64,000 nt of DNA from an uncultured delta proteobacterium (GTDB lineage Bacteria; Desulfobacterota; Syntrophobacteria; Syntrophobacterales; Syntrophobacteraceae): contig CAWEHK010000029.1 of NCBI GenBank assembly GCA_963808625.1, positions 32,001-96,000 on the forward strand. Direction: 5' to 3'. The translations under genes and the position numbers were made by a program. Position 1 is the first letter of the stretch, and every line of letters starts with the position of its first letter. The notes beneath the pieces were generated by a model. It saw nothing but the letters and a program-made list of their open reading frames with translations, searched no databases and was not told where the DNA came from. This document shows, piece after piece, positions 1 through 64,000 of the stretch.

Positions 1-61
1 AAGCACGGTTTTCCCCGTTCGAAGGCATACCTTTCAAATGTGAAGGCGTTTCACAATCACT

Positions 62-391
62 TTAGAGGTTGTGAAACGTGCAAACCAGATAGAATTCTCC
101 GTTGGTCTTCTTCAATCCACGCAAAAGGAAGCCTCGAAGACCGCCGTTCTTTATCTGTCCAAAGACAGGCTCGAGGCTCTTTTTGCGTTTCCGGTAGATC
201 TGCCGTGGAGATTGCGGTTCGATCTTCTCGTTCATCTCCTGGTGCAACGGTTCTTTATCATCTGTGTGAATACTGCGAGGTTCCTCTTTCTGAGACTTGC
301 AACGGCGAACTCGGTAAGAGGATGCGTCACAATCTTCCCTCTTCGCCCGATAAATCCGCTTGCCGTCCTCTCCTGTCTGGTTCAACTCCAA
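62..391 (-). pseudogene. IS1182/IS4-like DDE transposase C-terminal remnant
   Basis: Translation contains IYRKRKKSLEPVFGQIKNGGLRGFLLRGLKKTNGEFYLVCTFHNL, the typical C-terminal motif of IS1182-type transposases. No N-terminal part was found. Confidence 0.75.
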
Positions 392-577
392 GGCCTTACC
401 ACAAGCACAGGTGCAATAAGCGGGAAGGAGCGCGTCAATTTTTTAGGACTCAAGCACCCTTCGGGGTAAGTGCTAAGCTTAATCCGAAGGCCCCCAAACC
501 CCCAAGGCCAGATAGTCCTTGTAACGTTGAGTTCTTTTATTGTATTTCTAAACTGTATGTTCAGGAATGCAAGGAGT

Positions 578-1747
578 ATGGTGGTCATGATCCAACGTCC
601 ACAAGTCATGAAAGCGGTTGCGACCGCGCTTGAAGAAAGCGCAGTGTGCGCTCTCATTGGGCCTCGCCAATGCGGTAAGACCACCCTGGCACGCCAGATA
701 GGAGAGAAGCAAGAGGCGCACTTCTTCGACCTTGAAACGGCTACCGGTCGTGCCCGGCTGGAACATTCACCGGAATTGACGCTGAGCGAGCTGCATGGAC
801 TGGTCGTCATCGATGAAATCCAGCGTCTGCCGGGGCTGTTCAGCACTTTACGTCCGCTGACCGACCGTCTCGATCACCCGGCGCGGTTTCTCATCCTGGG
901 CAGTGCTTCACCGGAGCTGGTGAAGGGGGCTTCCGAGTCCCTTGCCGGCCGGTTGAGTTTCGTGGACCTGGGCGGATTCCGTCTGGATGAGGTGGGCGTG
1001 GACAATCTTCCCGCACTGTGGCTGCGCGGCGGTTTTCCGAGATCGTTTTTGGCGGCAAGCGACGGCGCCAGCGAGCGATGGCGGCGGAATTTTATCCGCA
1101 CGTTTCTCGAACGGGACATTCCCCTGTTGGGCATCCGCATTTCCGCAGAGACCCTGCGGCGATTCTGGATGATGGTCGCCCACTATCACGGGCAAATCTG
1201 GAACGGGGCCGAATTGGCGCGTTCGTTCGGCGTGTCCGAAACTACGGTGAGGCACTATCTCGATCTGCTGACCGGCGCCTATGTGCTGCGGCAGCTACCG
1301 CCCTGGTTCGAAAACATCGGCAAGCGGCAATATAGAGCCCCCAAGGTCTATGTCCGCGATACCGGACTCCTGCATAGCCTGCTGGGTATCCGGCGGCGTG
1401 ACGAACTCCTGGGGCACCCGAAGCTGGGAGCTTCATGGGAAGGGTTCGCTATTGAGCAGGTACTGGATGTTGCAGGGGCCACCGAGGCATTTTACTGGGG
1501 TACCCATGCAGGGGCGGAGCTGGACCTGGTTCTTTTTCGCGGTGGCAGGCGCTACGGGGTCGAGTTCAAACGTGCCGATGCCCCGCTGATGACCAAATCA
1601 CTGCACATTGCACTGGAGGATTTGAAGCTGGACCGGGCATGGATTGTCTATCCTGGAAAGGAACGCTATCCTGTGCATGAAAAGGTGCAGGTGTGCCCGC
1701 TGCCGGAACTGTTGGAAGAAATCGCAGGCCAGGGGTTGTCCCTATGA
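578..1747 (+). CDS. AAA+ ATPase (AAA_14) with C-terminal DUF4143-like domain
   Basis: Walker A GPRQCGKTT, Walker B VVIDEIQ, ILGSAS, PKVYVRDTGLLH and ELDLV motifs. RBS aaggag at 571-576; start could be 578 or 587. Confidence 0.85.
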   Translation: MVVMIQRPQVMKAVATALEESAVCALIGPRQCGKTTLARQIGEKQEAHFFDLETATGRARLEHSPELTLSELHGLVVIDEIQRLPGLFSTLRPLTDRLDHPARFLILGSASPELVKGASESLAGRLSFVDLGGFRLDEVGVDNLPALWLRGGFPRSFLAASDGASERWRRNFIRTFLERDIPLLGIRISAETLRRFWMMVAHYHGQIWNGAELARSFGVSETTVRHYLDLLTGAYVLRQLPPWFENIGKRQYRAPKVYVRDTGLLHSLLGIRRRDELLGHPKLGASWEGFAIEQVLDVAGATEAFYWGTHAGAELDLVLFRGGRRYGVEFKRADAPLMTKSLHIALEDLKLDRAWIVYPGKERYPVHEKVQVCPLPELLEEIAGQGLSL

Positions 1748-1814
1748 AATACCTTCGGTCCCGACCGGAAGTCGCTCAGGCTTAACCCTTTCTTTGCTGG
1801 GCAATACCCGAAGT

Positions 1815-1960
1815 TGTCTCAGGAAACAGAACTGTCTCTTAATTGAATTTGAGACACCATCGCTCATTCGATTTTGTGAACTTTGGATGGCAGACGAACC
1901 ATCTCGGCTGGTTTCCACTTTCCTTGTTATCTGTGGATGATTTGTCTCAAAAGTGTTTCA
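1815..1960 (+). promoter_or_regulatory. Putative sigma-54 enhancer array, copy 1
   Basis: TGTCTCA 1815, TGTCTCT 1833 - 10 nt - TGAGACA 1850, TGTCTCA 1943, TGTTTCA 1954. Same layout as 7027-7176. Confidence 0.7.
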
Positions 1961-2053
1961 GGATAAAGCCGCACTGGCTGCCAATTCTTCTTCCTTTTCT
2001 TCAACATGTTGAAAATGTTATGGTTGCGGCGGCGACCATGGGGGGCTCTTGTT

Positions 2054-2069
2054 TGGCACGGCTCTTGGA
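2054..2069 (+). promoter_or_regulatory. Putative sigma-54 -24/-12 promoter
   Basis: TGGCACGGCTCTTGGA: consensus TGGCACG -24 box, but -12 reads TTGG instead of TTGC. Distance from the enhancer array is nearly the same as for the promoter at 7273. Confidence 0.6.
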
Positions 2070-2197
2070 TTTCCGTTCTATCGGGAAATAGGAGGGGATC
2101 GGCTTTCGGCAGGAAGTTTTGGAGAAATGGTTGAGGTCGGAGGCTGGCATGGAAAAGGCCCGAACCAGGTGGACATGGAGCAGACAGGAGGTTAACG

Positions 2198-2404
2198 GTG
2201 GCGAAACCGGAAGAAATATATCAGTGCCAGACGGTGAACTGTGGTTATCTTTATGATCCCGACCGGGGTGATAGAAAAAGTAAGACGCCTAAGGGCACCG
2301 CGTTTGAGGACCTCCCCGACGATTGGAAATGCCCCGTGTGTGGCGCCGGCAAAAAGATGTTCCGACCGCTTCGCGGTCCCGGGTCGGTAGCCGAAGAAAA
2401 ATAG
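2198..2404 (+). CDS. Rubredoxin
   Basis: [12 protein letters not shown]...[22 protein letters not shown] before a GTG start. Confidence 0.92.
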
Positions 2405-2478
2405 TGATGGGCATGAATGGGATCATACGTTCCAGGGCGGAAGGGACATTGGGCGTCTGAGGTGCTCGGGAGGTGATG

Positions 2479-2670
2479 ATGGCGAAGGAACATATTCCGG
2501 CAGGAAGCAAGGTCGCTCCGGGAAAATATCGTTGCAATGCCTGTGCGAACCAGTATGAATGCACCCTGGAAGGTGAAGAGCTTCCCCTGTGTCCGGTTTG
2601 CGACAGTGCCTCGTGGCGGACCCAGCAACTCTCAAGAGAGGCGAGTGGGAGGAAGAATGAGCGCCCATGA
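2479..2670 (+). CDS. Small zinc-ribbon/rubredoxin-like protein
   Basis: GKYRCNAC...LPLCPVC (two CxxC pairs); GGAGG RBS upstream. Confidence 0.7.
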   Translation: MAKEHIPAGSKVAPGKYRCNACANQYECTLEGEELPLCPVCDSASWRTQQLSREASGRKNERP

Positions 2671-2878
2671 TGTGACGATTTTTCGACCGTATGACTTTGC
2701 CGTTGGCGAAAAGATCACCATTGCAGGCGGACCGCGCCGGGGTGATTGGGAAGTCATCGGGTTAAGCGAGCGGAAAGTGCAACTGCGCTGTCCGGTTACG
2801 CAACGCGAGGTGGAGTGGGACCGCTTCTGTTACTACGTGGAAAATGTCGCGGAGGTGGAATGGCCTCATCTTGACTGA
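2657..2878 (+). CDS. Small hypothetical protein (73 aa)
   Basis: GGAGG RBS; overlaps the end of the previous gene; MSAHDVTIFRPYDF...EWPHLD. Confidence 0.65.
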   Translation: MSAHDVTIFRPYDFAVGEKITIAGGPRRGDWEVIGLSERKVQLRCPVTQREVEWDRFCYYVENVAEVEWPHLD

Positions 2879-2949
2879 CATCTAGGCCAAGAGCAGTTTT
2901 TACGCGCCAATTTGGCGCCTATTAGAATGACCATGACCAGGAGGATGCG

Positions 2950-3387
2950 ATGGAACTTCCGGTATACGTAACTGTGGATGAAGTAAAGAGGGTGTGCCAG
3001 GCCCTCAAGATCAGTGACTGGACGGCCCTGACCGAGGCCAAGGTGCGGCCCGAAGAGGCGGCTGTTGTTCTTGCCGAGATAAACCAGGAAGGCATGCCGA
3101 TCACCCTGGAGCGGTTCTGCCGGGGACTCGAGGTGGAGCTGGAGCACGGTATTCGTTTTAAGGACGCCAATGTGACCAACAATCACCCGATCCTTACGGG
3201 CAAGATCGTCCTGGCTCATTTCAAGGAAATGCTTGACTACTACGAACGCCTTGAGGTTGCCGAACTGGAAGGTGATTTGCTGAAAGCGATGGTTGCCGGT
3301 AACGCTCAAAAGGTTGCATCCTACTACCGGAGACTTGTTGCAGCGAAGCTTGAGCTGATTCAGGCTGAGTCGGAGCAATTGCCTTAG
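2950..3387 (+). CDS. DUF5661-like protein
   Basis: GLEVELEHG...TGKIVLAHFKEMLDYYERL motif; GGAGG RBS. Confidence 0.7.
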   Translation: MELPVYVTVDEVKRVCQALKISDWTALTEAKVRPEEAAVVLAEINQEGMPITLERFCRGLEVELEHGIRFKDANVTNNHPILTGKIVLAHFKEMLDYYERLEVAELEGDLLKAMVAGNAQKVASYYRRLVAAKLELIQAESEQLP

Positions 3388-3419
3388 TGCAACTCCGCAT
3401 CAATGAGTGTCCGAAGCGA

Positions 3420-3577
3420 GATCGTCATACCGGCGGAAGCAGGGGTCCAGGACCCCACGGAAAAACTGGGTTCCGGCTTTCGCCCATCTGCGTTAAGTTG
3501 ATGAGTTTTCACGTGATACTGAATGCTTACAGAAATGACGATTGAGAGCGTCCTGACGATTTTGAGATAGTTTCTCT
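3420..3577. repeat. REP-like palindrome / degenerate MITE
   Basis: gtcataccggcggaagcaggggtccag...ctgggttccggctttcgcc resembles 13272-13340; right end ttttgagatagtttct resembles 13353-13368. Confidence 0.55.
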
Positions 3578-3605
3578 AGGGTCGAGGGCGAAATGGGGTG
3601 GCCTT

Positions 3606-5528
3606 TTGAAGGTTATGGAAGGGAGTATTTTCTTGAGGAGAGCAAGAATATCAGCTGTTGACTTGAAGTGTGGGATGCCTCTCCTGCTGTTTTTGCTCTT
3701 CTTCGTTACGGCGTGTGCAACGCCGGTCGGTGTGACCAGGATCGATCCCCGTAGTGTCCATCAGGAACTGACGAGCAATGTCCTCTCTACGGGGACGCCG
3801 AGCGGGTCCGACTGAAATTGTGCTCAATCGGCATGATCTTCATGAGCGGTTCGCGAAAGATCCGGAGGCTGCTCTTGGCGCCCTTCACCAGATCGTTGTT
3901 TCCGGGAGAGGTGGGGCGGACGAAATCGCTGCCCTGGCGGAGCTCTCTTTTCTTCACGCCGAAAAAACCAGGAAACGCTCCTACTACCTGGCGGCATCAG
4001 TCTATGCCTGGGCTTTTCTCTTCCCGGAAGGGGCAGGTGAGCCCCCTAGACCAGCTTTGACCCTCGTTTTCGCCTCGCTTGCGATATTTACAACCGGGGG
4101 CTGACGTCGGGGTTCCAATCGGAGGATGGCTCGGCGGTGGTGCTCCATTCCGGGACCTTCGAGCTGCCCTTCGGCAAACTGGAAGTGGATTTCGACCGTA
4201 CCTCGATGGAATGGTATGGCCGGGAGCTGGTCGATTTTGCAACCAGTTGCCGAGCTTGATGTGTGGGGTTTGAGGAACCGTTATCGCCAGTCCGGTATCG
4301 GAGCCCCGCTGGCAGCCAGGACGGTACTTCCGGATGCGAGCAAGGGGTCTAAGGACCTGGTCGGAGCGAAAGTCCGGGTGCCGGTGACCCTGGTCCTGCG
4401 CCTCGGTGACGTCAAGAATGAGTTGGGTGAGGGCTTCATCCGTCGGCTCTATGAGGATTTACGCTACCGATGACGTGGCTTCGGTGCGCATCGGTGAGCG
4501 TACGGTTCCCCTTGAAGCGGAGCCTACCGCTTCCCTGGCCGTCGTGCTGGCGGACCCGAATCTCTGGGAGATGGAGCTCAAGGCCTTCTTCGGGGGAGAA
4601 TACATACGAAAATTCCTGCACCAAACCTCGCGTCAAAGCCAGCTCGTTGCCCTGCATCCCTATCAGCCCGGCCTTATCCCCGTGGTGTTTGTGCATGGCA
4701 CCGCTTCCAGCCCAGGCCGCTGGGCCGAAATAACCAATGAACTCCGTAATGACCCCTTGATAAGGGAGCATTTCCAGTTCTGGTATTTCTTCTACGACAG
4801 CGGGAACCCGATCGCCTATTCGGCCATGCTGCTCCGGGACGCATTGACCGAGACGTTGCAGAGGCTCGATCCGGAGGGGAAAGACCCGGCCCTTCACGAG
4901 ATGGTCATCATCGGGCACAGCCAGGGTGGCCTCCTCGCCAAGATGACCGCAATCGACTCGGGAACAAAGTTTTGGGACGGTTTGAGCAACAAACCTTTCG
5001 ATCAGGCCGAAATGAAGGAAGAGACGCGCGACCTCCTGCGCCGGGGGCTCTTTGTTAAACCGCTTCCCTTTGTGAAGCGGCTGATTTTTATTGCTACCCC
5101 CCAGCGGGGCAGTTTCATCGCCGGATGGGGCATCGTCAAACGGCTCACGGGCCTGCTGCTGAAACCTGCCACGACCGTCCTGTCGATCACCACCGATGTC
5201 CTTTTTCTGGGCAAACGGATGCCTTCGCCATGAACCTGCAAAAACGTGTGCCCAGCAGCGTGGATAACATGAACCCCCGCAACCCCTTCATCAAGACCCT
5301 GGCCTCAATCCCGGTGGCCCCGGGTGTGGCTTATAACTCCATCATTTCGGTCAAGCAGAGACCGACATCGAGAACGGGGATGATGGCGTTGTGAAATACC
5401 AGAGCGCCCATCTGAGCGATGCCGAGTCCGAACGGGTGGTGCATTCGGACCACTCGTGCCAGGGCAATCCCTACACCATCGAAGAGGTCCGACGGATCCT
5501 GCTTCTTCAAGTCTCAACCAAAAATTGA
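3606..5528 (+). CDS. Alpha/beta-hydrolase (lipase/esterase) lipoprotein, split by several frameshifts
   Basis: Lipobox-like FFVTAC; PVVFVHGTASSP, GHSQGG nucleophile elbow, DGVVKY and HSDHSCQ motifs spread over consecutive ORF fragments. Confidence 0.75.
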
Positions 5529-5698
5529 CCATGACCGAGTCCCTCCGGCGGCGGCATCGCCGATACTGATGCTGCCGCCATTTGTTCGGCCTGCCCGTTT
5601 GTGATTTTCCTTTTTTCTTCCCTTTTTTGAAAAATATCTGTAGTTTTAGCCAGTTCGAAGGAAGAGTCGCCCTGCCCCATAGCGATCGAGGCGTTAGG

Positions 5699-7036
5699 AT
5701 GAACAATTTGGACCTGGAAAGCCTGTTAGCCGACAAGAGAAACCTGGAGCAAATCCTTGACAACCTGATGGAAGGGATCATTGCTCACGACAAAGGCCGG
5801 CGCATCCTGTTTTTCAACCGGGCGGCCGAGGCTATCACGGGGTTTCGGAAAGAGGAAGTGATCGGCAGGGACTGTCATGTGGTTTTGGGGGGGCCCTTTT
5901 GTGGCAGCAGGTGCTCGTTTTGCGGGGAGGCGCCCAGTAGTCTCACCCATGCCAGTTATCCTTTAAACATCCTCACGAAGAGCGGGGAGACTCGCCACAT
6001 CGAAATGTCCGTGACGGGGATGACGGATGAAAAGGGGTGTTTTGTCGGCGTCCTGGCGGCCTTTCGCGATATGACCGACCTGATCGGCCTGAGGACTCGC
6101 CTGGGTGAACTTACGAGTTTTGCCGGAATCATCGGCCGCGACCAGAAGATGCTCAAGATTTTTGAAGAAATTCGGGATTTGGCGACGAACGATTTTACCG
6201 TGCACGTTAGCGGCGAAACAGGCACGGGCAAGGAATTGGTAGCCGCCGCCATCCACCATGAAAGTCACCGTAGCGGCGGACCGTTTGTGCCCGTAAACTG
6301 CGGGGCGCTCCCGGAAGGATTGCTCGAAAGCGAGCTCTTCGGTCATGTGAGGGGGGCGTTCTCCGGGGCGATTCGCGACAAAAAGGGGCGTTTCGAGCTT
6401 GCCCACGGCGGCACGATTTTCCTCGACGAAGTGTCCGACCTGCCGAAACCGATGCAGGTGAAGTTGCTCCGGGTCCTCCAGGAGGGCGCTTTTGAACGCG
6501 TCGGAGGGGAAAAAACCATCACCGTCGATGTGCGGGTGATCAGCGCCGCCAATCGTGACCTGAAGCGGGAGATGGAAAAACAGAATTTTCGGGAAGACCT
6601 CTATTATCGGTTGAATGTCGTACCGATCCGTTTACCGGCACTGCGGGAGCGGAAAAACGACATTCCTCCGCTCGTTGCCCACTTTCTGGAAGAGGCGGCA
6701 AAGCGAGGCCAGGGTTCGAAAGGAATCTCCAAAGAGGCCCTCTCGCTCATGATGAAGTATTCCTGGCCGGGCAATGTCAGGGAGTTGCGGAATGCCGTTC
6801 ATTTTGCTCTGGTCACTTCGAAAGGGAGCGTGATCACTCCGGAGAATTTGCCCATCGAACTCCGTAAAGACGCTTTGGGCGGTGCCAAACCGGGACCTTC
6901 CAAGAAGCTTGGAGAAGATGCGGTCATCGCAGCGTTGAAGGAATCAGGCGGCAACAAAGCCAAAGCAGCCAAACTCCTCGGCGTCGGCCGGGCAACCCTG
7001 TACCGTTTTCTTGCAGACCTGCATGGTGTTTCATAA
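5699..7036 (+). CDS. PAS-domain sigma-54-dependent transcriptional activator
   Basis: N-terminal PAS with C-x8-C-x3-C-x2-C; GETGTGKE, ESELFGHVRGAFSGA (GAFTGA variant), WPGNVREL; C-terminal Fis-type HTH. Confidence 0.93.
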   Translation: MNNLDLESLLADKRNLEQILDNLMEGIIAHDKGRRILFFNRAAEAITGFRKEEVIGRDCHVVLGGPFCGSRCSFCGEAPSSLTHASYPLNILTKSGETRHIEMSVTGMTDEKGCFVGVLAAFRDMTDLIGLRTRLGELTSFAGIIGRDQKMLKIFEEIRDLATNDFTVHVSGETGTGKELVAAAIHHESHRSGGPFVPVNCGALPEGLLESELFGHVRGAFSGAIRDKKGRFELAHGGTIFLDEVSDLPKPMQVKLLRVLQEGAFERVGGEKTITVDVRVISAANRDLKREMEKQNFREDLYYRLNVVPIRLPALRERKNDIPPLVAHFLEEAAKRGQGSKGISKEALSLMMKYSWPGNVRELRNAVHFALVTSKGSVITPENLPIELRKDALGGAKPGPSKKLGEDAVIAALKESGGNKAKAAKLLGVGRATLYRFLADLHGVS

Positions 7037-7176
7037 TACACTTATGTCTCATAATTATTTGTGAGACAGTTTCCGGGTCATCCCATGCGGCCCTCTCGCG
7101 GCTGCAAAGCGCATTGCCGGGACCCGAAAACGCCCATTGCCCTGCCGCACCCTTCGGGTGTTTCACGGATGTCTCA
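7027..7176 (+). promoter_or_regulatory. Putative sigma-54 enhancer array, copy 2
   Basis: TGTTTCA 7027, TGTCTCA 7045 - 10 nt - TGAGACA 7062, TGTTTCA 7159, TGTCTCA 7170. Confidence 0.72.
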
Positions 7177-7272
7177 GTACCTGCCGAATAATCTTCCTGC
7201 AGGCTTCATGTCTTTTGATTAACAATCCGAAGTTACTAGTATTTATCACTTTGAAGCTGAGCCGCAGGGAAA

Positions 7273-7288
7273 TGGTATGGACCCTGCA
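7273..7288 (+). promoter_or_regulatory. Putative sigma-54 -24/-12 promoter
   Basis: TGGTATGGACCCTGCA fits GG-N10-GC and lies upstream of the rubrerythrin operon. Confidence 0.7.
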
Positions 7289-7342
7289 TTAAACGAGCAG
7301 TGTGTTGCAATAACAAGCTACTATTCTGCCGGAGTGTGCCGC

Positions 7343-7552
7343 ATGATAAGGCCTTGTAATGAAAAGATTCTCAGGACCCTGGAGGTGGCTGAGCGGATGA
7401 TCGAAATCGCAGACGAGGGCGACATGGTGCGGGAAGACGGCGGATGTGGCGTGTTGTATGGCGTTCTCCGGGATTCTGCGTATAAGATCAAGAAGCTGGC
7501 GGAAGAGGAAAAGGATGCCCACGTGAGGAAGGGGTGGTGGGGTCCGGCTTAA
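7343..7552 (+). CDS. Small helical hypothetical protein, first gene of the operon
   Basis: MIRPCNEKILRTLEVAERMIEIADEGD...GCGVLYGVLRDSAYKIKKLAEEE; GGAG RBS upstream. Confidence 0.7.
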   Translation: MIRPCNEKILRTLEVAERMIEIADEGDMVREDGGCGVLYGVLRDSAYKIKKLAEEEKDAHVRKGWWGPA

Positions 7553-7633
7553 TGCCCACCCCCAGGGAGTTGCGTGGACGTGTTTGATTGAGTCAACAGC
7601 GAGATAACTTTATCCAAAATTAGGGAGGACAAG

Positions 7634-8128
7634 ATGACGAGAACAGAACAAAATTTGTTGGATGCTTTCGCGGGGGAATCTCAGGCCAACCGCAAGTACC
7701 TGGCTTACGCCAAACAGGCGGACAAGGAGGGTTATCCTCAGGTCGCGAAACTTTTCAGGGCCGCCGCTGAAGCCGAAACAGTCCATGCTCATGCCCATCT
7801 GCGCACTCTTGGCAAGATCAAGAGCACCGCCGACAACCTGAAAGATGCGATTGCCGGGGAGACCCATGAGTTCAAGAGCATGTATCCGGCGATGATCGCA
7901 GCTTCCCGGGAAGAAGGCAATAAGGCGGCAGAACGCAGCTTCAGCTATGCCAACGAGGTCGAGGAATACCACGCCGGTCTCTACGAAAAAGCTCTCGAAA
8001 AGATGGCGGCCCTGGAGCAAGTCGATTACTATGTCTGCTCGGTTTGCGGCTACACCTGTGAAAAGGAGCCGCCGGGGACATGTCCGGTGTGCGGTTCGAA
8101 CGCCAAGGTGTTTTTCAAGGTGGACTGA
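7634..8128 (+). CDS. rbr: Rubrerythrin
   Basis: AFAGESQANRKY, EAETVHA and ETHE diiron motifs plus C-terminal CSVCG...CPVC. Confidence 0.93.
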   Translation: MTRTEQNLLDAFAGESQANRKYLAYAKQADKEGYPQVAKLFRAAAEAETVHAHAHLRTLGKIKSTADNLKDAIAGETHEFKSMYPAMIAASREEGNKAAERSFSYANEVEEYHAGLYEKALEKMAALEQVDYYVCSVCGYTCEKEPPGTCPVCGSNAKVFFKVD

Positions 8129-8140
8129 GAGGAGGTCAAA

Positions 8141-8644
8141 TTGGCAAAAGCACTTGTTGTTTTCGCGACCAGAACCAATCAGACGAGAAGGATAGCCGAA
8201 CTGATCGCCGAAGGCATGCGCTTCGAGAGCGTCGATGTAACCCTGGTGAATGCCAACGAAGTCGAAAAGAAGGGCATCAAGCTGGACGATTATGATGCTT
8301 ACGTCCTCGGGTCGGCTACTTATCACGGAGAAATGCTTCAGGCGATGAAGACCTTTCTCTTTATGCTCGAAAAAGCAAACGTGGAAGGCAAGGTGGGAGG
8401 CGCTTTCGGGGCCTTCGGTTGGAGTGGAGAAGCTCCCGGTCGAATTTTTGAAACGATGCAAAACGTATTCAACATGAAGATGGTGAGAGATGCGTTGCGG
8501 CTGAAGTCTGCTACCCTGGGGGGCGGCATCAAAATGGCCCAGGATTATGGCAGGGAAATTGCCAAAAACTTGCTTGAGGCAGGAAACGTTTCTCTGTGGT
8601 TTCTTCGGCGATTGCTTGGATGTTTGGAAGCCCCGTGTTTTTGA
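8141..8644 (+). CDS. Flavodoxin-domain protein
   Basis: [32 protein letters not shown] start after GGAGG; exact C-terminus uncertain. Confidence 0.85.
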
Positions 8645-8658
8645 AAAAGGAGATCTTT

Positions 8659-9033
8659 ATGGCGGAACAACTGCAGGTCTATAAATGTGAACTGTGCGGA
8701 AACATTGTTGAGGTTCTTCATGGCGGTGGGGGTGAACTGGTCTGTTGTGGTCAGCCGATGAACCTGTTTGTCGAGAACACCGTGGATGCGTCCAGGGAAA
8801 AGCATGTACCGGTCATCGAAAAGACGGACGCCGGGGTAAAGGTAAAGATTGGCTCGGTAGCGCATCCCATGGAAGACAAACATTACATCGAGTGGATTGA
8901 AATCGTGGCGGGGGACAAGGCATACCGCCAATTCCTGAAACCGGGTCAGGCCCCGGAGGCTTTATTCTGCATCGATGCCTGGCCGGTGACGGGGCGGGAA
9001 TACTGTAATCTGCACGGCCTTTGGAAGGCCTAG
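8659..9033 (+). CDS. dfx: Desulfoferrodoxin (superoxide reductase)
   Basis: YKCELCGN...[33 protein letters not shown]. Confidence 0.95.
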
Positions 9034-9124
9034 AAAATGGTTGTCAGTCCTCATAACCTGCATCCAGCACCGCGCAGGGAGATGGGGACTGGCGTCCTAA
9101 AAAATAAGAACGGGGGAGATTTGT

Positions 9125-10465
9125 ATGGACGTGCTTTGGCTCTCGCGTTTGCAGTTTGCGGCTGCAACGTTTTTTCATTTCCTCTTCGTCCCCCTCACCT
9201 TGGGGCTTTCGGTCCTGATCGCGATCATGGAAACGAGGTATGTCAGGACGGGCGACGAAGAATACAAAAGGATGGCGAAGTTCTGGGGCAAGCTTTTCCT
9301 GATTAATTTCGCCATCGGCGTGGTGACCGGAATCACCCTGGAATTTCAGTTCGGCACCAACTGGTCACAGTATTCTCGATACGTGGGCGACATTTTCGGG
9401 TCGCTGCTGGCCATCGAGGCTTCGGTAGCTTTTTTTCTTGAATCAACTTTTATCGCCGTATGGGCGTTCGGGTGGAACAAGCTCTCTCCCAAGGCCCACG
9501 CGGTGAGCATCTGGCTCGTAGCTGGTGCGTCCAACCTGTCAGCGGTCTGGATTCTTATTGCCAACGCCTGGATGCAGCATCCCGTCGGCTACGTGATCCG
9601 TAACGGTCGTGCGGAACTGACCGACTTCCTGGCGGTGGTCACCCAGTCGGCGGCAGTCCACCAGATTATCCACACGGTCAGTGGCGCGTACATCCTGGCC
9701 GGATTTGTCGTCATGGGAATCAGCGCTTACCATCTGCTGCGCAAGCAGAACACGGTGTTTTTCAATAGATCATTTCGTCTGGCTCTTGCCTTTGCGCTGA
9801 TCTTTTCCGTTGTCTCAGTCGTTCAGGGCCATGCCAACGGGGCCAAGGTCGCCGCCATTCAACCGGCCAAGCTGGCGGCCATGGAGTCGCTGTGGGAGAC
9901 CAAGAAAAGTGCTCCTCAATACCTCTTTGTCATTCCTGATGAAAAGAACGAACGGAACCTCGTGGAAATTGGCGCGATTCCGGGGGCTTTGAGCATGCTG
10001 GCATACCACGACACCGAAGCGACCGTGAAAGGACTGAAGGATTTTCCGCTGGACGAGCGGCCCCCGGTGACGCTCCCTTTTATCTCTTTCCGGATTATGG
10101 TGGGGCTCGGCTTTCTGTTTCTGGCGCTGACTCTATACGGTTGGTTCAAGCGCAATGACCTCGAGAACAATCCGCGTTATCTGAAAGTCATGCTGTTCGC
10201 CATTCCCCTTCCCTATATTGCCAATGAAGCGGGATGGATGCTGGCGGAAGTCGGGCGGCAGCCGTGGGTGGTTTATGGCGTCATGAAGACCAGCGCGGCG
10301 GTCTCCCCGATCAGCGTCCCTCAGGTCATGACGTCGCTGGTGGCTTTTGTCCTGGTCTACTCCCTGCTCGGGGCCGCTGCTTTCTTCCTAATGGCCAGGC
10401 ATGCACGGAAAGGGCCTGAACCTTACCAGTCAGCCACGGAAACGGGAGGTGCCGAAAATGCTTGA
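9125..10465 (+). CDS. cydA: Cytochrome bd oxidase subunit I
   Basis: LSRLQFA...HFLFVPLTLG, EFQFGTNW, QPAKLAAME, EVGRQPW. Confidence 0.95.
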   Translation: MDVLWLSRLQFAAATFFHFLFVPLTLGLSVLIAIMETRYVRTGDEEYKRMAKFWGKLFLINFAIGVVTGITLEFQFGTNWSQYSRYVGDIFGSLLAIEASVAFFLESTFIAVWAFGWNKLSPKAHAVSIWLVAGASNLSAVWILIANAWMQHPVGYVIRNGRAELTDFLAVVTQSAAVHQIIHTVSGAYILAGFVVMGISAYHLLRKQNTVFFNRSFRLALAFALIFSVVSVVQGHANGAKVAAIQPAKLAAMESLWETKKSAPQYLFVIPDEKNERNLVEIGAIPGALSMLAYHDTEATVKGLKDFPLDERPPVTLPFISFRIMVGLGFLFLALTLYGWFKRNDLENNPRYLKVMLFAIPLPYIANEAGWMLAEVGRQPWVVYGVMKTSAAVSPISVPQVMTSLVAFVLVYSLLGAAAFFLMARHARKGPEPYQSATETGGAENA

Positions 10466-11495
10466 ATCGATCTGGTTCATTCTGTGGGGTGTGTTGTGGG
10501 CGGTTTATTTCATGCTGGACGGATTCGACCTGGGCCTGGGCACGCTCATGCCGTTTCTCGCTAAAACGGAGACCGACAAACGGGTCATGCTCCGGGCCAT
10601 GGGGCCATTCTGGGACGGCAACGAGGTCTGGCTCATCGCGGCCGGAGGGGTGACCTTCGCGGCCTTTCCGACCACCTATGCCGTGATGTTCAGCGGCCTC
10701 TATTCGGCGTTGATGCTGATCCTCTTTGCCCTGATCCTGCGCGGCGTGGCAATTGAGTTCCGGAACGATGTGGACCATCCCACCTGGAAAAAGGTCTGGG
10801 AGATCTGCCTGTTCGTGGGCAGCTTTCTCCCGGCGCTGCTGCTCGGGGTGGCTTTCGCCAATATCTTCCAGGGGATTCCCATTGACGCCGATGGGATTTT
10901 CCAGGGGACTCTGTTTTCCCTGCTGAATCCCTATGGTCTTTTTGGCGGCGTGCTGTTTGTGGCCTTGTTTTTGTTGCACGGATGCCTGTGGTTGGTGGTC
11001 AAAACCGAAGGTCCGGTGAAGGAAAGGGCGGCGGCGCTTGTCAACAAGCTGTGGGCGGTGCTGGCCGTCATCGCCGTAGGATTTTTGATCGCCACCTGGT
11101 ATGCCACGCGTCTCTATGACAACTACATCCAGAATCCCTTAATGTATGTCGTGCCGATCATTTTGATCCCGCTGATCGTGGTCGGAGCGCTCATCATGGT
11201 GCGGGTCTATGCGAACAAAGGGCATTGGTGGTCCGCCTGGTTTGCCTCGAGCGCTCTCATCGTTGGGGTTACCCTTTTTGGCGTGGCCGGGCTCTTCCCG
11301 AACCTCCTGCCCTCGAGCCTCAATCCCGCTTTCAGTTTGACAATTTACAACTCAGCGTCGAGCCAGCTCACTTTGAAGATCATGCTGGGCGTCGCCTTGA
11401 CTTTTGTCCCGGTGGTGATTGTCTACCAGGCGTGGGTCTACAACCTGTTCAAGGACCCCGTGACCGAGGCGGAAGCCGAGGAAGCCTATCATTAG
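10458..11495 (+). CDS. cydB: Cytochrome bd oxidase subunit II
   Basis: LDGFDLG, GPFWDGNEVWL, FAAFP; overlaps the cydA stop. Confidence 0.95.
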   Translation: MLESIWFILWGVLWAVYFMLDGFDLGLGTLMPFLAKTETDKRVMLRAMGPFWDGNEVWLIAAGGVTFAAFPTTYAVMFSGLYSALMLILFALILRGVAIEFRNDVDHPTWKKVWEICLFVGSFLPALLLGVAFANIFQGIPIDADGIFQGTLFSLLNPYGLFGGVLFVALFLLHGCLWLVVKTEGPVKERAAALVNKLWAVLAVIAVGFLIATWYATRLYDNYIQNPLMYVVPIILIPLIVVGALIMVRVYANKGHWWSAWFASSALIVGVTLFGVAGLFPNLLPSSLNPAFSLTIYNSASSQLTLKIMLGVALTFVPVVIVYQAWVYNLFKDPVTEAEAEEAYH

Positions 11496-11500
11496 GCGTT

Positions 11501-11580
11501 CCCCCCCCAGGCTAATTGGCGAAGCAAATGGTCCAAGAAGCCAAGCCACTTTCTGGATCATCCGGGTCCGCCTGGGGGGC
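11501..11580 (+). terminator. GC-rich stem after cydB, possible terminator
   Basis: ccccccaggc ... gcctgggggg inverted pair followed by an A-run; lies between convergent genes. Confidence 0.4.
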
Positions 11581-11604
11581 GTAAAAAAACAAGAGATCTT
11601 CTTC

Positions 11605-12143
11605 TACCACGAAGAACACGAAGAACACGAAGGACACGAAGAACACCAAGTGGTGTCTCCGTGTTCTTCGTGGTTCATAAAAGGCTGAAATGAGTGCAAG
11701 TCATTTCTCGGGCAGTTCCTAATATTACAACGGGGTTTCCGCAGGCAGCCTTGATCTGTGGGGCAGGCTTTCCAGCCTCTCTTGTGGCCAGTTGGGCATG
11801 GCAGGCTGGAAGGCCTGCCCCACACAGTTTGAGCCTTCCTCAAAGTACCGTTGCAGTAATAAGCTAAGGTTTGCAAGAAGTGTGGCTGTTCCTGAGATTG
11901 CTTCCAGCCTGCCGAGAGATGCCCTGAAAGGGCTTGATAAAATAGCCCAGGGTCAGCACTTTGTGCGCCACCCTGGGCTGGGGTCCGAGCACCCTTTGCC
12001 TTACCCTGAAAGGGTTAGATAAATTGTTGTCGGCATGTTTTATGTAACCCCTTCAGGGTATATGCTGGTGTTGCCCTTGGTTCTCGGCTTTCCAGAGTGG
12101 CGCGATGCTGACCCCGGGCTGATTTATGGAGCCCTTTCAGGGC
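11605..12143. repeat. Cluster of three different palindromic repeat elements
   Basis: About four cacgaagaa units with an inverted partial copy (11607-11676); tgtggggcaggctttccagcct/aggctggaaggcctgccccaca (~11757-11825); nested gccctgaaagggc...gccctttcagggc (11921-12143). Confidence 0.8.
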
Positions 12144-12154
12144 AGAGATGAACA

Positions 12155-13069
12155 TTAACTGTTCCCGTCAATGGTTTCGAACAATCGCAGGATGCGCTGG
12201 TAGGGCTTAAGTTCGTCAAGCCATGTGCCCGGAATGGCGTCGAGGCCGAGATGAGCCCCCAGAACCATCCCCACCACCATACCGCGGGCAGCTGAGTCGC
12301 CTCCGGCCATGACATTCTCGATGAGAGCCTCCTCTAAATCGCTCTCATATTTGCCGATGAGATGCACCACAGCGGGAAAAGCCCCCCGCGTGTCGCAGCT
12401 TTGACCAAAGTTGGCGACAGCCTCGTGCGAGCCGACTTCGAGGCTCTGCAAACAGTTCGCAACCCAGTCTGCAAACGGGGTCCCGCCAAAGGATTCCTGC
12501 GCTGTCTCGGTCATTGCTGCGGTCGGGGTCTTGCCCTGCAATACCTTAAACGTTACCCTGGCAAAGAAGTCCGCACCGGCAATCACCATCGGGTTATTGT
12601 GGGTCATTGCCGTCTGCGCGCGCGCATGGATCACCAGTTCTTCCGGATGGTTGCGATACCGATAGACGAGGGGGGCGATTCGAGCCGCTCCCGCCAGGTC
12701 CGTCGAGGCTGAGCCCGATCCGGTTGGCGGCTTTCCGTCCGAGAAATTCCTGAGCGTCCCTTTTGTGGCCTTGTCAATATAGCCGTTGTAGTGTTCAAAA
12801 AGCGCTTTCCACCTCCGGGCAAAATCCTCGAGATCGAACCCGGAACATGAGGCGATGGACTCCAACAGGACCAGGGCCTGATCCCCATAGTGAGTGAATT
12901 CGCCGCGGTCTTTGGTGGGGTGATACGAAGCCGGTTCAGGCTTCAGCAGGTGTTCCACCCGCCCGAAGCGGCGCCCGATTTCCGTGGTGTCATACATCCA
13001 GTGCGCCCCCAGCGCGAGCGAATCCCCCACAAAGGAAGCAATTACCATGGCTCTTGCCTTGTCTTCCAT
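12155..13069 (-). CDS. ADP-ribosylglycohydrolase family protein
   Basis: VGDSLALGAHW, THYGDQ, AMTHN and NVMAGGDSAARG motifs. Confidence 0.88.
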   Translation of the reverse strand: MEDKARAMVIASFVGDSLALGAHWMYDTTEIGRRFGRVEHLLKPEPASYHPTKDRGEFTHYGDQALVLLESIASCSGFDLEDFARRWKALFEHYNGYIDKATKGTLRNFSDGKPPTGSGSASTDLAGAARIAPLVYRYRNHPEELVIHARAQTAMTHNNPMVIAGADFFARVTFKVLQGKTPTAAMTETAQESFGGTPFADWVANCLQSLEVGSHEAVANFGQSCDTRGAFPAVVHLIGKYESDLEEALIENVMAGGDSAARGMVVGMVLGAHLGLDAIPGTWLDELKPYQRILRLFETIDGNS

Positions 13070-13095
13070 TTCTTGGCCCTCCGGTTTCTTAAAAG

Positions 13096-13210
13096 CAGTG
13101 ATCAGTGGTCAGTGGTCAGTGAAAAGTAGAAAGCAAACAGTGAAGAGTGAACAGTAAAAAGTGATTAGTGGATCGTGAAAAGTGAATGGTGAACGGTGAA
13201 AAGTGAACAG
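13096..13210 (+). repeat. Degenerate heptamer tandem repeat (agtga core)
   Basis: cagtgat cagtggt cagtggt cagtgaa aagtaga ... cagtgaa gagtgaa cagtaaa aagtgat ... aagtgaa tggtgaa cggtgaa aagtgaa. Confidence 0.75.
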
Positions 13211-13233
13211 CAGAGAGAGCACGCTAGCCGGGT

Positions 13234-13370
13234 TTAGGAACTATCTCAAAATGGTCAAAATGCCGTTGATCGTCATTCCGGTAAAAGCCGGAATCCAGAT
13301 TTTCCTAAGGATTCTGGACCCCGGCTTCCGCCGGGGTGACGGGGTAAGCCAGTTTTAAGATAGTCTCTTA
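13234..13370. repeat. MITE-like element enclosing a REP-like double hairpin
   Basis: Imperfect terminal inverted repeats actatctcaaaa / ttttaagatagt around gtcattccggtaaaagccggaatccag...ctggaccccggcttccgccggggtgac. Confidence 0.6.
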
Positions 13371-13666
13371 ATTGGCGGTGGAGCGACCACTCTGCACCCT
13401 CGTATAATCCACGTTATTTGCCGTGTAATGAACGGCGGCTAAAAACTGTGGTGAACCATTCCAAAACAAGATAAAAAATAATTGCGGTACGTAAATCCGG
13501 GAAATGCCCTTTTGCGGTTTCGCATCGGCCCCTGGATCGGGGAATCCGGCTCTTAAAATAGGGCCCGCACCCTGTGAGAAACGAGCGAGGGTTGCGGAGC
13601 CTTGCCCCGGAACATGGCAACTTGCACTCACTCACCATTATCTTCGATATCCGCGCAGGAGGCAAA

Positions 13667-14322
13667 ATGAGAAAGTTGTCCGCATCCATTCTTTCAGCCA
13701 AATTCGGAAAACTTGCCGAAGAAGTCAGGGCTGTCGAAGCGGGAGGTGCCGACTGGATTCACGTCGATGTCATGGACGGCCATTTCGTCCCTAACATAAC
13801 CATTGGTCCGGACGTGGTGCGGGCCATTAAAGAAGCCACAGCCCTTCCCCTTGATGTTCACCTGATGATCGAAAAGCCCGAGCGCTGCCTCGAAGCCTTT
13901 GTCAAGGCCGGAGCCGACTGGCTGGGAGTGCACGTGGAAGTCTGCCCGCATCTCCATCGTATCGTGCAGCATATCAAGGAACTTGGGGCGCGGGCGACCG
14001 TGGTGGTCTGAATCCGGCAACGCCGCTGGTGAGCCTCGATCCCATCCTGAGCGACGTCGACATGGTTCTCCTCATGACCGTGAATCCGGGTTTCGGGGGG
14101 CAGAAATTCATTCGCACCATGCTGCCCAAGGTGCGCCAATGCCGTCAGATGATCGATGCCCGCCAGGCGGAAGTGCTGCTCGAGGTGGATGGGGGCGTTA
14201 ATCTCGAGACGATTGACGATTTGGTGGCGGCCGGCGTAGATATTTTTGTGGCAGGTTCCGCAGTCTTTCAAGGGCAAGATTATGCTGCCAATATCAGTGG
14301 TCTGAAAGCGCGAATGGGGTGA
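13667..14322 (+). CDS. rpe: Ribulose-phosphate 3-epimerase (frameshift near 14009)
   Basis: IHVDVMDGHFVPN, LDVHLMI, MTVNPGFGGQ and EVDGGV motifs split over two frames. Confidence 0.92.
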
Positions 14323-14351
14323 GGCGTCTCTCTTGCCAATTGTGGTTCCAA

Positions 14352-14786
14352 TCATTCTGCAGGGCTGGTAGGATCTTTTCGCGTGCGTCTCAGAAGGAAA
14401 TAACCGACTGCCAGCCCGACAATGATCGCGGCAATCCCGAGAAGAGTCTGGAAGCCCATTGTATCGATTTCCACGATAATGATCTTGCGGGCGACGGCAA
14501 TCATGGCAATGAGCAGGATGATTTCCACTTCGGCGTGGATTGCGTGGTTGGTGAGGTAGCTCTGCATTGATTCGACCAGTTCGAGGCCGATGAGGACCAA
14601 CAGAAAGAGCCCGAAGATGCCCTTCAGCTTGGTGGCGTCAAGGAGCATGGTGGGAGGGGTAAGGAGATCGGTGATCAGCACCCAGGCGAGGTCCAGGGTG
14701 GAAAAGATAACAGTCAGCGTCAGCAGGACGATAATGGTCTTGACGATGACCTCTTTCACCTTTTCGAACAGCAGCAGTAAATTCAT
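14352..14786 (-). CDS. Phosphate-starvation-inducible PsiE family membrane protein
   Basis: FGLFLLVLIGLELVE...LIAMIAVARKIII; four hydrophobic segments. Confidence 0.8.
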   Translation of the reverse strand: MNLLLLFEKVKEVIVKTIIVLLTLTVIFSTLDLAWVLITDLLTPPTMLLDATKLKGIFGLFLLVLIGLELVESMQSYLTNHAIHAEVEIILLIAMIAVARKIIIVEIDTMGFQTLLGIAAIIVGLAVGYFLLRRTRKDPTSPAE

Positions 14787-14805
14787 TTTTGCGCCGTAAG
14801 TCCTG

Positions 14806-15408
14806 TCAGCCTGTCTTGACAAGCGTGGCAAGAATGCCGATAGCTTTGCATTCGAAGGCCTCAGTGATCGAGAGGTGGACGGTATTCAGGGTCCCTTTGA
14901 GGTCGCTGCTGGTGAAGCGGTTTTCTTCCGGATGAAGGAGGATATGGCGGGTAATGAAGTTTTGGTAAAGCCCAGGGTAGAGCTCTTCCATGTAATAGCT
15001 GCCACCGGTCTTCAGGACCCGCGCGAGTTCGGCCAGCCCGCGTTGCCAATCCGGCACATGATGCAAAACGCCAAAACCAAAAACGGCATCGAACACGCCG
15101 TCACCATAAGGGAGCTGCGCGACATCAGCGGTCTGCATGAAGATGCGCTCTTTCTGCGAAGAAGAGAGGTATTTCTCAGCCCGCTTGATCATTCTGAAGT
15201 CCAGGTCCATGGCAACAATCGCAGTCGGCTGGAATTCTTTCAGGATCAGGCCGGCGCCCGCCCCGCGACCGCATCCCACTTCCAGGATGAGAGCGCCGGG
15301 TTTCAAAGGCATGCGCCGCTGCAGCCAGCGGATCTCGGCCCGCTGCTCAAAGACCCGGCCGGGATTGTTCACGACCAACCGTTCCGCCCAGTTCAGCTTC
15401 ATCGTCAA
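14806..15408 (-). CDS. Class I SAM-dependent methyltransferase
   Basis: ILEVGCGRG, FDAV...LHHVPDW, RVLKTGG. Confidence 0.88.
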   Translation of the reverse strand: MTMKLNWAERLVVNNPGRVFEQRAEIRWLQRRMPLKPGALILEVGCGRGAGAGLILKEFQPTAIVAMDLDFRMIKRAEKYLSSSQKERIFMQTADVAQLPYGDGVFDAVFGFGVLHHVPDWQRGLAELARVLKTGGSYYMEELYPGLYQNFITRHILLHPEENRFTSSDLKGTLNTVHLSITEAFECKAIGILATLVKTG

Positions 15409-15415
15409 GCACTCA

Positions 15416-16211
15416 TTACTTTATTCCCAGGTGGGCAACGGCAATTCCGTTCGTAAACCGTCTGTAAGTCACCTGGGAGAAACCGATGTTTTCAAGAAGA
15501 GCCCTGAGCTCGTCCGGTCCGGGGAAGAGGCGGATCGATTCGGGAAGATAGGTGTAGGCGCGCCGCGAGCCCACCAGGACCTTGCCGATTGCCGGCATCA
15601 GGTAAAACGAATAAAAATCATAAAGGGCACGGAACCAGGGCGTGACCGGTTGTGAAAACTCGAGGCACATCAGCTTTCCCCCCGGTTTCAGCACGCGGTG
15701 CATTTCTTGGAAGCCCTTTTCCATGTGGGTCAGGTTTCTGATGCCGAACCCTACCATGGCGGCATCATAGGTGCTCCTCGGCCAGGGGTAAATGCTCGGC
15801 GTCGCCCTGGACGTAGGTTATGCGGTGAGCATAGGGGGATGCCTCGACTTTTGGCCGTCCGATCGCCATCATTTTCCAGTTGATGTCGCACAGGGTGACG
15901 AGTCCCGATGGGCCGACGGCGCGGGCTGCAAACAAGGAAAGGTCGGCAGTGCCGCCGCAGATATCGAGGACGCGGTCCCCCTCGTGCAGCGCCATCATCG
16001 CCACGGCGATTTTCTTCCAAAGATAGTGAATGCCAAAGCTTAAGAGCGTATTCATGAAGTCGTACTTTTCCGCTACGGTGTTGAAATGGCGGCGGACCCA
16101 GTCAACTTTCTCGCTTTCCGGGACGCGAAGGTAGCCAAAAGGGGCCGTGGCGGGTGCCGAGGTGGGGTTCACCGGAAGGGTTTCCGACTTCATCAGGGGA
16201 TCGGGCTGCAT
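15416..16211 (-). CDS. ubiE: Menaquinone/ubiquinone C-methyltransferase (frameshift near 15770)
   Basis: FNTVAEKYDFMNTLLSFGIHYLWK, VLDICGGTADL, GFGIRN, RVLKPGG...LEFS, YTYLPESI. Confidence 0.88.
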
Positions 16212-16379
16212 CGTTTTATGAAGGGCCTGTCTGGCGTTTGCCTAGGTCTTGAGCTATGGCGGAATGCAGAAATCGAAGTTAGAGGTCGGAAGAAAGAGCA
16301 CCACACTCAAGGATTTTCTTTCCGACCTCCAACCGCTGCTCCCGCCAAGCGCGGCTGAGATCTGCAGCAAAGCGAACGA

Positions 16380-16574
16380 CTAAGCCGGTTTAACGACCAA
16401 ACCGGTGCGAATGCAACGGGTGCAGACGCGAAGCCGGCGCACTTGACCGTCTCTGCCAACATGACGAACAGGCTGCAGATTGGGATACCACAAGCGTTTC
16501 GTCTTGTTATTGGCGTGACTCACATTATTGCCAACGTGGGGTGTCTTCCCGCAGAATTCACATTTCCGACTCAT
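16380..16574 (-). CDS. rpmB: 50S ribosomal protein L28
   Basis: [10 protein letters not shown]...[20 protein letters not shown]...RVCTRCIR. Confidence 0.95.
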
Positions 16575-16849
16575 GAAAAAGCTTCCTTTCCAATCGAATC
16601 TGTCGCGCCATATCAGCGCCATTTCACCGCAGAACAAGCAGAAAGCATAGCACCGACGTTGGTCGCAACCAGGTTATTGACAAAATCTCAAGAACTTGCA
16701 CGATAGGAGAGCAGCGGAAAGCGCCCCGGCTTCTCTAATCGGTTTCGGATTTGAATCAGCGTCTCAGCCATCTTGGTCCGATCAAGCACACTCTGCACTG
16801 CTGACCTGCAGTTTCTTGAAAGTTTTTCGAGATGTTTGTGTAACTTATT

Positions 16850-16925
16850 GTTTTCTCGGTGCTCTCTGCGTCTCCGCGGTGAATGTTTGGTTGCATCCTT
16901 TGGCCGCGCTGCGTTCTCCGCGAGG
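16850..16925. repeat. Short dispersed repeat (ctctgcgtctccgcggtgaa family)
   Basis: Related sequences in the opposite orientation occur at ~36100-36160 (cgcagagacgcagag) and ~45135-45170 (ttcaccacagcagagaccgcagag). Confidence 0.55.
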
Positions 16926-17803
16926 TCCACGGTGAACAATCGCTTGACAATTAAGTTCCCAACCAAGGGAGCACTTCTATCATAGCGATTTCAGGAGGGC
17001 AAGTCCTTTTGACGCGTTAGAATTCTAAACCCGCTGCTTGTGAGACTGGAGCCAACACCGGAAGCAAATTTTCTGAGGAACCCGATGCAGGAAAACTGGA
17101 TGGCGGGACCTGTGCAGGCGGGGGCATTTTCGGTTGTCATCATAAGGCGCCGCACCATCGTACCGGTAGTCCGGTCTTGGCAGCGGTCTGCGAAGGCAGC
17201 GACGGCACAGTAAGGGAGCGTTGTTGTGACATGGGTAGCTGTTGTCACAAAAGGCGCAAAGATAAAGGCTGCCGGTTAATATTTACTACCCCCTATGAGC
17301 CAGATGTCTTTATGCATAACATCTTGTATATGTAGCAATTTATACTTAATTAGGTAGCTCATCTACCCCTTATCTACTTCCATAATTCATCCTTTACATC
17401 GACACCTTCGCTGGATAGCCTTAAAACATTGGGGTTGCATGCCTGAGAGCCCATTAATCAAAGGTTCAAGGGAAAGAACGTATCCTGTATTCATCTTTAT
17501 TGTTGACGACCTGTAACCGAGTTGGCGGAGCTTCATCTTTCATCAGACAGAGGACGAGGTTAAAGTTCCCAGACTGCCCTTCCAAGACAAGCAATCCAGG
17601 CCCTCAACTCGCAACGGATCACTCTTCTGGAGGGAGTTGAAATGAAAAGAGCTGGCCCCTTATGATAGTGTACCTTATGGACCTGACCTGGACATCTTGC
17701 ACCGCGAAGGTTTTAGGCACAGAATTACTGATTTCGGCATGCTCAAAAACGCAAAGGCACAAATGCGGCGCCAGGAAGTATAGATGCCGATAAACTTCGC
17801 CTT

Positions 17804-19168
17804 TTGCTCGACTTGAAATTTGAAGAAATAATGCCTGGTGCACACGGTCTTATTAGATTGTACGAATGGTTCCGTGGAGGCCCCCTTGCTCTAAAATGCA
17901 GCAAGCTCCTGTCAGATTTCTTCCGCGTTATATTGGGGACAGGGGTAGTAAGAAGCCTATCCCTGTTGAATTCCCTAATTATAGCGAGGAGTCTTGGTCC
18001 CAGCGAGTTTGGCAAGTTCTCGATCTACTACATGTTCTTGCTCATCGCCTTACAAATACCGAACGCATTCGATGACACTTACGTTCGTCTGGCGAAAGAA
18101 TTGTCGTCGCGTAAAGAAAAGCATGAGTATCTGAAGTCCTCCGTCATCTGCAAGTTAACATTTGTGCTGCTGGGATTGATACTTCTATATCACTTCTCCG
18201 GCCCGGCTGCCGAGATTTTAGTCGGTAACCGAGAGTTTGAGGATCTACTTGCACAGGGAGTTTTGGCCGGAATCTGTCAGTCCTTTGCAAATACCGTCGC
18301 CAGTGTCTTCCAGGAACAGGAGAGATTCACCAGGTTCACGACTGTCAATACTGTTTTTCCCTTGGCAATATTTGTCTGCCTGATCGCGATCCTGGTCGGC
18401 GAATACGACGTCACTTTGCCGAGAGTTACACGGCTCTACACGTGCATTTCCGTAGCCATTGGCCTCACCAGTGTCACGGTTATTGCTGTCAAAGCTGGAA
18501 ATCTCCTAAAGATTCGCGCGGTGCCGCTCAAGAGGACAATCGGGATGGCAAAGTGGGTGTTGTTGACCGGTGTTGTTTTCTATCTATTTAGCAGGATCGA
18601 CTTAGCTATTATGGCCCGGTATATCGACTATAAGGAACTTGGAATCTATTCCGCATCGTGCCAGTTAGTAATGATAGTCTCTCTGATGGCTACGTCCGTG
18701 AGTGTCATTTTCCTCCCAAAGTCCGTAAACGCCGCTAGCTCCATGGAATGTCTACAAGCCTACAAGAGGGTCTCCTACATCCCCTCACTAATTGTCTGTT
18801 TGCCCATATGTTTCCTGCTGTTGCTGGCTGATCAGGCCATTCATCTAATCTATGGTGCTGACTATGCCGGTGGGGCGGGAGTATTGAGAGTCCTTCTCGT
18901 AGGTTGGTCGGTTTACGTATTCTATATACCTCTATCTCTAGTTTTCTATGCTATAGACGAATCGAGGACCCGTTTCTTAGTGGAGAGCGGAAAGCTCATT
19001 ACGGCGATCGGCCTACTCCTCCTGCTTATTCCCGCTTATGGAATGATTGGAGGAGCTATATCCATGTCGGTTGCTCTCCTTCTGAACGGGGTTGTCGGAA
19101 CGCTCGTGCTCCATTACCGATTCAAGAAGAGACTTAACAATCTGGCGCAGGAAAGGATCGCTGTATGA
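17804..19168 (+). CDS. Wzx-type polysaccharide flippase
   Basis: IIARSLGPSEFGKF, RIDLAIM...LGIYS, LIPAYGMIGGA; about 12 hydrophobic segments. Start uncertain. Confidence 0.88.
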   Translation: MLDLKFEEIMPGAHGLIRLYEWFRGGPLALKCSKLLSDFFRVILGTGVVRSLSLLNSLIIARSLGPSEFGKFSIYYMFLLIALQIPNAFDDTYVRLAKELSSRKEKHEYLKSSVICKLTFVLLGLILLYHFSGPAAEILVGNREFEDLLAQGVLAGICQSFANTVASVFQEQERFTRFTTVNTVFPLAIFVCLIAILVGEYDVTLPRVTRLYTCISVAIGLTSVTVIAVKAGNLLKIRAVPLKRTIGMAKWVLLTGVVFYLFSRIDLAIMARYIDYKELGIYSASCQLVMIVSLMATSVSVIFLPKSVNAASSMECLQAYKRVSYIPSLIVCLPICFLLLLADQAIHLIYGADYAGGAGVLRVLLVGWSVYVFYIPLSLVFYAIDESRTRFLVESGKLITAIGLLLLLIPAYGMIGGAISMSVALLLNGVVGTLVLHYRFKKRLNNLAQERIAV

Positions 19169-19489
19169 ACGACAAGGTCAGAAGTGAATGGATAAGCAAG
19201 CCCCGGTCGAGCTAAAGTGAAAGATGCCATCAAGTCGAATCAGAACATGGTTGCAAGTTGGGTCCTTTATTTCTGCGGAATTTACTGGCTGTATGCCAAA
19301 CTGACCAAAAACAGACGAAACATACTTTGCCACGAGGTTTTTGGAAAAAGACGGTAGAGCGCAGAAGAGCTCTCCGTAGATGTCGATAACGTCGAGGCCC
19401 TCATTGCCTGGCTTAAGGACCGCTACAATATTGTTTCCGTGGATGCTCTCGCCGCCCATATCGAGGGGAAAACGAAACTGGTGTCATAG
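19165..19489 (+). pseudogene. Degraded 5' fragment of a polysaccharide deacetylase
   Basis: Translates to ...GIYWLYAKLTKNRRNILCHEV...EELSVDVDNVEALIAWLKDRYNIVSVDALAAHIEGK with an internal stop; aligns by eye to the N-terminus of 28706-29761. Confidence 0.65.
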
Positions 19490-19561
19490 GAGGGTTTGTG
19501 GAAGACTACATTCCATAAGTCCCACTGCCAATGAGGAATCCTCATCTTGAGTTGAAGGATA

Positions 19562-20848
19562 ATGGATCCGACGTTAGCAAAAGTTGTTTGTGTCTTTCTG
19601 ACCATTGTCTTGGCTGCGGCGGCTTATAGGCCCCTGAATATGGTCATTATCTATCTGATATTCCGCCCTCTTGTGCAACCCTATGCGGCTTTGCAATATA
19701 CATTGGTTGGTGGATTACCAATAACAGCCATTTTTTCACTGGTGCTGATTATTGTGGCAACCGTCACTGGCGTTTTGTTCAGGGCTAATAAAATAATTGA
19801 AAAACACATCCTAATTTTATTTGTATTTATTTATTGGACTGTTGTTAGTCTATTTGGAACTCTAAGTTACGCAATATCACTGGCGCATATAATAAAACTT
19901 GCAACAGGATTAGCTATCTACATGCTTGTTTATAACGGAATTAAGTCTCAATCGTCTATTAAATTAATATTGAATTCAATTGTTTTGTCATCCATACTGC
20001 CGATGCTGTATGGCTATTATCAGTTTATCACAAACACTGGTCATTCTTGGAAAGGTGAATATTACACTGGCAGTCGTATCGATAGTTTTCTATATGAATA
20101 TAATGCATATGGTGAGTTTTTGTGTATTGTTATATGTTCAATAATTGTGTTGTTGCTATGGGAAAAGCATGAGAAACGCCATTTTATCCTCTACACTATT
20201 CTCGGATCACTTGGAATATCGCTTATCCTTTCACTGAATAGGGGATCATGGATTGCCTTAACTCTTGGAATTATTATATCAGCGCTAGCTCACGGTAAAT
20301 ATCTAAAACTAAGATACGTCATTGTTCCTTTGTGTTTAGTTGGGTTGGTCTTCGGATCGCTAATAGTCGGGCGTTTTCAGGAATTGCAGGATCAGGGTGA
20401 ATGGGGCTCCAAGAATACGTTCGATGGCAGAGTAGATGGTTGGAAGAGATTTGCGGCAGTAATGAAGGATAGGCCTTTTGGGGGCTATGGTATAGGTACC
20501 TCTCCTCTCATATCAGGGTTATATTTTAAAACTGATGAGTTGCCACACAATGATTACCTGCGCATATCAGTAGAGGCAGGGCCATTTTCCGGATTGTTAT
20601 ATACCGCGTTTCTTTTCCAACAGTTATTTTCATTCTTCGCCCGTAGAAGAGATTACCACTCATACCATCTCAATTTTCCTCTTCTTATAATGGTTATTTA
20701 TTACATTATTATTTCTTTAACGCAAAACGTAATGCAAAATATGGTTGTGTTCCCAATGTTTCTCTCGCTCCTTGCAGTTGGTCACAAATCTGCTGACTTA
20801 GGGCTTTTCAAGGGGGACACTCGAACACCATCCGGTGATTGTCTATGA
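19562..20848 (+). CDS. O-antigen ligase / Wzy polymerase family membrane protein
   Basis: Multi-TM; LSLNRGSWIA, PFGGYGIG, PHNDYLRISVEAG; AT-rich. Confidence 0.85.
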   Translation: MDPTLAKVVCVFLTIVLAAAAYRPLNMVIIYLIFRPLVQPYAALQYTLVGGLPITAIFSLVLIIVATVTGVLFRANKIIEKHILILFVFIYWTVVSLFGTLSYAISLAHIIKLATGLAIYMLVYNGIKSQSSIKLILNSIVLSSILPMLYGYYQFITNTGHSWKGEYYTGSRIDSFLYEYNAYGEFLCIVICSIIVLLLWEKHEKRHFILYTILGSLGISLILSLNRGSWIALTLGIIISALAHGKYLKLRYVIVPLCLVGLVFGSLIVGRFQELQDQGEWGSKNTFDGRVDGWKRFAAVMKDRPFGGYGIGTSPLISGLYFKTDELPHNDYLRISVEAGPFSGLLYTAFLFQQLFSFFARRRDYHSYHLNFPLLIMVIYYIIISLTQNVMQNMVVFPMFLSLLAVGHKSADLGLFKGDTRTPSGDCL

Positions 20849-22023
20849 TTTGCCAACAAAATCAGTCTATCATATTTCTGCAAAATAGATGCGTTCAGTG
20901 CGGGACTTGCTTGGCTGCGTGCCACTCAGGGTCGCTGACTGCGGAAGTACAAGAGACCGGGCTCTGGAAGATCACGCACGATAACACATCGTGTGACGGA
21001 TGCATGCGATGCATTATGGTATGCCCAGCTCGGTTGTTGCCCAACCTGAGTTTGTCCGAAGAGTTTCTGTCCCGGTTGCTGGACGTGAGACTGGCATACA
21101 GCAGAGACAATAAGGAGAGGTGGAAGTCGTCCTCGGGCGGAGCGGGTCGAACACTTATTAAAGGAGCGTTGGAGAAGGGGCTTGTTGACGCTGTCTATAC
21201 TCTGAAAAAGACTGCAGATTATCCTTGGACTGAGGGAACCTATTATTACCGCCCCAGTGATACCCATTGCATACCGAATTCTATCTATCACCCGGTGTTA
21301 GTCAACAGGAACCTGACTACAGACGCGAAGGCAAAACGGATTCTTCTGGTTGGGACAGCATGCCAGATCCTTGCGGCGCAAAAACTGCTGAGGTATACAA
21401 GCGGCGATATAACGACTATTGCCATATTCTGTAAGCAGCAGAAGACACTTGAGGCGACAACGCACCTCGCCCGCCGGCTAAGGGTGGACTTCAGCACTGA
21501 AGCAAGTTGCGGGCCCGAATACAGAGGTCAAGGCTGGCCGGGCAGGTTTACCATCGGTGAGAGATCAATAGCTTGGGAAGTTGCAGCAGCCGTCGTGTTT
21601 GGCAAACGCCTGTGGCGAGTACCGGGTTGCCGATTCTGTCCCAATCCCATGGGAGTTGGAGTTGATATTACGCTGGCGGACCCCTGGGGATTGGATGCCT
21701 CCGGCCAAATAGGAAAAAGCATGGCGATGGTTTGGACGGATAGAGGAAAGGCTTTGATCAATGCCAATGGAGATATCCTGGCAACTGAAGGCCTGGATCG
21801 GCAACTGTTAGCCGGATCTATAGACATGGCGGGTATTATTCGTAAACAGAATTTGGCAGCTTACTACTTAGGCAAGAAAGTCTCACTCCGTACCTCTATA
21901 GCAGGCGCCGCGGAGCGCCTGCAAACTGCCGCCTTGGAGTCGATCTTGAAGCGATGGAACATCCCGGACTTCGCCCATAAGGTTCTTGGACGCATGCCGG
22001 ATTTGCCGTCGCTTATCATCTGA
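20839..22023 (+). CDS. FrhB/FdhB-like (F420 hydrogenase beta subunit family) protein with 2x[4Fe-4S] domain
   Basis: CVQCGTCLAAC, CDGCMRCIMVCP, SSSGG, VGTACQI, EYRGQGWPG, DITLADPW. Confidence 0.85.
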   Translation: MSMICQQNQSIIFLQNRCVQCGTCLAACHSGSLTAEVQETGLWKITHDNTSCDGCMRCIMVCPARLLPNLSLSEEFLSRLLDVRLAYSRDNKERWKSSSGGAGRTLIKGALEKGLVDAVYTLKKTADYPWTEGTYYYRPSDTHCIPNSIYHPVLVNRNLTTDAKAKRILLVGTACQILAAQKLLRYTSGDITTIAIFCKQQKTLEATTHLARRLRVDFSTEASCGPEYRGQGWPGRFTIGERSIAWEVAAAVVFGKRLWRVPGCRFCPNPMGVGVDITLADPWGLDASGQIGKSMAMVWTDRGKALINANGDILATEGLDRQLLAGSIDMAGIIRKQNLAAYYLGKKVSLRTSIAGAAERLQTAALESILKRWNIPDFAHKVLGRMPDLPSLII

Positions 22024-22248
22024 AGGAAACTGCATGACGTGCAGAGCCCGCTGCTGTATGGCGTGGCGCTGTATGGCGCAAAGTTTCTCAGTGCCTCACC
22101 ATCTTTGGCGAAGCTCCGTGCATGATCTCAGAGAAAGTGAACATGTACCCTGAACGTTTAATCAGAGGCAGCTGAGCGGATTTGCCGCTTGGTGCAAGGT
22201 AACACGGATGCTCACGACTTAGTGAGTGAGAGAATTCGAGAGAGTGAA

Positions 22249-23580
22249 ATGAAGATACTTGTTCCTGAGGAGATTCCCAGTCACAATAAAGGTGAAATGG
22301 CCTTGATGCTTGGCTTGATCGAATCCTTTCGGCCTTTGGGCAATCACCAATTCCGGATGTTTTCTCCAAATCCTGAGCTCGATCAAATCAACTACGCCGG
22401 TCTTGTTGGGGTGGTGGATGCCAGGGGTGTTATTCCAAAGCACATGCTGGACGGACAGTGGTCTAGAGCCGCCAAGATCAGCAGCTACGCCAAATTCGTG
22501 CTAAAGCATCTCACCTTCGCACTTCTCTACATGGTGTTGGGTAGTTCTGCATGCAGGTTGATGCGAAGGGAATTATGGCAATCATATCTGTGGGCCGATA
22601 TTTTACTCGTGGCGCATGACAGTTCTTTCAACACCACGTATCATTGTACACTTGCGCTCTTTGCCAAGGCAATCAGGAGGCCGTGCATCATTTACGCAGC
22701 TACAATCAAGCCGCCTCATCGCAACCAGCGCACCCTGAAGAATCGCTGCATTGATCGCTTTCTCTGCTTTTGTCTCAAGTGCGTCGATCTGATCTCTCTC
22801 CGCGAATCAATGTCGCTGGATTATCTGGAGGGGCTTGGAATGGATTCCAGGTGTGTGCCCACTGAAGTATTACCCGACCTCGCATTCCTCTCTCCCTCTT
22901 CCCCAGCTTCTGAGATCGACGAAATTGCCAAGCGTGAAAAAATACCGCGAAACGATGTTCTCATAGGCATGGCAATCAGCCGGCGCAAACTCGATTTTGC
23001 ATTTCCCGGGCAACGTGACCTCACCCGCGAAGACCGGCATGAAAAGGCGCTTGGGCACATTATAAGACTGGTGGATTACCTTACAGAGAAGCTGGAAGCA
23101 TGGGTTGTCTTTATTCCTCACTCCATCGGCCCCACGCCCGTGCTTGATGACCGCAGGATGGCCGCCACAATTCGTGACAGGGCGAAAGATAGTAGCAAGA
23201 TCCTGATTATCGGCAACGAGTACGGCGCCGCGCAGTTGAAGGGGCTTGCCGGTTTGATGAATATGACCATAAGCACTCGGCTGCACTTCACGATTGATTC
23301 CGTATGCATGCGAGTGCCGTCGCTGCTTATCACCCATAATGGTGACATTCGTTGCCATGGAATCATCGGTGTCATGTTCGATCAACACGAATATGTATAC
23401 AACATAGATAATATCGAAAGTGAGACTCTGATAGGGTCTGCGCGTTGTTTATGGGAAAACCGTCAAGTCTTGTCAAAAGACCTGAGCGAAAAGGTAAGCA
23501 AGATAAGGCAGCAGACTTATAAACATGGTGAACTGGCAAAGGGCGTCTACGATAAATATCATTGCAACAGTCGAAATTGA
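22249..23580 (+). CDS. Polysaccharide pyruvyltransferase family protein
   Basis: NKGEMALM, ISLRESMS, LPDLAF, ISTRLHFTI. Confidence 0.85.
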   Translation: MKILVPEEIPSHNKGEMALMLGLIESFRPLGNHQFRMFSPNPELDQINYAGLVGVVDARGVIPKHMLDGQWSRAAKISSYAKFVLKHLTFALLYMVLGSSACRLMRRELWQSYLWADILLVAHDSSFNTTYHCTLALFAKAIRRPCIIYAATIKPPHRNQRTLKNRCIDRFLCFCLKCVDLISLRESMSLDYLEGLGMDSRCVPTEVLPDLAFLSPSSPASEIDEIAKREKIPRNDVLIGMAISRRKLDFAFPGQRDLTREDRHEKALGHIIRLVDYLTEKLEAWVVFIPHSIGPTPVLDDRRMAATIRDRAKDSSKILIIGNEYGAAQLKGLAGLMNMTISTRLHFTIDSVCMRVPSLLITHNGDIRCHGIIGVMFDQHEYVYNIDNIESETLIGSARCLWENRQVLSKDLSEKVSKIRQQTYKHGELAKGVYDKYHCNSRN

Positions 23581-23701
23581 TATACATACTAAGGTGCTAT
23601 CAAAACTATATTCACCGATTTTGGTGAGCAGTTACATCATTGGCCAACTTTCAGGTCTATTTAGTTGGCAGCTATCCTAGCCTAAGAAGAGGATAGCATC
23701 T

Positions 23702-24630
23702 ATGAGGTTCGAACAAAAATCGGTCGTAAAGGAATGGTTCAACCATATAGCCAATGGATATGCTTCGAAGCGTGATATTCCTGAGATCATACGTGAAAGA
23801 ATAAGAATTCTGAGCCTTATTGCGGATTTCTCAAGATATGAAAAACGGATCCTGGACATAGGCTGTGGTGATGGAGCCTTCCTTGACGCTCTTCTGAATA
23901 TCGGGGGTGAGATTCATGCCATAGATGTTTCCGAAAGGATGATCGAACTCGTACATGAACGATTTCAAGGTCATCCCGAAGGGTACCGGTTGCACCTCGA
24001 CGTAGGTGATTTTTTGACGGTCGAGTACCCAGTCGACTTTTTCGACCTCGTTTTGGCCATTGGCGTGCTTCGGTACATGTCCTCTTGGGAGATGGCGCTT
24101 GCCAAAATTCGCCGAATTCTCAAGCCAGGTGGGATATTGGTGGCAACCTTTTACTATCGGTTTTCCCCTTGGTGGTTCTCGATGTGTCTGCTCTATCGAC
24201 CCATTCTTCCCATCATTAGCCTTCTTAGGCGACGGTCGTTCAAGTCGTGTCTATTGCGCTATGATGCCGAGCCGCTACCCTTTTCTTATTCGAAGTTCAT
24301 GAAGCTGGACAGTGGTAAGTTCTCCAGGAATCTTGAAATCTCATCTGCTAAGTGCTTGAAATTCCTCATTTGGGCAATTTGAGATGTCATTCATGGACCT
24401 AACAATTTCAATAACTTACGAGAACTTACCACTGTCCAGATGAAGTTCTCTCCAATGCTGGCTTCCAAAATGCACAGATCAAGCACTCCGGATTCACTTA
24501 TTTCCCATTTAATCGCGTTTTCCCTCGTATATCGAGTTATATCGCCGTGAAGTTGGAGTCCTCATTCAATGATTCCTGCATTCTCGGGTGGCTGGGAAGT
24601 GTATGCATCGTGAAGGCGGTTAACCCATAA
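23702..24630 (+). pseudogene. Class I SAM methyltransferase interrupted by a MITE
   Basis: ILDIGCGDG and RILKPGG motifs. The ORF runs into the MITE at 24305; a plausible C-terminus (VLSNAGF...WLGSVCIVKAVNP*) resumes after 24445. Confidence 0.75.
24305..24439. mobile_element. 135-bp MITE
   Basis: Perfect 20-bp TIR ctggacagtggtaagttctc / gagaacttaccactgtccag; 6-bp direct repeat atgaag at 24299-24304 and 24440-24445. Confidence 0.92.
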
Positions 24631-25098
24631 CAAATCTGCTCTTGGAGTGGACGGTAGCACTTACTAAGAGCGATGCATGAATTAGTTCGCACGAGAATGG
24701 CATACTCGCATCACTATAGAGGTGTCCTGTGCTGGGCCTTTTGGGAAACACTCTGTAGCGATCTCATGTGGTCCGATTCATCAACGATACGTAGCCTAAA
24801 TCGTTCCACAAGAAAGGAGACCGCCAGCAAGGCCAGGAGACTCTTGTAGCGTCTGCGCGACGTTAATGAGAAACCCCTGAAGCCGTGTCAAGAGACGCCA
24901 CCGAAAAGGCGGTCCAGATATAGCAGCAGGACTACTGGCATGGTGAACTGGCATAAGACATCTGCTAGAAATTTGGCTGCTTCGCTCGAAATTAGGACCA
25001 ATATTTGCTCCGACAAGCAAACCGCACGGAACAACCATGGGCGTCGGCCTGGCTGGTTCTTATGCAGATCGAAAGGAGATGGGTGAGAGGTCTGTGCA

Positions 25099-26409
25099 AT
25101 GAAAATTCTGATTATTGAAGCGTATACTGCCGCCAACATCGGTTCGGGGGCACTGGTGGAAAACAGCATTAGCCTGCTAAATGAAAACTTCCCTAAGGCC
25201 AAAGTCGAGATCCTCGCCCAGAATCCGGATTCAATAGCCAGATTGACCGGACTGCCGACATACCCGGAGTTGTTTACGCTTCCTCTGAGGAGACCTAGAT
25301 TACAGCAGGTATTCTGGCTACTGATCACGGGTTCGTGGATGGCCGCACAATCGGTGGCTTTTGCACTCAGGAAGCTTTGTCTCAATATCCCCGAGTCTTT
25401 TTACACGTTTGATGACGACAGGCTCCGGGCGCTTCGGAAGATCAAGGAAGCAGATATGATCGTAAGTGTCGGGGCCGAAAGGATAAATGACAATTTTTAC
25501 AAGGCCATCTTATTTTCGCTTTTTATGCTCTGGGTTGCACAAAAATACGGTAAATTCCTCATCCTATTTCCCCAAACCATCGGACCTTTCCACTTCACCC
25601 TGACAAAAGCCTTGTCTGCATCGATACTGAACCATTGCGACATAATTTTTCTTCGCGATGAAAAATCGCGTGACATCCTGAATGAGATCGGCGTCCGAGG
25701 ACCCAAAATAGTTGGAGCGTGTGATGTTGCCGTTATGCAGTCGCGCATTTCGGCAGACGATGGGCAGCGGTTGCTCGCGGGGGCAGTGGATACGGACGGG
25801 AACAGACCGCTTGTCGGTATTTCAGCGATGAAGTGGTCCTACATTAAGGCCCAGGGAAAAAGCGGCTACTCTGAGTACAAGGATGCCCTGGCGCGAGTGG
25901 CCGATGATTTGGTTGAACGAAAGAGCGCAAAAATCCTTTTCCTGGCAACAAACGTTCTCACTGAGGGTTGTCGTGAAGACGATGTGGCTGCTGCCACGGA
26001 AATAGTTCAGCTGATGAAGTACAAAGATGATGCCTGTGTTCTGGACACTCTGTATTCCCCCTCTCAGATGAAAGGGATTATGGGGCTTCTCGACCTTTGC
26101 CTGGTCACACGCATGCACGCCTGCATTTTCGCCACCGGGGCCTGCACACCTACGGTATCAATCAATTACCAGTTCAAACTCCACGAGTACATGAAGCTTG
26201 TGGGGCTTGAAGACTATACCATCGATATTGACAGGGTCACATACGAGACGCTCAGTGCGATAGTCGACCGGGCATGGAGCAATCTTCCCCGCATGCGCGA
26301 AATCTTAGAAGAAAAGGTGCACTCTTTGACCCAGCAGCTTAGCGCTGCCATGGGCCAACTGCCCCCCCACTATCACAGGAGAACACGGCTATGCACAACA
26401 AATCCCTGA
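25099..26409 (+). CDS. Polysaccharide pyruvyltransferase family protein (second)
   Basis: NIGSGAL, PQTIGPF, FLRDEKS, TRMHACIFA, INYQFK. Confidence 0.88.
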   Translation: MKILIIEAYTAANIGSGALVENSISLLNENFPKAKVEILAQNPDSIARLTGLPTYPELFTLPLRRPRLQQVFWLLITGSWMAAQSVAFALRKLCLNIPESFYTFDDDRLRALRKIKEADMIVSVGAERINDNFYKAILFSLFMLWVAQKYGKFLILFPQTIGPFHFTLTKALSASILNHCDIIFLRDEKSRDILNEIGVRGPKIVGACDVAVMQSRISADDGQRLLAGAVDTDGNRPLVGISAMKWSYIKAQGKSGYSEYKDALARVADDLVERKSAKILFLATNVLTEGCREDDVAAATEIVQLMKYKDDACVLDTLYSPSQMKGIMGLLDLCLVTRMHACIFATGACTPTVSINYQFKLHEYMKLVGLEDYTIDIDRVTYETLSAIVDRAWSNLPRMREILEEKVHSLTQQLSAAMGQLPPHYHRRTRLCTTNP

Positions 26410-28454
26410 TCCTTGCATTGATTGTCTTAAGCGCTGCAACTTGCTTGCTCTGTGGTTTCCATGATGCTGTGGGCGCAAACCTGACATGGGAGTCAGTTCC
26501 CCTCAGGTATGAACAGCAGAAGGCCGCAGGTATGATGGGCGGCGAGGGCCTCCAGTATGTGTTTGGTCTCACCTATGCACCAAGTGACCCCAGCATTGCC
26601 TACTTCTGTGTCGATACCGCCGGGGTATGGAAATCTACCGACGGGGGGGCCACCTGGAGACCTCAATACAGAGGCTATTTGCCATACGGCGCTCGCTCCA
26701 TCGGCGTGGATCCCATCAATGCAAATGTTGTCTTCGCAGCGGGGTTCCTCGGCCAGACATTCGAGGAGGCACAGAAATATCCGCAAAGACAGGAAGGTAT
26801 ATACCGGAGCGCAGATGGGGCCGAATCATGGCAGATTGTCAGGAAAATGGGCTTTTACAGGCAGACATCCGCCCTCGGTCGGCTTTTTGCGTTTGACACG
26901 CGCGACGTCAAGAACGGCAAGACTATGACAGTTTATGCGGGGGGCTTCGGCGAAGGCCTGTTGCGATCAAGCGACGGAGGCAATACTTGGAAAACGGTTG
27001 CGTTAGGGGGCAAGGAGATTACGGATATGCAGGAGGACCCAGTCAATCCTGGAACCATCCTGGTCGCAGCGACAGACGGATTCTACAGGTACAGCATGGG
27101 GACCATCAATAAGCTTGGGGCAGGCCTTCCCGAAACGGTTAAGACATTTGCCGTATCACCCCAAAAACCCGAGGTCGTCTATGCGGCTGTCGGCAACTAC
27201 GGGATTTATAAGTCCCTGGATTTCGGCGCAACTTTTCGACAATCCAACTCTGGGCTTCCCCGGAAATACTATAGCAATGTTATGGTGAGCCCTGTTGACT
27301 CCGATGTTGTTTATGCCAGAGCCCATTTGGCATCGGATCCACCATATTACAGCGGTGATGGTGGGAAGTCCTGGCATGCCCCCAAAGAGACGGATATGAC
27401 CCATGTTTTGGACAGCGAGGGTTTCTGGTTCTCCAGTCCTTTCGCTCCCCACCCGAAAGAACCCAAGACCGCCTTACACGTGTCCAACGGTATGGCGCGC
27501 ATCCTCAAGACAACGGATGGCGGGGTAAACTGGTATTATAGCGGCAACGGATTCACCGGCGGCCGCATGGAAGCTATGGTTTTCCAACCAAATGGATATA
27601 TGCTCTTCTGCCTCACTGATCACGGCCTTTGGGAAACTCGAAACGATGCTGATACATTTAATCAACTAAACATAGCGCGTGCCTTTGGCGAAAAATCCTC
27701 CAGTTCTGCCGATATACGCGGACAAACTCTTGTGGCATCTGTTGGTAGTTTCGATAAAAAGATCATTGCCGTCAGCAAAAATTTTGGCGTGACCTGGAAA
27801 TACTTTAATCAATATGTGGATACTTTCAACTTTATACGATTTCATCCATATAAAGATAACGTTATCTACGCCGGCCCCTACAGGAGCGCCACAGGAGGCA
27901 GTTCCTGGAAGAAGCTTCAATATACGATCATGGCTATGAACGGAGGAGATGGAGATATAGTTTACAGTGCTGTGGGAAGATCTGATTATATGTCAAACGT
28001 CTTTAAGTCCACTGACGGAGGTACAAGTTGGTCGCTTCCATATCCGCCGGCGCCAATCAGCGGTACCTCGATCATTAATATTGCCGCCGACCCCCGTAAT
28101 CCGGATAGGGTCTACCTCGCTACTGCTAACGGAGTATATATTTTCAACGGATCGCGCTGGCTGAAAAGAAACGCAGATCATGGCCTCGAACTGGACGCTT
28201 ATGGGAGATGCTCTACGTGGGGCCTGGCAATTGATCCCAGAAATCCTGACACCTTATATGTGGGCAGAAGGGCTGTGGGATACGGGAATTCTAATGGCGT
28301 CTTTCGCTCAAGAGATCAAGGAATGACTTGGGAAAACATAAACTACAACCTCTCACCGGGTCTGACTGTCTTTTCTGTCCATGTGAGTCCATACGACAGT
28401 GCTGTCTACATCAGCAGCTCATTGGGCACGTACAGAATGAAGACCGAGCCGTAA
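26391..28454 (+). CDS. Secreted BNR/Asp-box repeat beta-propeller protein
   Basis: Signal peptide and many S-x-D-x-G-x-T-W repeats (STDGGATW, SSDGGNTW, TTDGGVNW, SRDQGMTW). Confidence 0.85.
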   Translation: MHNKSLILALIVLSAATCLLCGFHDAVGANLTWESVPLRYEQQKAAGMMGGEGLQYVFGLTYAPSDPSIAYFCVDTAGVWKSTDGGATWRPQYRGYLPYGARSIGVDPINANVVFAAGFLGQTFEEAQKYPQRQEGIYRSADGAESWQIVRKMGFYRQTSALGRLFAFDTRDVKNGKTMTVYAGGFGEGLLRSSDGGNTWKTVALGGKEITDMQEDPVNPGTILVAATDGFYRYSMGTINKLGAGLPETVKTFAVSPQKPEVVYAAVGNYGIYKSLDFGATFRQSNSGLPRKYYSNVMVSPVDSDVVYARAHLASDPPYYSGDGGKSWHAPKETDMTHVLDSEGFWFSSPFAPHPKEPKTALHVSNGMARILKTTDGGVNWYYSGNGFTGGRMEAMVFQPNGYMLFCLTDHGLWETRNDADTFNQLNIARAFGEKSSSSADIRGQTLVASVGSFDKKIIAVSKNFGVTWKYFNQYVDTFNFIRFHPYKDNVIYAGPYRSATGGSSWKKLQYTIMAMNGGDGDIVYSAVGRSDYMSNVFKSTDGGTSWSLPYPPAPISGTSIINIAADPRNPDRVYLATANGVYIFNGSRWLKRNADHGLELDAYGRCSTWGLAIDPRNPDTLYVGRRAVGYGNSNGVFRSRDQGMTWENINYNLSPGLTVFSVHVSPYDSAVYISSSLGTYRMKTEP

Positions 28455-28705
28455 CCGTCCACCGAAGTGTTTTCCACACCCGCAATTTCCTATGGGACAA
28501 CCGAAACATTGGAACGGTCACCATCACGCAGGAAGGGTAATCTTGAAGGCCCCAGAGTCGATTTGGACGCATTTGCGTTTTGACGACCTCTTAAAACAGA
28601 AGTGCAGCAACACCAGTATTTGATATGGGCGTAAATATCGCACCAGTTCTGCGTACAATCGCTCAATTTAGGTACGTACAAACTGATAAGTGGAGCACTT
28701 AGTTC

Positions 28706-29761
28706 TTGATGACCAGTAGAAAAGTTTTCAATCGGCTTTTAGCGGCAACATGTTCTGTTACGGGTTCAACATGGTTATATTCGAACATCATAAATAAGAT
28801 AAGGACGATACCAATTATATTCTATCACGAGGTGGGAAAACACAACAGTGAATTTGAAGAATTCTCTGTCAACCGTGATAACTTTGAAAAGCATGTTGTG
28901 TGGATGATAGACAAATATAGCCTGCTTACCATAAGTGATTTATGCAGCCACATCGAAGGGAACAAAAATCTTGGTAATAATGTTGCAGCTATCACATTTG
29001 ATGGTGGATATTTGGGAAATTACTTAGATGTGTGGCCAGTGTTAAAGCGTTACCAGTGCCCTGCTACCATTTATGTTATCACAGATCCTTTGGATGGCTA
29101 TATGCCACCACACAAGCGAATCATGTATCTGATTTCAATGACTAAAAAACGCTCATGCACGTTTGTCAAAAAAGATGGGCGGTTAGTAAAGCTTAAACTG
29201 CACTCGTTATTGGAGAAAAAAGCATCCCGTAAATTCATTGAAAACCAATTGAGCGCACTCAATCTCGACGAACGTGAAACTCGCTTGAACGAACTTACCA
29301 ATGAGCTGGAGGTAGATTTGTTGGATCTCCCCAAGAGGATTTTCTGTTCATGGGACCAGATACGTGAGATGAGCCAGAATAACCTTATTGAAATTGGCTC
29401 GCATAGTGTCTCACATCCTCGGCTTACCGATGTTTCGCCCGAAGAAGCAAGAACAGAACTGCGGAGATCGAAAGAACGAATTGAATATGAATTGGGAAAA
29501 TCGATTAGTTCATTTTGCTATCCTGATGGGTTCTATTCTCCTGAGATCATTAGGCTTGCGCAAGAGGCGGGGTACTCGTCTGCGCTGGCAGTCTCAACAC
29601 CCAGGGTATTGAATGACCTTAACTCAGTTGGTGATGGGATCTACGAACTAAGAAGGATCTGCATGCCGGATGATGGTAGTTCATTCGTACTTGCAGCTGA
29701 AATCTCGGGACTAATGCGCGTCATTAAGAAATTGACGAAGCAGATGGTCAACTCCTTCTGA
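28706..29761 (+). CDS. Polysaccharide deacetylase (CE4/NodB domain)
   Basis: IFYHEV, AITFDGGY, EIGSHSVSHP, FCYPDG. Confidence 0.9.
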   Translation: MMTSRKVFNRLLAATCSVTGSTWLYSNIINKIRTIPIIFYHEVGKHNSEFEEFSVNRDNFEKHVVWMIDKYSLLTISDLCSHIEGNKNLGNNVAAITFDGGYLGNYLDVWPVLKRYQCPATIYVITDPLDGYMPPHKRIMYLISMTKKRSCTFVKKDGRLVKLKLHSLLEKKASRKFIENQLSALNLDERETRLNELTNELEVDLLDLPKRIFCSWDQIREMSQNNLIEIGSHSVSHPRLTDVSPEEARTELRRSKERIEYELGKSISSFCYPDGFYSPEIIRLAQEAGYSSALAVSTPRVLNDLNSVGDGIYELRRICMPDDGSSFVLAAEISGLMRVIKKLTKQMVNSF

Positions 29762-29831
29762 AACAATATCGCCGCATTTATGGCATGCCGATTAGCCGCA
29801 CGGCTCCCTATTCTTATGAGGTGAATACCGC

Positions 29832-31124
29832 ATGAATACCAGCTTGAACGACATCTCAGATGTGGTTGAGAAATCATTATGCACTGGTTGTGGCACCTGT
29901 TTTGCCTTGTGCCCAACAAGCGCAATAGAAATGTATGTTGAGCAAAGGCAAGGAATTTACCTTCCCAGGATAGACAGCCAACGGTGTAACAGGTGTGGTC
30001 TGTGTTACAAGATTTGTCCAGGCCATACCATTGATTTGGAACATTTGAATATGGCAATCTTTGGGGTTAGCCCTCCTGATTTCCGGGTCGGCAACTTGCA
30101 GGATGCCTTTGTAGCACATGCTATGGATCAACAGATCAGATTCAATGGGTCATCGGGCGGCATGATCACCGCTCTCCTTGTTCATGCATTTGAAAAGAAC
30201 CTCCTTGATGGTGCACTTGTAGTCGGAATGAGGCCTGACATGCCATGGGAACCGCAACCTTTCATTGCGCGGACAGCTGACGATGTGATATCCGCTGCTG
30301 GGTCCAAATACACTCCGGTTTCCGCAAATGTTGCACTGGTTGAGATCCTCAAAAGAGATGGGCGTTATGCGTTTGTTGGACTTCCCTGTCATATACATGG
30401 ACTTCGGAAGGCCCAAATGACAAACATAGCTCTACGTAAACGCATCGTACTGGTTCTTGGCTTGTTCTGTGCTTCTGCCAGGACTTTTGTGGGACTGGAT
30501 ATTTTGTTGTCGAGGTTCGGTATGACTCGCAACGACATCGAGACCATCAGGTACCGCGGTTGCGGCTGGCCTGGTTCGCTCGAGATACGTTCAAAGAGAG
30601 GTGAGATTATTCGCGCAAGGCTTGAAGAGTACTATCATTTTATGAGTTGCAACGATCCATATCGATGTGGTCTTTGTCCGGACAAAACTTCGGAACTGTC
30701 TGACATCTCTTTTGGCGATGCATGGCTTCCGACGGTTAGCAGGGAGGGGGAACCCGGAAAATCTATCGTGATATCCAGAAATGAGTCCGCCGAGAAATGG
30801 CTAACACGAGCTGTAGACGACGGTGCTGTAACTTTGGCTCCATTGACTTATCAAATGCTTATACGAGGTGTTGGGTGGCTTGACAAAAAGAGAAAAATAG
30901 GTCCTCGACTTATCCTATGCAAAATGATTGGTAAAAGCGTTCCTAATATACATTGTAATTTAAGTAGATGGATGATTATCGACTTTTTTTCTGCCTTTAG
31001 ATACTATGCAGTTAGATTTCTTACAAAATATGCACTAACTAGAAAAGCGTATTTTATCACTAGAAAGAAATACAGGACTATAGAGTTTGGAGTGAGTATT
31101 CAGGAAATTAAAGGAAAAATGTAG
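29832..31124 (+). CDS. FrhB/FdhB-like protein with 2x[4Fe-4S] domain (second)
   Basis: CTGCGTCFALCP, CNRCGLCYKICP, SSGG, GSKY, VGLPCHI, YRGCGWPG, SDISFGDAW. Confidence 0.9.
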   Translation: MNTSLNDISDVVEKSLCTGCGTCFALCPTSAIEMYVEQRQGIYLPRIDSQRCNRCGLCYKICPGHTIDLEHLNMAIFGVSPPDFRVGNLQDAFVAHAMDQQIRFNGSSGGMITALLVHAFEKNLLDGALVVGMRPDMPWEPQPFIARTADDVISAAGSKYTPVSANVALVEILKRDGRYAFVGLPCHIHGLRKAQMTNIALRKRIVLVLGLFCASARTFVGLDILLSRFGMTRNDIETIRYRGCGWPGSLEIRSKRGEIIRARLEEYYHFMSCNDPYRCGLCPDKTSELSDISFGDAWLPTVSREGEPGKSIVISRNESAEKWLTRAVDDGAVTLAPLTYQMLIRGVGWLDKKRKIGPRLILCKMIGKSVPNIHCNLSRWMIIDFFSAFRYYAVRFLTKYALTRKAYFITRKKYRTIEFGVSIQEIKGKM

Positions 31125-31462
31125 CCTATATATAATGTCCTAGTGCTATAAATGTGTAGAAAGTATTATACAAAGATATAATATAAATAGCAAAACAATT
31201 GATATAGATATAGTAGAATCAGTAAATAATAGCAAAATGAACCTGCAACAATCAGTGAGAAGCCAGCTTCAAGATAGCTTCATAAAACAGTCGACTTCTG
31301 TACTTAGACTCTGCATGGTATCCATAACCTAGGCCAAACTCAGAATACAGATCTGGATAGAAATGAAATTGTCGTGTTACTTACTCTTGGATTCTCCATT
31401 GTGGAGAATTTATGCTGAATGGAGCTCGGAAAAGGTGGACTGCTCAGCAAAGTTCGTCTGCC

Positions 31463-32719
31463 ATGGGCTATAAGGTATTGTTGGTCAACACTTATCATTA
31501 TCTTCGAGGCGGAGACAGCAGGCATGTTCTGGCACTTGCAAAGCTCTTGAGCCAGTATGGCAATGATGTCCACTTCTTCGCTATGAAGGGCGAAAATAAC
31601 TTGCCCTGCGAAGATGAGGAATTCTTCGTGAGCGAGATGGACTACCAGAAAGCCTTGCAGATCAGGAGTCCGGTCCAACTGGCAAGGGTGCTCTGGAGGG
31701 CAAACTATTCCCTGGAGGCCAGGCGAAAGATTGCGAACCTCCTCGACAGGCTGAGACCGAATGTCGTGCATCTTCATTCCATACGACACCACCTCACCAA
31801 ATCCATAATTCAGGAGTTTAAGAAAAGATCCATTCCAATGGTGTGGACCCTTCACGATTTCAAGGAGTTGTGCCCGAACACCTCCTTTTTCGACGGTGCC
31901 GGCATCTGCGAAAAATGCAAGGGAAGGAAGTATTTAAACGTTGTCATGAGGAGGTGTAAAATGGGGTCCTTCGGAGCTTCATTGTTGACCTACCTGGAGA
32001 CTGTCGTTAGCAACTGGATCTCGAAGATGGACGATATCGACCTTTACATCGCCCCCAGCGTTTTTCTGCGTAACCAATTCATAGAGTGCGGCTACAGGGC
32101 GGACTCCCTTCTCCACTTGCCGAATTTCCTGGAAGTTGAGGAAATGATACCCCACTATGCTTTCAACGATTATTTCGTGTTCATTGGGCGACTGGAAACC
32201 GGAAAGGGCGTAGAAACGATGATAAGGGCCTACGCTCAGGCACAGGACCGGGTCACCCCGATGAAACTTAAGATCGTAGGGTCTGGCAGCAAGGTCGACG
32301 AATACAAGCAGATGGCCGCAGCAGCAAGGGCAAACGGTCTCGAATTCCTAGGCTTCAAAGGCGGCGAAGAACTTGAGGAAGTAACAAAGAAAGCGAGAGC
32401 GGTTATCATCCCTTCGGAGTTGTATGAGAACTATCCTTTTTCGGGCCTTGAAGCCATGGCGTATGGAAAACCGGTGATCGGCGCAAGGATAGGGGGCATA
32501 CCCGAACAGGTGGACGATGGCGTGACGGGCTTTCTTTTCGAACCCTCCGACGACAAGGAGCTAGCAGAGAAAATGATTCTCTTAAGCCAATTGCCAGAAG
32601 CCAGAATCACGGAGATGGGACGTAGGGCCAGGGAAAAGGTCGAAAGCAACAACAATAGATACAGATACGTCGCGGAACTGCTTCAGGCCTATGAGAAGGT
32701 CATCGCACGTTTTAACTGA
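31463..32719 (+). CDS. Glycosyltransferase family 4
   Basis: VWTLHD, FIGRLETGKG, ENYPFSGLEAMAYGKPVI. Confidence 0.9.
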   Translation: MGYKVLLVNTYHYLRGGDSRHVLALAKLLSQYGNDVHFFAMKGENNLPCEDEEFFVSEMDYQKALQIRSPVQLARVLWRANYSLEARRKIANLLDRLRPNVVHLHSIRHHLTKSIIQEFKKRSIPMVWTLHDFKELCPNTSFFDGAGICEKCKGRKYLNVVMRRCKMGSFGASLLTYLETVVSNWISKMDDIDLYIAPSVFLRNQFIECGYRADSLLHLPNFLEVEEMIPHYAFNDYFVFIGRLETGKGVETMIRAYAQAQDRVTPMKLKIVGSGSKVDEYKQMAAAARANGLEFLGFKGGEELEEVTKKARAVIIPSELYENYPFSGLEAMAYGKPVIGARIGGIPEQVDDGVTGFLFEPSDDKELAEKMILLSQLPEARITEMGRRAREKVESNNNRYRYVAELLQAYEKVIARFN

Positions 32720-32750
32720 AGGCTTTACACATGAAAGGCAAAGCAGCACC

Positions 32751-33743
32751 ATGGAATGCGCCGTAATCGCTACTTACAGATGCAATGCAAAATGTGGGAT
32801 GTGTCACACCTGGAGGTACCCTAGCAAGGCATCCGAGGAATTCAACCCCGATATCCTCGAGATGCTCCCCGGAGGCATGCATCGGCTTAACATCACTGGC
32901 GGTGAGCCGATGATGCGTAAGGATATCCTGGATATCGTAAGCATTCTCGACAAGAAGACAAAACGGCTCGAAATTAGCACGAACGGGTTCTTCATCGACC
33001 GGATTTTGGCCATTGTGGAGAAGTTCCAGAATATCACCATTCGTATCAGCATCGAGGGCCTTCCCAATCTTAATGACAGGCTCAGGGGCATTGATAACGG
33101 GTTTGACAGGGGCCTGCGGCTCCTACTTCGCCTCAAGCAGATGGGCATGCGCGACATTGGCTTCGCCATGACCGTTTCCGGTGAGAACTGCCGCGACATC
33201 CTGGACGTCTACCACTTGGCGGCATTTATGGATGTGGAACTCGCAAATGCCGTCGTGCACAACTCGTTCTATTTCCACAAGACGGACAACGTGATCTCGA
33301 ATGTGGAGGAGTTCGAGGAGGTCATGCGCAAGTTCATGGAGCGGCTGCTGACCTCTCCCAGGATCAACGCGAAAAGGAGGATCAAGGATTGGTTTCGAGC
33401 TTATATAAACGCAGGTTTGCTGATGCACGTCAAGGAGGGGCAGCGACCCATCGAGTGTGGGGCTGGCACCGACACCTTTTTCGTGGACCCGTGGGGAACG
33501 GTCCTGGCGTGTAACGGTTCGGAGCAGCCCTTGGTCATGGGGGACCTGAAAGAGCAATCGTTCGATGATATCTGGTGCAGTGAACAGGCAATAGTTGTTA
33601 GAAAACAGGTGGCAGAGTGCAAGCGCTCCTGCTGGATGACCGGGACCGCCGTTCCTGCCATGCGAAGAAATCCTCTTAAACCGCTTTCGTGGGTTTTAAG
33701 AAACAAGATCAGGTTAATTCAAAGGAAGCCCCTCTTTCTCTAA
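32751..33743 (+). CDS. Radical SAM protein with SPASM-like domain
   Basis: CNAKCGMC, TGGEP, STNG, C-terminal CGAG...ACN...CKRSC. Confidence 0.9.
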   Translation: MECAVIATYRCNAKCGMCHTWRYPSKASEEFNPDILEMLPGGMHRLNITGGEPMMRKDILDIVSILDKKTKRLEISTNGFFIDRILAIVEKFQNITIRISIEGLPNLNDRLRGIDNGFDRGLRLLLRLKQMGMRDIGFAMTVSGENCRDILDVYHLAAFMDVELANAVVHNSFYFHKTDNVISNVEEFEEVMRKFMERLLTSPRINAKRRIKDWFRAYINAGLLMHVKEGQRPIECGAGTDTFFVDPWGTVLACNGSEQPLVMGDLKEQSFDDIWCSEQAIVVRKQVAECKRSCWMTGTAVPAMRRNPLKPLSWVLRNKIRLIQRKPLFL

Positions 33744-33763
33744 ATTTCTGTTTGAACGACGGT

Positions 33764-34885
33764 ATGAGAATAGCAATCCTTGGTTCGAAGGGTATACCGG
33801 GACACCATGGTGTGGAAGTGGTGGTGGATTCGCTTGTTCCAGAACTGGCACGCTGTGGTCATGAAATAACCGTATACGGTTACGCCACTTACACGAAACC
33901 AACCGACGATTACCACGGGGTGCGAATCAAGACCATTTCGGGTCTCTCGACGAAGAACCTTGAAATGATATCGCACATGTGGAGCGCCTCTGTGGATGTC
34001 AGACGGGAGCGTTATGATCTGGTTCATATTCACAGTACGGATCCCTGTCTTCTTGCCTGGCTGCCAGCGTCTCGGCATGCAGTGGTTGCCACTTCACATG
34101 GGCAAGCTTACCAGAGAAAAAAATGGGGATTCCTGCCGCGAATGATGTCCAAAGTTGCTGAATATTTTTACATGTTCATACCTGAAGTAGTCACATCTGT
34201 GTCCAAGCCCCTCGCTGATTACTACAAATCCAAGTATAGCAAGGATGTCCGCTACATTCCGAATGGGATAAAGGTGCGAGAAAAACCGCCTCAAATATTT
34301 CTTAAGAAATGGGAATTACAGCCTTACAGATACCTATTCTGCTCAGCAGGGCGAATTGAACGTACAAAGGGGCTCGATACGTTATTTGAGGCTTATTCCA
34401 AAACCAAAACTCTCTTGCCGCTGATTATTGCGGGTGGTGGGAGTGGAAGTGACTTGCCTTATTTCGACCAACTTAAGAGGAATAAGCCTGGAGGTGTTCA
34501 CTTCGCAGGCTTTTTAAGCGGGGATGAACTTTTCTCGTTGTACGCATATGCTCGTGTCTTCGTGTTCCCATCCGAATATGAAGCCATGTCGATGGCATTG
34601 CTGGAGGGTTTGTCATTCGGGGTGCCAACCGTATACAGCGATATTCCTGAAAACAGGGCGGTGGCAGGGGAGTTTGCTTATCCCTTTGACGTGTCAGATG
34701 CTTTTTCGTTAAGAGAAACAATCCAACATGTACTAGCCAATGAGAGCGAAGCATTCGGCAAAGCAGAAAAAGCAAGGGATTACATCCTGGATAAGCACAA
34801 TTGGAAAAGCATTGCAGGTCAATACAACCAGATTTATCTCGAATGTCTTGAAGCCCGGAAAGCGAGCCGAAAAGGTTATAGATGA
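33764..34885 (+). CDS. Glycosyltransferase family 4
   Basis: MRIAILGSKGIP, AGRIERTKG, PSEYEAMSMALLEG. Confidence 0.9.
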   Translation: MRIAILGSKGIPGHHGVEVVVDSLVPELARCGHEITVYGYATYTKPTDDYHGVRIKTISGLSTKNLEMISHMWSASVDVRRERYDLVHIHSTDPCLLAWLPASRHAVVATSHGQAYQRKKWGFLPRMMSKVAEYFYMFIPEVVTSVSKPLADYYKSKYSKDVRYIPNGIKVREKPPQIFLKKWELQPYRYLFCSAGRIERTKGLDTLFEAYSKTKTLLPLIIAGGGSGSDLPYFDQLKRNKPGGVHFAGFLSGDELFSLYAYARVFVFPSEYEAMSMALLEGLSFGVPTVYSDIPENRAVAGEFAYPFDVSDAFSLRETIQHVLANESEAFGKAEKARDYILDKHNWKSIAGQYNQIYLECLEARKASRKGYR

Positions 34886-34929
34886 AGTGTTCGCCTTCCA
34901 AGTGTTCCCTTTCCTGAAGGATTAGAAGC

Positions 34930-36037
34930 ATGAACATCCCTTTTGTTGATTTGAAAAGTCAGTACGCGAGTGTAAAGGAAGAGATCGACAGTGTTGTCCT
35001 GGATGTGATGGCCCACTCCGCTTTTATAGGTGGGCCTCATGTCGAATCCCTAGAGCGGGCTTTCGCAAATTTCTGTGGCGTGAACCATTGCGTAGGCCTC
35101 GGAAATGGGACTGACGCGATCTTTATTGCTCTCAAGGCCTTTGGTGTTGGCGCGGGAGACGAGGTTATCACCGCCGCCAACAGTTTCATTGCCACATCCG
35201 AGGCCATTACCATGGCAGGGGCCAGGGTGGTATTTGTCGATGTTGATCCGTTGACTTACAACATGGACGTTGATCAGATCGAAGGAAAGATTACCCCGCA
35301 TACGAAAGCCGTCGTGCCGGTGCATCTTTATGGCCAGCCGGCTGATATGGAACCGATCCTGGATCTTGCGCAAAGATACCGGCTCCTCGTTGTCGAGGAT
35401 TCGGCCCAGGCTCATGGAGCTATGTACAAAGGGCGCCGCGTCGGATCGCTGGGGGCACGCCGCCTGCTTCAGCTTCTATCCGGGGAAAAACCTTGGAGCA
35501 TACGGAGATGCGGGAGCAATTGTTACGGATGATGAGGAAGTGGCGGCGAAAGCACGAATCTTTGCCAACCACGGGAGAATTGACAAGTACGACCACGCAG
35601 TCGAAGGCGTGAACAGCCGTCTGGATGGGCTGCAGGCAGCGATTCTGAATGTCAAGCTGAAACATCTCCCGGAGTGGACGAAGCGAAGGCGGAGGAATGC
35701 TGCTCTTTATAATGCTTATCTAAAGGACTTGGACGTGATCACGCCTAAGGAAATGGAGGGCGTCGAGCACGTTTATCATTTGTATGTGGTGAGGGTCAAG
35801 CCGGAGATCAGAGCAAAACTTCAAGAGCATTTAGCGACGAGAGGGATTGCGACGGGGATTCATTATCCGATTACTTTGCCGAATTTGAAGGCATATGCGT
35901 ACCTTGGGTACTCAGAGACGGATTTTCCGCAGGCGACGAGGGCTTCGAGGGAGGTGCTTTCGCTGCCGATGTATCCGGAATTGGAGGAGGAGCAGATTGA
36001 GTATGTGGCGTGGGCTATGAAGGACTTCGGATTATAA
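34930..36037 (+). CDS. DegT/DnrJ/EryC1/StrS sugar aminotransferase (frameshift near 35455)
   Basis: NGTDAI, PVHLYGQ and EDSAQAHGA in one frame; FSFYPGKNLGAYGD and NSRLDGLQAA in another. Confidence 0.9.
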
Positions 36038-36247
36038 AAAGAGAAGGTCATAGGTAATCGGTAATGGCTCCCTAGCGAAGAGAAAAAGAGGTCTCTCATA
36101 GAACGCGCAGAGACGCAGAGACGTAGAGAAAAGAAGGCTCTGTGGGGTCTGCGAGAGACAATTTTGGCTTTGTGAGCTTTCTGTGAGTGACCGTGAGAGA
36201 GGCTGTTCTTTCGGAATTCGGTGAGCAGGAGATTTTGGGATTAGGCC

Positions 36248-36727
36248 ATGACTGATCAGCACTTGAAGCGGATTGCTCCTGACGTAAAGCTCGGGCTTGA
36301 TGTGAGGATTCAGGATTTCGTCAACCTCTATGGCTGCGAAATTGGGGACGAAACCCGGATTGGCCCTTTTGTGGAGGTGCAGCGAGGGGTGACGATCGGG
36401 AAGCGCTGCAAGATCCAGAGCCATTCCTTTATCTGTGAGGGGGTAACCATTGAGGATGAGGTCATGGTCGGGCACGGGGTCATGTTCATCAACGATCGCG
36501 ACCCGGCGGCCGTGAATGCGGATGGCTTTCTTAAGAGTGACGCGAATTGGGTGTGTGTTCCGACTGTCGTGAAGAAGCGCGCATCCATAGGTTCAAACGC
36601 GACCATTCTCTGCGGTGTGACGATTGGTGCAGGGGCGTTGGTGGGGGCCGGGGCCGTGGTCACGAAGGATGTGCCGCCTAATACCGTGGTCGTGGGAAAT
36701 CCAGCTTGGATGTTGAAGACAAGATGA
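36248..36727 (+). CDS. Hexapeptide-repeat N-acetyltransferase
   Basis: IGPFVEVQRGVTIG, ASIGSNATILCGVTIG...VVGNPA. Confidence 0.9.
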   Translation: MTDQHLKRIAPDVKLGLDVRIQDFVNLYGCEIGDETRIGPFVEVQRGVTIGKRCKIQSHSFICEGVTIEDEVMVGHGVMFINDRDPAAVNADGFLKSDANWVCVPTVVKKRASIGSNATILCGVTIGAGALVGAGAVVTKDVPPNTVVVGNPAWMLKTR

Positions 36728-36778
36728 AAGTAACTGAAAGAAACAATATCGTAGATTCGAAGATGAGAACCATAGTCC

Positions 36779-38239
36779 ATGTGGCAGAATCAGCCTAAAT
36801 TCAAATATGCTTTCCTCACGTTAGACGGCATTATCTTCACTATCGCCTTCGGTTTTGCCTTTCTTCATGGTATTTCCAGACTTCCGGGAACTTGGGAGCA
36901 TAAACATCAACTTTTACTTCAGTCATTTTTATTTATATACTATTTTTCTAGTTATTTATTGGTTCTGTTTTATGAACGGAAATCTATATAAGCGAAATAT
37001 TATTATCACCAGATATCGGCATGCTATCCTAATTATTAAAGCCCTCATGATCGGCAGTATTGTAGTAACGGTAATTATGGTGTTCTCAAATAGTGAATAT
37101 TTAGTAAATTTCGGAACATTCATGATGGCCTATTTCCTCCTCTGTGGCTTCCCTTTACTGATTCTATTCAGAGTTGTTGTGGCAAGAAGAGCTTATCTTT
37201 ATCTGATCGCGAAGAATGTATTCAGGTCCAGGGTCCTCATTGTGGGGGGGGATGAATTGGCCGAGCACGCTGCCAAAGGCCTGGAGCAGCGCGGCATCAA
37301 ACGAGTTCATGGTGGTTGGCTTTGTCGATGATTCCAAAGACTCTCGGTCCAGCATTCGGGGCCACGTGGAGAACCTTGGAACACTCAATGATCTCAATGA
37401 AATTGTCTCCCAACGCCAAGTGGATGAAGTCCTGGTTGCCGTGGGTGATGTGCCCTATCTCGAATTGATCAGGACGGTTGAGGCGTGCCTCAGAACGGGT
37501 AAGGTCGTTCGCGTCTATTCCAACCTTTTGCAGATTATCGCTGAGAAGCTGAATGTCGAGTTCTACGGGGACATCCCGGTGGTCAAGCTGTCCCAGTATG
37601 CCCTCTGGGATAACGTGTGGATGATGAAAAGGGTCCTCGATGTCCTGGTGAGCGCCGTTTCCCTGGTCTTGCTTGCGCCGGTGTTTGCCGCCATTGCCCT
37701 GGGCATCAAACTCTCCTCGCGAGGACCCGTCGATTTTTAAGCAGGTAAGAATCGGCAAGGGTGGGCACCCGTTCACTTTTTACAAATTCCGTTCCATGCA
37801 TGTCCACGCCGACGATTCAATACATAGGGAATATGTCAGGAATCTGATTCAGAACGAATGTTCATCCGAACAGAAGGAGATAAGGGTTTTCAAGATAACC
37901 GACGATCCCAGGATCTTCAGGTTTGGCAAGTTTATCAGAAAGACAAGCTTTGATGAATTTCCGCAGCTTTTCAATGTACTGAAAGGCGATATGAGTCTCA
38001 TTGGTCCGAGGCCCTGTTTGCCTTACGAGTGGGAATGTTACAGCGAGTGGCACAAAGCAAGGTTGATGGCCCCCCCGGGGTGCACAGGTTTGTGGCAGGT
38101 GGTCGGAAGAAGCACCGTAACCTTCGAAGAGATGGTGATCCTTGATCTTTATTACATCAGCAACATGACAACATGGTTTGATCTCAAAATTATGATGAAG
38201 ACCTTTCCGGTCATTTTTCTAGGCGCGGGCGCCCATTAG
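36779..38239 (+). CDS. Initiating polyprenyl-phosphate sugar phosphotransferase (several frameshifts)
   Basis: N-terminal TM fragments, KRVLD, FYKFRSM, RKTSFDEFPQLFNVLKGDMSLIGPRP, GCTGLWQV. Confidence 0.88.
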
Positions 38240-38330
38240 AAGACCCCACCATCGAGGGCACTGAGGAAATACTGAATTGTCTTCGGTGTGCTCGCTGATC
38301 AATTTCTTTGTTGAACACAGGAGGGCAGGT

Positions 38331-39341
38331 ATGCTGAGAGCGGGTGTGATAGGGTGTGGTTACTGGGGGCCAAATCTGATCAGGAATTTCATCCAACTCC
38401 AGGAGAGCGACGTGGCCTGGGTGGCAGACCTCGATGAGTCGCGCCTCAAAAAGATGAAGGAGCTCTATCCATCAGTTGCGACAACGACGGATTACCGGGA
38501 GATCATCACCGATCCCGGAGTGAATTTCGTGGCTATCGCTACCCCTGTCCATACCCATTATCGGCTGGCGCGGGAAGCGCTGGATCAGAAGAAGCACGTA
38601 CTGGTGGAAAAACCCATTGCAGCTTCCGTTCAAGAAGCCGAAGAACTGGTGCACCTGGCGGCAGCTCAAGGCTGCAAGCTCATGGTCGGGCACACCTTCC
38701 TCTACACCTCCGCCGTCAAAAAAATGAAAGAGATCATCGACTCGGGTGAGCTTGGCGAGATTTATTATATCAATTCACAACGTTTGAACCTGGGCCTCTT
38801 TCAGCAGGATATCAATGTGGTGTGGGACCTGGGACCGCACGACATTTCAATTATTTTGTACCTGTTGGGGCAGGAGCCGCATTGGGTGAGCGCCGTCGGA
38901 GCGTCACACATCAACCCGAAGGTCGAGGATATCGCAATTTTGACCATGGAATTTGCCGATAATCTGGTCGCTTTTGTTCAAAGCAGTTGGCTGGACCCGG
39001 ACAAGATCAGGAAGATGACGGTCGTCGGCAGCAAGAAGATGATGGTGTACGACGACGTGCAGCCGACAGAAAAAATCAGGATTTACGATAAAGGCGTTGA
39101 GAAGCCCAAGCATTATGACACTTTTGCTGAGTTCCCTTACTCATACAAGTACGGAGACATCATTATCCCCAAGATTGACGGCACCGAACCGCTTCGCACC
39201 GAATTGAGCCATTTCCTGGATTGCATAAAGTCCGATGTCACGCCCATGAGTGATGGCAGACGCGGGCTCCAGGTGGTCAAGATCCTCGAGGCCGCCCAAA
39301 AATCTCTGGACCAGGGTAACAATCGATTTTCCGTCGGGTAG
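38331..39341 (+). CDS. Gfo/Idh/MocA family oxidoreductase
   Basis: GVIGCGYWGPN, HVLVEKP, WDLGPHD. Confidence 0.9.
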   Translation: MLRAGVIGCGYWGPNLIRNFIQLQESDVAWVADLDESRLKKMKELYPSVATTTDYREIITDPGVNFVAIATPVHTHYRLAREALDQKKHVLVEKPIAASVQEAEELVHLAAAQGCKLMVGHTFLYTSAVKKMKEIIDSGELGEIYYINSQRLNLGLFQQDINVVWDLGPHDISIILYLLGQEPHWVSAVGASHINPKVEDIAILTMEFADNLVAFVQSSWLDPDKIRKMTVVGSKKMMVYDDVQPTEKIRIYDKGVEKPKHYDTFAEFPYSYKYGDIIIPKIDGTEPLRTELSHFLDCIKSDVTPMSDGRRGLQVVKILEAAQKSLDQGNNRFSVG

Positions 39342-39348
39342 GCGTCCG

Positions 39349-39804
39349 CTGAACCTTTTCCTTGCGCTTATCGTCGCTCATCTCTGTGGTGATCTGCTTG
39401 CCTACACCACCTTTATGGCCAGGGCTAAACGCTTGGCCTCATGGCCGTCAAAAGCGGCAGCCACGGGCTTGCACTCTCTGATTCACGCCGGCCTGGCGTG
39501 GTTCTGGCTGTGGCCCTGGGATGGCAAGACCAGGCTCTATGCCGCTCTCTACACGTTCCTGGTCCATTACGCGATAGACTTTAGCCGGACCTTTCTCGAA
39601 ACCGGCGTCTTCAGTTCTGCTGAGGTGAAGGTCTTCCGCAGGCAGGATGTGTTCCGCTGGGCAATTGGACGGGACCGGGGCGCCTCGGAAGTGCACGCCT
39701 TTATGGAAAAGAACACCTTCACATGGTCGCTGCTTAATATCGTTGATCAGGGCCTGCACGTGCTGTCAATGGCCCTGTTTGCCTGGTATGTTCAGCTCCC
39801 CTGA
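39349..39804 (+). CDS. DUF3307-like membrane protein
   Basis: AHLCGD, HSLIH, HYAID and DQGLH motifs; start codon unclear. Confidence 0.7.
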   Translation: MNLFLALIVAHLCGDLLAYTTFMARAKRLASWPSKAAATGLHSLIHAGLAWFWLWPWDGKTRLYAALYTFLVHYAIDFSRTFLETGVFSSAEVKVFRRQDVFRWAIGRDRGASEVHAFMEKNTFTWSLLNIVDQGLHVLSMALFAWYVQLP

Positions 39805-39854
39805 AACCATCTCCCTGTTTACTACCGTGTCTCATGACCCTATGCGAACAGACG

Positions 39855-41411
39855 ATGAATAAAGCCTGGGCTTTGCGCTTCGAGCAATGGTGGTCGCCCG
39901 TTCTCTCGGCAGTGGTTCTGGGCGCCTTATGGGTGTGGTTGTATGGGACATCCTTCTCGCAGCTGCTGGGCCATTGGAACAGTGAGGACTATTCCTATTG
40001 TTATCTGGTGCCCCCCCTGGCCGCCTATCTCGCCTATCACCATCGCGAACTGCTGCAAAGGTCGGTGGGCGGGAAGGTGTGGCCGGGGCACCTCGGCTTG
40101 TTGGTGTCGGCCTGTCTGTTCCTCACGGGGAGGTTGGGTTCGCTCGAGACCCTGGTGTATCTGTCCATGTGGCTGTCCCTTTCCGCCATCCTCGTTGTGC
40201 TGCTGGGAACAGGTTCGCTGAGGGCTTTGAGGTTTCCGTTGGCCGTGCTCTTCTTTGCCATTCCCCTTCCCCCTTTCCTCACCCACCTCCTGACCTTCAA
40301 ACTGCGCCTGCTCTCCTCCGCCCTCGCGGTCGATGCGCTGCAGTTGCTGGGGATTTCCGCATACCGGGAGGGCAATATCATCGACCTTGGTTTCACCCGG
40401 CTCCAGGTTGTGGATGCCTGCAGCGGCCTGCGCTACCTGCTCCCAACGGTGCTTGTCGCCCTGGTCATGGGCTATCTCTTAAACCGGGGGGTTTGGGAGC
40501 GCCTGGTGCTGGTGGTTGCCGCGGGTCCGATATCGCTGCTGATTAATGCCATGCGCATTGTGGCTGTCGTTCTTTTGGCGAAGCATGTGTCGGCCCAATT
40601 CGCAGAGGAAAGTTTTCTGCACGATTTTCAGGGCTGGATCACGTTTATGGTTTCGGTCGCGCTCCTCCTGCTCATCAGCGTCCTGCTCCGCCGGGTTGCG
40701 GGGCGAAACGACCATCCGGCGCCTCTCCAAGTCCAACCTGCGGGGGGGGCGACCAAGGTGCACGACAGCCGCCCGTGGGTCCACCCATTGCTTGCCGCTC
40801 TGCTTCTTTTGACACTCCACTTTACCGGGGTTCACCTGGAGACTGCCCAGATGAAACCGGCGCGAAGCGATTTCTCGAGTTTTCCCATGACCATTGACGG
40901 CTGGACGGGGACAAGGGTCTTCCTCGAGCAAAGAATCCTGGAAAGTCTTTGGGCGGACGACTACGTCACAGGGACTTTCCTTCATCGTTCGACAGGGAAT
41001 TGCCTGCAATTGCTCATTTCCTACTATAACTCCCAGACCACGCAGCACACTGCCCATGCACCCACATCATGCCTCCTGGGCGGCGGCTGGGACCTTCTAA
41101 AGAAGCAGGAGCTTCCCCCCGACCCGGCAACCGGCCGCGCCTTTCCCGTGCAGCAGATGATCATGCAAAAGGATGGGCGGCTGCTCCTCTCGAACTTTTG
41201 GTTTCAACAAAGGGGCCGCGTGATAGCGAGCGAATACTGGAACAAACTCTATCTCTTCTGGGACGCCCTGACACTGCACCGCACCGACGGCGCCCTCGTG
41301 AGGGTCGAAATGCCGCTTTTGCCCGGACAGAGCGAAGAGCAGGCTCAGGGTGTACTCGACACCTATACCGTGGCACTGGGTGTTATGGTGAATGCCTATG
41401 TTCCTGACTGA
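39855..41411 (+). CDS. Exosortase fused to EpsI domain (XrtD/VPLPA-CTERM type likely)
   Basis: REGNII, VVDACSGLRY (catalytic Cys), NAMR, LHDFQG; EpsI-like HAPTSCLLGGGW and RTDGALVRV. Confidence 0.9.
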   Translation: MNKAWALRFEQWWSPVLSAVVLGALWVWLYGTSFSQLLGHWNSEDYSYCYLVPPLAAYLAYHHRELLQRSVGGKVWPGHLGLLVSACLFLTGRLGSLETLVYLSMWLSLSAILVVLLGTGSLRALRFPLAVLFFAIPLPPFLTHLLTFKLRLLSSALAVDALQLLGISAYREGNIIDLGFTRLQVVDACSGLRYLLPTVLVALVMGYLLNRGVWERLVLVVAAGPISLLINAMRIVAVVLLAKHVSAQFAEESFLHDFQGWITFMVSVALLLLISVLLRRVAGRNDHPAPLQVQPAGGATKVHDSRPWVHPLLAALLLLTLHFTGVHLETAQMKPARSDFSSFPMTIDGWTGTRVFLEQRILESLWADDYVTGTFLHRSTGNCLQLLISYYNSQTTQHTAHAPTSCLLGGGWDLLKKQELPPDPATGRAFPVQQMIMQKDGRLLLSNFWFQQRGRVIASEYWNKLYLFWDALTLHRTDGALVRVEMPLLPGQSEEQAQGVLDTYTVALGVMVNAYVPD

Positions 41412-41426
41412 AAGGAGTGAAGAGCA

Positions 41427-42038
41427 ATGATAAAATGGTTTATTGATTTTCCCGGGGTATGGAGGGTGGCGCTCTGTATCGCCTCACTGTGGTTTTTTGG
41501 TTGTGCTTTGGCTCAAGATCATAATGCGGCGCAGATGGAACCGGGTCCGCCCGGGGATTACCGGATGGCACCTTCGGATGTCCTCGAGATCACCATCTAT
41601 GGGGAAGAGGGGCTCACCAGAAACCAATTGGTGGTGCGCCCGGACGGGAAGGTCTCCTTTCCGTTGATTGGGGATGTGGAGGTGGGGGGATTGACCACCG
41701 TCCAGGTCAAAGAGGTGGTCGAAGAGAAGGTGCGTGCGTTTATCCCGGAAGCCGTGGCGGCAGTAAGCGTGATGCAGCTCGGGAGCCTGCAGTATTACGT
41801 GGTGGGAAAGGTCGCCAAACCCGGGATGTACAATGTTGCCAAGCCGCTCACCGTGCTCCAGGCCCTGGCCCTTGCCGGAGGTCCGGTCACATTTGCCAGG
41901 GAAGACAAAATCTCGATTTTGCGCAACCATGGCAAGGAAACCATAAGTCTCCCATTCAATTACGAAGAGATCAAAAAAGGCCGAAGCCTGGACCGGAATA
42001 TTCTGCTGGAACGAGGAGATGTGGTGGTGGTGCCATAA
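41427..42038 (+). CDS. Polysaccharide export lipoprotein (Wza/Poly_export + SLBB)
   Basis: DVLEI, VRPDGKVSFPLIG, VVGKVAKPG, GDVVVVP. Confidence 0.9.
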   Translation: MIKWFIDFPGVWRVALCIASLWFFGCALAQDHNAAQMEPGPPGDYRMAPSDVLEITIYGEEGLTRNQLVVRPDGKVSFPLIGDVEVGGLTTVQVKEVVEEKVRAFIPEAVAAVSVMQLGSLQYYVVGKVAKPGMYNVAKPLTVLQALALAGGPVTFAREDKISILRNHGKETISLPFNYEEIKKGRSLDRNILLERGDVVVVP

Positions 42039-42087
42039 AGGGCGGGTGGTGGGCAACAGCTTGAGGGGAGGGGGGCTTGTCTGGTCG

Positions 42088-43320
42088 ATGAGGTCTTCGG
42101 CTTTCAGCCGCAATATGTCGTGCCTGGTCGCCTGTGCGGTGCTCCTGCTGATACTCCGGGCAAGCGATGCGGGCTCGACTGACTGGTCGTTTTCGCCCTC
42201 GATCAGCGCATCCGAAACCTACGACAGCAACATCAATTTCCAGTTTCACGATAAGCAGAGCGACTTTATCACCTCAATCAAGCCCAAGTTTCTGCTTACC
42301 GGCCAGAGCGACAAGGACCGGTTCAGCCTCGACGCGACCGTGAACGGCATGATTTACGCCAGGAATAGCCAGCTCGACCGGGTTGAAACCTTCAACAACG
42401 CCGCCTGGATCCGGCAGTGGTCGGAGAGGTTTTCCACCGATCTCGGGGCCAATTTCACCAAGACCACAGCCCAGGAGAGTCAGCTTCAAGAGGCCGGTCT
42501 CCGGGCAATACTCGCGAACCAGTACCTCTACAACCTGCGAGCGAAAGGGACCTACGCCCTCACTGAACTGGTCTCTCTTTCCCTGGGGGGAAACGCCGGT
42601 CAGACCTGGTATCCCGAGAAACAATTCCCCAACTCGAACAGCGCCATGGGGAACTTGACCCTGGCGTGGAAACGCAGCGATTTTGACACGATCGGGTCGG
42701 ACTGGCTCTATTCCTATAAGCATTATCTGGACACGACCACCGACAACGTTCAGTTTTTCCGGCCCGGCCTTTACTGGCAGCACGTTTTCAGCGAGACCAC
42801 GTCCCTCCTGGTCGGCGCCGGCTATCGTTTCACGGCCATCAGCTATTACCAGTATGTCTTTGAACTCGATCCCCAGGTGAGGATCGTCAAGAAATGGTTT
42901 ACCAACACAAGCAGCACCTACGACTTTTGGGCAACCCTCAAAAAGAATTGGTCTGAGCGGCTCTCCGCCTCGCTTACCGCCGGCCGGGACCAATACAGCG
43001 ACGTCAGTGCGCAGACTTTCGACCACATGTATGTCGGGACCCAAATACAGTACGGCTTATCGGAATTGACCACGGTCAACTGCGGGTTGAGATACGACTA
43101 CAATGCGGAGATTCTGCAAGGAAATCAGAGATGGAATTACGTCAGCGTCAGCCCGTCCATCAACCGGAAACTGACCGAAGACCTCACGCTCAGATTGGCG
43201 GGGTCCTATCAATATCAGCTTCAAGACTATTCCATGACCAATTTCAGTCAAAGTGCCGATCGGTATGTTGCGTGGGTAGGGATTGTCTGGCAACTGCCAA
43301 GGCTGTGGGCTTCGAAGTGA
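42088..43320 (+). CDS. EPS-associated outer-membrane beta-barrel protein
   Basis: Signal peptide, ETYDSNI, aromatic-rich alternating strands; lies between wza and wzc. Confidence 0.75.
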   Translation: MRSSAFSRNMSCLVACAVLLLILRASDAGSTDWSFSPSISASETYDSNINFQFHDKQSDFITSIKPKFLLTGQSDKDRFSLDATVNGMIYARNSQLDRVETFNNAAWIRQWSERFSTDLGANFTKTTAQESQLQEAGLRAILANQYLYNLRAKGTYALTELVSLSLGGNAGQTWYPEKQFPNSNSAMGNLTLAWKRSDFDTIGSDWLYSYKHYLDTTTDNVQFFRPGLYWQHVFSETTSLLVGAGYRFTAISYYQYVFELDPQVRIVKKWFTNTSSTYDFWATLKKNWSERLSASLTAGRDQYSDVSAQTFDHMYVGTQIQYGLSELTTVNCGLRYDYNAEILQGNQRWNYVSVSPSINRKLTEDLTLRLAGSYQYQLQDYSMTNFSQSADRYVAWVGIVWQLPRLWASK

Positions 43321-43336
43321 GGAAGGAGAGGTGAAA

Positions 43337-45085
43337 ATGGAACAGGGTCAAGAACTGGCGAAGCTCAAGAGTATTGTCAAAAGGCGTAAAAAGTGGCTCA
43401 TTTTACCCTTTATCACGGTGGTGGTTGCGGTGACCGCAATCGCCCTGCTGCTTCCGGACATTTATAAATCCGCCGCCACCATTCTCATCCAGAACGCCAC
43501 CATTCCCGACAAACTCGCGGCCCCCACCATTACCAGCTATGCCGATCAGAGGATCAAGGCCATCACTCAGGAAATCACCTCCCGTTCGAAGGTCCTCGCA
43601 CTCGTCCAGAAATACGATCTTCTGCCGCAAAACAGAGATAAGCTGACCGCCGAAGAACTGGTTGATAAAGTCGCCAAGCGGATCAGCGTCGAAACCATCG
43701 ACGCCGAAGTCAAGAAGGACAACCAGGCCAAACCGGTGCTCCTGACTGTGGCTTTCACCCTTTCCTTCGAAGATGAAAGCGAGAAAAAGGCACAGATGGT
43801 CGCCAACGAGATCTCGTCGTACTTTATGGAGAAGAACCTCGATGCGCGGGAAAGGTATGCGCGGAGCACGGCGAAATTTTTCGAAGAAAAGCTGAAGCAG
43901 GTCAAAGCCCAGATGGACGGTTTTGAGTCCAGGCTGGCCGTTTATCGCCAGGAGCACCTCGATGAGCTGCCTGAATTTACCACGGTAAACATGCAAAAGC
44001 TCGAGAAGCTGAATGGTGATATCAGCAGCATCAACATGCAGGTGCGCTCCTTCGAGGAGCAGCGGGCCGCCATCAGGAGCCAACTGGCGTCAATCGACCC
44101 GTACTCGGGCGTCAACCCCCGTGTGATGAGCCCCCGGGAGCGGCTGCAGCAGGCCCAGTTGGAGCGTGCAACGCTGGTCGGCAAATATTCCGAAAAACAT
44201 CCCCTGGTGCAGGCCAAAAACCAGGAGATTGCCCTCCTGGAAGGAAAGTCCCAGGATACGGGGACCTTGGATCAACTGCGGGACCGCCTCCACCAGGCGG
44301 AACTCGAACTTGCCGATCTCAGCTCTCGCTATTCCGACGAACATCCGGCCAACAAACGCAAGGTGCATGAAATTGAACGGCTTAAGCGGGAGCTGGAAAT
44401 CGCCCGGGCCAAAGGGAAGGAACCCAGGGCCGCACCCGCTGAACGGCCGACGAACCCGGCCTACGTGACCCTGAAGTCCGATCTCGACAAAATGGAAGTT
44501 TCCCTCTCGTCCCTGAAGTCTGAAAAGGTGCGCATCGAGGAACAGATCAAGGTGGTTTATGATAAACTCCATGCCATGCCGCAGGTTTCGAGGGAGTATA
44601 ACGAGCTCACCACGGACTACCAGAATGCGAAGAACTACTACAACGACTTGCAGCAGAAGTTCCTTTCGGCCCAGCTGGCACAGGGTATGGAAGAAGGGCA
44701 ACTGGGGGAAAGCTTCCAGGTCATCGAGCCGGCCTTTCTTCCGGAAAAGCCCGCCCGCCCCAATCGCCTGGCCATCATCCTCATCGGCGTCGTCTTCGGC
44801 ATAGGCCTTTCCCTTGGCCTGGCAGCAGTCCGCGAATTCACGGACAATACTCTGCGTGACGCTGAAACGCTCGAACAGCTCACCGGCATGCCGATTTTTT
44901 CCGTGATCCCGCGCATCCTGACAGAAAGAGACCAGGTCCGCATGAAGCGAAAAAAGCTTGCATGGGCCACGGGGACGGTGGTGGGGGTGGCTGCAGCGGT
45001 GCTGCTCTTCCACTTCTTCGTAGTGGATCTTTACGTCTTCTATGCCAAACTGGAACGCTTCCTTTACCGAAAGCTTCCCGTCTGA
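43337..45085 (+). CDS. Polysaccharide co-polymerase / chain-length regulator (GumC/Wzc N-part)
   Basis: N-terminal TM, YSEKHP and YSDEHP motifs, coiled coils, VIEPAFLPEKPARPNR, C-terminal TMs. Confidence 0.9.
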   Translation: MEQGQELAKLKSIVKRRKKWLILPFITVVVAVTAIALLLPDIYKSAATILIQNATIPDKLAAPTITSYADQRIKAITQEITSRSKVLALVQKYDLLPQNRDKLTAEELVDKVAKRISVETIDAEVKKDNQAKPVLLTVAFTLSFEDESEKKAQMVANEISSYFMEKNLDARERYARSTAKFFEEKLKQVKAQMDGFESRLAVYRQEHLDELPEFTTVNMQKLEKLNGDISSINMQVRSFEEQRAAIRSQLASIDPYSGVNPRVMSPRERLQQAQLERATLVGKYSEKHPLVQAKNQEIALLEGKSQDTGTLDQLRDRLHQAELELADLSSRYSDEHPANKRKVHEIERLKRELEIARAKGKEPRAAPAERPTNPAYVTLKSDLDKMEVSLSSLKSEKVRIEEQIKVVYDKLHAMPQVSREYNELTTDYQNAKNYYNDLQQKFLSAQLAQGMEEGQLGESFQVIEPAFLPEKPARPNRLAIILIGVVFGIGLSLGLAAVREFTDNTLRDAETLEQLTGMPIFSVIPRILTERDQVRMKRKKLAWATGTVVGVAAAVLLFHFFVVDLYVFYAKLERFLYRKLPV

Positions 45086-45233
45086 TTTTCACCGCCGAGA
45101 GCCCAGGCCATCCTTCGGCCGCGGGCAAGGCATATTCACCACAGCAGAGACCGCAGAGAAAGCACAGATAACGTTTAGGGTTAACCGACCCCTCTCCCTG
45201 TGGAAGAGGGGTCGAGGGAGAGTGGAGCAAAGA

Positions 45234-46049
45234 ATGAGTCAATTCAAGAAGGCGCTCGATAAAGCCAGGGCGGAAGAACTGATCCATGATCGGGTTGAGG
45301 AACCAGGGGAAATGCCGGGGGCAGAGATTGGGAAGAAAGAGATGCCAATCTCCTGCACCCGGACCAGGGTGGTCGATGTCTCCGCAGCAGATCTCCTGAA
45401 GAGGAGGATTGTTGCGGTGGAAGACAAGAGCTATCTCTCCGATCAGTTCAAACGCTTGAGCACAAGGCTGCTGAGGCAGACGCGCCGGAACGGGTGGAAT
45501 ACGATCCAGGTCACCGGGTTTGGCGCGGAGGAAGGGAAGAGCCTGGTGGCAGTGAATCTGGCGATCAGCATCGCTCATGATACGCGCCAGACGGCCGTCC
45601 TGGTCGAGCTCGATTTTCGCCGGCCGACAATGGCGCAACTCCTGGGCTTGAGCCCAAAGACCCCTGGGCTCACCTCCTATTTCTATGAGGGAGCAGCCCT
45701 CGAAGACCTCTTCGTCAGTCCCGGTATTCCCAAGTTGGCGGTCCTGACTGCCGGCGGGCATGTGAGCAGGTCGACCGAACTCGTCGGTTCTGCCAAAATG
45801 GAGGCCCTCATTAAGGAATTGAAGCATCGCCACGACGATCGTTATGTGATCCTCGATACGCCGGGGATCGGCGTCTGTTCGGATGCCCTCGTGATCGGCG
45901 AATACGTCGACGCCATCCTGCTCGTAGCCCGTGTGGATGCCACCTCCCAGGAGAGCATCAGGGCCGCCATGGCCCATATCAACAGGGGAAAAGTGCTCGG
46001 CGTGGTGCTGAACGACGTCTCACCCAAAGACACGAATGGTTATTACTAA
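45234..46049 (+). CDS. CpsD/CapB-type tyrosine kinase
   Basis: EEGKSLVAVNLA, DFRRP, VILDTP, C-terminal GYY. Confidence 0.88.
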   Translation: MSQFKKALDKARAEELIHDRVEEPGEMPGAEIGKKEMPISCTRTRVVDVSAADLLKRRIVAVEDKSYLSDQFKRLSTRLLRQTRRNGWNTIQVTGFGAEEGKSLVAVNLAISIAHDTRQTAVLVELDFRRPTMAQLLGLSPKTPGLTSYFYEGAALEDLFVSPGIPKLAVLTAGGHVSRSTELVGSAKMEALIKELKHRHDDRYVILDTPGIGVCSDALVIGEYVDAILLVARVDATSQESIRAAMAHINRGKVLGVVLNDVSPKDTNGYY

Positions 46050-46185
46050 CTGACGAGAACAGCGCTCGGCAAGTCAAGTGGCTGAGCTCCAGACAGGGGG
46101 GAAGTCCACTCGCCCGTGACCGAACTGAAGAAGCAATTGGCTGAGGTGAAGGATAAGAAAAGATCCGGCAGACAATGGAGGATAT

Positions 46186-48589
46186 GTGGAAGTGACAAAC
46201 AAGAGCAGGTGGTTGCTTGGGGTAGCTGTCGTTATTCTGGGGATGGCCCTCACGCTGTGGGGGTGCAGTACGAAAGAGGAAAAGGCCGCGGCCTTCATCT
46301 CCAAGGGGGACCGCCTGCTCGCCGAGGGAGACCCGGTGCGGGCCATCCTCGAGTACAAAAACGCCCTGCAAATGGACCCCAGGAACGCCACGGCGACCCT
46401 CGGGCTGGGCAAGGCGCTCCTGCAGCAGGAGGAGTACCAGAGGGCCATGTCTGCCTTCAGGTCGGCGCTGGAGTTGAATCCGGAATTCGATGAGGCGCGA
46501 GTGCAAGTGGCCTGGCTCCTTGCCATGAGCAAAAACGGCCAGCCCGCTCTCCTGGAAGTGGCGCAAATCAAGCATCCTGAAGCATATCAGCCGAAAGTGG
46601 ACCTCATCAAGGCGCGGGCATTGATGAGCTCCGAGCGCTATCAGGAGGCCATCGACATTCTCTCGCAGGTCAAAGACGGGCCGCAGAACCAGGAGGTCCA
46701 GACCCTGCTGGCGATCTCCTTCCAGGCGGTTGGTGCAGCGGACAAGATGAAGCAGGCCGTTGCCGCCTGGCGCGAGCTTACTCCGGCTGACCCGGCCTCC
46801 TACCTCTTCATGGCCCAATATGCCCTGGATCACGGCGAGAAGGGGAAGGTCATCGAAGAACTGCAAAAAATGCTGGACGCCGGCCAGGGAGACAACAGGG
46901 TCGCCCTGCTCCGGGCGCAATTCCTTGATCGCTGGGGATTTGCCGAAGAGGCCCAGGCTGCTTATGAGGGCCTGCCTCCCTCTCCGGAGATCCAGGCCGC
47001 GCAGGCCGACTTCTGGATCAGGATGGGGAATCGCCAAAAGGCGCGTTCAATCCTCGAGGACCTGATCGCTTCGACCCCGCACGACGTCCCGGCGGTAATC
47101 AAGCTGGCCCGGCTTCTGACCGAAGATAACGAGCAGAAAGGGGCTTTGGAGCTGATCGAGAATACCTTGAAACGCGACCTGAAAAGGCCGGACCGGGAAG
47201 CGGTACTCCTCGCCAAAGCCACATTGATGGCGCAGCAGGCCGATTGGGAGGGGGCTAGAAAACTCTGCGACGCGTTACTGGCCCAAAATCAGGGGAACCT
47301 GGACGCTCATTTCCTGCTCGGGAAGGTCCTGCTTGGTGTCCGCAATCCCGGCGGACGCCGAGATTCAATTGAGCCAGGTCGCCGTCGCCCGCCCCAATGA
47401 TGAAGAAGCGCAACTGCTGCTCGTTCGGAGCCAGGGTCTTAACAAGAAGGAAGCCCTCGCCGTGGACACCCTGAGGCGGGCGGTGGAGACCAATCCGGAA
47501 AGCGCCCGGTTGCGGCTCGAGCTTTTCTATTACCTGGCGGGCAAGGGGGAAGCCGATCAGGCTTTCAGGGTTTTGGAAAAAGGGCTGGAGCTTCAGCCGA
47601 CCAATCTCATGCTCCTGAGAGCCGCAGGGCGAGTTTGAAGCCAATCAGAAGAACTTCGCCCGAGCGGAACAGAAGTTTCGAAGGATTATCGAAATCCAAC
47701 CGCACTTGCCCCTTGGTTATATGGAAATGGGGCAGCTCATGCTCGTCCAGTCAAAATTGAACGAGGCGAGCACCTGGTTTCTGAAGGCCCTCGATGCGGA
47801 AAATGGCTGGCGGACTGCCGTTCCCGCCCTGGCCAGAGTTTACCTGCTGCAGAATAACCCGGATCGGGCCCGCTCCTTTCTCCAGCGTGAAGTTGGAAAT
47901 GCGCCCCGATGCGCCTCAGATTCACTATTTCCAGGGGCGGTTGCTCCAGGCGACGGGCGACCTCCCCGACGCCGAAAAGGCTTTCCTGAAAGCCGTCGAG
48001 CTTGCCCCGCAGTGGCCGGATGCTCACGCCGGCCTTGCTGGAGCCTACGTGCAACAGGGAAAGCTCAACGAGGCGATTGCGAAATTCGAGGAAAGCTATC
48101 GCCGGCAGCCTTCGCTTCCCATCCGCATGCAGCTGGCGATGCTCTATGATCTCGGAGGCCGCTACGACGATGCCATCCGCGTCTACCAGGAACTGCTGAA
48201 GGAAGCCAATCAGTCTCCGGCCATTTTGAACAACCTGGCTTATCTCTATGCTGAGCATGCATCCGACAGGAACATGCTGGCCGAAGGGAGCAAATTGATG
48301 GTCCAGGCCCTGGCTCAAGAACCCGAGAACCCGAATCTACTCGACACCTCGGCGTGGCTGGCCTACCGGCAGGGAGACCTCGACGGCGCCTGGCGGTACG
48401 TCCAGGATGCCCAGGCGCGGTCACCGCAGTCGGCCGTGCACCATCTGCACGCTGCCGAAATCCTCCATGCGCGGGGCGAAAAGGAGTATGGCATTGGAAT
48501 ACGTGAACAAGGCCCTGGCGCTTCAGATGGACCCGACATCCAGAGAAAAGGCCGAGGCGCTCAAGCAGGAGTGGGTCGCCAGCAGATGA
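46186..48589 (+). CDS. TPR-repeat lipoprotein (PrsT-like), several frameshifts
   Basis: Lipobox LWGC, EYKNALQMDP, many TPRs, LNNLAYLY...LLDTSAW across consecutive fragments. Confidence 0.82.
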
Positions 48590-48604
48590 TCCGCCAGGGA
48601 CGAC

Positions 48605-48650
48605 AAAAAAAAAAGAGGCAGGGCCATTCGCGAACCCTGCCTTTTTTGTT
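48605..48650. terminator. Bidirectional intrinsic terminator
   Basis: A-run, aggcaggg/ccctgcct stem, T-run; lies between convergent genes. Confidence 0.85.
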
Positions 48651-48676
48651 CGGAGGGGTGTCAGCAGTCTGGCAGT

Positions 48677-49294
48677 CTAACCGCGGAAGGTTCTCCTGAA
48701 CCCGATGAGCCCCAGCAAACCTGAGCCCAAGAGCCAAGCCGTTGGAGGAATCGGGACGGCAGTATTGCCCACAAGCGTGACGGTAACGGCCTTGTCGCCG
48801 GAATCCTGTTTATGATTGTTGTTCGTATCCCATACAATATTCAAAATTCCCTGTGAACTGCCAAGCGTGGACCAGGAGTTGTAGCCTTCCCTCAACTCCA
48901 GCATCCTGGCTCCACCGTAACTGTCTTTCGGGAGCGCTAACTTGAAATCTAACGTGAAACTGGATGGCAGGGACTGAAAGTCGATCCCGCCGGAGCCTTT
49001 GCCCATCGAGTTCCATTGCCCATAGTTGTAGGAAGTACCATCAAGGTCTTGGTAGGTTCCCGAGTTGCCACCCAATTTGAAGTTGAGAGTACCTCTTCCG
49101 TTCAAGTCCATTTGAGCGATGGAGAGATTGATCTTCCCTCCCAATGAATCGGATACATCGAAGTACTCATCACTGGGATAAGCCCCTTGAGGAGAAATAA
49201 TTGGAGATGCTGAGCACACTTGTGCTCCAAACAATAGGAACACCGTCATCGACATCAACATAAGGAATAAACTTAACCTAATTTTACCTTTCAT
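48677..49294 (-). CDS. VPLPA/PEP-CTERM sorting-domain surface protein
   Basis: Signal peptide; C-terminus AVPIPPTAWLLGSGLLGLIGFRRTFRG (motif + TM + basic tail). Confidence 0.92.
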   Translation of the reverse strand: MKGKIRLSLFLMLMSMTVFLLFGAQVCSASPIISPQGAYPSDEYFDVSDSLGGKINLSIAQMDLNGRGTLNFKLGGNSGTYQDLDGTSYNYGQWNSMGKGSGGIDFQSLPSSFTLDFKLALPKDSYGGARMLELREGYNSWSTLGSSQGILNIVWDTNNNHKQDSGDKAVTVTLVGNTAVPIPPTAWLLGSGLLGLIGFRRTFRG

Positions 49295-49471
49295 CGCACT
49301 TTTCTCTCCTTCCTAATGACATAAATGTTGCCCGTAATCCTTTGGAGTAATGATGAACGAGATACAACCAACGCCTTTGGACAATTTATCACCCCCTTTT
49401 GTCGAGTTCGTGTCCTGCAGAACTCCTCAGATCAGGCATAACAGCCACAGAGCCACCTCTCACTTTTTCCC

Positions 49472-49553
49472 TTCGGGCAACCCGGCTGTCTTATCTTGTC
49501 GAAGGATCCGTGGCTTTCCGTCCCCATCTCACGATGGGTTTGGCCTTTTCACA
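49472..49553 (-). ncRNA. c-di-GMP-I (GEMM-I) class riboswitch aptamer
   Basis: Minus strand reads AAAAGGCCAAACCCAUCGUGAGAUGGGGACGGAAAGCCACGGAUCC...GACAGCCGGGUUGCC, about 180 nt upstream of the VPLPA-CTERM gene. Confidence 0.88.
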
Positions 49554-49943
49554 GAACCGTGGTGACTTCTAGGTTGATTTAGTGAATACAAACCCCCGTT
49601 GTCACTGTAAAGGGCCATTCTGGGGGTGAAAAAGGGGTCACCAGGCTTACCCATGATGCGAATAAAGCCTCTACAATCGATCAGTTATAGACAGTACAGA
49701 GTAGTGGAAGGGATGGTTTATTATCGTTGACATCCCACAACACCCCCTGGATTTCATGCGATTTTCCAGACCCATCAAGTCCTCTTTGGCAATAGCCTGT
49801 AAACGATCAATTAGGGCTTGCCGGCGCATCGAACGGAGGGTTATAGAATCTCCAGGGTTTCAACTCTCCATTCCTTGCAGGGTCGGTTTTATCCTCGCCC
49901 TCGGTGGCGACAGACTTTGTTATGATTTGTGTAGAAGGATTTC

Positions 49944-50879
49944 ATGATGCTCCAGCAAAATGAAGTAAGCGGCTTAGAAAAGTACAGAGATGCTCCCATC
50001 CTCATCGTCGATGATGACCAAAGCAGTTGCATGTTCATTGAGCACGCTATTTCCTCACTGGGGATGAAACCGGAGAGCGTTAACCGAATGTCCTCGGCAA
50101 GGAACCGTATCGAGCAAAACCGTTATGATGTTATTATACTTGATGTTTACCTGGCAGAATGTATGGGGCTCGACCTCATCCCGGAAATAAAGAAATTTTG
50201 TCCGGAAACAAAGATCATTGTCGTGACCGGGTTTGCAGATAAGGACATAGCCATTAGAGCGTTGAGATTAGGGGCCTTTGACCTTCTGGAGAAACCCTTC
50301 GAAGCTGAGCTCATCGATCATGCCCTGTACAGCGCTTTCGAGGTCCTCCAGGCAGAGCGACAAATCAAGAGGCTCATCAAAGACCTTGAAGCCGCCAGGA
50401 CAAGCGAGCTTCTTACCAACAAGGAGCACCTGGAATCGCTTACCGGCAGGCTCATTGAAACCAATAAGGCTTTGTCTTTGTTTGCGCAGAATATCGAACT
50501 GGAACGAGAGCAGATGGAAAAACAGGTCGCCCTCAGAATCAGATCTCTTGTGCTCCCGTTGCTTGAGAAGCTTCAAAAAGACGATAACCTCCGCATATAC
50601 AGGTTCGACTTGGATCTACTGAGAAAACAGATAGGAGACTTGACTACGACTTTCACGGCGGACGCACGACTTGCTGCGGCGCTTTCTCATGCTGAGCTGC
50701 GCATCGCCTCTCTCATTAAAAATGGTTTGAGCACTGAACAGATAGCCGAGCATCTTCATGTTTCATCCGCCACCGTCAGAACTCACAGGAAAAACATCCG
50801 AAAGAAATTAAAGATCAACAATTCTCAATACAACCTTCGCAACTTCTTATCTTCAAAAAACGGCTTATCAGACTCCTGA
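49944..50879 (+). CDS. Response regulator (receiver + coiled coil + LuxR HTH)
   Basis: ILIVDDD, ILDVYL, LLEKPF; C-terminal IAEHLHVSSATVRTHRKNIRKKL. Confidence 0.9.
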   Translation: MMLQQNEVSGLEKYRDAPILIVDDDQSSCMFIEHAISSLGMKPESVNRMSSARNRIEQNRYDVIILDVYLAECMGLDLIPEIKKFCPETKIIVVTGFADKDIAIRALRLGAFDLLEKPFEAELIDHALYSAFEVLQAERQIKRLIKDLEAARTSELLTNKEHLESLTGRLIETNKALSLFAQNIELEREQMEKQVALRIRSLVLPLLEKLQKDDNLRIYRFDLDLLRKQIGDLTTTFTADARLAAALSHAELRIASLIKNGLSTEQIAEHLHVSSATVRTHRKNIRKKLKINNSQYNLRNFLSSKNGLSDS

Positions 50880-51323
50880 CCTGGAAGCTCTTTGCATTGC
50901 GATCTTTGCGTTGAGTTTTCCATCCCGGCGGGAGGAAGGATCTTCGGTGTGTTTCCGGCAAGGGTGCGTGAAACGACTGCCAGTTTGGGGGAATAATCGG
51001 CTGGCTATTCCAGGAGCGAGGAGCACATCCGATGAAGGCTGAGTATCCATTAGGAAGGCAACCCCGCTTGCAGTAAGTCTCAGCGATTTTCACCAAATGG
51101 CGTAGGGCCCGTAAGCCGTGCAGCCGCATTTCGGACCATGTGTGGTAAGCTACCGTTGACCTCACTCCATTCTATCCCAATCCCCCACCCTGCAGGAGCT
51201 TTGAAGCTCAACCACACCGAACTGAAGCACCGGACTACAAAGGGTCCACCCGCCCAGCCTGCCGCGGAGTCTTCTTTTTTCGCGGATGCCCGATCCTCTC
51301 ATCCGTCAGGTGCGCAGACCACC

Positions 51324-51950
51324 CAAGAAAGACTCTTCAATGCCCTTGCCGAACACTACCATTTCCTCGGTTAACGCCAGCCACGGCTTTGGCGTGTGAG
51401 AACATCTCAAGCACCTGGTGCTCATCGACCAACGTTCCGTGGCGTGTTTTTGCATCGTTTACTTCTTCATCGGTTCCAACCACGGCGGGGAACACCTTGA
51501 GGATCTCCTTACTCAAAGGATCGCTCAGTTGCCTTCCCCAATCCAGATGTGTGACGCTTTGAGCAGGAATCTGCCTGGCGCCTTCATAACCATTCTCGCA
51601 AACGGTCTCACTCATGCCCGGCGTAACTTCGTCGACACCCTTCCCGCGTTTCCTGAACAGGCCGAGTATCTCATCGACACCCTCGCTCGGGTCTATCATT
51701 TCGATCATCTGGCCAAGTAGCAGAACCTCTCAGCCCAGCAACGGCTAACCTTCCATCAGGAAAACAGCGCTCCCCTTATGCAAGGCCTCAAGTAATGGCC
51801 GGCGCATGGTTAGGGGACCTCTTCATGAGTCCTATTGCCACCAGCAGGCTCATCGGCACCAACCCTCCCCCCTACCGTACTACTCTCTTGCGCCACCTCC
51901 AGAAGATCCTGGAACCTCCGAGTCAGTGGAATCCGTGGAACTACCAATAC
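51324..51950 (+). pseudogene. Internally deleted IS66-family relic with a DUF4338 fragment
   Basis: ERLFNALAEHYHFLG*..EHLKHLVLIDQRSVACF (DUF4338-like) joined to FFIGSNHGGEHL...QMCDALSRN...HARRNF and GDLFMS...WNPWNYQ (IS66 TnpC-like); in-frame stops. Confidence 0.72.
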
Positions 51951-52472
51951 CCCTCGCCGGCTTGCCTTCATAAGCTCATCGCCGTTCTTCAGAGCCGCGA
52001 CGATTTTGGGAGTTGCACATTACCTGGTGGGCGTCTGCCATTGGCGCACCTCGTCAGCCCTGAGCCGTCACCGGCCAGCCATCCCCTGCCCGGATGCATG
52101 AAAACCGCCTGCCACTGGAAAAAACTCGCCCCGCGCCCCGCGCAGCCTTGCCGAAAAGGCATCGCGCAACCCCAGTTTTCGGAGGCATGGTGGCTCAAGC
52201 AATCCATCAAGCGTCAATATGGAACAGCCTGCCCAAACTCAGGAGGCTCAAGATCGGCGATGCCCGGCCCCTTGTGGCAACATTCAACCTTGCCAGCACC
52301 ACAAGCCAAGGGGTTTATAACCTTTGCGAACGGGGGCGTCACCTGATGGCCGAAAGCAGGACAGACTCTGTGACTTCCGCAAGAACGCAGGGAGTAACAC
52401 TCGCCGTGCCGACTTCGTCCCGGTTCGCCCATGCTGCAATTATGCTTGACGTAACGGATAATCTTCCATAGG

Positions 52473-52763
52473 ATGAATTGCCAGATCGTGAACTTCAGAG
52501 ACAAACGAACGCGAGAGTTCGCCGAGGGAAACCGGGTCAGGGCTTTCGCCGGCTTTGAGCGCAAGGCGGAGATGAAGCTCGACCAGCTTGAGGCAGCAAC
52601 ATCGCTGCTCGATCTGGACTTACCCGGCAACCGTCTCGAAGCACTCAAGGGCGACCGCAAGGGCCAATACAGCATCCGCATCAATGATCAATGGCGAATT
52701 TGTTTCGAGTGGCCCAAGGGAACCCCGGGGCCGGTAAATGTTGAAATCATCGATTACCATTGA
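52473..52763 (+). CDS. higB: HigB/RelE-family toxin
   Basis: PGNRLEALKGDRKGQYSIRINDQWRICFEW...VEIIDYH. Confidence 0.92.
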   Translation: MNCQIVNFRDKRTREFAEGNRVRAFAGFERKAEMKLDQLEAATSLLDLDLPGNRLEALKGDRKGQYSIRINDQWRICFEWPKGTPGPVNVEIIDYH

Positions 52764-52771
52764 GGTGCATC

Positions 52772-53060
52772 ATGGGACGCACTGCCATACATCCCGGCGA
52801 ACATCTCGCCGAACAACTTGAAGAGCTGGGCATGAGTGCGGCGGAATTGGCCCGCCAGACTTAACGTGCCAACAAACCGCATAACCTCAATCTTGAATGG
52901 GCAACGCGCCGTAACCGGTGACACAGCCTTGCGCCTGGGACACTTCTTCGGAACCAGTGCGGAATTCTGGATGAACCTGCAAAAGCTCTATGAGCTCCGT
53001 TTAGCCGAGGAGAAATCCGGGAAAGGATCAAAGATTTGCCGACACTTGCCGGACCGATGA
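52772..53060 (+). CDS. higA: HigA antitoxin (frameshifted)
   Basis: MGRTAIHPGEHLAEQLEELGMSAAELA, then after a frameshift LNVPTNRITSILNGQRAVTGDTALRLGHFFGTSAEFWMNLQ. Confidence 0.88.
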
Positions 53061-53223
53061 AGAAAGAGGGCCGTAGTTCACAGCCTCAAACCATGTAAAG
53101 AGATGATCTGGGTGCCTTTATTAAGTGATGGGAAGAGACAGCCGCTAACCCAAGTTTGCTAGTTGTGAAAAAGGTGCTCTGATTTGCATTGTCCTCAGGC
53201 TGTTACATGGTGGGGATTCAATT

Positions 53224-55170
53224 ATGTTCCTGGAAACCATAAAGATTGATGGATACAAAAACTTCGGTGAACCTTTTGATGTGCAGTTCGCCAAGGGGCT
53301 GAACGTTCTTGTTGGAGAGAACGGGGCGGGCAAGAGCGCCATCATTGACGCTCTTCGGCTCATTCTGATGGAGGATGAGTATGGGAGGACAGGTATCAGG
53401 GATACGGATTTCCACCGTCCGTTCACCGCGGCTGCGCTGCCTGCCGAGAGCTTTCGGATTATTGCGGAGTTCACTGGTCTCTCGCCCATGGAACAGGTGG
53501 CCTTCCTACCGTGGACCAATGTCGAGGGCAATGCGAAGCTCACGCTGCTTGTAATTGGCGAAGAGACGAGGTATGGCAGATACAGGAGGGCCTTATGGGG
53601 AGGTGAATCGCGGGCGTCCATGTTTGAGTCTGAACTGTTCGACAAGGTCAACTGCATTTATTTGCCCCCGTTGCGTGACGCTGAAAACAGACTTCGCGAA
53701 GGTAGAGGCTCCCATTTGGCGAGACTCCTAAGGAACCTGAACAAGAAACAGTTAGGTGAAGCTCGTCAAAACAGGACCAAACATCCTCTGGAGGTCGTTG
53801 TTCAAGGATTTAACGAGAATTTGGCCACTGACGAGACACAAACGATCTCGGCTGCAAACAAACTGATCGGTGGGCAATTGAAGGAGGTCTTGGGAGATGT
53901 ATTCGGGCAGGACACATGGATGCAATTCTCAGAGGTCAACTTCAATCGTATCGTCGAAGGGCTAAGATTGCTGTTCTTCCCGCAAGTCGATGCAGGTGGG
54001 AAACGGGATCTCTTCAGAAGCCTACAGGAGAACAGCCTTGGCTACAACAACCTGCTATATGTCGCCACGATTTTGGCAGAACTGACCATTTCGGGCGAGG
54101 ACTTCCTGAGAGTTCTTTTGATAGAGGAACCGGAAGCGCACCTCCATCCCCAATTGCAGATCCGGCTCTTGAAGTATCTTGAGGTGCAGGCACGCAAGGC
54201 TGGCATGCAGGTGATTGTAACAACGCATTCCCCAGTTCTGGCTTCCTCTGCCACACTCGACACGATTATCCATCTTTCAAATAACCGTGCTGGGAAGACG
54301 TTGGCGGTACCTTTGAGGCATTGCGGTCTCTCCGCCGATAGCAAGGCATTCGTCTCACGGTGGTTGGATATAACCAAATCAACGCTGCTCTTCGCGAAAG
54401 GGGTGATTCTGGTTGAGGGCATCGCTGAATCACTCTTGCTCCCTGAGCTCGCCAAGATAGTACTCAATGAAAATAGAACAAAGAGGACGAATCAGGACAA
54501 GAAGCCTCAACTTAACAATGACACAGGTAAAGCAATAGAAGGGGCCAATAAGGATGAACAATTCGACACAGGGTCCCCTGATTCACTTGAAAATCGTGGA
54601 GTCTCGGTCATCAATATGAACGGGATTTATTTCAAACATTTTCAGCAATTGTTCTGTAATTTGGACGGAGGTGGCTACCTCTCGATTCCGGTCCGGTGTG
54701 CGGGAATCACTGATCAAGATCCACCGAAGGAGGTCAACGGGGTTCCATTCAAGCCGACACCATCGCAAAAGGAACCGGGACTGAATCACGCGCTGAAATT
54801 GATCAACGTCGTGAATGGATCTGAGCACGCGAGATTATATTCGAATGATTTGAAGACGTTTGAATACGACCTGGCGATGGAAGGGGGAAACCTGAACGTA
54901 ATGCTTGCGGCAGTAAAAGAGTTGATCCAGACGGATGGTGCCATCAAACGTCAGCTCGAAAAATACATCGAGACGGGTTGGGCTGCCGAAAAGGACGAAG
55001 CCAAGCGAGCCGAGGCGGCCTCCTATCTTTTAGAAAAGATCGAGAAGGACAAGGGGGAGTTCGCCCAGGCCTTGGCGACTATGCTGGCGGGCGACAAAAC
55101 CTCAAGCTTTGCAGTACCCGAATACATTCAAAAGGCTGTTGTCTGGGCGTGCGGAGAGGCGGATGCCTGA
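53224..55170 (+). CDS. OLD-family ATP-dependent nuclease (ABC ATPase + TOPRIM), GajA-like
   Basis: GENGAGKS, LGYNNL, LLIEEPEAHLHPQ, TTHSP; TOPRIM ILVEGIAE and TDQD; TFEYDL. Confidence 0.88.
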   Translation: MFLETIKIDGYKNFGEPFDVQFAKGLNVLVGENGAGKSAIIDALRLILMEDEYGRTGIRDTDFHRPFTAAALPAESFRIIAEFTGLSPMEQVAFLPWTNVEGNAKLTLLVIGEETRYGRYRRALWGGESRASMFESELFDKVNCIYLPPLRDAENRLREGRGSHLARLLRNLNKKQLGEARQNRTKHPLEVVVQGFNENLATDETQTISAANKLIGGQLKEVLGDVFGQDTWMQFSEVNFNRIVEGLRLLFFPQVDAGGKRDLFRSLQENSLGYNNLLYVATILAELTISGEDFLRVLLIEEPEAHLHPQLQIRLLKYLEVQARKAGMQVIVTTHSPVLASSATLDTIIHLSNNRAGKTLAVPLRHCGLSADSKAFVSRWLDITKSTLLFAKGVILVEGIAESLLLPELAKIVLNENRTKRTNQDKKPQLNNDTGKAIEGANKDEQFDTGSPDSLENRGVSVINMNGIYFKHFQQLFCNLDGGGYLSIPVRCAGITDQDPPKEVNGVPFKPTPSQKEPGLNHALKLINVVNGSEHARLYSNDLKTFEYDLAMEGGNLNVMLAAVKELIQTDGAIKRQLEKYIETGWAAEKDEAKRAEAASYLLEKIEKDKGEFAQALATMLAGDKTSSFAVPEYIQKAVVWACGEADA

Positions 55171-57213
55171 TCACTCGGAGGTATTCGAAAAAGTGGCTTC
55201 GATCGTATGCGGCAAACCTGCAGGCATCTCGCATACCGAATGCTTGAAGTCGGTTGGTTCCCACAATCCTCTCTGCAGAGATTACGGTAAATGCCGCCTT
55301 TACGAGAAGACCTGCGAACAGTTTGAATATGTCCTGCATCCGAGAACTGAAAATTCATTCTTGCGGGCTTGCCCGGGCGGCGGCAAGACCGAGGTTATCG
55401 GCATGAAGGCGGCTTATGAGATCCGCCGGTGGGATGTGCTGCACGCGGGTATTGCTGTGCTCACCTTCACCAATAATGCCGCAGACGTAATACTGGAGCG
55501 GGTCACCCAGTTCGCTGGCAACGTGGGGCATCCACACTTCATCGGGACGTTTGATAGTTGGCTGCATGGGTACCTCGCTAATCCTTTTGCCTATATCCTC
55601 ACCGGCTATCTGGGCAAAAAAGGAGACCGAAGCATTAGGATTGTGGCTGCCTCGGATCGTGACGAGTGGCTCAATGCCTACAAATGTAAGACGCCCTTTG
55701 TCAAAAGGAGGAAGCCGAAGAGAGGCAAGAATAGCAAAGTGAACAGCAATGGGGAGTCGCCGCTCAGCATACCCATTTTCGCCAATCACTTCTGGTATGA
55801 CCACGAAACTGACAGGTTCCTCATTAGGAAGCCCTTTGTCGATTCGAGTGACTCCATCGATCACGAGACTTATTTCGCGACAAAAGAGTTCCAGGAGTAT
55901 CTGGCCGACAACGACAAGAAATGGTTGACCATAGACGTGTTAAAGAAGGACTTGGGTGATCGTAAGAAGCTGTTCTGGAAGGATGGTTTTGTGAACTACC
56001 AGGACGTAGAATGCCTGTCCGTGCTGTTGTTGAAGAAGGAGACGCTTCGGTCGCGGCTTTCCCGAAGGTTTCCGCTGGTAATTGTCGACGAATGCCAAGA
56101 CCTCTCTTGGGGGCAGCTGAGAATACTAGAGTTGCTGAAGGAGCAGGGGAGCCGAGTGCATTTGGTGGGAGACCTCAATCAGGCAATTTACGCTTTCAAA
56201 AAGGTTGATCCTTTAAACGTCGAGCGCTTTGTGGCCGAGCCTGGAGTGCACAAGTTGGCTCTACAGCGGAACTTCCGCAGTGTACAACCGATCGTGAACC
56301 TCTGCGGCAAGCTTCTCTACCAAGGTGACGTCACAGGTGAGCCGTGGGTCGGTGATGCACCCGCCTGTGTCTACTTCATCTATGACCCAAGCGACATGTC
56401 GGAGTTGCCGCGCCGATTCGAGACCTATCTGCGGACAAGGTCAATTGATGTGACCAAATCAGCGATTCTGGCGCGAGGGCATGCTACCGTAAACAAGCTC
56501 CGGCCAGCTGCGTCACGCGTAGCACCCAATGATTCCATCACCCTTGCGACAGCAGTGGACCTGTGGAGTTCTGCTGAAATCCAAGCCATAGATGAGTCGA
56601 TGAAATGTATTGGGAAGTTCATTGCCACGAAGTTCTTCCCCAAACAGTCCATTGATTCACGGCATCACTACCGACCCGAGATGGTAGGATCTGCCTTGCA
56701 GTGGCGTCTTTCTCTTGTGCGAGTTTTGGACGAATGTCTCCACAATGGAATTTTTCAGACCTCAGTCAGACTTGGAGCAATTGGGCGAAAATCGTTAGGT
56801 CGAGCTTGAAGCAGATCGTTGCAAGCGTTTTTCAGGGCGATTTGCCCGATGATCACGGACCATTCACGTTTTCCTCATTGCGGGGCAGCTCCGGAACTAC
56901 TGTTATGGAATCTCTCAACACTCCCAGGAAGATCACAAAGCCAGGTATCCGTGTTGCAACAATACATCAAGCAAAAGGCCAAACGTTTGAAGCCGTTATC
57001 ATTGCTGACGCACGACTTTAAAAATCGAGGTCCGGGCATCGATTTTCGAGCAGTTCGGACGCCGTCCCACTGGTTGGCAGATGCAAATTATATAGAGTGT
57101 CAGGCCCCAGGTCATTCCATGGCTCCCGATGCTGAGGTTTTCTGCCGCTCCGAGCATAATTCCCCTTTTCCCCCTGGTTGGGGGCCATTTAGATTATGCT
57201 GACTGCCTGTGTG

Positions 57214-58755
57214 CTATATCAGCCGGAGCTGATATGGGGCAGCAAGGCGTTCCTCGATCCATGCGCGATCCAGCCATGGGCTGGCCATGGTTTGGCGAAC
57301 AAAGGAGATTAGACCTCTAATCCCCGTCTCTTTAACGATTTTGGCAAGCCTCTCCGAGTACCGGGCCATGATGTTGAAAATGTGGCCCAGTTGCATCAGG
57401 TAATGGTATCCTCTCATGGCATTCCAGTTATATGCAAAGCAGTGTTCGTACTGATAACCATGATGTTTCTCTACCAGAAAACCTGTCTCTATGGTCCACC
57501 GAGAGCGGGCGCCCAAATTGCATCGCTCTTGGAGGTTGCTCCTGTTGAGAGGTTCGCTGGATATCCACAGATGCCGACCCTTCTTTTCAACAACCCGTGT
57601 GCCCCCTTTCTCGATCTCCTGCCAGGTCTCTACGCATTCGACCACATGAATGGTCTCGATCTTTTTCCCATTCGGTCCAAAGTCGTACTCGATATCATTC
57701 GCCCATCGAAAATGCTGGTTTCTGTTGCCCCAGGTACGGGTATATCGATGTTTGGGCTCAAGCTCGCTCAGGGCTTCAAATTCACCATGCACGCTCGGTA
57801 AACTCTTGTCCTGCAAAACGATCATGTATTGCCATTTGTGTTCTCGGCAAAACTCCATCACGGGCCCATTGGCGTAAAGACCATCCAAAAAAACCATGAT
57901 CCGCAGAGCAGGAAATGCCTCCTTGAGCCGTCGACCCAGCCGGTAGAATCCCTTTAGCTCACAGTCCTGTTTACTGTCACCGGTATCGCCTGCTGTGAAG
58001 CTCAGAAACTCGCTCATCAAAGGAATGCTCATTCCGTCTCTGAAGGCCAGACTGGCCTGCAAAACGTAAACATAATATTGAACATGTTGAGACTCGTCCT
58101 TCCCAACCGTACGCTGCATACACTCTTCATCCCACAGCCAATCGCGAGACAGCTTCTGCGTACCATCTATCGCTATCGGGTAACAATTCTCGATCAAATA
58201 CCGGCGAAACTTCTTCTGCCTGATCCATTCCCGGATCAGCTCGATCTGCGCGCCCTCGATCTCCCCTACATCAAGCTCCCACAAGAGACGTTTCAGCGTA
58301 TCATGATGGGGGACCTCCTCAAGTTCCGGAAAGATCAGTTTCAGGTTCTCCCAAAACATCGGGCGGGTCATTTCTCTGTTGGCCTCGCGAGACGAGCTCA
58401 TCTGCAATACAAACACCAATATCCCGTAGATCAACAGGACGGTAAGCTTATGCTTCGTCTTTTTGGGGTTTCTGGGCTCCGGAATCTTCGACAGTCGCCC
58501 CAGAAGTACTGGCAACTTGGCGCGAAATACCTTCAATTGCTCCCATACCGCCTCGTTACGCGCGCTATGTTCCTCCCCCACGTCCTGGTATGCACACTTG
58601 TGATTAGCGATCGTTGAGTGCGAGGAACCCTGCAATCCCTTCCCCTTCTGCTCCTCACGCAAGGCCTTCTGGGCTCGCTTCCTCTCTTTCCGGCGCGCTT
58701 TGATCTCTTCCCGATTCGGACGACGGCTGGGTTTGCTCATGGTTTGCCCTCCCAA
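57214..58755 (-). CDS. DDE transposase (ISAs1/ISNCY-like)
   Basis: IPEPRNPKK, PHHDTL, IAIDGTQ, KQDCE, LDGLYAN, ARSRWTIETGF. Confidence 0.85.
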   Translation of the reverse strand: MGGQTMSKPSRRPNREEIKARRKERKRAQKALREEQKGKGLQGSSHSTIANHKCAYQDVGEEHSARNEAVWEQLKVFRAKLPVLLGRLSKIPEPRNPKKTKHKLTVLLIYGILVFVLQMSSSREANREMTRPMFWENLKLIFPELEEVPHHDTLKRLLWELDVGEIEGAQIELIREWIRQKKFRRYLIENCYPIAIDGTQKLSRDWLWDEECMQRTVGKDESQHVQYYVYVLQASLAFRDGMSIPLMSEFLSFTAGDTGDSKQDCELKGFYRLGRRLKEAFPALRIMVFLDGLYANGPVMEFCREHKWQYMIVLQDKSLPSVHGEFEALSELEPKHRYTRTWGNRNQHFRWANDIEYDFGPNGKKIETIHVVECVETWQEIEKGGTRVVEKKGRHLWISSEPLNRSNLQERCNLGARSRWTIETGFLVEKHHGYQYEHCFAYNWNAMRGYHYLMQLGHIFNIMARYSERLAKIVKETGIRGLISFVRQTMASPWLDRAWIEERLAAPYQLRLI

Positions 58756-58762
58756 CCGTTAG

Positions 58763-59665
58763 CTATGAACATAGAACCGTGCGGAAATCGTCAACAAGTG
58801 GCTTAACAAAGATCTTCTTGGGACTCGTTGTGTAGCTCTTGCCCTTGCGGATAAGCCCTTCCCCGGTTGTCATCCCAACATATTGCCAGTTTGCCGCCCG
58901 GTAACATGTCCCAGCATAGTACTGAGGATCTACAAACGTCTCCACCAATACCGGGCGATAACTCCACCTCTCCTCCCAATCCGCCCTTATCCGCCTTATG
59001 GCCTGACCCAATACGTGACTTGCCAAATATTTAACCTTCACCCATGGAAAAATCACAAATCGCGTATTGTTCACTACCCAGCCAAGATTCCTTAGTCGCG
59101 TGCTTGCGCTCCAACCGATCCAACGATCCCGCTCTCCTAATGACTTCGCGGCTCCAGCAAACAACAGACAGCCCAACCTACCACGCTCGCTCTCTACAAA
59201 ATACCGGGCAAAACAACCAAATGGCCGCTTGTAACCAAGGTAGTGGTACCGGTTCACATATTCATTCCAAAGCTCCGTCTCCTGCCTTTCTCTTACCACC
59301 TCCAGGCGAACACGTCCCACCTCTCTGATACCACCTTCTATCGCTGGCTGGAGCCCTGTCCTCTCCGTCAAACACGGCTTCCTCGATCCCTTCCGTGAAC
59401 TTACCTGCTTTGAAGGCACCTTCAAAAAACCCTGCGATTCCAGTCTTTCCAAAAGCTTCAAGCAGGCATTGGCCTTGGGACTCCCGGAGGCACTATGCCA
59501 TCCTAAATGCTCACATATCGTCACTAACAGTTCTTCACGACTCAACCTCCAAAACGTCGCAACCGTCTCACTGATTTCCTCTATCTCTCTAATGCTGATT
59601 TCCCGTCCGCACTGGATCAATTGACTCCCTTGCCGCTGATGCATAGCGCTATTCCTCCTGTTCAA
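58763..59665 (-). CDS. DUF4338 (DruA-like domain) protein
   Basis: LWNEYVNRYHYLGY, RDRWIGW, VVNNTRFVIFPWV...LASHVL, PVLVETFVD, GTCYRAANW. Confidence 0.88.
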   Translation of the reverse strand: MNRRNSAMHQRQGSQLIQCGREISIREIEEISETVATFWRLSREELLVTICEHLGWHSASGSPKANACLKLLERLESQGFLKVPSKQVSSRKGSRKPCLTERTGLQPAIEGGIREVGRVRLEVVRERQETELWNEYVNRYHYLGYKRPFGCFARYFVESERGRLGCLLFAGAAKSLGERDRWIGWSASTRLRNLGWVVNNTRFVIFPWVKVKYLASHVLGQAIRRIRADWEERWSYRPVLVETFVDPQYYAGTCYRAANWQYVGMTTGEGLIRKGKSYTTSPKKIFVKPLVDDFRTVLCS

Positions 59666-60284
59666 CCCGGAATCGTTCCACGCTATACTATCAAAGGGCG
59701 CTTCTCGTGTCTACTCCTTTGTTGCGACAAATTATTTCTCTTCATCCCTCCAAAACCATATCTCACCGCAATGCGCTGACTTGTGCGTCAGCACTGAGCC
59801 GTTATGCTCGTGTCCTCACCTACTAAACAGGGAGACGGAGCTCACTGGCGTCACTGGATTGATAAAACGAGCGGTGACGGGGAGCATACCCGATTCGCAT
59901 ATGTAGCGAGTTCCCGGCCGCGAGGACTACTGGCTTGGGCAATACCGAAAGGCGATGAAGGGGCCATCGCAGTCATAGAACATCTAGGCTTTGTTCCCGG
60001 TCCCAAGGTGAACCATGTAGACGTTTTTCAGCAGGCGACATAAGGATGCCATCCGAGATAAGAAGTTCCCTTTGACATTTTTCAAGGACTGCTGAATTTC
60101 GGATGAACCTTCAAAACATATATGATCCCAGGATTGCTGAAATAGTCAGCCGAGAAAGGGACTCCCTCGATGTTCAGGTGAATGACCCTTGATGGGCCGA
60201 AGCATTACGATCTGGACACATGAGCCAGCAACTCGGATTTTGATTGATGTTATTGGGTTTTGCCTCTGTCGGGATAGAGAAGCC

Positions 60285-63200
60285 ATGAGCAAATTCTCGG
60301 AGGATTTCGCATCCGAAAAACTGTTAACCATTCTTAGCGCCTCTCCTCTCCCTCTTTCCACTAGAGATCTGGGCCTGCGGCTGAGGCTGCATCACCTGCG
60401 GATGGCCGATTATGAGGTCGGTTGTCTTCTCCGCAACCTGCTTAATGAAAGCAAAGTCAACTTCAGAATGGGACGCTGGACTGCGTCCCATTCTTCCGTA
60501 ACAGCCCCACCTCCCTCATCTACGGATCTTCCGCCCTTAAGTGGAGAGACACTCTCAATCCTCGGTTTCAAGCCACATGGAGTCACAGCTGAGCTCCCTC
60601 CTGCCGATACAGTGGGGATTGAAACTGAGATCAATGAAGCTGACACTGATATTTATTCCGGCCGATGGGGAACATTCCGTAGACTGGTTGCATACTATCG
60701 TCAATGTATTCGTCAGGAGGAAGGCGCGGATGCTTCGGCTTTTCAGAATGAGTTGGGCAGGAGTTTCCTCTATCTTCGTCGGATCGGATGGTGGCATCCC
60801 AGGCCAGGCGTTCGCTGGCAGGCCAATATCCCTCTCGGGCCACATCTGTCGCCGCTGCTCAACGCCCTGCCTGGTAAGGGCGAGGATCAAGCCTTGGTAA
60901 TCGGCTATCCGGTGCAGGCCTACTTCAAGGAAAAGGTTGGGGAGCCAAACGTCGCCGTCATTCGGCCAATTTTCTTTTTTACCGTAGAGACCGCAATCGC
61001 CCTAAACGGATTGGTCGTCAGTTGCGAGGACGCTCGACCTGAAATTAATTTAGGATGGCTTGAGTTTGCCTTTTCCCGCAACGTTGATCGCCAGCGGAGC
61101 TTCCTTTCCGCCTGCGGTTTTCTCAATCGCGAGAGACCAATTGATGAACCCCCTGGTCTGGAGCGGAGTGAACGGATTCCCGGCTTGGATAGCCTTGTTG
61201 CCGCCCTTTCTGCGTTCATGCCGGACAAGGTCCGGGAGCCCCTGCATATGGAGAGTGTGCCGGATGATCCGCTTCGGGAGCCTTTTACGACCGGTATCTA
61301 TAACCGCGCCGTCATTATGTTGGCGAAACGAACTAAGTACACGGCCACCCTGCTCAAGGAACTTGCGGCCATTGAGCGCGAACCAGATGAGAAGTTGGAT
61401 CGCACGGCACTTCGCTACATTTTTGCCACCGACCGGGAACAACCGACTCCGGGAGAACTCCTGCACGAGGCAATCGTAGTCGACACCGCCCCACTTAATG
61501 CAGAGCAGCGGTTGGCGACAGCTTCTCTCCTCATCAGGGACATAACAGTGGTCACAGGCCCTCCGGGTACCGGCAAGAGCCAAGTGGTCAGTAGCACCAT
61601 AGCCAACGCTCGACTGCGCGACCAGACGGTGCTTTTCGCAAGTCGCAACCATAAGGCAATCGACGCCGTGTTTGATCGGCTTTCCGATTCCGAGGGACGG
61701 CCGCTCATAGTGCGCACCAACTCTAAAGACGATCCTAGCCTCAATTACACCTTTTCTCACGCCATCCGGGACATGCTTGCCGCACCACCCCACCCGGAGT
61801 CGAGTGTTCGTCTGAAACGTGCAAATGAAGAACTAACTGCGCTACTCGACGAACGGGGTAGCAAGGCAGGCTTTGCCCGCCGCGTGGCTGAAGCCGGAAC
61901 GGCCCTGGGAGAACTCGAGGAGCGCCGAAGCTATTTGGCGCGAGATTTCCCTGAGGAGATGTCGCGCTTTCTTGATGCAAAACCTGAGCGCTTCCCTGGG
62001 AAGGCTCTTAACAGGGTGGCGCAGACCATCCACACACTGCATCTCCAGAGCCCCGATAACGCCCTCATGCGAAGGTTTCGAACTGTGTTTTGGGCCTGGA
62101 CGATCTTCCCTTGGTACAGGCTGGCCCAGCGTGGTTTGCGCCACATCCCGAGGTGTCCGGAACTACCTGCTCTCCCGGGGGCTCGGCGTTAAAGGTTTTG
62201 CTTCCAGTGTTGTCCCTATTGGAACGGGCAATGGAATATGCCCGGCTAAGTAGCGAGTGCCGACCTTATGAGGCTAGACTTGCTGAGCTCCCGCAGTTGG
62301 AAGATACAACCATAGCTGTCTCTGACCTCACCAATCGCATTCGCGAGGTAGCGCTCCGCGCGGTGCCTCTCGACCTGGACAGCCGCTGCAATCTTGAAGA
62401 GGAGATTAACCGTGAAGAACTGGACGGTCTGCGCGCTGCACTCAATGCGATGCGTACCGGACTTGATGAAGGAATCATTCGACACGAGACTGTTCGGGTT
62501 CTTGAAGAACGGGCACCCCATATCCTCAAGGCATTTCCCTGCTGGGCTGTAACCAATCTTTCAGCCGGTTCTCGTATCCCCTTGGTAGCGGGATTATATG
62601 ACCTCGCCATTGTTGACGAAGCAAGCCAATCCGATATTCCTTCCGCCATCCCTATCCTATATCGCGCCCGCAGGGCAGCGGTTGTCGGTGATCCCTTTCA
62701 ACTCACCCACACCTCCCGTCTTTCCACAGCTAGAGACACGATGCTGCGAAGGGAAGCGGGACTCAAGCGGGTGGAGGATGTTCGCTTCGCCTACACTGAA
62801 AGCTCCCTTTACAATCTGTTCGCGGGCACAAATGGCGTGGAACCAGTATTTCTAAGCGAAACCTACCGCAGCACCGAGGAAATCGCCAATTACTCCAGTC
62901 GCGCCTTTTACAGCGGGAGGCTCAGGGTAGCCACAGACGAACGTAAACTCACAACTCCGCGCGGCATGTCCACTGGAATCCACTGGACGGTAGTGACCGG
63001 AGCGATCCAGAGCGGAGGCGGCAGCGGCTGCACCTGTCGGGAGGAGGTGGACGCGGTCGTAGATATCATGCGCACCTTACTCCTGGAAAATAACTTCCTG
63101 GGAACAGCGGGCGTAGTCACTCCCTTCCGCCAGCAGGCGAACCGTCATAAGGGATGCTCTCTTTGAGAGCGACGCCCGTCTTTATGAAGCTCTCCTCCGA

Positions 63201-63797
63201 TCCAGAGTCCATGTGGACACTGCCCACGGGTTTCAGGGCGATGAGCGGGATATCATCATTTTCAGCCTCTGTGCTGGCCCGGAGATGCCGGTAGGTTCCC
63301 GATCTTTTCTGCGTGAGACCGGTAATCTTTTTAATGTGGCCGTGAGTCGCGCCAGGGCTGTTCTTCATGTAGTGGGCAACCGAGAATGGGCCAAAACATG
63401 CGGCATTCGACACATTCAAGATTTGGCAGTGCCTGGAGAGCGGCCATCGGGGACAGCGCAACGGGGACCGTGGCACCCCCATGAATCCCCCTGGGAGGAG
63501 AAACTCTACCGCGCGCTGGTGGAGGCCGGCCTCGACCCGCGACCACAATTTCCGGTTAGCGGTAGGCGATTGGATCTTGCTCTTGTCGGGCATGGGGATA
63601 GACAGTTGAAGATCGATATCGAGGTGGACGGAGACTGCCACCGTAACCCCGACGGCACACGAAAGATGGACGATCTTTGGCGCGATATCCAACTTCAGGG
63701 CATGGGCTGGAAAGTCATGCGGTTCTGGACTTACATGCTCCGTGAAGACATGGGGGCTTGTGTGGAGAAAATCCTTAAGGCATGGAGCGAACAATGA
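60285..63797 (+). CDS. Large wHTH-like + Upf1/DNA2-like SF1 helicase + DUF559 endonuclease (frameshifts near 62180 and 63150)
   Basis: GPPGTGKSQ, ASRNHKAID, IVDEASQ, VGDPFQL, VVTPFRQQ, TAHGFQGDERD, FNVAVSRAR; C-terminal ESPWE...RLDLAL...IEVDG...GWKVMRFW. Confidence 0.85.
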
Positions 63798-64000
63798 GTG
63801 ATCCGACGCTTGGAGCAGACAACTCCGGCACAGCCTGAAGCAGGAGGGAGATCAGACCGGAAAAAGGGAGGTGCATTGACCTTTCCGTCAATTGCCTTTA
63901 TGGGCGCTGCGATTTTCCTGGTAGTCCTGATGATTGTTCTCTCAGGCTGGAAGATCGTGAATCTGGAACATGAACGCGCGCACCTCAACACTGAGCGACG
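63798..64000 (+). CDS. Partial membrane-anchored protein (truncated by window end)
   Basis: Open frame ...RKKGGALTFPSIAFMGAAIFLVVLMIVLSGWKIVNLEHERAHLNTER immediately after the helicase stop. Start is GTG 63798, or ATG 63794 with an indel. Confidence 0.6.
   Translation, partial: MIRRLEQTTPAQPEAGGRSDRKKGGALTFPSIAFMGAAIFLVVLMIVLSGWKIVNLEHERAHLNTER

Follow-up and report, generated by a model that had tools for sequence, protein, structure and literature searches.

Two neighbouring oxygen-defence operons of an uncultured deltaproteobacterium are likely read by an adjacent sigma-54 activator through a conserved repeat array

Introduction

Which regulator acts on two neighbouring redox operons that are preceded by nearly the same array of short repeats? 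The question arises from a 64,000-nucleotide stretch of DNA from an uncultured delta proteobacterium (GCA_963808625.1 CAWEHK010000029.1:32001-96000), here called the window. A sequence-only reading had noted a shared five-site sigma-54 enhancer and promoter layout upstream of both operons and had proposed that the PAS activator encoded between them co-regulates the two. The control of superoxide reductase, rubrerythrin, and cytochrome bd in sulfate reducers and syntrophs is largely an open question. PerR boxes are described for a small subset of such genes only, and the rbo-rub-roo operon had no conserved element in that comparison (PMC545781, excerpt). The available part of a 2025 paper names OrpR and AdhR as the sole sigma-54 activators with a redox link in obligate anaerobes, and neither of them controls oxygen-defence enzymes (PMC12754779). 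A search of full-text literature, mostly without subscription papers and without RegPrecise, found no description of an operator or regulon of the present form. The comparative analysis below suggests that the adjacent activator likely reads the arrays of both oxygen-defence operons in this anaerobic sulfate-reducer relative, in what would be a control system not described before.

Results

The features of the locus are given in Table 1. Each of the 12 motif positions of the sequence-only reading bears the heptamer or -24 box assigned to it, and the spacings (18, 17, 110/114, 11, and 111/114 bp) were verified on the sequence. All five sites are therefore present, but a sixth half-site at offset +7 had been overlooked, namely GGAAACA at 1822-1828 in copy 1 and TAATACA at 7034-7040 in copy 2, which reads TGA[G/T]ACA in most relatives. 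The seemingly lone first heptamer is thus the left arm of a zero-spacer palindrome, which together with a 10-nt-spacer palindrome makes up a 42-bp distal block. In both copies and in relatives, the array consists of this fixed block, a proximal direct pair, and often an IHF-like site, ahead of the -24/-12 boxes. Scored with a matrix built from other genomes' blocks, the copy 1 block reaches 36.1 bits. The first palindrome of copy 2 overlaps the end of the activator gene, at its final two codons and the stop codon (7025-7036).

Table 1. Features of the two operons, their arrays, and the activator gene (positions counted from the first nucleotide of the window)
Feature	Position	Strand	Remarks
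Distal 42-bp block, copy 1	1815..1856	+	half-sites at offsets 0 (>), 7 (<, degenerate), 18 (>), 35 (<)
Proximal direct pair TGTYTCA-N4-TGTYTCA, copy 1	1943..1960	+	begins 111 bp ahead of -24 TGG
IHF-like site	2002..2014	-	1 mismatch to WATCAANNNNTTR; position common to many relatives
Sigma-54-type promoter, copy 1	2054..2068	+	TGGCACG-N4-TTGG, non-canonical G at -12; predicted start near 2080
Rubredoxin	2198..2404	+	PF00301 above cut-off
Small zinc-ribbon-like protein	2479..2670	+	two CxxC; PF07295 below cut-off
72-aa conserved protein, familyless	2660..2878	+	no Pfam or NCBIfam match
DUF5661 protein	2950..3387	+	PF18905
Sigma-54 activator	5699..7036	+	PAS, AAA+, Fis-type HTH
Distal 42-bp block, copy 2	7027..7068	+	47.7 bits (matrix from other genomes' blocks)
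Proximal direct pair, copy 2	7159..7176	+	begins 114 bp ahead of -24 TGG
Sigma-54-type promoter, copy 2	7273..7287	+	TGGTATG-N5-TGC; predicted start near 7299
s69, 69-aa helical-hairpin protein	7343..7552	+	first gene of operon
Rubrerythrin	7634..8128	+	PF02915 + PF21349
Flavodoxin-like protein	8141..8644	+	PF00258, PF12724
Desulfoferrodoxin (superoxide reductase)	8659..9033	+	TIGR00320 above cut-off
Cytochrome bd oxidase subunit I (cydA)	9125..10465	+	PF01654
Cytochrome bd oxidase subunit II (cydB)	10458..11495	+	PF02322

The selected spacing that had been proposed holds inside the 42-bp block and from the proximal pair to the promoter, whereas the gap separating the distal from the proximal block varies. 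Among 49 arrays examined, the 37 with good matches had distal-to-proximal distances of 103 to 686 bp, so that the near-equal 110/114 bp seen here is no fixed feature. The proximal pair starts 104 to 127 bp ahead of the -24 box and is cut to one clear half-site at several loci. Helical phasing of the blocks was considered and rejected: the distances bunch near 113-116 and 123-128 bp with no clear periodicity peak (Rayleigh test on distinct values, p of about 0.03 at 10-10.5 bp).

Measured against the sigma-54 signature of GG at -24 and TGC at -12 with ten bases between them, the -24/-12 elements were borne out in both copies, except that copy 1 reads TTGG and not TTGC at -12; among 47 related promoters, TTGC occurs in 26 and TTGG in 14. 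The conserved repeats agree with the upstream position of about 80-250 bp expected of a sigma-54 enhancer, and the genome contains rpoN (PF04552 match) and IHF/HU genes. No sense-strand sigma-70 match was found in either upstream region, and a sigma-70 and terminator scan gave counts no higher than chance. IHF-like sites, with at most one mismatch to WATCAANNNNTTR, which we take to be the IHF consensus, occur between the proximal pair and the promoter in 20/46 arrays compared with 5.3 expected from shuffles, and 9 of those 20 are on the minus strand 51-53 bp ahead of the TGG. In copy 2 the IHF site is degenerate, with at least 3 mismatches.

The array is rare. The genome-wide scan that the sequence-only reading had suggested found TGTCTC-N12-GAGACA twice in the 4,805,929-base assembly, at these two copies, and a matrix scan of the assembly gave no other score above 12 bits and hence no further regulon members. 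At least four relaxed half-sites within 200 bp were likewise found at these two places only (4.8 Mb assembly), and no half-sites were found upstream of perR, the DUF134 genes, or the other rbr and rub paralogues. The inter-motif spacers of the two copies are no more similar than shuffles (353/500 and 38/500 shuffles reached an equal score in two comparisons), so that this is no recent duplication, as the sequence-only reading had suggested. Resolvase sites also consist of inverted pairs with unequal spacers, and the first half-site of copy 2 sits in coding sequence, both of which could be expected if the arrays were chance occurrences, repeat elements, or recombination sites. Such an origin, recent duplication included, is nevertheless exceedingly improbable given the unrelated spacers, the presence of two copies only, the -24/-12 box that always follows the array at a narrow distance, the persistence of the block away from the activator's coding end, and the lack of a recombinase among the flanking genes.

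The activator matched PF00158, PF25601, and PF02954. Its AAA+ loop is GAFSGA, which is listed among functional loop variants (PMC4641369), and its HTH recognition segment is GVGRATLYR. The PAS domain carries a C59-X8-C68-X3-C72-X2-C75 arrangement. Among 22 activator ORFs examined in the genome, the Cys triad and the RATLYR helix are each confined to this one; with assembly completeness at 84.6%, a second activator bearing this helix may have been missed. C59, C68, C72, H60, and H30 are invariant in 61/61 aligned relatives and C75 is present in 53/61. The triad occupies the same place as C52/C61/C65 of OrpR, which were shown by experiment to be needed for sensing (PMC8359166, excerpt). The acidic residue proposed as the fourth ligand of OrpR is V in this activator and E or D in 40/61 relatives. 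We consider it probable that C59, C68, and C72 hold an Fe-S cluster with C75 or H60 as the fourth ligand. A predicted structure of the activator was made, in which the model carries no cofactor, and a fold search with the activator returned AAA domains only among the matches listed.

Motif conservation at orthologous loci, also named as a check in the sequence-only reading, was then considered, and both arrays recur in related lineages. The 42-bp block is present in 44/80 loci of activator relatives, a count obtained with a matrix trained on those same loci and in which 7 of the 36 block-less loci end at or before the activator stop. In an alignment of 47 blocks selected with a 6-mismatch pattern, 46-47 agree at most half-site positions, and the spacer positions are low in information. 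A copy 1-type block also precedes the rubredoxin gene in three other loci, and in another three the block remains with the s69 operon at 1.8-3.8 kb from the activator. When genomes with a lone activator were searched with s69, the array was found elsewhere, before s69, in 5/5, with changed spacing in two; searched by pattern, 3/5 had the array and 2/5 gave no match. Since related genomes are not independent, these conservation counts overstate.

The strict block was found in 9/300 other genomes of the phylum (reversed control, 0), and all 9 fall among the 18 with the closest lid and HTH region, with 0 among the other 282. The remaining 9 of the 18 are without the strict block, several having a second spacer 1-2 nt shorter, and some clade members in three genomes had no array behind the activator gene. 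In two genomes (G249 and G031), the Cys triad is absent, yet GVGRATLYR and the gene-adjacent array are retained, and activators with an SRNTLYR helix (G267 and G014) have a different repeat behind the gene. Judged from these sequence comparisons, the array tracks the HTH and not the sensor domain.

The adjacent activator could in principle be linked to the arrays by position alone, and the actual reader would then be a different activator, or a repressor, for example PerR. Besides this activator, the genome encodes more than 20 of the sigma-54 type as well as a PerR-like protein, and the same half-site forms part of the AcoR site of Bacillus (PMC12648084, excerpt), so other HTH domains can read it. 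We regard this as very unlikely, because strict array matches are confined to genomes that have the RATLYR clade, in most loci the array abuts the end of the activator gene or overlaps it, the deltaproteobacterial PerR boxes in print look different (PMC545781, excerpt), and neither perR nor the other rbr and rub paralogues are preceded by half-sites. The activator at 5699-7036 thus very probably binds the TGTCTCA half-sites, as far as comparative sequence data can indicate.

Genes from both window operons are headed by one array in L021, L023, L025, L029-L031, L038, L039, and L060. Homologues of the zinc-ribbon protein follow the array of the activator itself in L021, L023, L025, L029-L032, and L038, and a homologue of the 72-aa protein lies within the rbr operon in L060. 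s69 co-occurs tightly with the activator clade; its family has no Pfam or NCBIfam match, appearing in unnamed Atlas clusters only, and no solved relative was found by profile (best E of 0.49) or by fold (no E of <0.001). The weak matches of the s69 fold search include ferritin-like hairpins.

The proposed co-regulation of both operons by the PAS activator is supported by the conservation of both arrays, their co-occurrence with the activator's HTH, and the merging of both operons' genes behind one array elsewhere. The description as a local redox regulon fits the two adjoining operons here but is too narrow, since in some other genomes the array would also act at a distance from the activator gene.

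Discussion

Together, the data point to what is probably an undescribed sigma-54 oxygen-defence regulon with a predicted Fe-S redox sensor, for which both arrays would be the enhancers. The activator would bind the six TGTCTCA half-sites of each array, with a loop over the IHF-like site. The rubredoxin operon and the rubrerythrin-desulfoferrodoxin-cytochrome bd operon would each have its -24/-12 promoter opened by the activator, whose activity would be set by the predicted PAS iron-sulfur cluster. By analogy with the three sites of NorR, a hexamer of three dimers may occupy the two palindromes and the direct pair, a model that we hold in even balance.

Regarding the direction of control, we lean slightly toward the OrpR logic, in which the intact reduced cluster would keep the activator on and the oxidised cluster would cause the PAS domain to shut it off. 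Iron-rich defence proteins would consequently be stocked while the cell is still anoxic. In BA69, a Syntrophobacteraceae genome whose operon was likened to this one by gene run alone and not by array, the anoxic versus oxic values (normalised means from very low counts) were 0.026/0, 0.086/0.005, and 0.062/0.007 for the hypothetical gene, rbr, and cydA, and cydB was unchanged (0.019 versus 0.017) (PMC11451228, excerpt). dfx was lower in oxic phases in both BA69 and its sister genome BA129, where the oxic values of a cydAB pair exceeded the anoxic ones (0.033 versus 0.011 and 0.026 versus 0.005) (PMC11451228, excerpt).

The opposite direction, with the same regulator, sites, and cluster, is plausible but falls short of an even chance: oxidation or loss of the cluster would free the activator from inhibition by the PAS domain, and O2 or peroxide would induce both operons. 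Every named target removes O2, superoxide, or peroxide, and the sigma-54 activators NorR and PexR are turned on by the stress (PMC12754779, excerpt). The PAS domain also differs from that of OrpR, with 31% identity, an extra Cys, and an invariant His, and the BA129 cydAB values agree with induction. On the other hand, the sole characterised Cys-triad PAS activator is off once oxidised (PMC8359166, excerpt), the hypothetical-rbr-cydA genes of BA69 and dfx of both genomes were lower in oxic phases, and the BA129 cydAB pair, which in the available text was not found adjoining a rubrerythrin gene, may be another paralogue. The reading to which we lean slightly, in which oxidation silences the activator, is counter-intuitive in that the cell would turn off its defence genes in the presence of oxygen.

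Rubredoxin, rubrerythrin, desulfoferrodoxin, and cytochrome bd are iron proteins. The cluster could accordingly report iron or Fe-S supply more than redox, so that these targets would be made only with sufficient iron. The response of AdhR covers iron as well as oxygen (cited in PMC12754779, excerpt). This is unlikely, as no iron-uptake or Fe-S assembly genes were among the array-headed genes examined, and a Fur/PerR-family protein exists separately in the genome.

More speculatively, and doubtful as a whole, the system could be a phylum-wide oxygen-defence master switch in Desulfobacterota outside Desulfovibrio, in which the hexamer of an Fe-S sigma-54 activator would bind six half-sites in three geometries, the sensor would be swapped between lineages over a fixed operator and AAA-HTH core, and s69, as the first target, would travel with the activator and serve it alone in feedback, either as an anti-activator or as a metal donor.

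The question of control can now be put to a direct test, given a candidate regulator and an exact operator, two promoters, sensor residues as targets for mutation, and a relative on record as a named isolate (Desulforhabdus sp. TSK, L016). With the 42-bp signature, the regulon can also be recognised in genome bins, and unstudied members come into view, namely s69, DUF5661, and the small zinc ribbons.

Among known systems, the PerR regulon overlaps in its target types. Genes of the DVU0772 family, which we take to be a member of the PerR regulon, were found in array-headed operons of some lineages. The overlap in Desulfovibrio and other deltaproteobacteria extends to rubrerythrin and rubredoxin-like proteins, but PerR is a repressor of the Fur family and its boxes differ (PMC545781, excerpt), whereas positive sigma-54 control including dfx and cydAB is predicted here. 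The PerR-like gene of this genome is on another contig and not beside the array-headed genes. AcoR of Bacillus shares the half-site GAGACA/TGTCTCA, and many relatives of this activator are labelled "AcoR" by JGI. However, the AcoR half-sites are back to back with a 2-nt gap (PMC12648084, excerpt), and AcoR controls acetoin genes, none of which are among the array targets here.

NorR-norVW (PMC2831303, excerpt) and PexR-ahpC/katB (PMC12754779, excerpt) are also sigma-54 activators of detoxification genes, in which at least three upstream sites build the active oligomer; here there are six conserved half-sites. In the excerpts, those sites are tandem copies of one palindrome, whereas here three geometries (two inverted, with spacers of 0 and 10, and one direct, at 11 bp) are split into two blocks. 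NorR and PexR sense by an iron-binding GAF domain in contrast to the Cys-PAS found here; the activator has no N-terminal metal-binding GAF domain, only PAS, and the NorR model scored far below cut-off.

OrpR (DVU2106) of Desulfovibrio vulgaris Hildenborough is similar in being a one-component PAS-AAA-HTH sigma-54 activator, in having C-X8-C-X3-C at the matching PAS place, and in serving two nearby operons with IHF involvement (PMC8359166, excerpt). The OrpR operator GGGCGYRTTTTGCGCCC is absent from both upstream regions and was found nowhere in the assembly, either exactly or as an end variant; one 1-mismatch match was found in the genome. A relaxed pattern matched 102/301 genomes with many control matches, too loose for a census, and served to find one OrpR-type locus. 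Compared with the OrpR-type protein of that locus (L196), which has orp-like genes on its flanks, identity was 31% for PAS and 55% for AAA, with no HTH alignment. The loop is GAFSGA instead of GAFTDA, and in a quick tree the activator falls in a separate AAA clade, with 38 RATLYR rows on one side of the branch (SH-aLRT 96). Six TGTCTCA half-sites replace the one 17-bp GGGCGYRTTTTGCGCCC palindrome that the excerpt gives per OrpR promoter, and the targets are oxygen-defence instead of orp genes. The activator's neighbours are redox genes and not orp operons, and the small DUF134/NifX-like cluster of the genome is on a different contig, away from this activator. We reject the identity of this activator with OrpR, since the two differ in AAA clade, in recognition helix, in operator, and in targets.

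Two sigma-54 arrays in the window and their neighborhood

The sequence-only reading had described, upstream of two operons, a TGT(C/T)TC(A/T) heptamer, an inverted pair with a 10-nt spacer 18 bp later, two direct heptamers 11 bp apart a further 110 bp (copy 1) or 114 bp (copy 2) on, and a -24/-12 element another 111 or 114 bp on. A check of the sequence found the motifs at all twelve positions and these spacings to be correct. A scan of the whole 4.8-Mb assembly for the inverted pair, TGTCTC-N12-GAGACA, returned two occurrences, copies 1 and 2, and a matrix derived from the blocks of other genomes scored copy 2 at 47.7 bits, copy 1 at 36.1 bits and the rest of the assembly at 12 bits or less. 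The view that this is not a recent duplication was borne out, since the DNA between the motifs of the two copies was no more alike than shuffles (353 and 38 of 500 aligned as high) and the likeness is thus confined to the sites. The array is a real feature, and its original interpretation stands after the corrections given below.

Arrays, genes and other features, with positions in the window unless a locus (L) is named
Feature	Position	Strand	Content
AAA_14 + DUF4143 ATPase gene	587-1747
Array copy 1	1815, 1833, 1850, 1943, 1954, 2054		upstream of operon 1
IHF-like site, copy 1	2002-2014
Operon 1			rubredoxin, zinc-ribbon-like protein, 72-aa protein, DUF5661
Palindromic intergenic repeat	3411-3495		3' of DUF5661
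Alpha/beta-hydrolase (lipase-like) gene	3606-5528		between the operons; piece 4406-5233 matches PGAP1/Abhydrolase_6
Activator	5699-7036	+	between the operons; PAS, Sigma54_activat, lid, HTH_8 (HTH at residues about 395-445)
Array copy 2	7027, 7045, 7062, 7159, 7170, 7273		upstream of operon 2
Operon 2			69-aa protein of no family (s69), rubrerythrin, flavodoxin-like protein, desulfoferrodoxin, cydAB
ADP-ribosylglycohydrolase gene	12155-13069	-
orp-like cluster, window's genome	L081 (G000:C48:48543-51803)		DUF134-like, NifX-like, NifU-like
PAS-s69 frame, genome G100	L197:3789-4817		N-terminal domain without Pfam match, Cys-triad PAS, s69 homolog
Small Cys-rich zinc-finger-like genes, genomes G300, G139, G281	L198:2742-2942, L199:1002-1238, L200:1665-1853		first or second after further arrays
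DVU0772-family gene (NF045682)	L135:1771-2127

The closest relatives of the activator were mostly Syntrophobacteraceae records, followed by other Desulfobacterota. Genes for rpoN and for IHF/HU proteins are present in the assembly. Frameshifts and stops have apparently disrupted the hydrolase gene, which is spread over several reading frames and adjoins the activator only in L004 among 80 loci of activator relatives. Homologs of the ADP-ribosylglycohydrolase occur within 7 kb of the activator also in L001, L043, L048, L054 and L056. The ATPase gene, which ends 68 bp before copy 1, was not found beside the array in the 80 related loci. The palindromic repeat, with 45 BLAST lines within the assembly, is likely a REP/MITE-like element.

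Anatomy of the array

The 80 loci were searched for the distal block with a 6-mismatch pattern, and 47 blocks were retained once opposite-strand matches and two frame variants with 6 mismatches had been removed. Information content was near 2 bits at the half-site positions and low in the spacers. The block is 42 bp long, with half-sites at offsets 0 (forward), 7 (reverse), 18 (forward) and 35 (reverse), forming a zero-spacer palindrome, TGTCTCA.TGA(G/T)ACA, and, 4 nt further on, a palindrome with a 10-nt spacer. The five sites first described are present, but a sixth half-site at +7, degenerate in copies 1 and 2, had been overlooked. The first palindrome runs into the final codons and stop of the activator gene in copy 2 and in many relatives.

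Most proximal pairs are direct repeats at 11 bp. Of 49 arrays, 37 were well matched, and in these the pair started 104 to 127 bp before the TGG of the -24 box, whereas 103 to 686 bp separated it from the distal block. Transcription would be expected to start 26 nt past the first T of this TGG. The geometry is thus fixed locally and loose between blocks, so that the proposed selected spacing holds within the block and beside the promoter but not from distal block to proximal pair; the signal of helical phasing is no more than suggestive. IHF-like sites, scored against an IHF consensus, lay between the proximal pair and the promoter in 20 of 46 arrays (5.3 expected), many of them 51 to 53 bp before the TGG; that of copy 2 is degenerate. 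The -12 element read TTGC in 26, TTGG in 14 and otherwise in 7 of 47 promoters. TTGG was typical where the first gene encodes a rubredoxin or zinc-ribbon protein, copy 1 included; this pattern points to the window's two promoters being old paralogs.

Both arrays are conserved and may define one regulon

Both arrays were conserved in related loci. L001, L005 and L008 have the copy 1 block in front of the rubredoxin gene; L006 and L047, from one genome bin, end short of the block and retain the proximal site and promoter, and L004 has DUF5661 with neither rubredoxin nor array within the 1.4 kb read. The block was present in 44 of the 80 loci; seven block-less loci stop at or before the activator's stop codon, and in L004 and L013 the spacer is off by one base.

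In L044, L046 and L049 the block lies immediately before s69 although 1.8 to 3.8 kb from the activator, which indicates on sequence grounds that it belongs to the s69 operon and is no by-product of the activator's coding end. Ten genomes with a stand-alone activator were tested, and an array-headed operon was found elsewhere in the genome in five of five by s69 search and in three of five by pattern search. The strongest sign that the window operons form one regulon is that operon 1's rubredoxin gene and s69 share a single array in nine loci (L021, L023, L025, L029-L031, L038, L039 and L060); the predicted coregulation of both operons by the activator is supported by comparison.

Genomes G139 and G300 carry two arrays each. 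The zinc-finger-like genes behind further arrays are candidate extra regulon members. In some lineages, DVU0772-family genes and a 57-aa winged-helix protein occur within array-headed operons (L135, L138); in L065-L080 they are convergent on the activator, and the window's genome has a homolog on contig C49.

The activator is predicted to read the array

Among 300 other genomes drawn evenly from the phylum, the strict block was matched in nine (reversed control, none). All nine fall among the 18 with the closest lid and HTH region, the other 282 having none, and several of the nine misses among those 18 carry an array with a shorter second spacer. In a quick tree of the AAA domain only (65 of 66 rows, one fragment left out), all 38 proteins with the helix RA(T/S)(L/F)(Y/H)R formed one branch (support 96), apart from OrpR and from the other activators of the window's genome. 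The activator at 5699-7036 is alone in having this helix, and alone in having the Cys triad, among 22 activator ORFs read in the window's assembly. In G249 and G031 another Cys-rich PAS replaces the Cys-triad PAS, with helix and adjacent array retained, and a different helix, SRNTLYR, goes with a different repeat, TGTCAC/GTGACA, after the receiver-domain activators of L226 (G267) and L228 (G014). From this co-occurrence, which among related genomes is evidence of pattern and no statistical proof, the activator is predicted to read the array.

The TGTCAC/GTGACA repeats touch the stop codons of these receiver-domain activators, which gives a second example of an operator located at the 3' end of its own regulator; the gene that follows is presumably CheW-like. 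Within the activator clade a nearly invariant HTH is combined with varied input domains: an unassigned N-terminal domain (about 150 added residues in L113, L114, L116 and L119), GAF-like domains (L105, L106), further PAS and receiver domains (others in L166-L174).

s69 accompanies the regulator

The s69 protein was confidently modeled as a two-helix hairpin (pLDDT 95). Its D, C, R, E and H residues include conserved ones, and no family was found in Pfam, NCBIfam, profile or fold searches. It occurred in 26 of the 300 genomes: 20 with a Cys-PAS clade match, 2 with the sensor-swapped form and 4 with clade members having other N termini. In seven genomes a Cys-PAS clade match was found but no s69 match; in G221 a distant s69-like frame lies 3' of the array. 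This tight linkage fits a possible role for s69 as feedback partner of the activator, for instance as an anti-activator; a metal-handling role would be an alternative. The clade match of G100, one of the 20, is a PAS-s69 fusion in one open frame, without AAA or HTH. It stands immediately before cydAB, and dfx, rubredoxin and related genes precede it; the frame reflects a deletion or else a genuine fusion of sensor and s69.

Sensing, direction of control and comparison with OrpR, NorR and PexR

C59, C68, C72, D58, H60 and H30 were invariant over 61 aligned relatives, and C75 was present in 53. The triad C59/C68/C72 occupies the same place as OrpR C52/C61/C65, which are required for sensing; OrpR carries a redox-sensitive [4Fe-4S] cluster and works at low potential, and its PAS domain inhibits it once the potential rises (PMC8359166). 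By analogy, the activator likely carries an Fe-S sensor, with C75 and H60 as candidates for a fourth ligand.

We lean slightly toward OrpR logic, with the activator on when reduced. In an oxic-anoxic bioreactor study, the Syntrophobacteraceae genome BA69 has the gene run hypothetical-rbr-cydA-cydB (genes 01208-01211), of which the first three showed higher levels in anoxic phases, with cydB unchanged (PMC11451228); this order is that found behind the array in BA69's relatives. Several points weigh against this: the BA69 counts are very low, its run is presumed to be array-headed, the authors saw no marked overall shift in cyd and rbr, and BA129 has a cydAB pair that was higher in oxic phases (PMC11451228).

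No description of this operator or regulon was found in the literature searched, mostly outside subscription journals. The orp-like cluster of the window's genome has neither an OrpR-type activator nor an upstream sigma-54 box. Identity of the activator with OrpR was rejected: against L196, an OrpR-type protein between orp-like operons, the PAS domain was 31% and the AAA domain 55% identical and the HTH did not align, and loop, operator and targets all differ from those of OrpR. The predicted likeness to OrpR lies in the mode of sensing, and that to NorR or PexR in several sites serving a detoxification operon; the system is a member of neither the OrpR nor the NorR/PexR family.

Follow-up and report, generated by a model that had tools for sequence, protein, structure and literature searches.

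A two-gene insertion sequence with a DUF4338 passenger predicted to be a GNAT related in structure to phage Mu Mom

Positions 57000-59796 of the window, the 64,000 nt stretch of DNA analyzed here, hold a 2,797-bp insertion sequence (IS) with two genes that is intact and has transposed recently. Besides a DDE transposase it encodes a DUF4338 protein, the main domain of which is predicted to be a GNAT domain with the Mom protein of phage Mu as its best structural match. The reading we prefer, at a probability of roughly 0.45, is that this passenger would be an accessory Mom-type GNAT acyltransferase that modifies DNA for the benefit of the element itself.

The element is bounded by 16-bp terminal inverted repeats (TIRs), one downstream of the transposase gene (57000..57015) and the other upstream of the DUF4338 gene (59781..59796), which match each other at 14/16 positions; the former is conserved in 39 relatives for which both ends were recovered. 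Directly outside them is a 9-bp target-site duplication, AGCCGTTAT, with its left copy at 56991..56999 and its right copy at 59797..59805 (both + strand), and the two ORFs between the TIRs are free of interruptions. The imperfect TIRs, the duplication on both flanks and the two uninterrupted ORFs of the original prediction are all borne out. As an estimate of chance, the whole 4.8-Mb assembly holds only seven places where 9-bp direct repeats, 1-4 kb apart, enclose inverted arms matching at 14/16 positions or better, and of these two are the copies of the present IS and four are copies of another IS. The copy count that had been proposed as a check gives two, at different sites and 98.8% identical: the second copy lies on the same contig (G000:C29:121479-124275), is equal in length, differs by 34 substitutions and has a separate 9-bp duplication of its own. 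The classical marks of a DDE IS (TIRs, target duplication, an intact DDE transposase and more than one insertion site) are thus all present.

Contigs of relatives from four unrelated metagenome runs cover the window only within about 57000-59799. The matching pieces begin at 57000 and stop at 59797-59799, and in these four runs there is no cover in the 1 kb left of the element, and none between 59864 and 60507. A separate patch, at 60508-60800, is covered in one run. An exact 9-bp repeat flanks 2 of the 39 two-ended metagenome elements and an 8/9 match flanks one, while seven stop too close to a contig edge for a duplication to be checked; repeats of any other length from 4 to 12 were not seen at any of the 39. 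In the remaining elements the flanks were probably joined from different copies during assembly, so these elements neither back nor refute the 9-bp length. The four to five exact 9-mers on hand show no target consensus.

Both genes lie on the minus strand. The DUF4338 (PF14236) gene, 293 aa, spans 58763..59644, with ATG 59644 as its most likely start and a likely ribosome-binding site (AGGAGG, 59654..59659, - strand) ahead of it. The transposase gene (57214..58740) encodes 508 aa from ATG 58740, which has a likely ribosome-binding site, GGGAGG, just upstream (58748..58753, - strand) and gives a protein of the same length as most close homologues. The original prediction was right about two adjacent ORFs, but its figures of 513 aa and a 7 bp gap depended on a TTG start; with the start moved to the ATG, the gap becomes 22 bp. 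In several relatives the DUF4338 stop overlaps the transposase start. A putative sigma70-like promoter, TAGACA-17-TAGTAT with a TG extension, lies at 59685..59713 (- strand), and its -35 hexamer is present in 33 of 40 DUF-bearing left (DUF4338-side) ends. End alignment also revealed a subterminal TCGCA box (59723..59727, - strand), placed 68-70 nt inside the left end and conserved in 38/40 DUF-bearing and 5/5 DUF-less ends; it is likely an inner transposase-binding site. An alignment of 43 of the right ends (about 215 bp) gave no sign of a conserved RNA, with nothing conserved past the TIR.

The DUF4338 protein matches PF14236 with an E-value of 2.5e-36, and its predicted structure (mean pLDDT 81) consists of a three-helix N-terminal domain (about residues 9-70) and a GNAT domain (about 109-292). 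Matches of the helical domain in the Atlas are unnamed 'mobile element' clusters. Among the key residues (H134, Y135, R195, S209, D239 and Y248), all except Y135 are kept in 119/119 close homologues, and H134, R195, S209 and Y248 are also kept in every member of a wider set of 69 DUF4338 proteins from loci picked by their transposase only; in that set Y135 occurs in 28/69 and D239 in 54/69, with Glu at this position in 14. A sequence search of the PDB returned a best E-value of 0.49, a phage collection (50,697 records) contained no match at E<=0.01, and a plasmid collection contained two.

Phage Mu Mom (PF25680, PDB 8bv8) is a GNAT that modifies adenine-N6 in DNA, dependent on Gly-tRNA(Gly) (PMC13219725). 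In a Foldseek search with the predicted DUF4338 model, Mom ranked first among at least 500 matches (E 1.9e-6). VIA-align gave Z 14.5 and an rmsd of 4.2 over 162 residues for Mom, with the GNAT ranked after it at Z 12.3. Mom PF25680 is also the sole other Pfam match of the protein (E 5e-4), at a score of 20.2 bits that is under the curated cut-off of 27.1, and hhalign of the two proteins gave a probability of just 4.7%. Residues H58, Y59, S124, D149 and Y159 of Mom align with H134, Y135, S209, D239 and Y248 of the DUF4338 protein, and these Mom residues, together with R111, matter for its activity (PMC13219725; PMC7261163). The invariant R195 matches R111 in strand position and spacing, although MAFFT leaves the pair unaligned. 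Two features that are essential in Mom (PMC13219725) are not shared: R151 corresponds to a variable Q241, and in place of the helical insertion 175-209 the model has a short hairpin. An Arg at position 242 or 266 was considered as a stand-in for R151 and rejected, as 13/69 proteins have neither and 10/69 have both. Besides this structural match, the two proteins are alike in being encoded by transposing elements; they differ in that Mom is carried by a phage and the DUF4338 gene by an IS, in sharing only 14-16% identity, and in the N-terminal three-helix domain and RDxWIGW insert that the DUF4338 protein adds. The original prediction described the biochemical function of DUF4338 as unknown, which is too weak given a GNAT domain for which structure prediction points to Mom.

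Nor is the pairing of DUF4338 with a transposase special to the present IS, since four other transposase families are accompanied as well. Among 29 other DUF4338 loci drawn from a 401-genome sample, 20 have a transposase gene, or tnpB of IS66, as neighbor or fusion partner: 11 belong to IS66, five to IS4/Tn5 (four of them fusions, in frame with the transposase), two to ISKra4 and two to the present lineage. At the other nine there is no transposase within about 1.5 kb, and two of these nine loci end near the gene. The genome studied here has three further DUF4338 genes, with IS4 or IS1634 transposases. A gene common to unrelated transposases would make DNA a more plausible substrate than one protein surface. 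A full-text search found no paper tying DUF4338 or Mom-like genes to ISs, although supplements or earlier reviews may mention them.

The DDE transposase likely moves the element by Tn5-like cut-and-paste, and the one left-end promoter would drive both genes. If the passenger is a DNA-modifying enzyme, it might work as follows. The stop/start overlap and in-frame fusions suggest that the enzyme acts mostly in cis, close to its transposase, and the three helices of the N-terminal domain could be its DNA-binding part. An acyl or aminoacyl group would be transferred to adenine, the donor being a charged tRNA, as for Mom, or acyl-CoA. The modified bases would lie in or near the element, and could protect it, or the DNA that carries it, against restriction nucleases, or tune the recognition of its ends; the passenger would then be a losable accessory, outside the core transposition reaction. 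Still more tentatively, ISs with transposases from five or more unrelated families may bear their own Mom-type, possibly tRNA-dependent, DNA-hypermodifying enzyme that marks element DNA in cis for anti-restriction or epigenetic control, and most environmental 'DruA/DUF4338' proteins may be this IS enzyme and not parts of Druantia. ISs count as minimal elements; their known accessory genes encode ATPases, nucleases or frameshift partners, and none is known to modify DNA. Were the passenger to modify DNA, a system for hypermodification would be carried by an IS; this would add a new test case of tRNA-dependent GNAT chemistry outside phage Mu and offer small elements a possible route across restriction barriers. 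The present lineage lends itself to testing: transposase and passenger are encoded by distinct, intact genes, and DUF-less elements provide natural controls.

The same fold could also serve an active GNAT whose acyl acceptor is not DNA but the transposase, some RNA or a host protein, for instance a protease or a repair factor, and which regulates transposition in this way. Protein, polyamine and aminoglycoside acetyltransferases follow close behind Mom in VIA-align (Z 11-12, with generic protein and polyamine GNATs only about 2 Z units lower), the DNA-contacting insertion and R151 of Mom are missing, and both the fusions and the stop/start overlap would hold the passenger near the transposase. 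In PMC10853773, authors from the Aravind laboratory class DUF4338 as a GNAT and propose protein targets for DndF fusions, and in the case of Mom itself the substrate could not be predicted from the structure, according to the Mom paper. The His-Tyr/Arg/Ser/Asp/Tyr pattern is that of Mom, however, and five unrelated transposase families suggest no obvious shared protein substrate, so that we regard a non-DNA target as on balance unlikely.

Defense cargo was one of the two roles raised by the original prediction. In such a role the gene would guard the host cell against phages, through marks on host DNA or through toxic acylation, and the IS would hitch-hike on that benefit. The original prediction also placed the insertion within a defense gene, which is correct, the target being gajB of a Gabija system. 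Upstream lies gajA (53224..55170, + strand; OLD-type nuclease/ATPase; PADLOC GajA E 1.4e-235), outside the IS. The 5' part of the gajB helicase gene, identified from the sequence and by PADLOC, runs from 55109 to 56999 (+ strand) and carries a frameshift near 56751, a second lesion upstream of the insertion, and its 3' remainder follows at 59806..60043 (+ strand; PADLOC GajB profile 527-590, E 1.2e-20). The pieces that flank the IS correspond to GajB profile positions 444-528 and 527-590. With GajA, GajB and an SF1 helicase as neighbors, this copy sits in a defense island, which might favor a defensive cargo, as would the PF14236 domain and RDxWIGW region held in common with DruA of type I Druantia (PADLOC PDLC00001/00002) and the ability of one or more relatives to move without the gene. 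However, the second copy has landed in a helicase gene of housekeeping function, both insertions break host genes, and repeated in-frame fusion to transposases would be odd for a gene of benefit to the host. Identity to DruA is about 30% and confined to about 80 aa, and at the positions of H134, S209 and D239 all five PADLOC-type DruA proteins carry Trp, Lys and Ser, and so lack the Mom-type His/Ser/Asp. PADLOC Dru models gave no match to the DUF4338 protein at E<=0.001, and with two ORFs between the TIRs the element contains none of druB, C, D or E and has no room for them. Cargo of the Druantia kind is unlikely, and a defensive role in general is improbable. As such DUF4338 genes carry the source name 'Druantia anti-phage system protein DruA', counts of defense systems are inflated.

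Relatives of the element show how closely the two genes travel together. A DUF4338 gene accompanies the transposase in 59 of the 61 relatives for which 1 kb or more upstream of the transposase is available, which agrees with the original prediction that it moves as part of the element and is the reverse of transposase homologues generally lacking it, and 58 of these 59 copies are uninterrupted. Of 41 well-supported splits in the transposase tree 27 are also found in the DUF4338 tree, and patristic distances in the two trees correlate with a rho of 0.74 over 68 loci, which are not independent. Such linkage, broadly congruent trees and the putative shared promoter are what a required transposition or targeting cofactor would show, one that, like IstB of IS21 or TnpB of IS66, binds the transposase or the ends, with DUF-less elements complemented in trans. 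Five elements without the gene have terminal repeats 115-162 bp ahead of the transposase start; they occupy three or more separate positions in the transposase tree, and the transposase frame is open in four. In one of them (L133, 1,857 bp) the transposase is intact and the 9-bp duplication perfect; the DUF4338 gene is therefore probably not required in cis, which speaks against an obligate transposition cofactor. In two remoter relatives (29-33%) the slot of DUF4338 is occupied by DUF6788, and one module would have to serve unrelated transposase chemistries, leaving a required cofactor more doubtful still than defense cargo. That the gene can be lost might also suggest a neutral passenger, acquired once and then merely carried, but this very improbable reading is largely refuted by purifying selection on the gene, as estimated from dN/dS values against L001 of 0.148 for the DUF4338 gene and 0.152 for the transposase (most pairs were saturated, and the L005 DUF4338 and L015 transposase rows were left out for an internal stop), and also opposed by the uninterrupted copies, the invariant active-site residues and the recruitment of the gene by five transposase families.

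The transposase has an N-terminal PF13808 domain followed by DDE_Tnp_1, and its fold is predicted to be Tn5-like, as the five best Foldseek matches of its model are all Tn5 structures (E 7e-8 to 1e-6). D192, D286 and E418, the likely catalytic triad, are invariant, as are R414 and K425. IS4-family transposases have the motif Y-x2-R-x3-E-x6-K (YREK), to which R414, E418 and K425 correspond here, with Ala replacing Tyr. IS50 makes a 9-bp target duplication, and Tn5/IS50 (IS4 family; PDB 4dm0, 1mm8, 1mus) resembles the present element in this, in the predicted RNase H fold and in the DDE triad with R-x3-E-x6-K, but identity is only 10-12% (TM about 0.5), and the element differs in having PF13808 and a second gene. 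The original suggestion of an unclassified IS group fits with the transposase reaching no NCBIfam IS-family model cut-off. No IS4 model was listed at E<=0.01, and IS1380 (NF033539) matched weakly at 20.3 bits against a cut-off of 180 (E 1.7e-4). PF13808 is an ISAs1-associated domain and occurs in that family together with DDE_Tnp_1, yet no ISAs1 model was listed. ISs of the ISMae2 group have CAG ends, a 9-bp duplication and a single ORF; the ends and duplication of the present element are compatible with this, but at 2.8 kb it has two genes. Nine records of the plasmid collection match the transposase, all distant, and the nearest named relatives there are ISNCY (WP_234711115.1) or unnamed, the cyanobacterial 'ISNCY family' transposases being only 22-26% identical, with 22% for a RefSeq 'ISNCY' transposase. 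The lineage is large, with at least 2,860 homologues of the transposase.

The insertion sequence (IS) at 57000–59796 (2,797 bp, 51.6% GC) is real and intact, and carries a passenger gene, DUF4338 (PF14236), for an unusual, testable enzyme. Its terminal repeats match at 14 of 16 bases, the 9 bp target duplication AGCCGTTAT flanks it on both sides, and metagenome contigs aligned to 56000–60800 cover almost exactly the element (4 of 14 runs among the matches listed), confirming the exact boundaries of the original prediction; outside it, cover comes from one run alone, as a detached patch. A genome-wide scan for 9 bp repeats with inverted ends returned only seven places in 4.8 Mb, two being this IS and four another IS, so the pattern is not due to chance. 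The other IS (about 1,326 bp; contigs C7:24976–26303, C43:74910–76235, C43:95844–97168 and C54:66384–67709 of the source genome) has ends starting with CAGTG and 9 bp duplications. The genome holds two copies of the present IS at different sites, each with its own 9 bp duplication; the second, 30 kb away (C29:121479–124275), differs by 34 substitutions and has both frames open. Ten of these differences are concentrated within a 54 bp stretch of the transposase gene (57718–57771), which suggests recombination with a third variant.

Both genes, DUF4338 (58763–59644) and the DDE transposase (57214–58740), lie on the minus strand, and their frames are open, as first noted, but the proposed 513 aa transposase and 7 bp gap require correction: the likely starts are ATG 59644 (293 aa) and ATG 58740 (508 aa), both preceded by a ribosome-binding site, and the gap is therefore 22 bp. 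In several relatives the DUF4338 stop overlaps the transposase start. At the left end, upstream of DUF4338, 43 of 45 ends have a TCGCA box 68–70 nt inward of the terminus, and 33 of 40 DUF4338-bearing ends keep a -35 hexamer; alignment of the right ends revealed no conservation past the terminal repeat.

Judged by NCBIfam models, fold and plasmid relatives, the transposase is best regarded as an unclassified lineage, IS4-superfamily-like, in keeping with the unclassified IS group first proposed. Pfam gave PF13808 and a weak DDE_Tnp_1 match, NCBIfam only a weak IS1380 match far under cut-off, and the nearest named plasmid relatives are cyanobacterial 'ISNCY' transposases (22–26%). The model (pLDDT 84) best matches Tn5 transposase structures (10–12% identity), the predicted fold suggesting cut-and-paste transposition, and D192, D286, E418, R414 and K425 are invariant in a 46-sequence alignment. 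At least 2,860 homologues occur among 8,000 scored candidates; the lineage has 2,497 representatives at 50% clustering and, within the phylum, is found in 16 of 401 genomes. In two distant relatives (29–33%; L019:2662–3030 and L021:695–1066), a small DUF6788 gene (PF20586) occupies the DUF4338 slot, giving the wider family another type of accessory gene.

The passenger model (pLDDT 81) combines a small N-terminal domain of three helices with a GNAT domain, for which both Foldseek (E 1.9e-6) and VIA-align (Z 14.5; next 12.3) ranked phage Mu Mom (PDB 8bv8) first. Mom is described as using Gly-tRNA(Gly) to place glycine on N6 of adenine in DNA, giving nuclease protection, with R111, S124 and R151 essential, H58, Y59, D149 and Y159 important, and insertion 175–209 required (PMC13219725, PMC7261163). 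Passenger H134, Y135, S209, D239 and Y248 align with Mom H58, Y59, S124, D149 and Y159, and R195 corresponds to R111 by strand position and spacing, a pair not aligned by MAFFT. H134, R195, S209, D239 and Y248 are present in 119 of 119 close homologues; of 29 loci belonging to other elements, all keep H and R, 28 keep S and Y248, and 21 keep D. Our preferred but tentative reading, at a probability of roughly 0.45, is that the passenger is a predicted active Mom-type transferase modifying DNA, mainly in cis, and kept because it is useful to the element. We infer activity, substrate, cis action and benefit alike; the benefit would be either that the element is protected from restriction while it is transferred or that recognition of its ends is controlled. 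Against this, Mom R151 and the insertion have no counterpart, Y135 is variable (28 of 69), and sequence similarity to Mom is under the Pfam cut-off. Action on a non-DNA substrate, regulating transposition, would sit with these differences and less easily with the conserved residues, and is the less likely explanation.

Host defence cargo, one of the roles first proposed, would fit the family shared with DruA, of the Druantia type I gene set (described in PMC7251935), but is improbable: five putative DruA proteins, identified as PADLOC-model matches (a sixth, partial match was excluded), carry Trp, Lys and Ser in place of H134, S209 and D239, and the IS-borne form therefore retains a Mom-type active site absent from DruA proper.

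DUF4338 moves as part of the IS, and close transposase homologues do not generally lack it. Among 79 metagenome loci chosen by transposase alone (45–69% identity, and biased to closer relatives since they come from the top 80 among 452 confirmed loci), upstream DNA reaches 1 kb or more in 61, and DUF4338 lies directly upstream in 59 of these, uninterrupted in 58. The gene or its tail is present in 69 of the 79; truncated controls indicated that a tail would have been found. Five loci have complete left ends without DUF4338, the terminal repeat lying 115–162 bp before the transposase start; one has neither in 321 bp, one is cut by an integrase gene, and three contigs begin at the transposase. 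On genome contigs, DUF4338 accompanies 12 of 13 loci, the thirteenth having 54 bp upstream only. A cofactor, also proposed originally, that transposition strictly requires would suit this linkage, but is rather more doubtful still: DUF4338-less forms fall at three or more positions in the tree, and one (L133; 1,857 bp) has an open 508 aa frame and a perfect 9 bp duplication, though the protein may be supplied in trans. A decayed, internally deleted member (L033:1175–2436, 1,262 bp) retains both terminal repeats without DUF4338. A neutral passenger, as the existence of such forms might allow, is very improbable; against the relative L001, dN/dS is 0.148 for DUF4338 and 0.152 for the transposase gene (the other pairs were for the most part saturated; two invalid rows are excluded). 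The two trees have 27 of 41 splits in common, a broad but not full congruence.

Across the phylum, 57 of 401 genomes contain DUF4338 homologues. In 20 of the best 29 other loci they are next to, or fused with, a transposase gene or IS66 tnpB (IS66, 11; IS4/Tn5, 5; ISKra4, 2; the present lineage, 2); nine have no transposase alongside, two of them near contig ends. Of the six DUF4338 genes in the source genome, two belong to the IS, one forms a fusion with an IS4 transposase, two precede IS1634 transposases and one stands alone. C4:60825–62225 encodes a 466 aa DUF4338 protein that is extended by an additional N-terminal region; no transposase was seen adjoining it.

A full-text literature search found no paper linking DUF4338 or Mom-like genes to ISs, though Iyer et al. 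(2009, 2013) might mention mobile elements. In the literature, DUF4338 is already called a GNAT, as a fusion in DndF (PMC10853773), Mom domains are noted in phage and bacterial genomes, citing Iyer et al. 2009 and 2013 (PMC7824862), and PMC4738411 and PMC2779907 add nothing. The present case adds a further, unclassified transposase lineage with a Mom-like passenger, natural derivatives without it, one of them flanked by a duplication, and an active site that differs from that of DruA.

The IS did land in another defence gene, as predicted: it splits gajB, the helicase gene of a Gabija pair (55109–56999 and 59806–60043, plus strand), the pieces matching consecutive parts of one PADLOC GajB profile. 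Independently of the insertion, the gajB reading frame shifts at a short run of T near 56751 (56736–56775), through either decay or sequencing error. Nearby are an SF1 helicase plus DUF559/REase-type nuclease gene (60189–63797; weak MkoA/Hhe-like PADLOC matches), apparently split into three ORFs by frameshifts, and a HigB-like ORF (52473–52763), which together with Gabija form a decaying defence island. The second copy interrupts an MrfA/Hrq1-type DEAH helicase gene (C29:118515–121494, L166; TIGR03817 positions 2–432 and 429–740), and thus both copies lie in helicase genes, which may be chance (n = 2).
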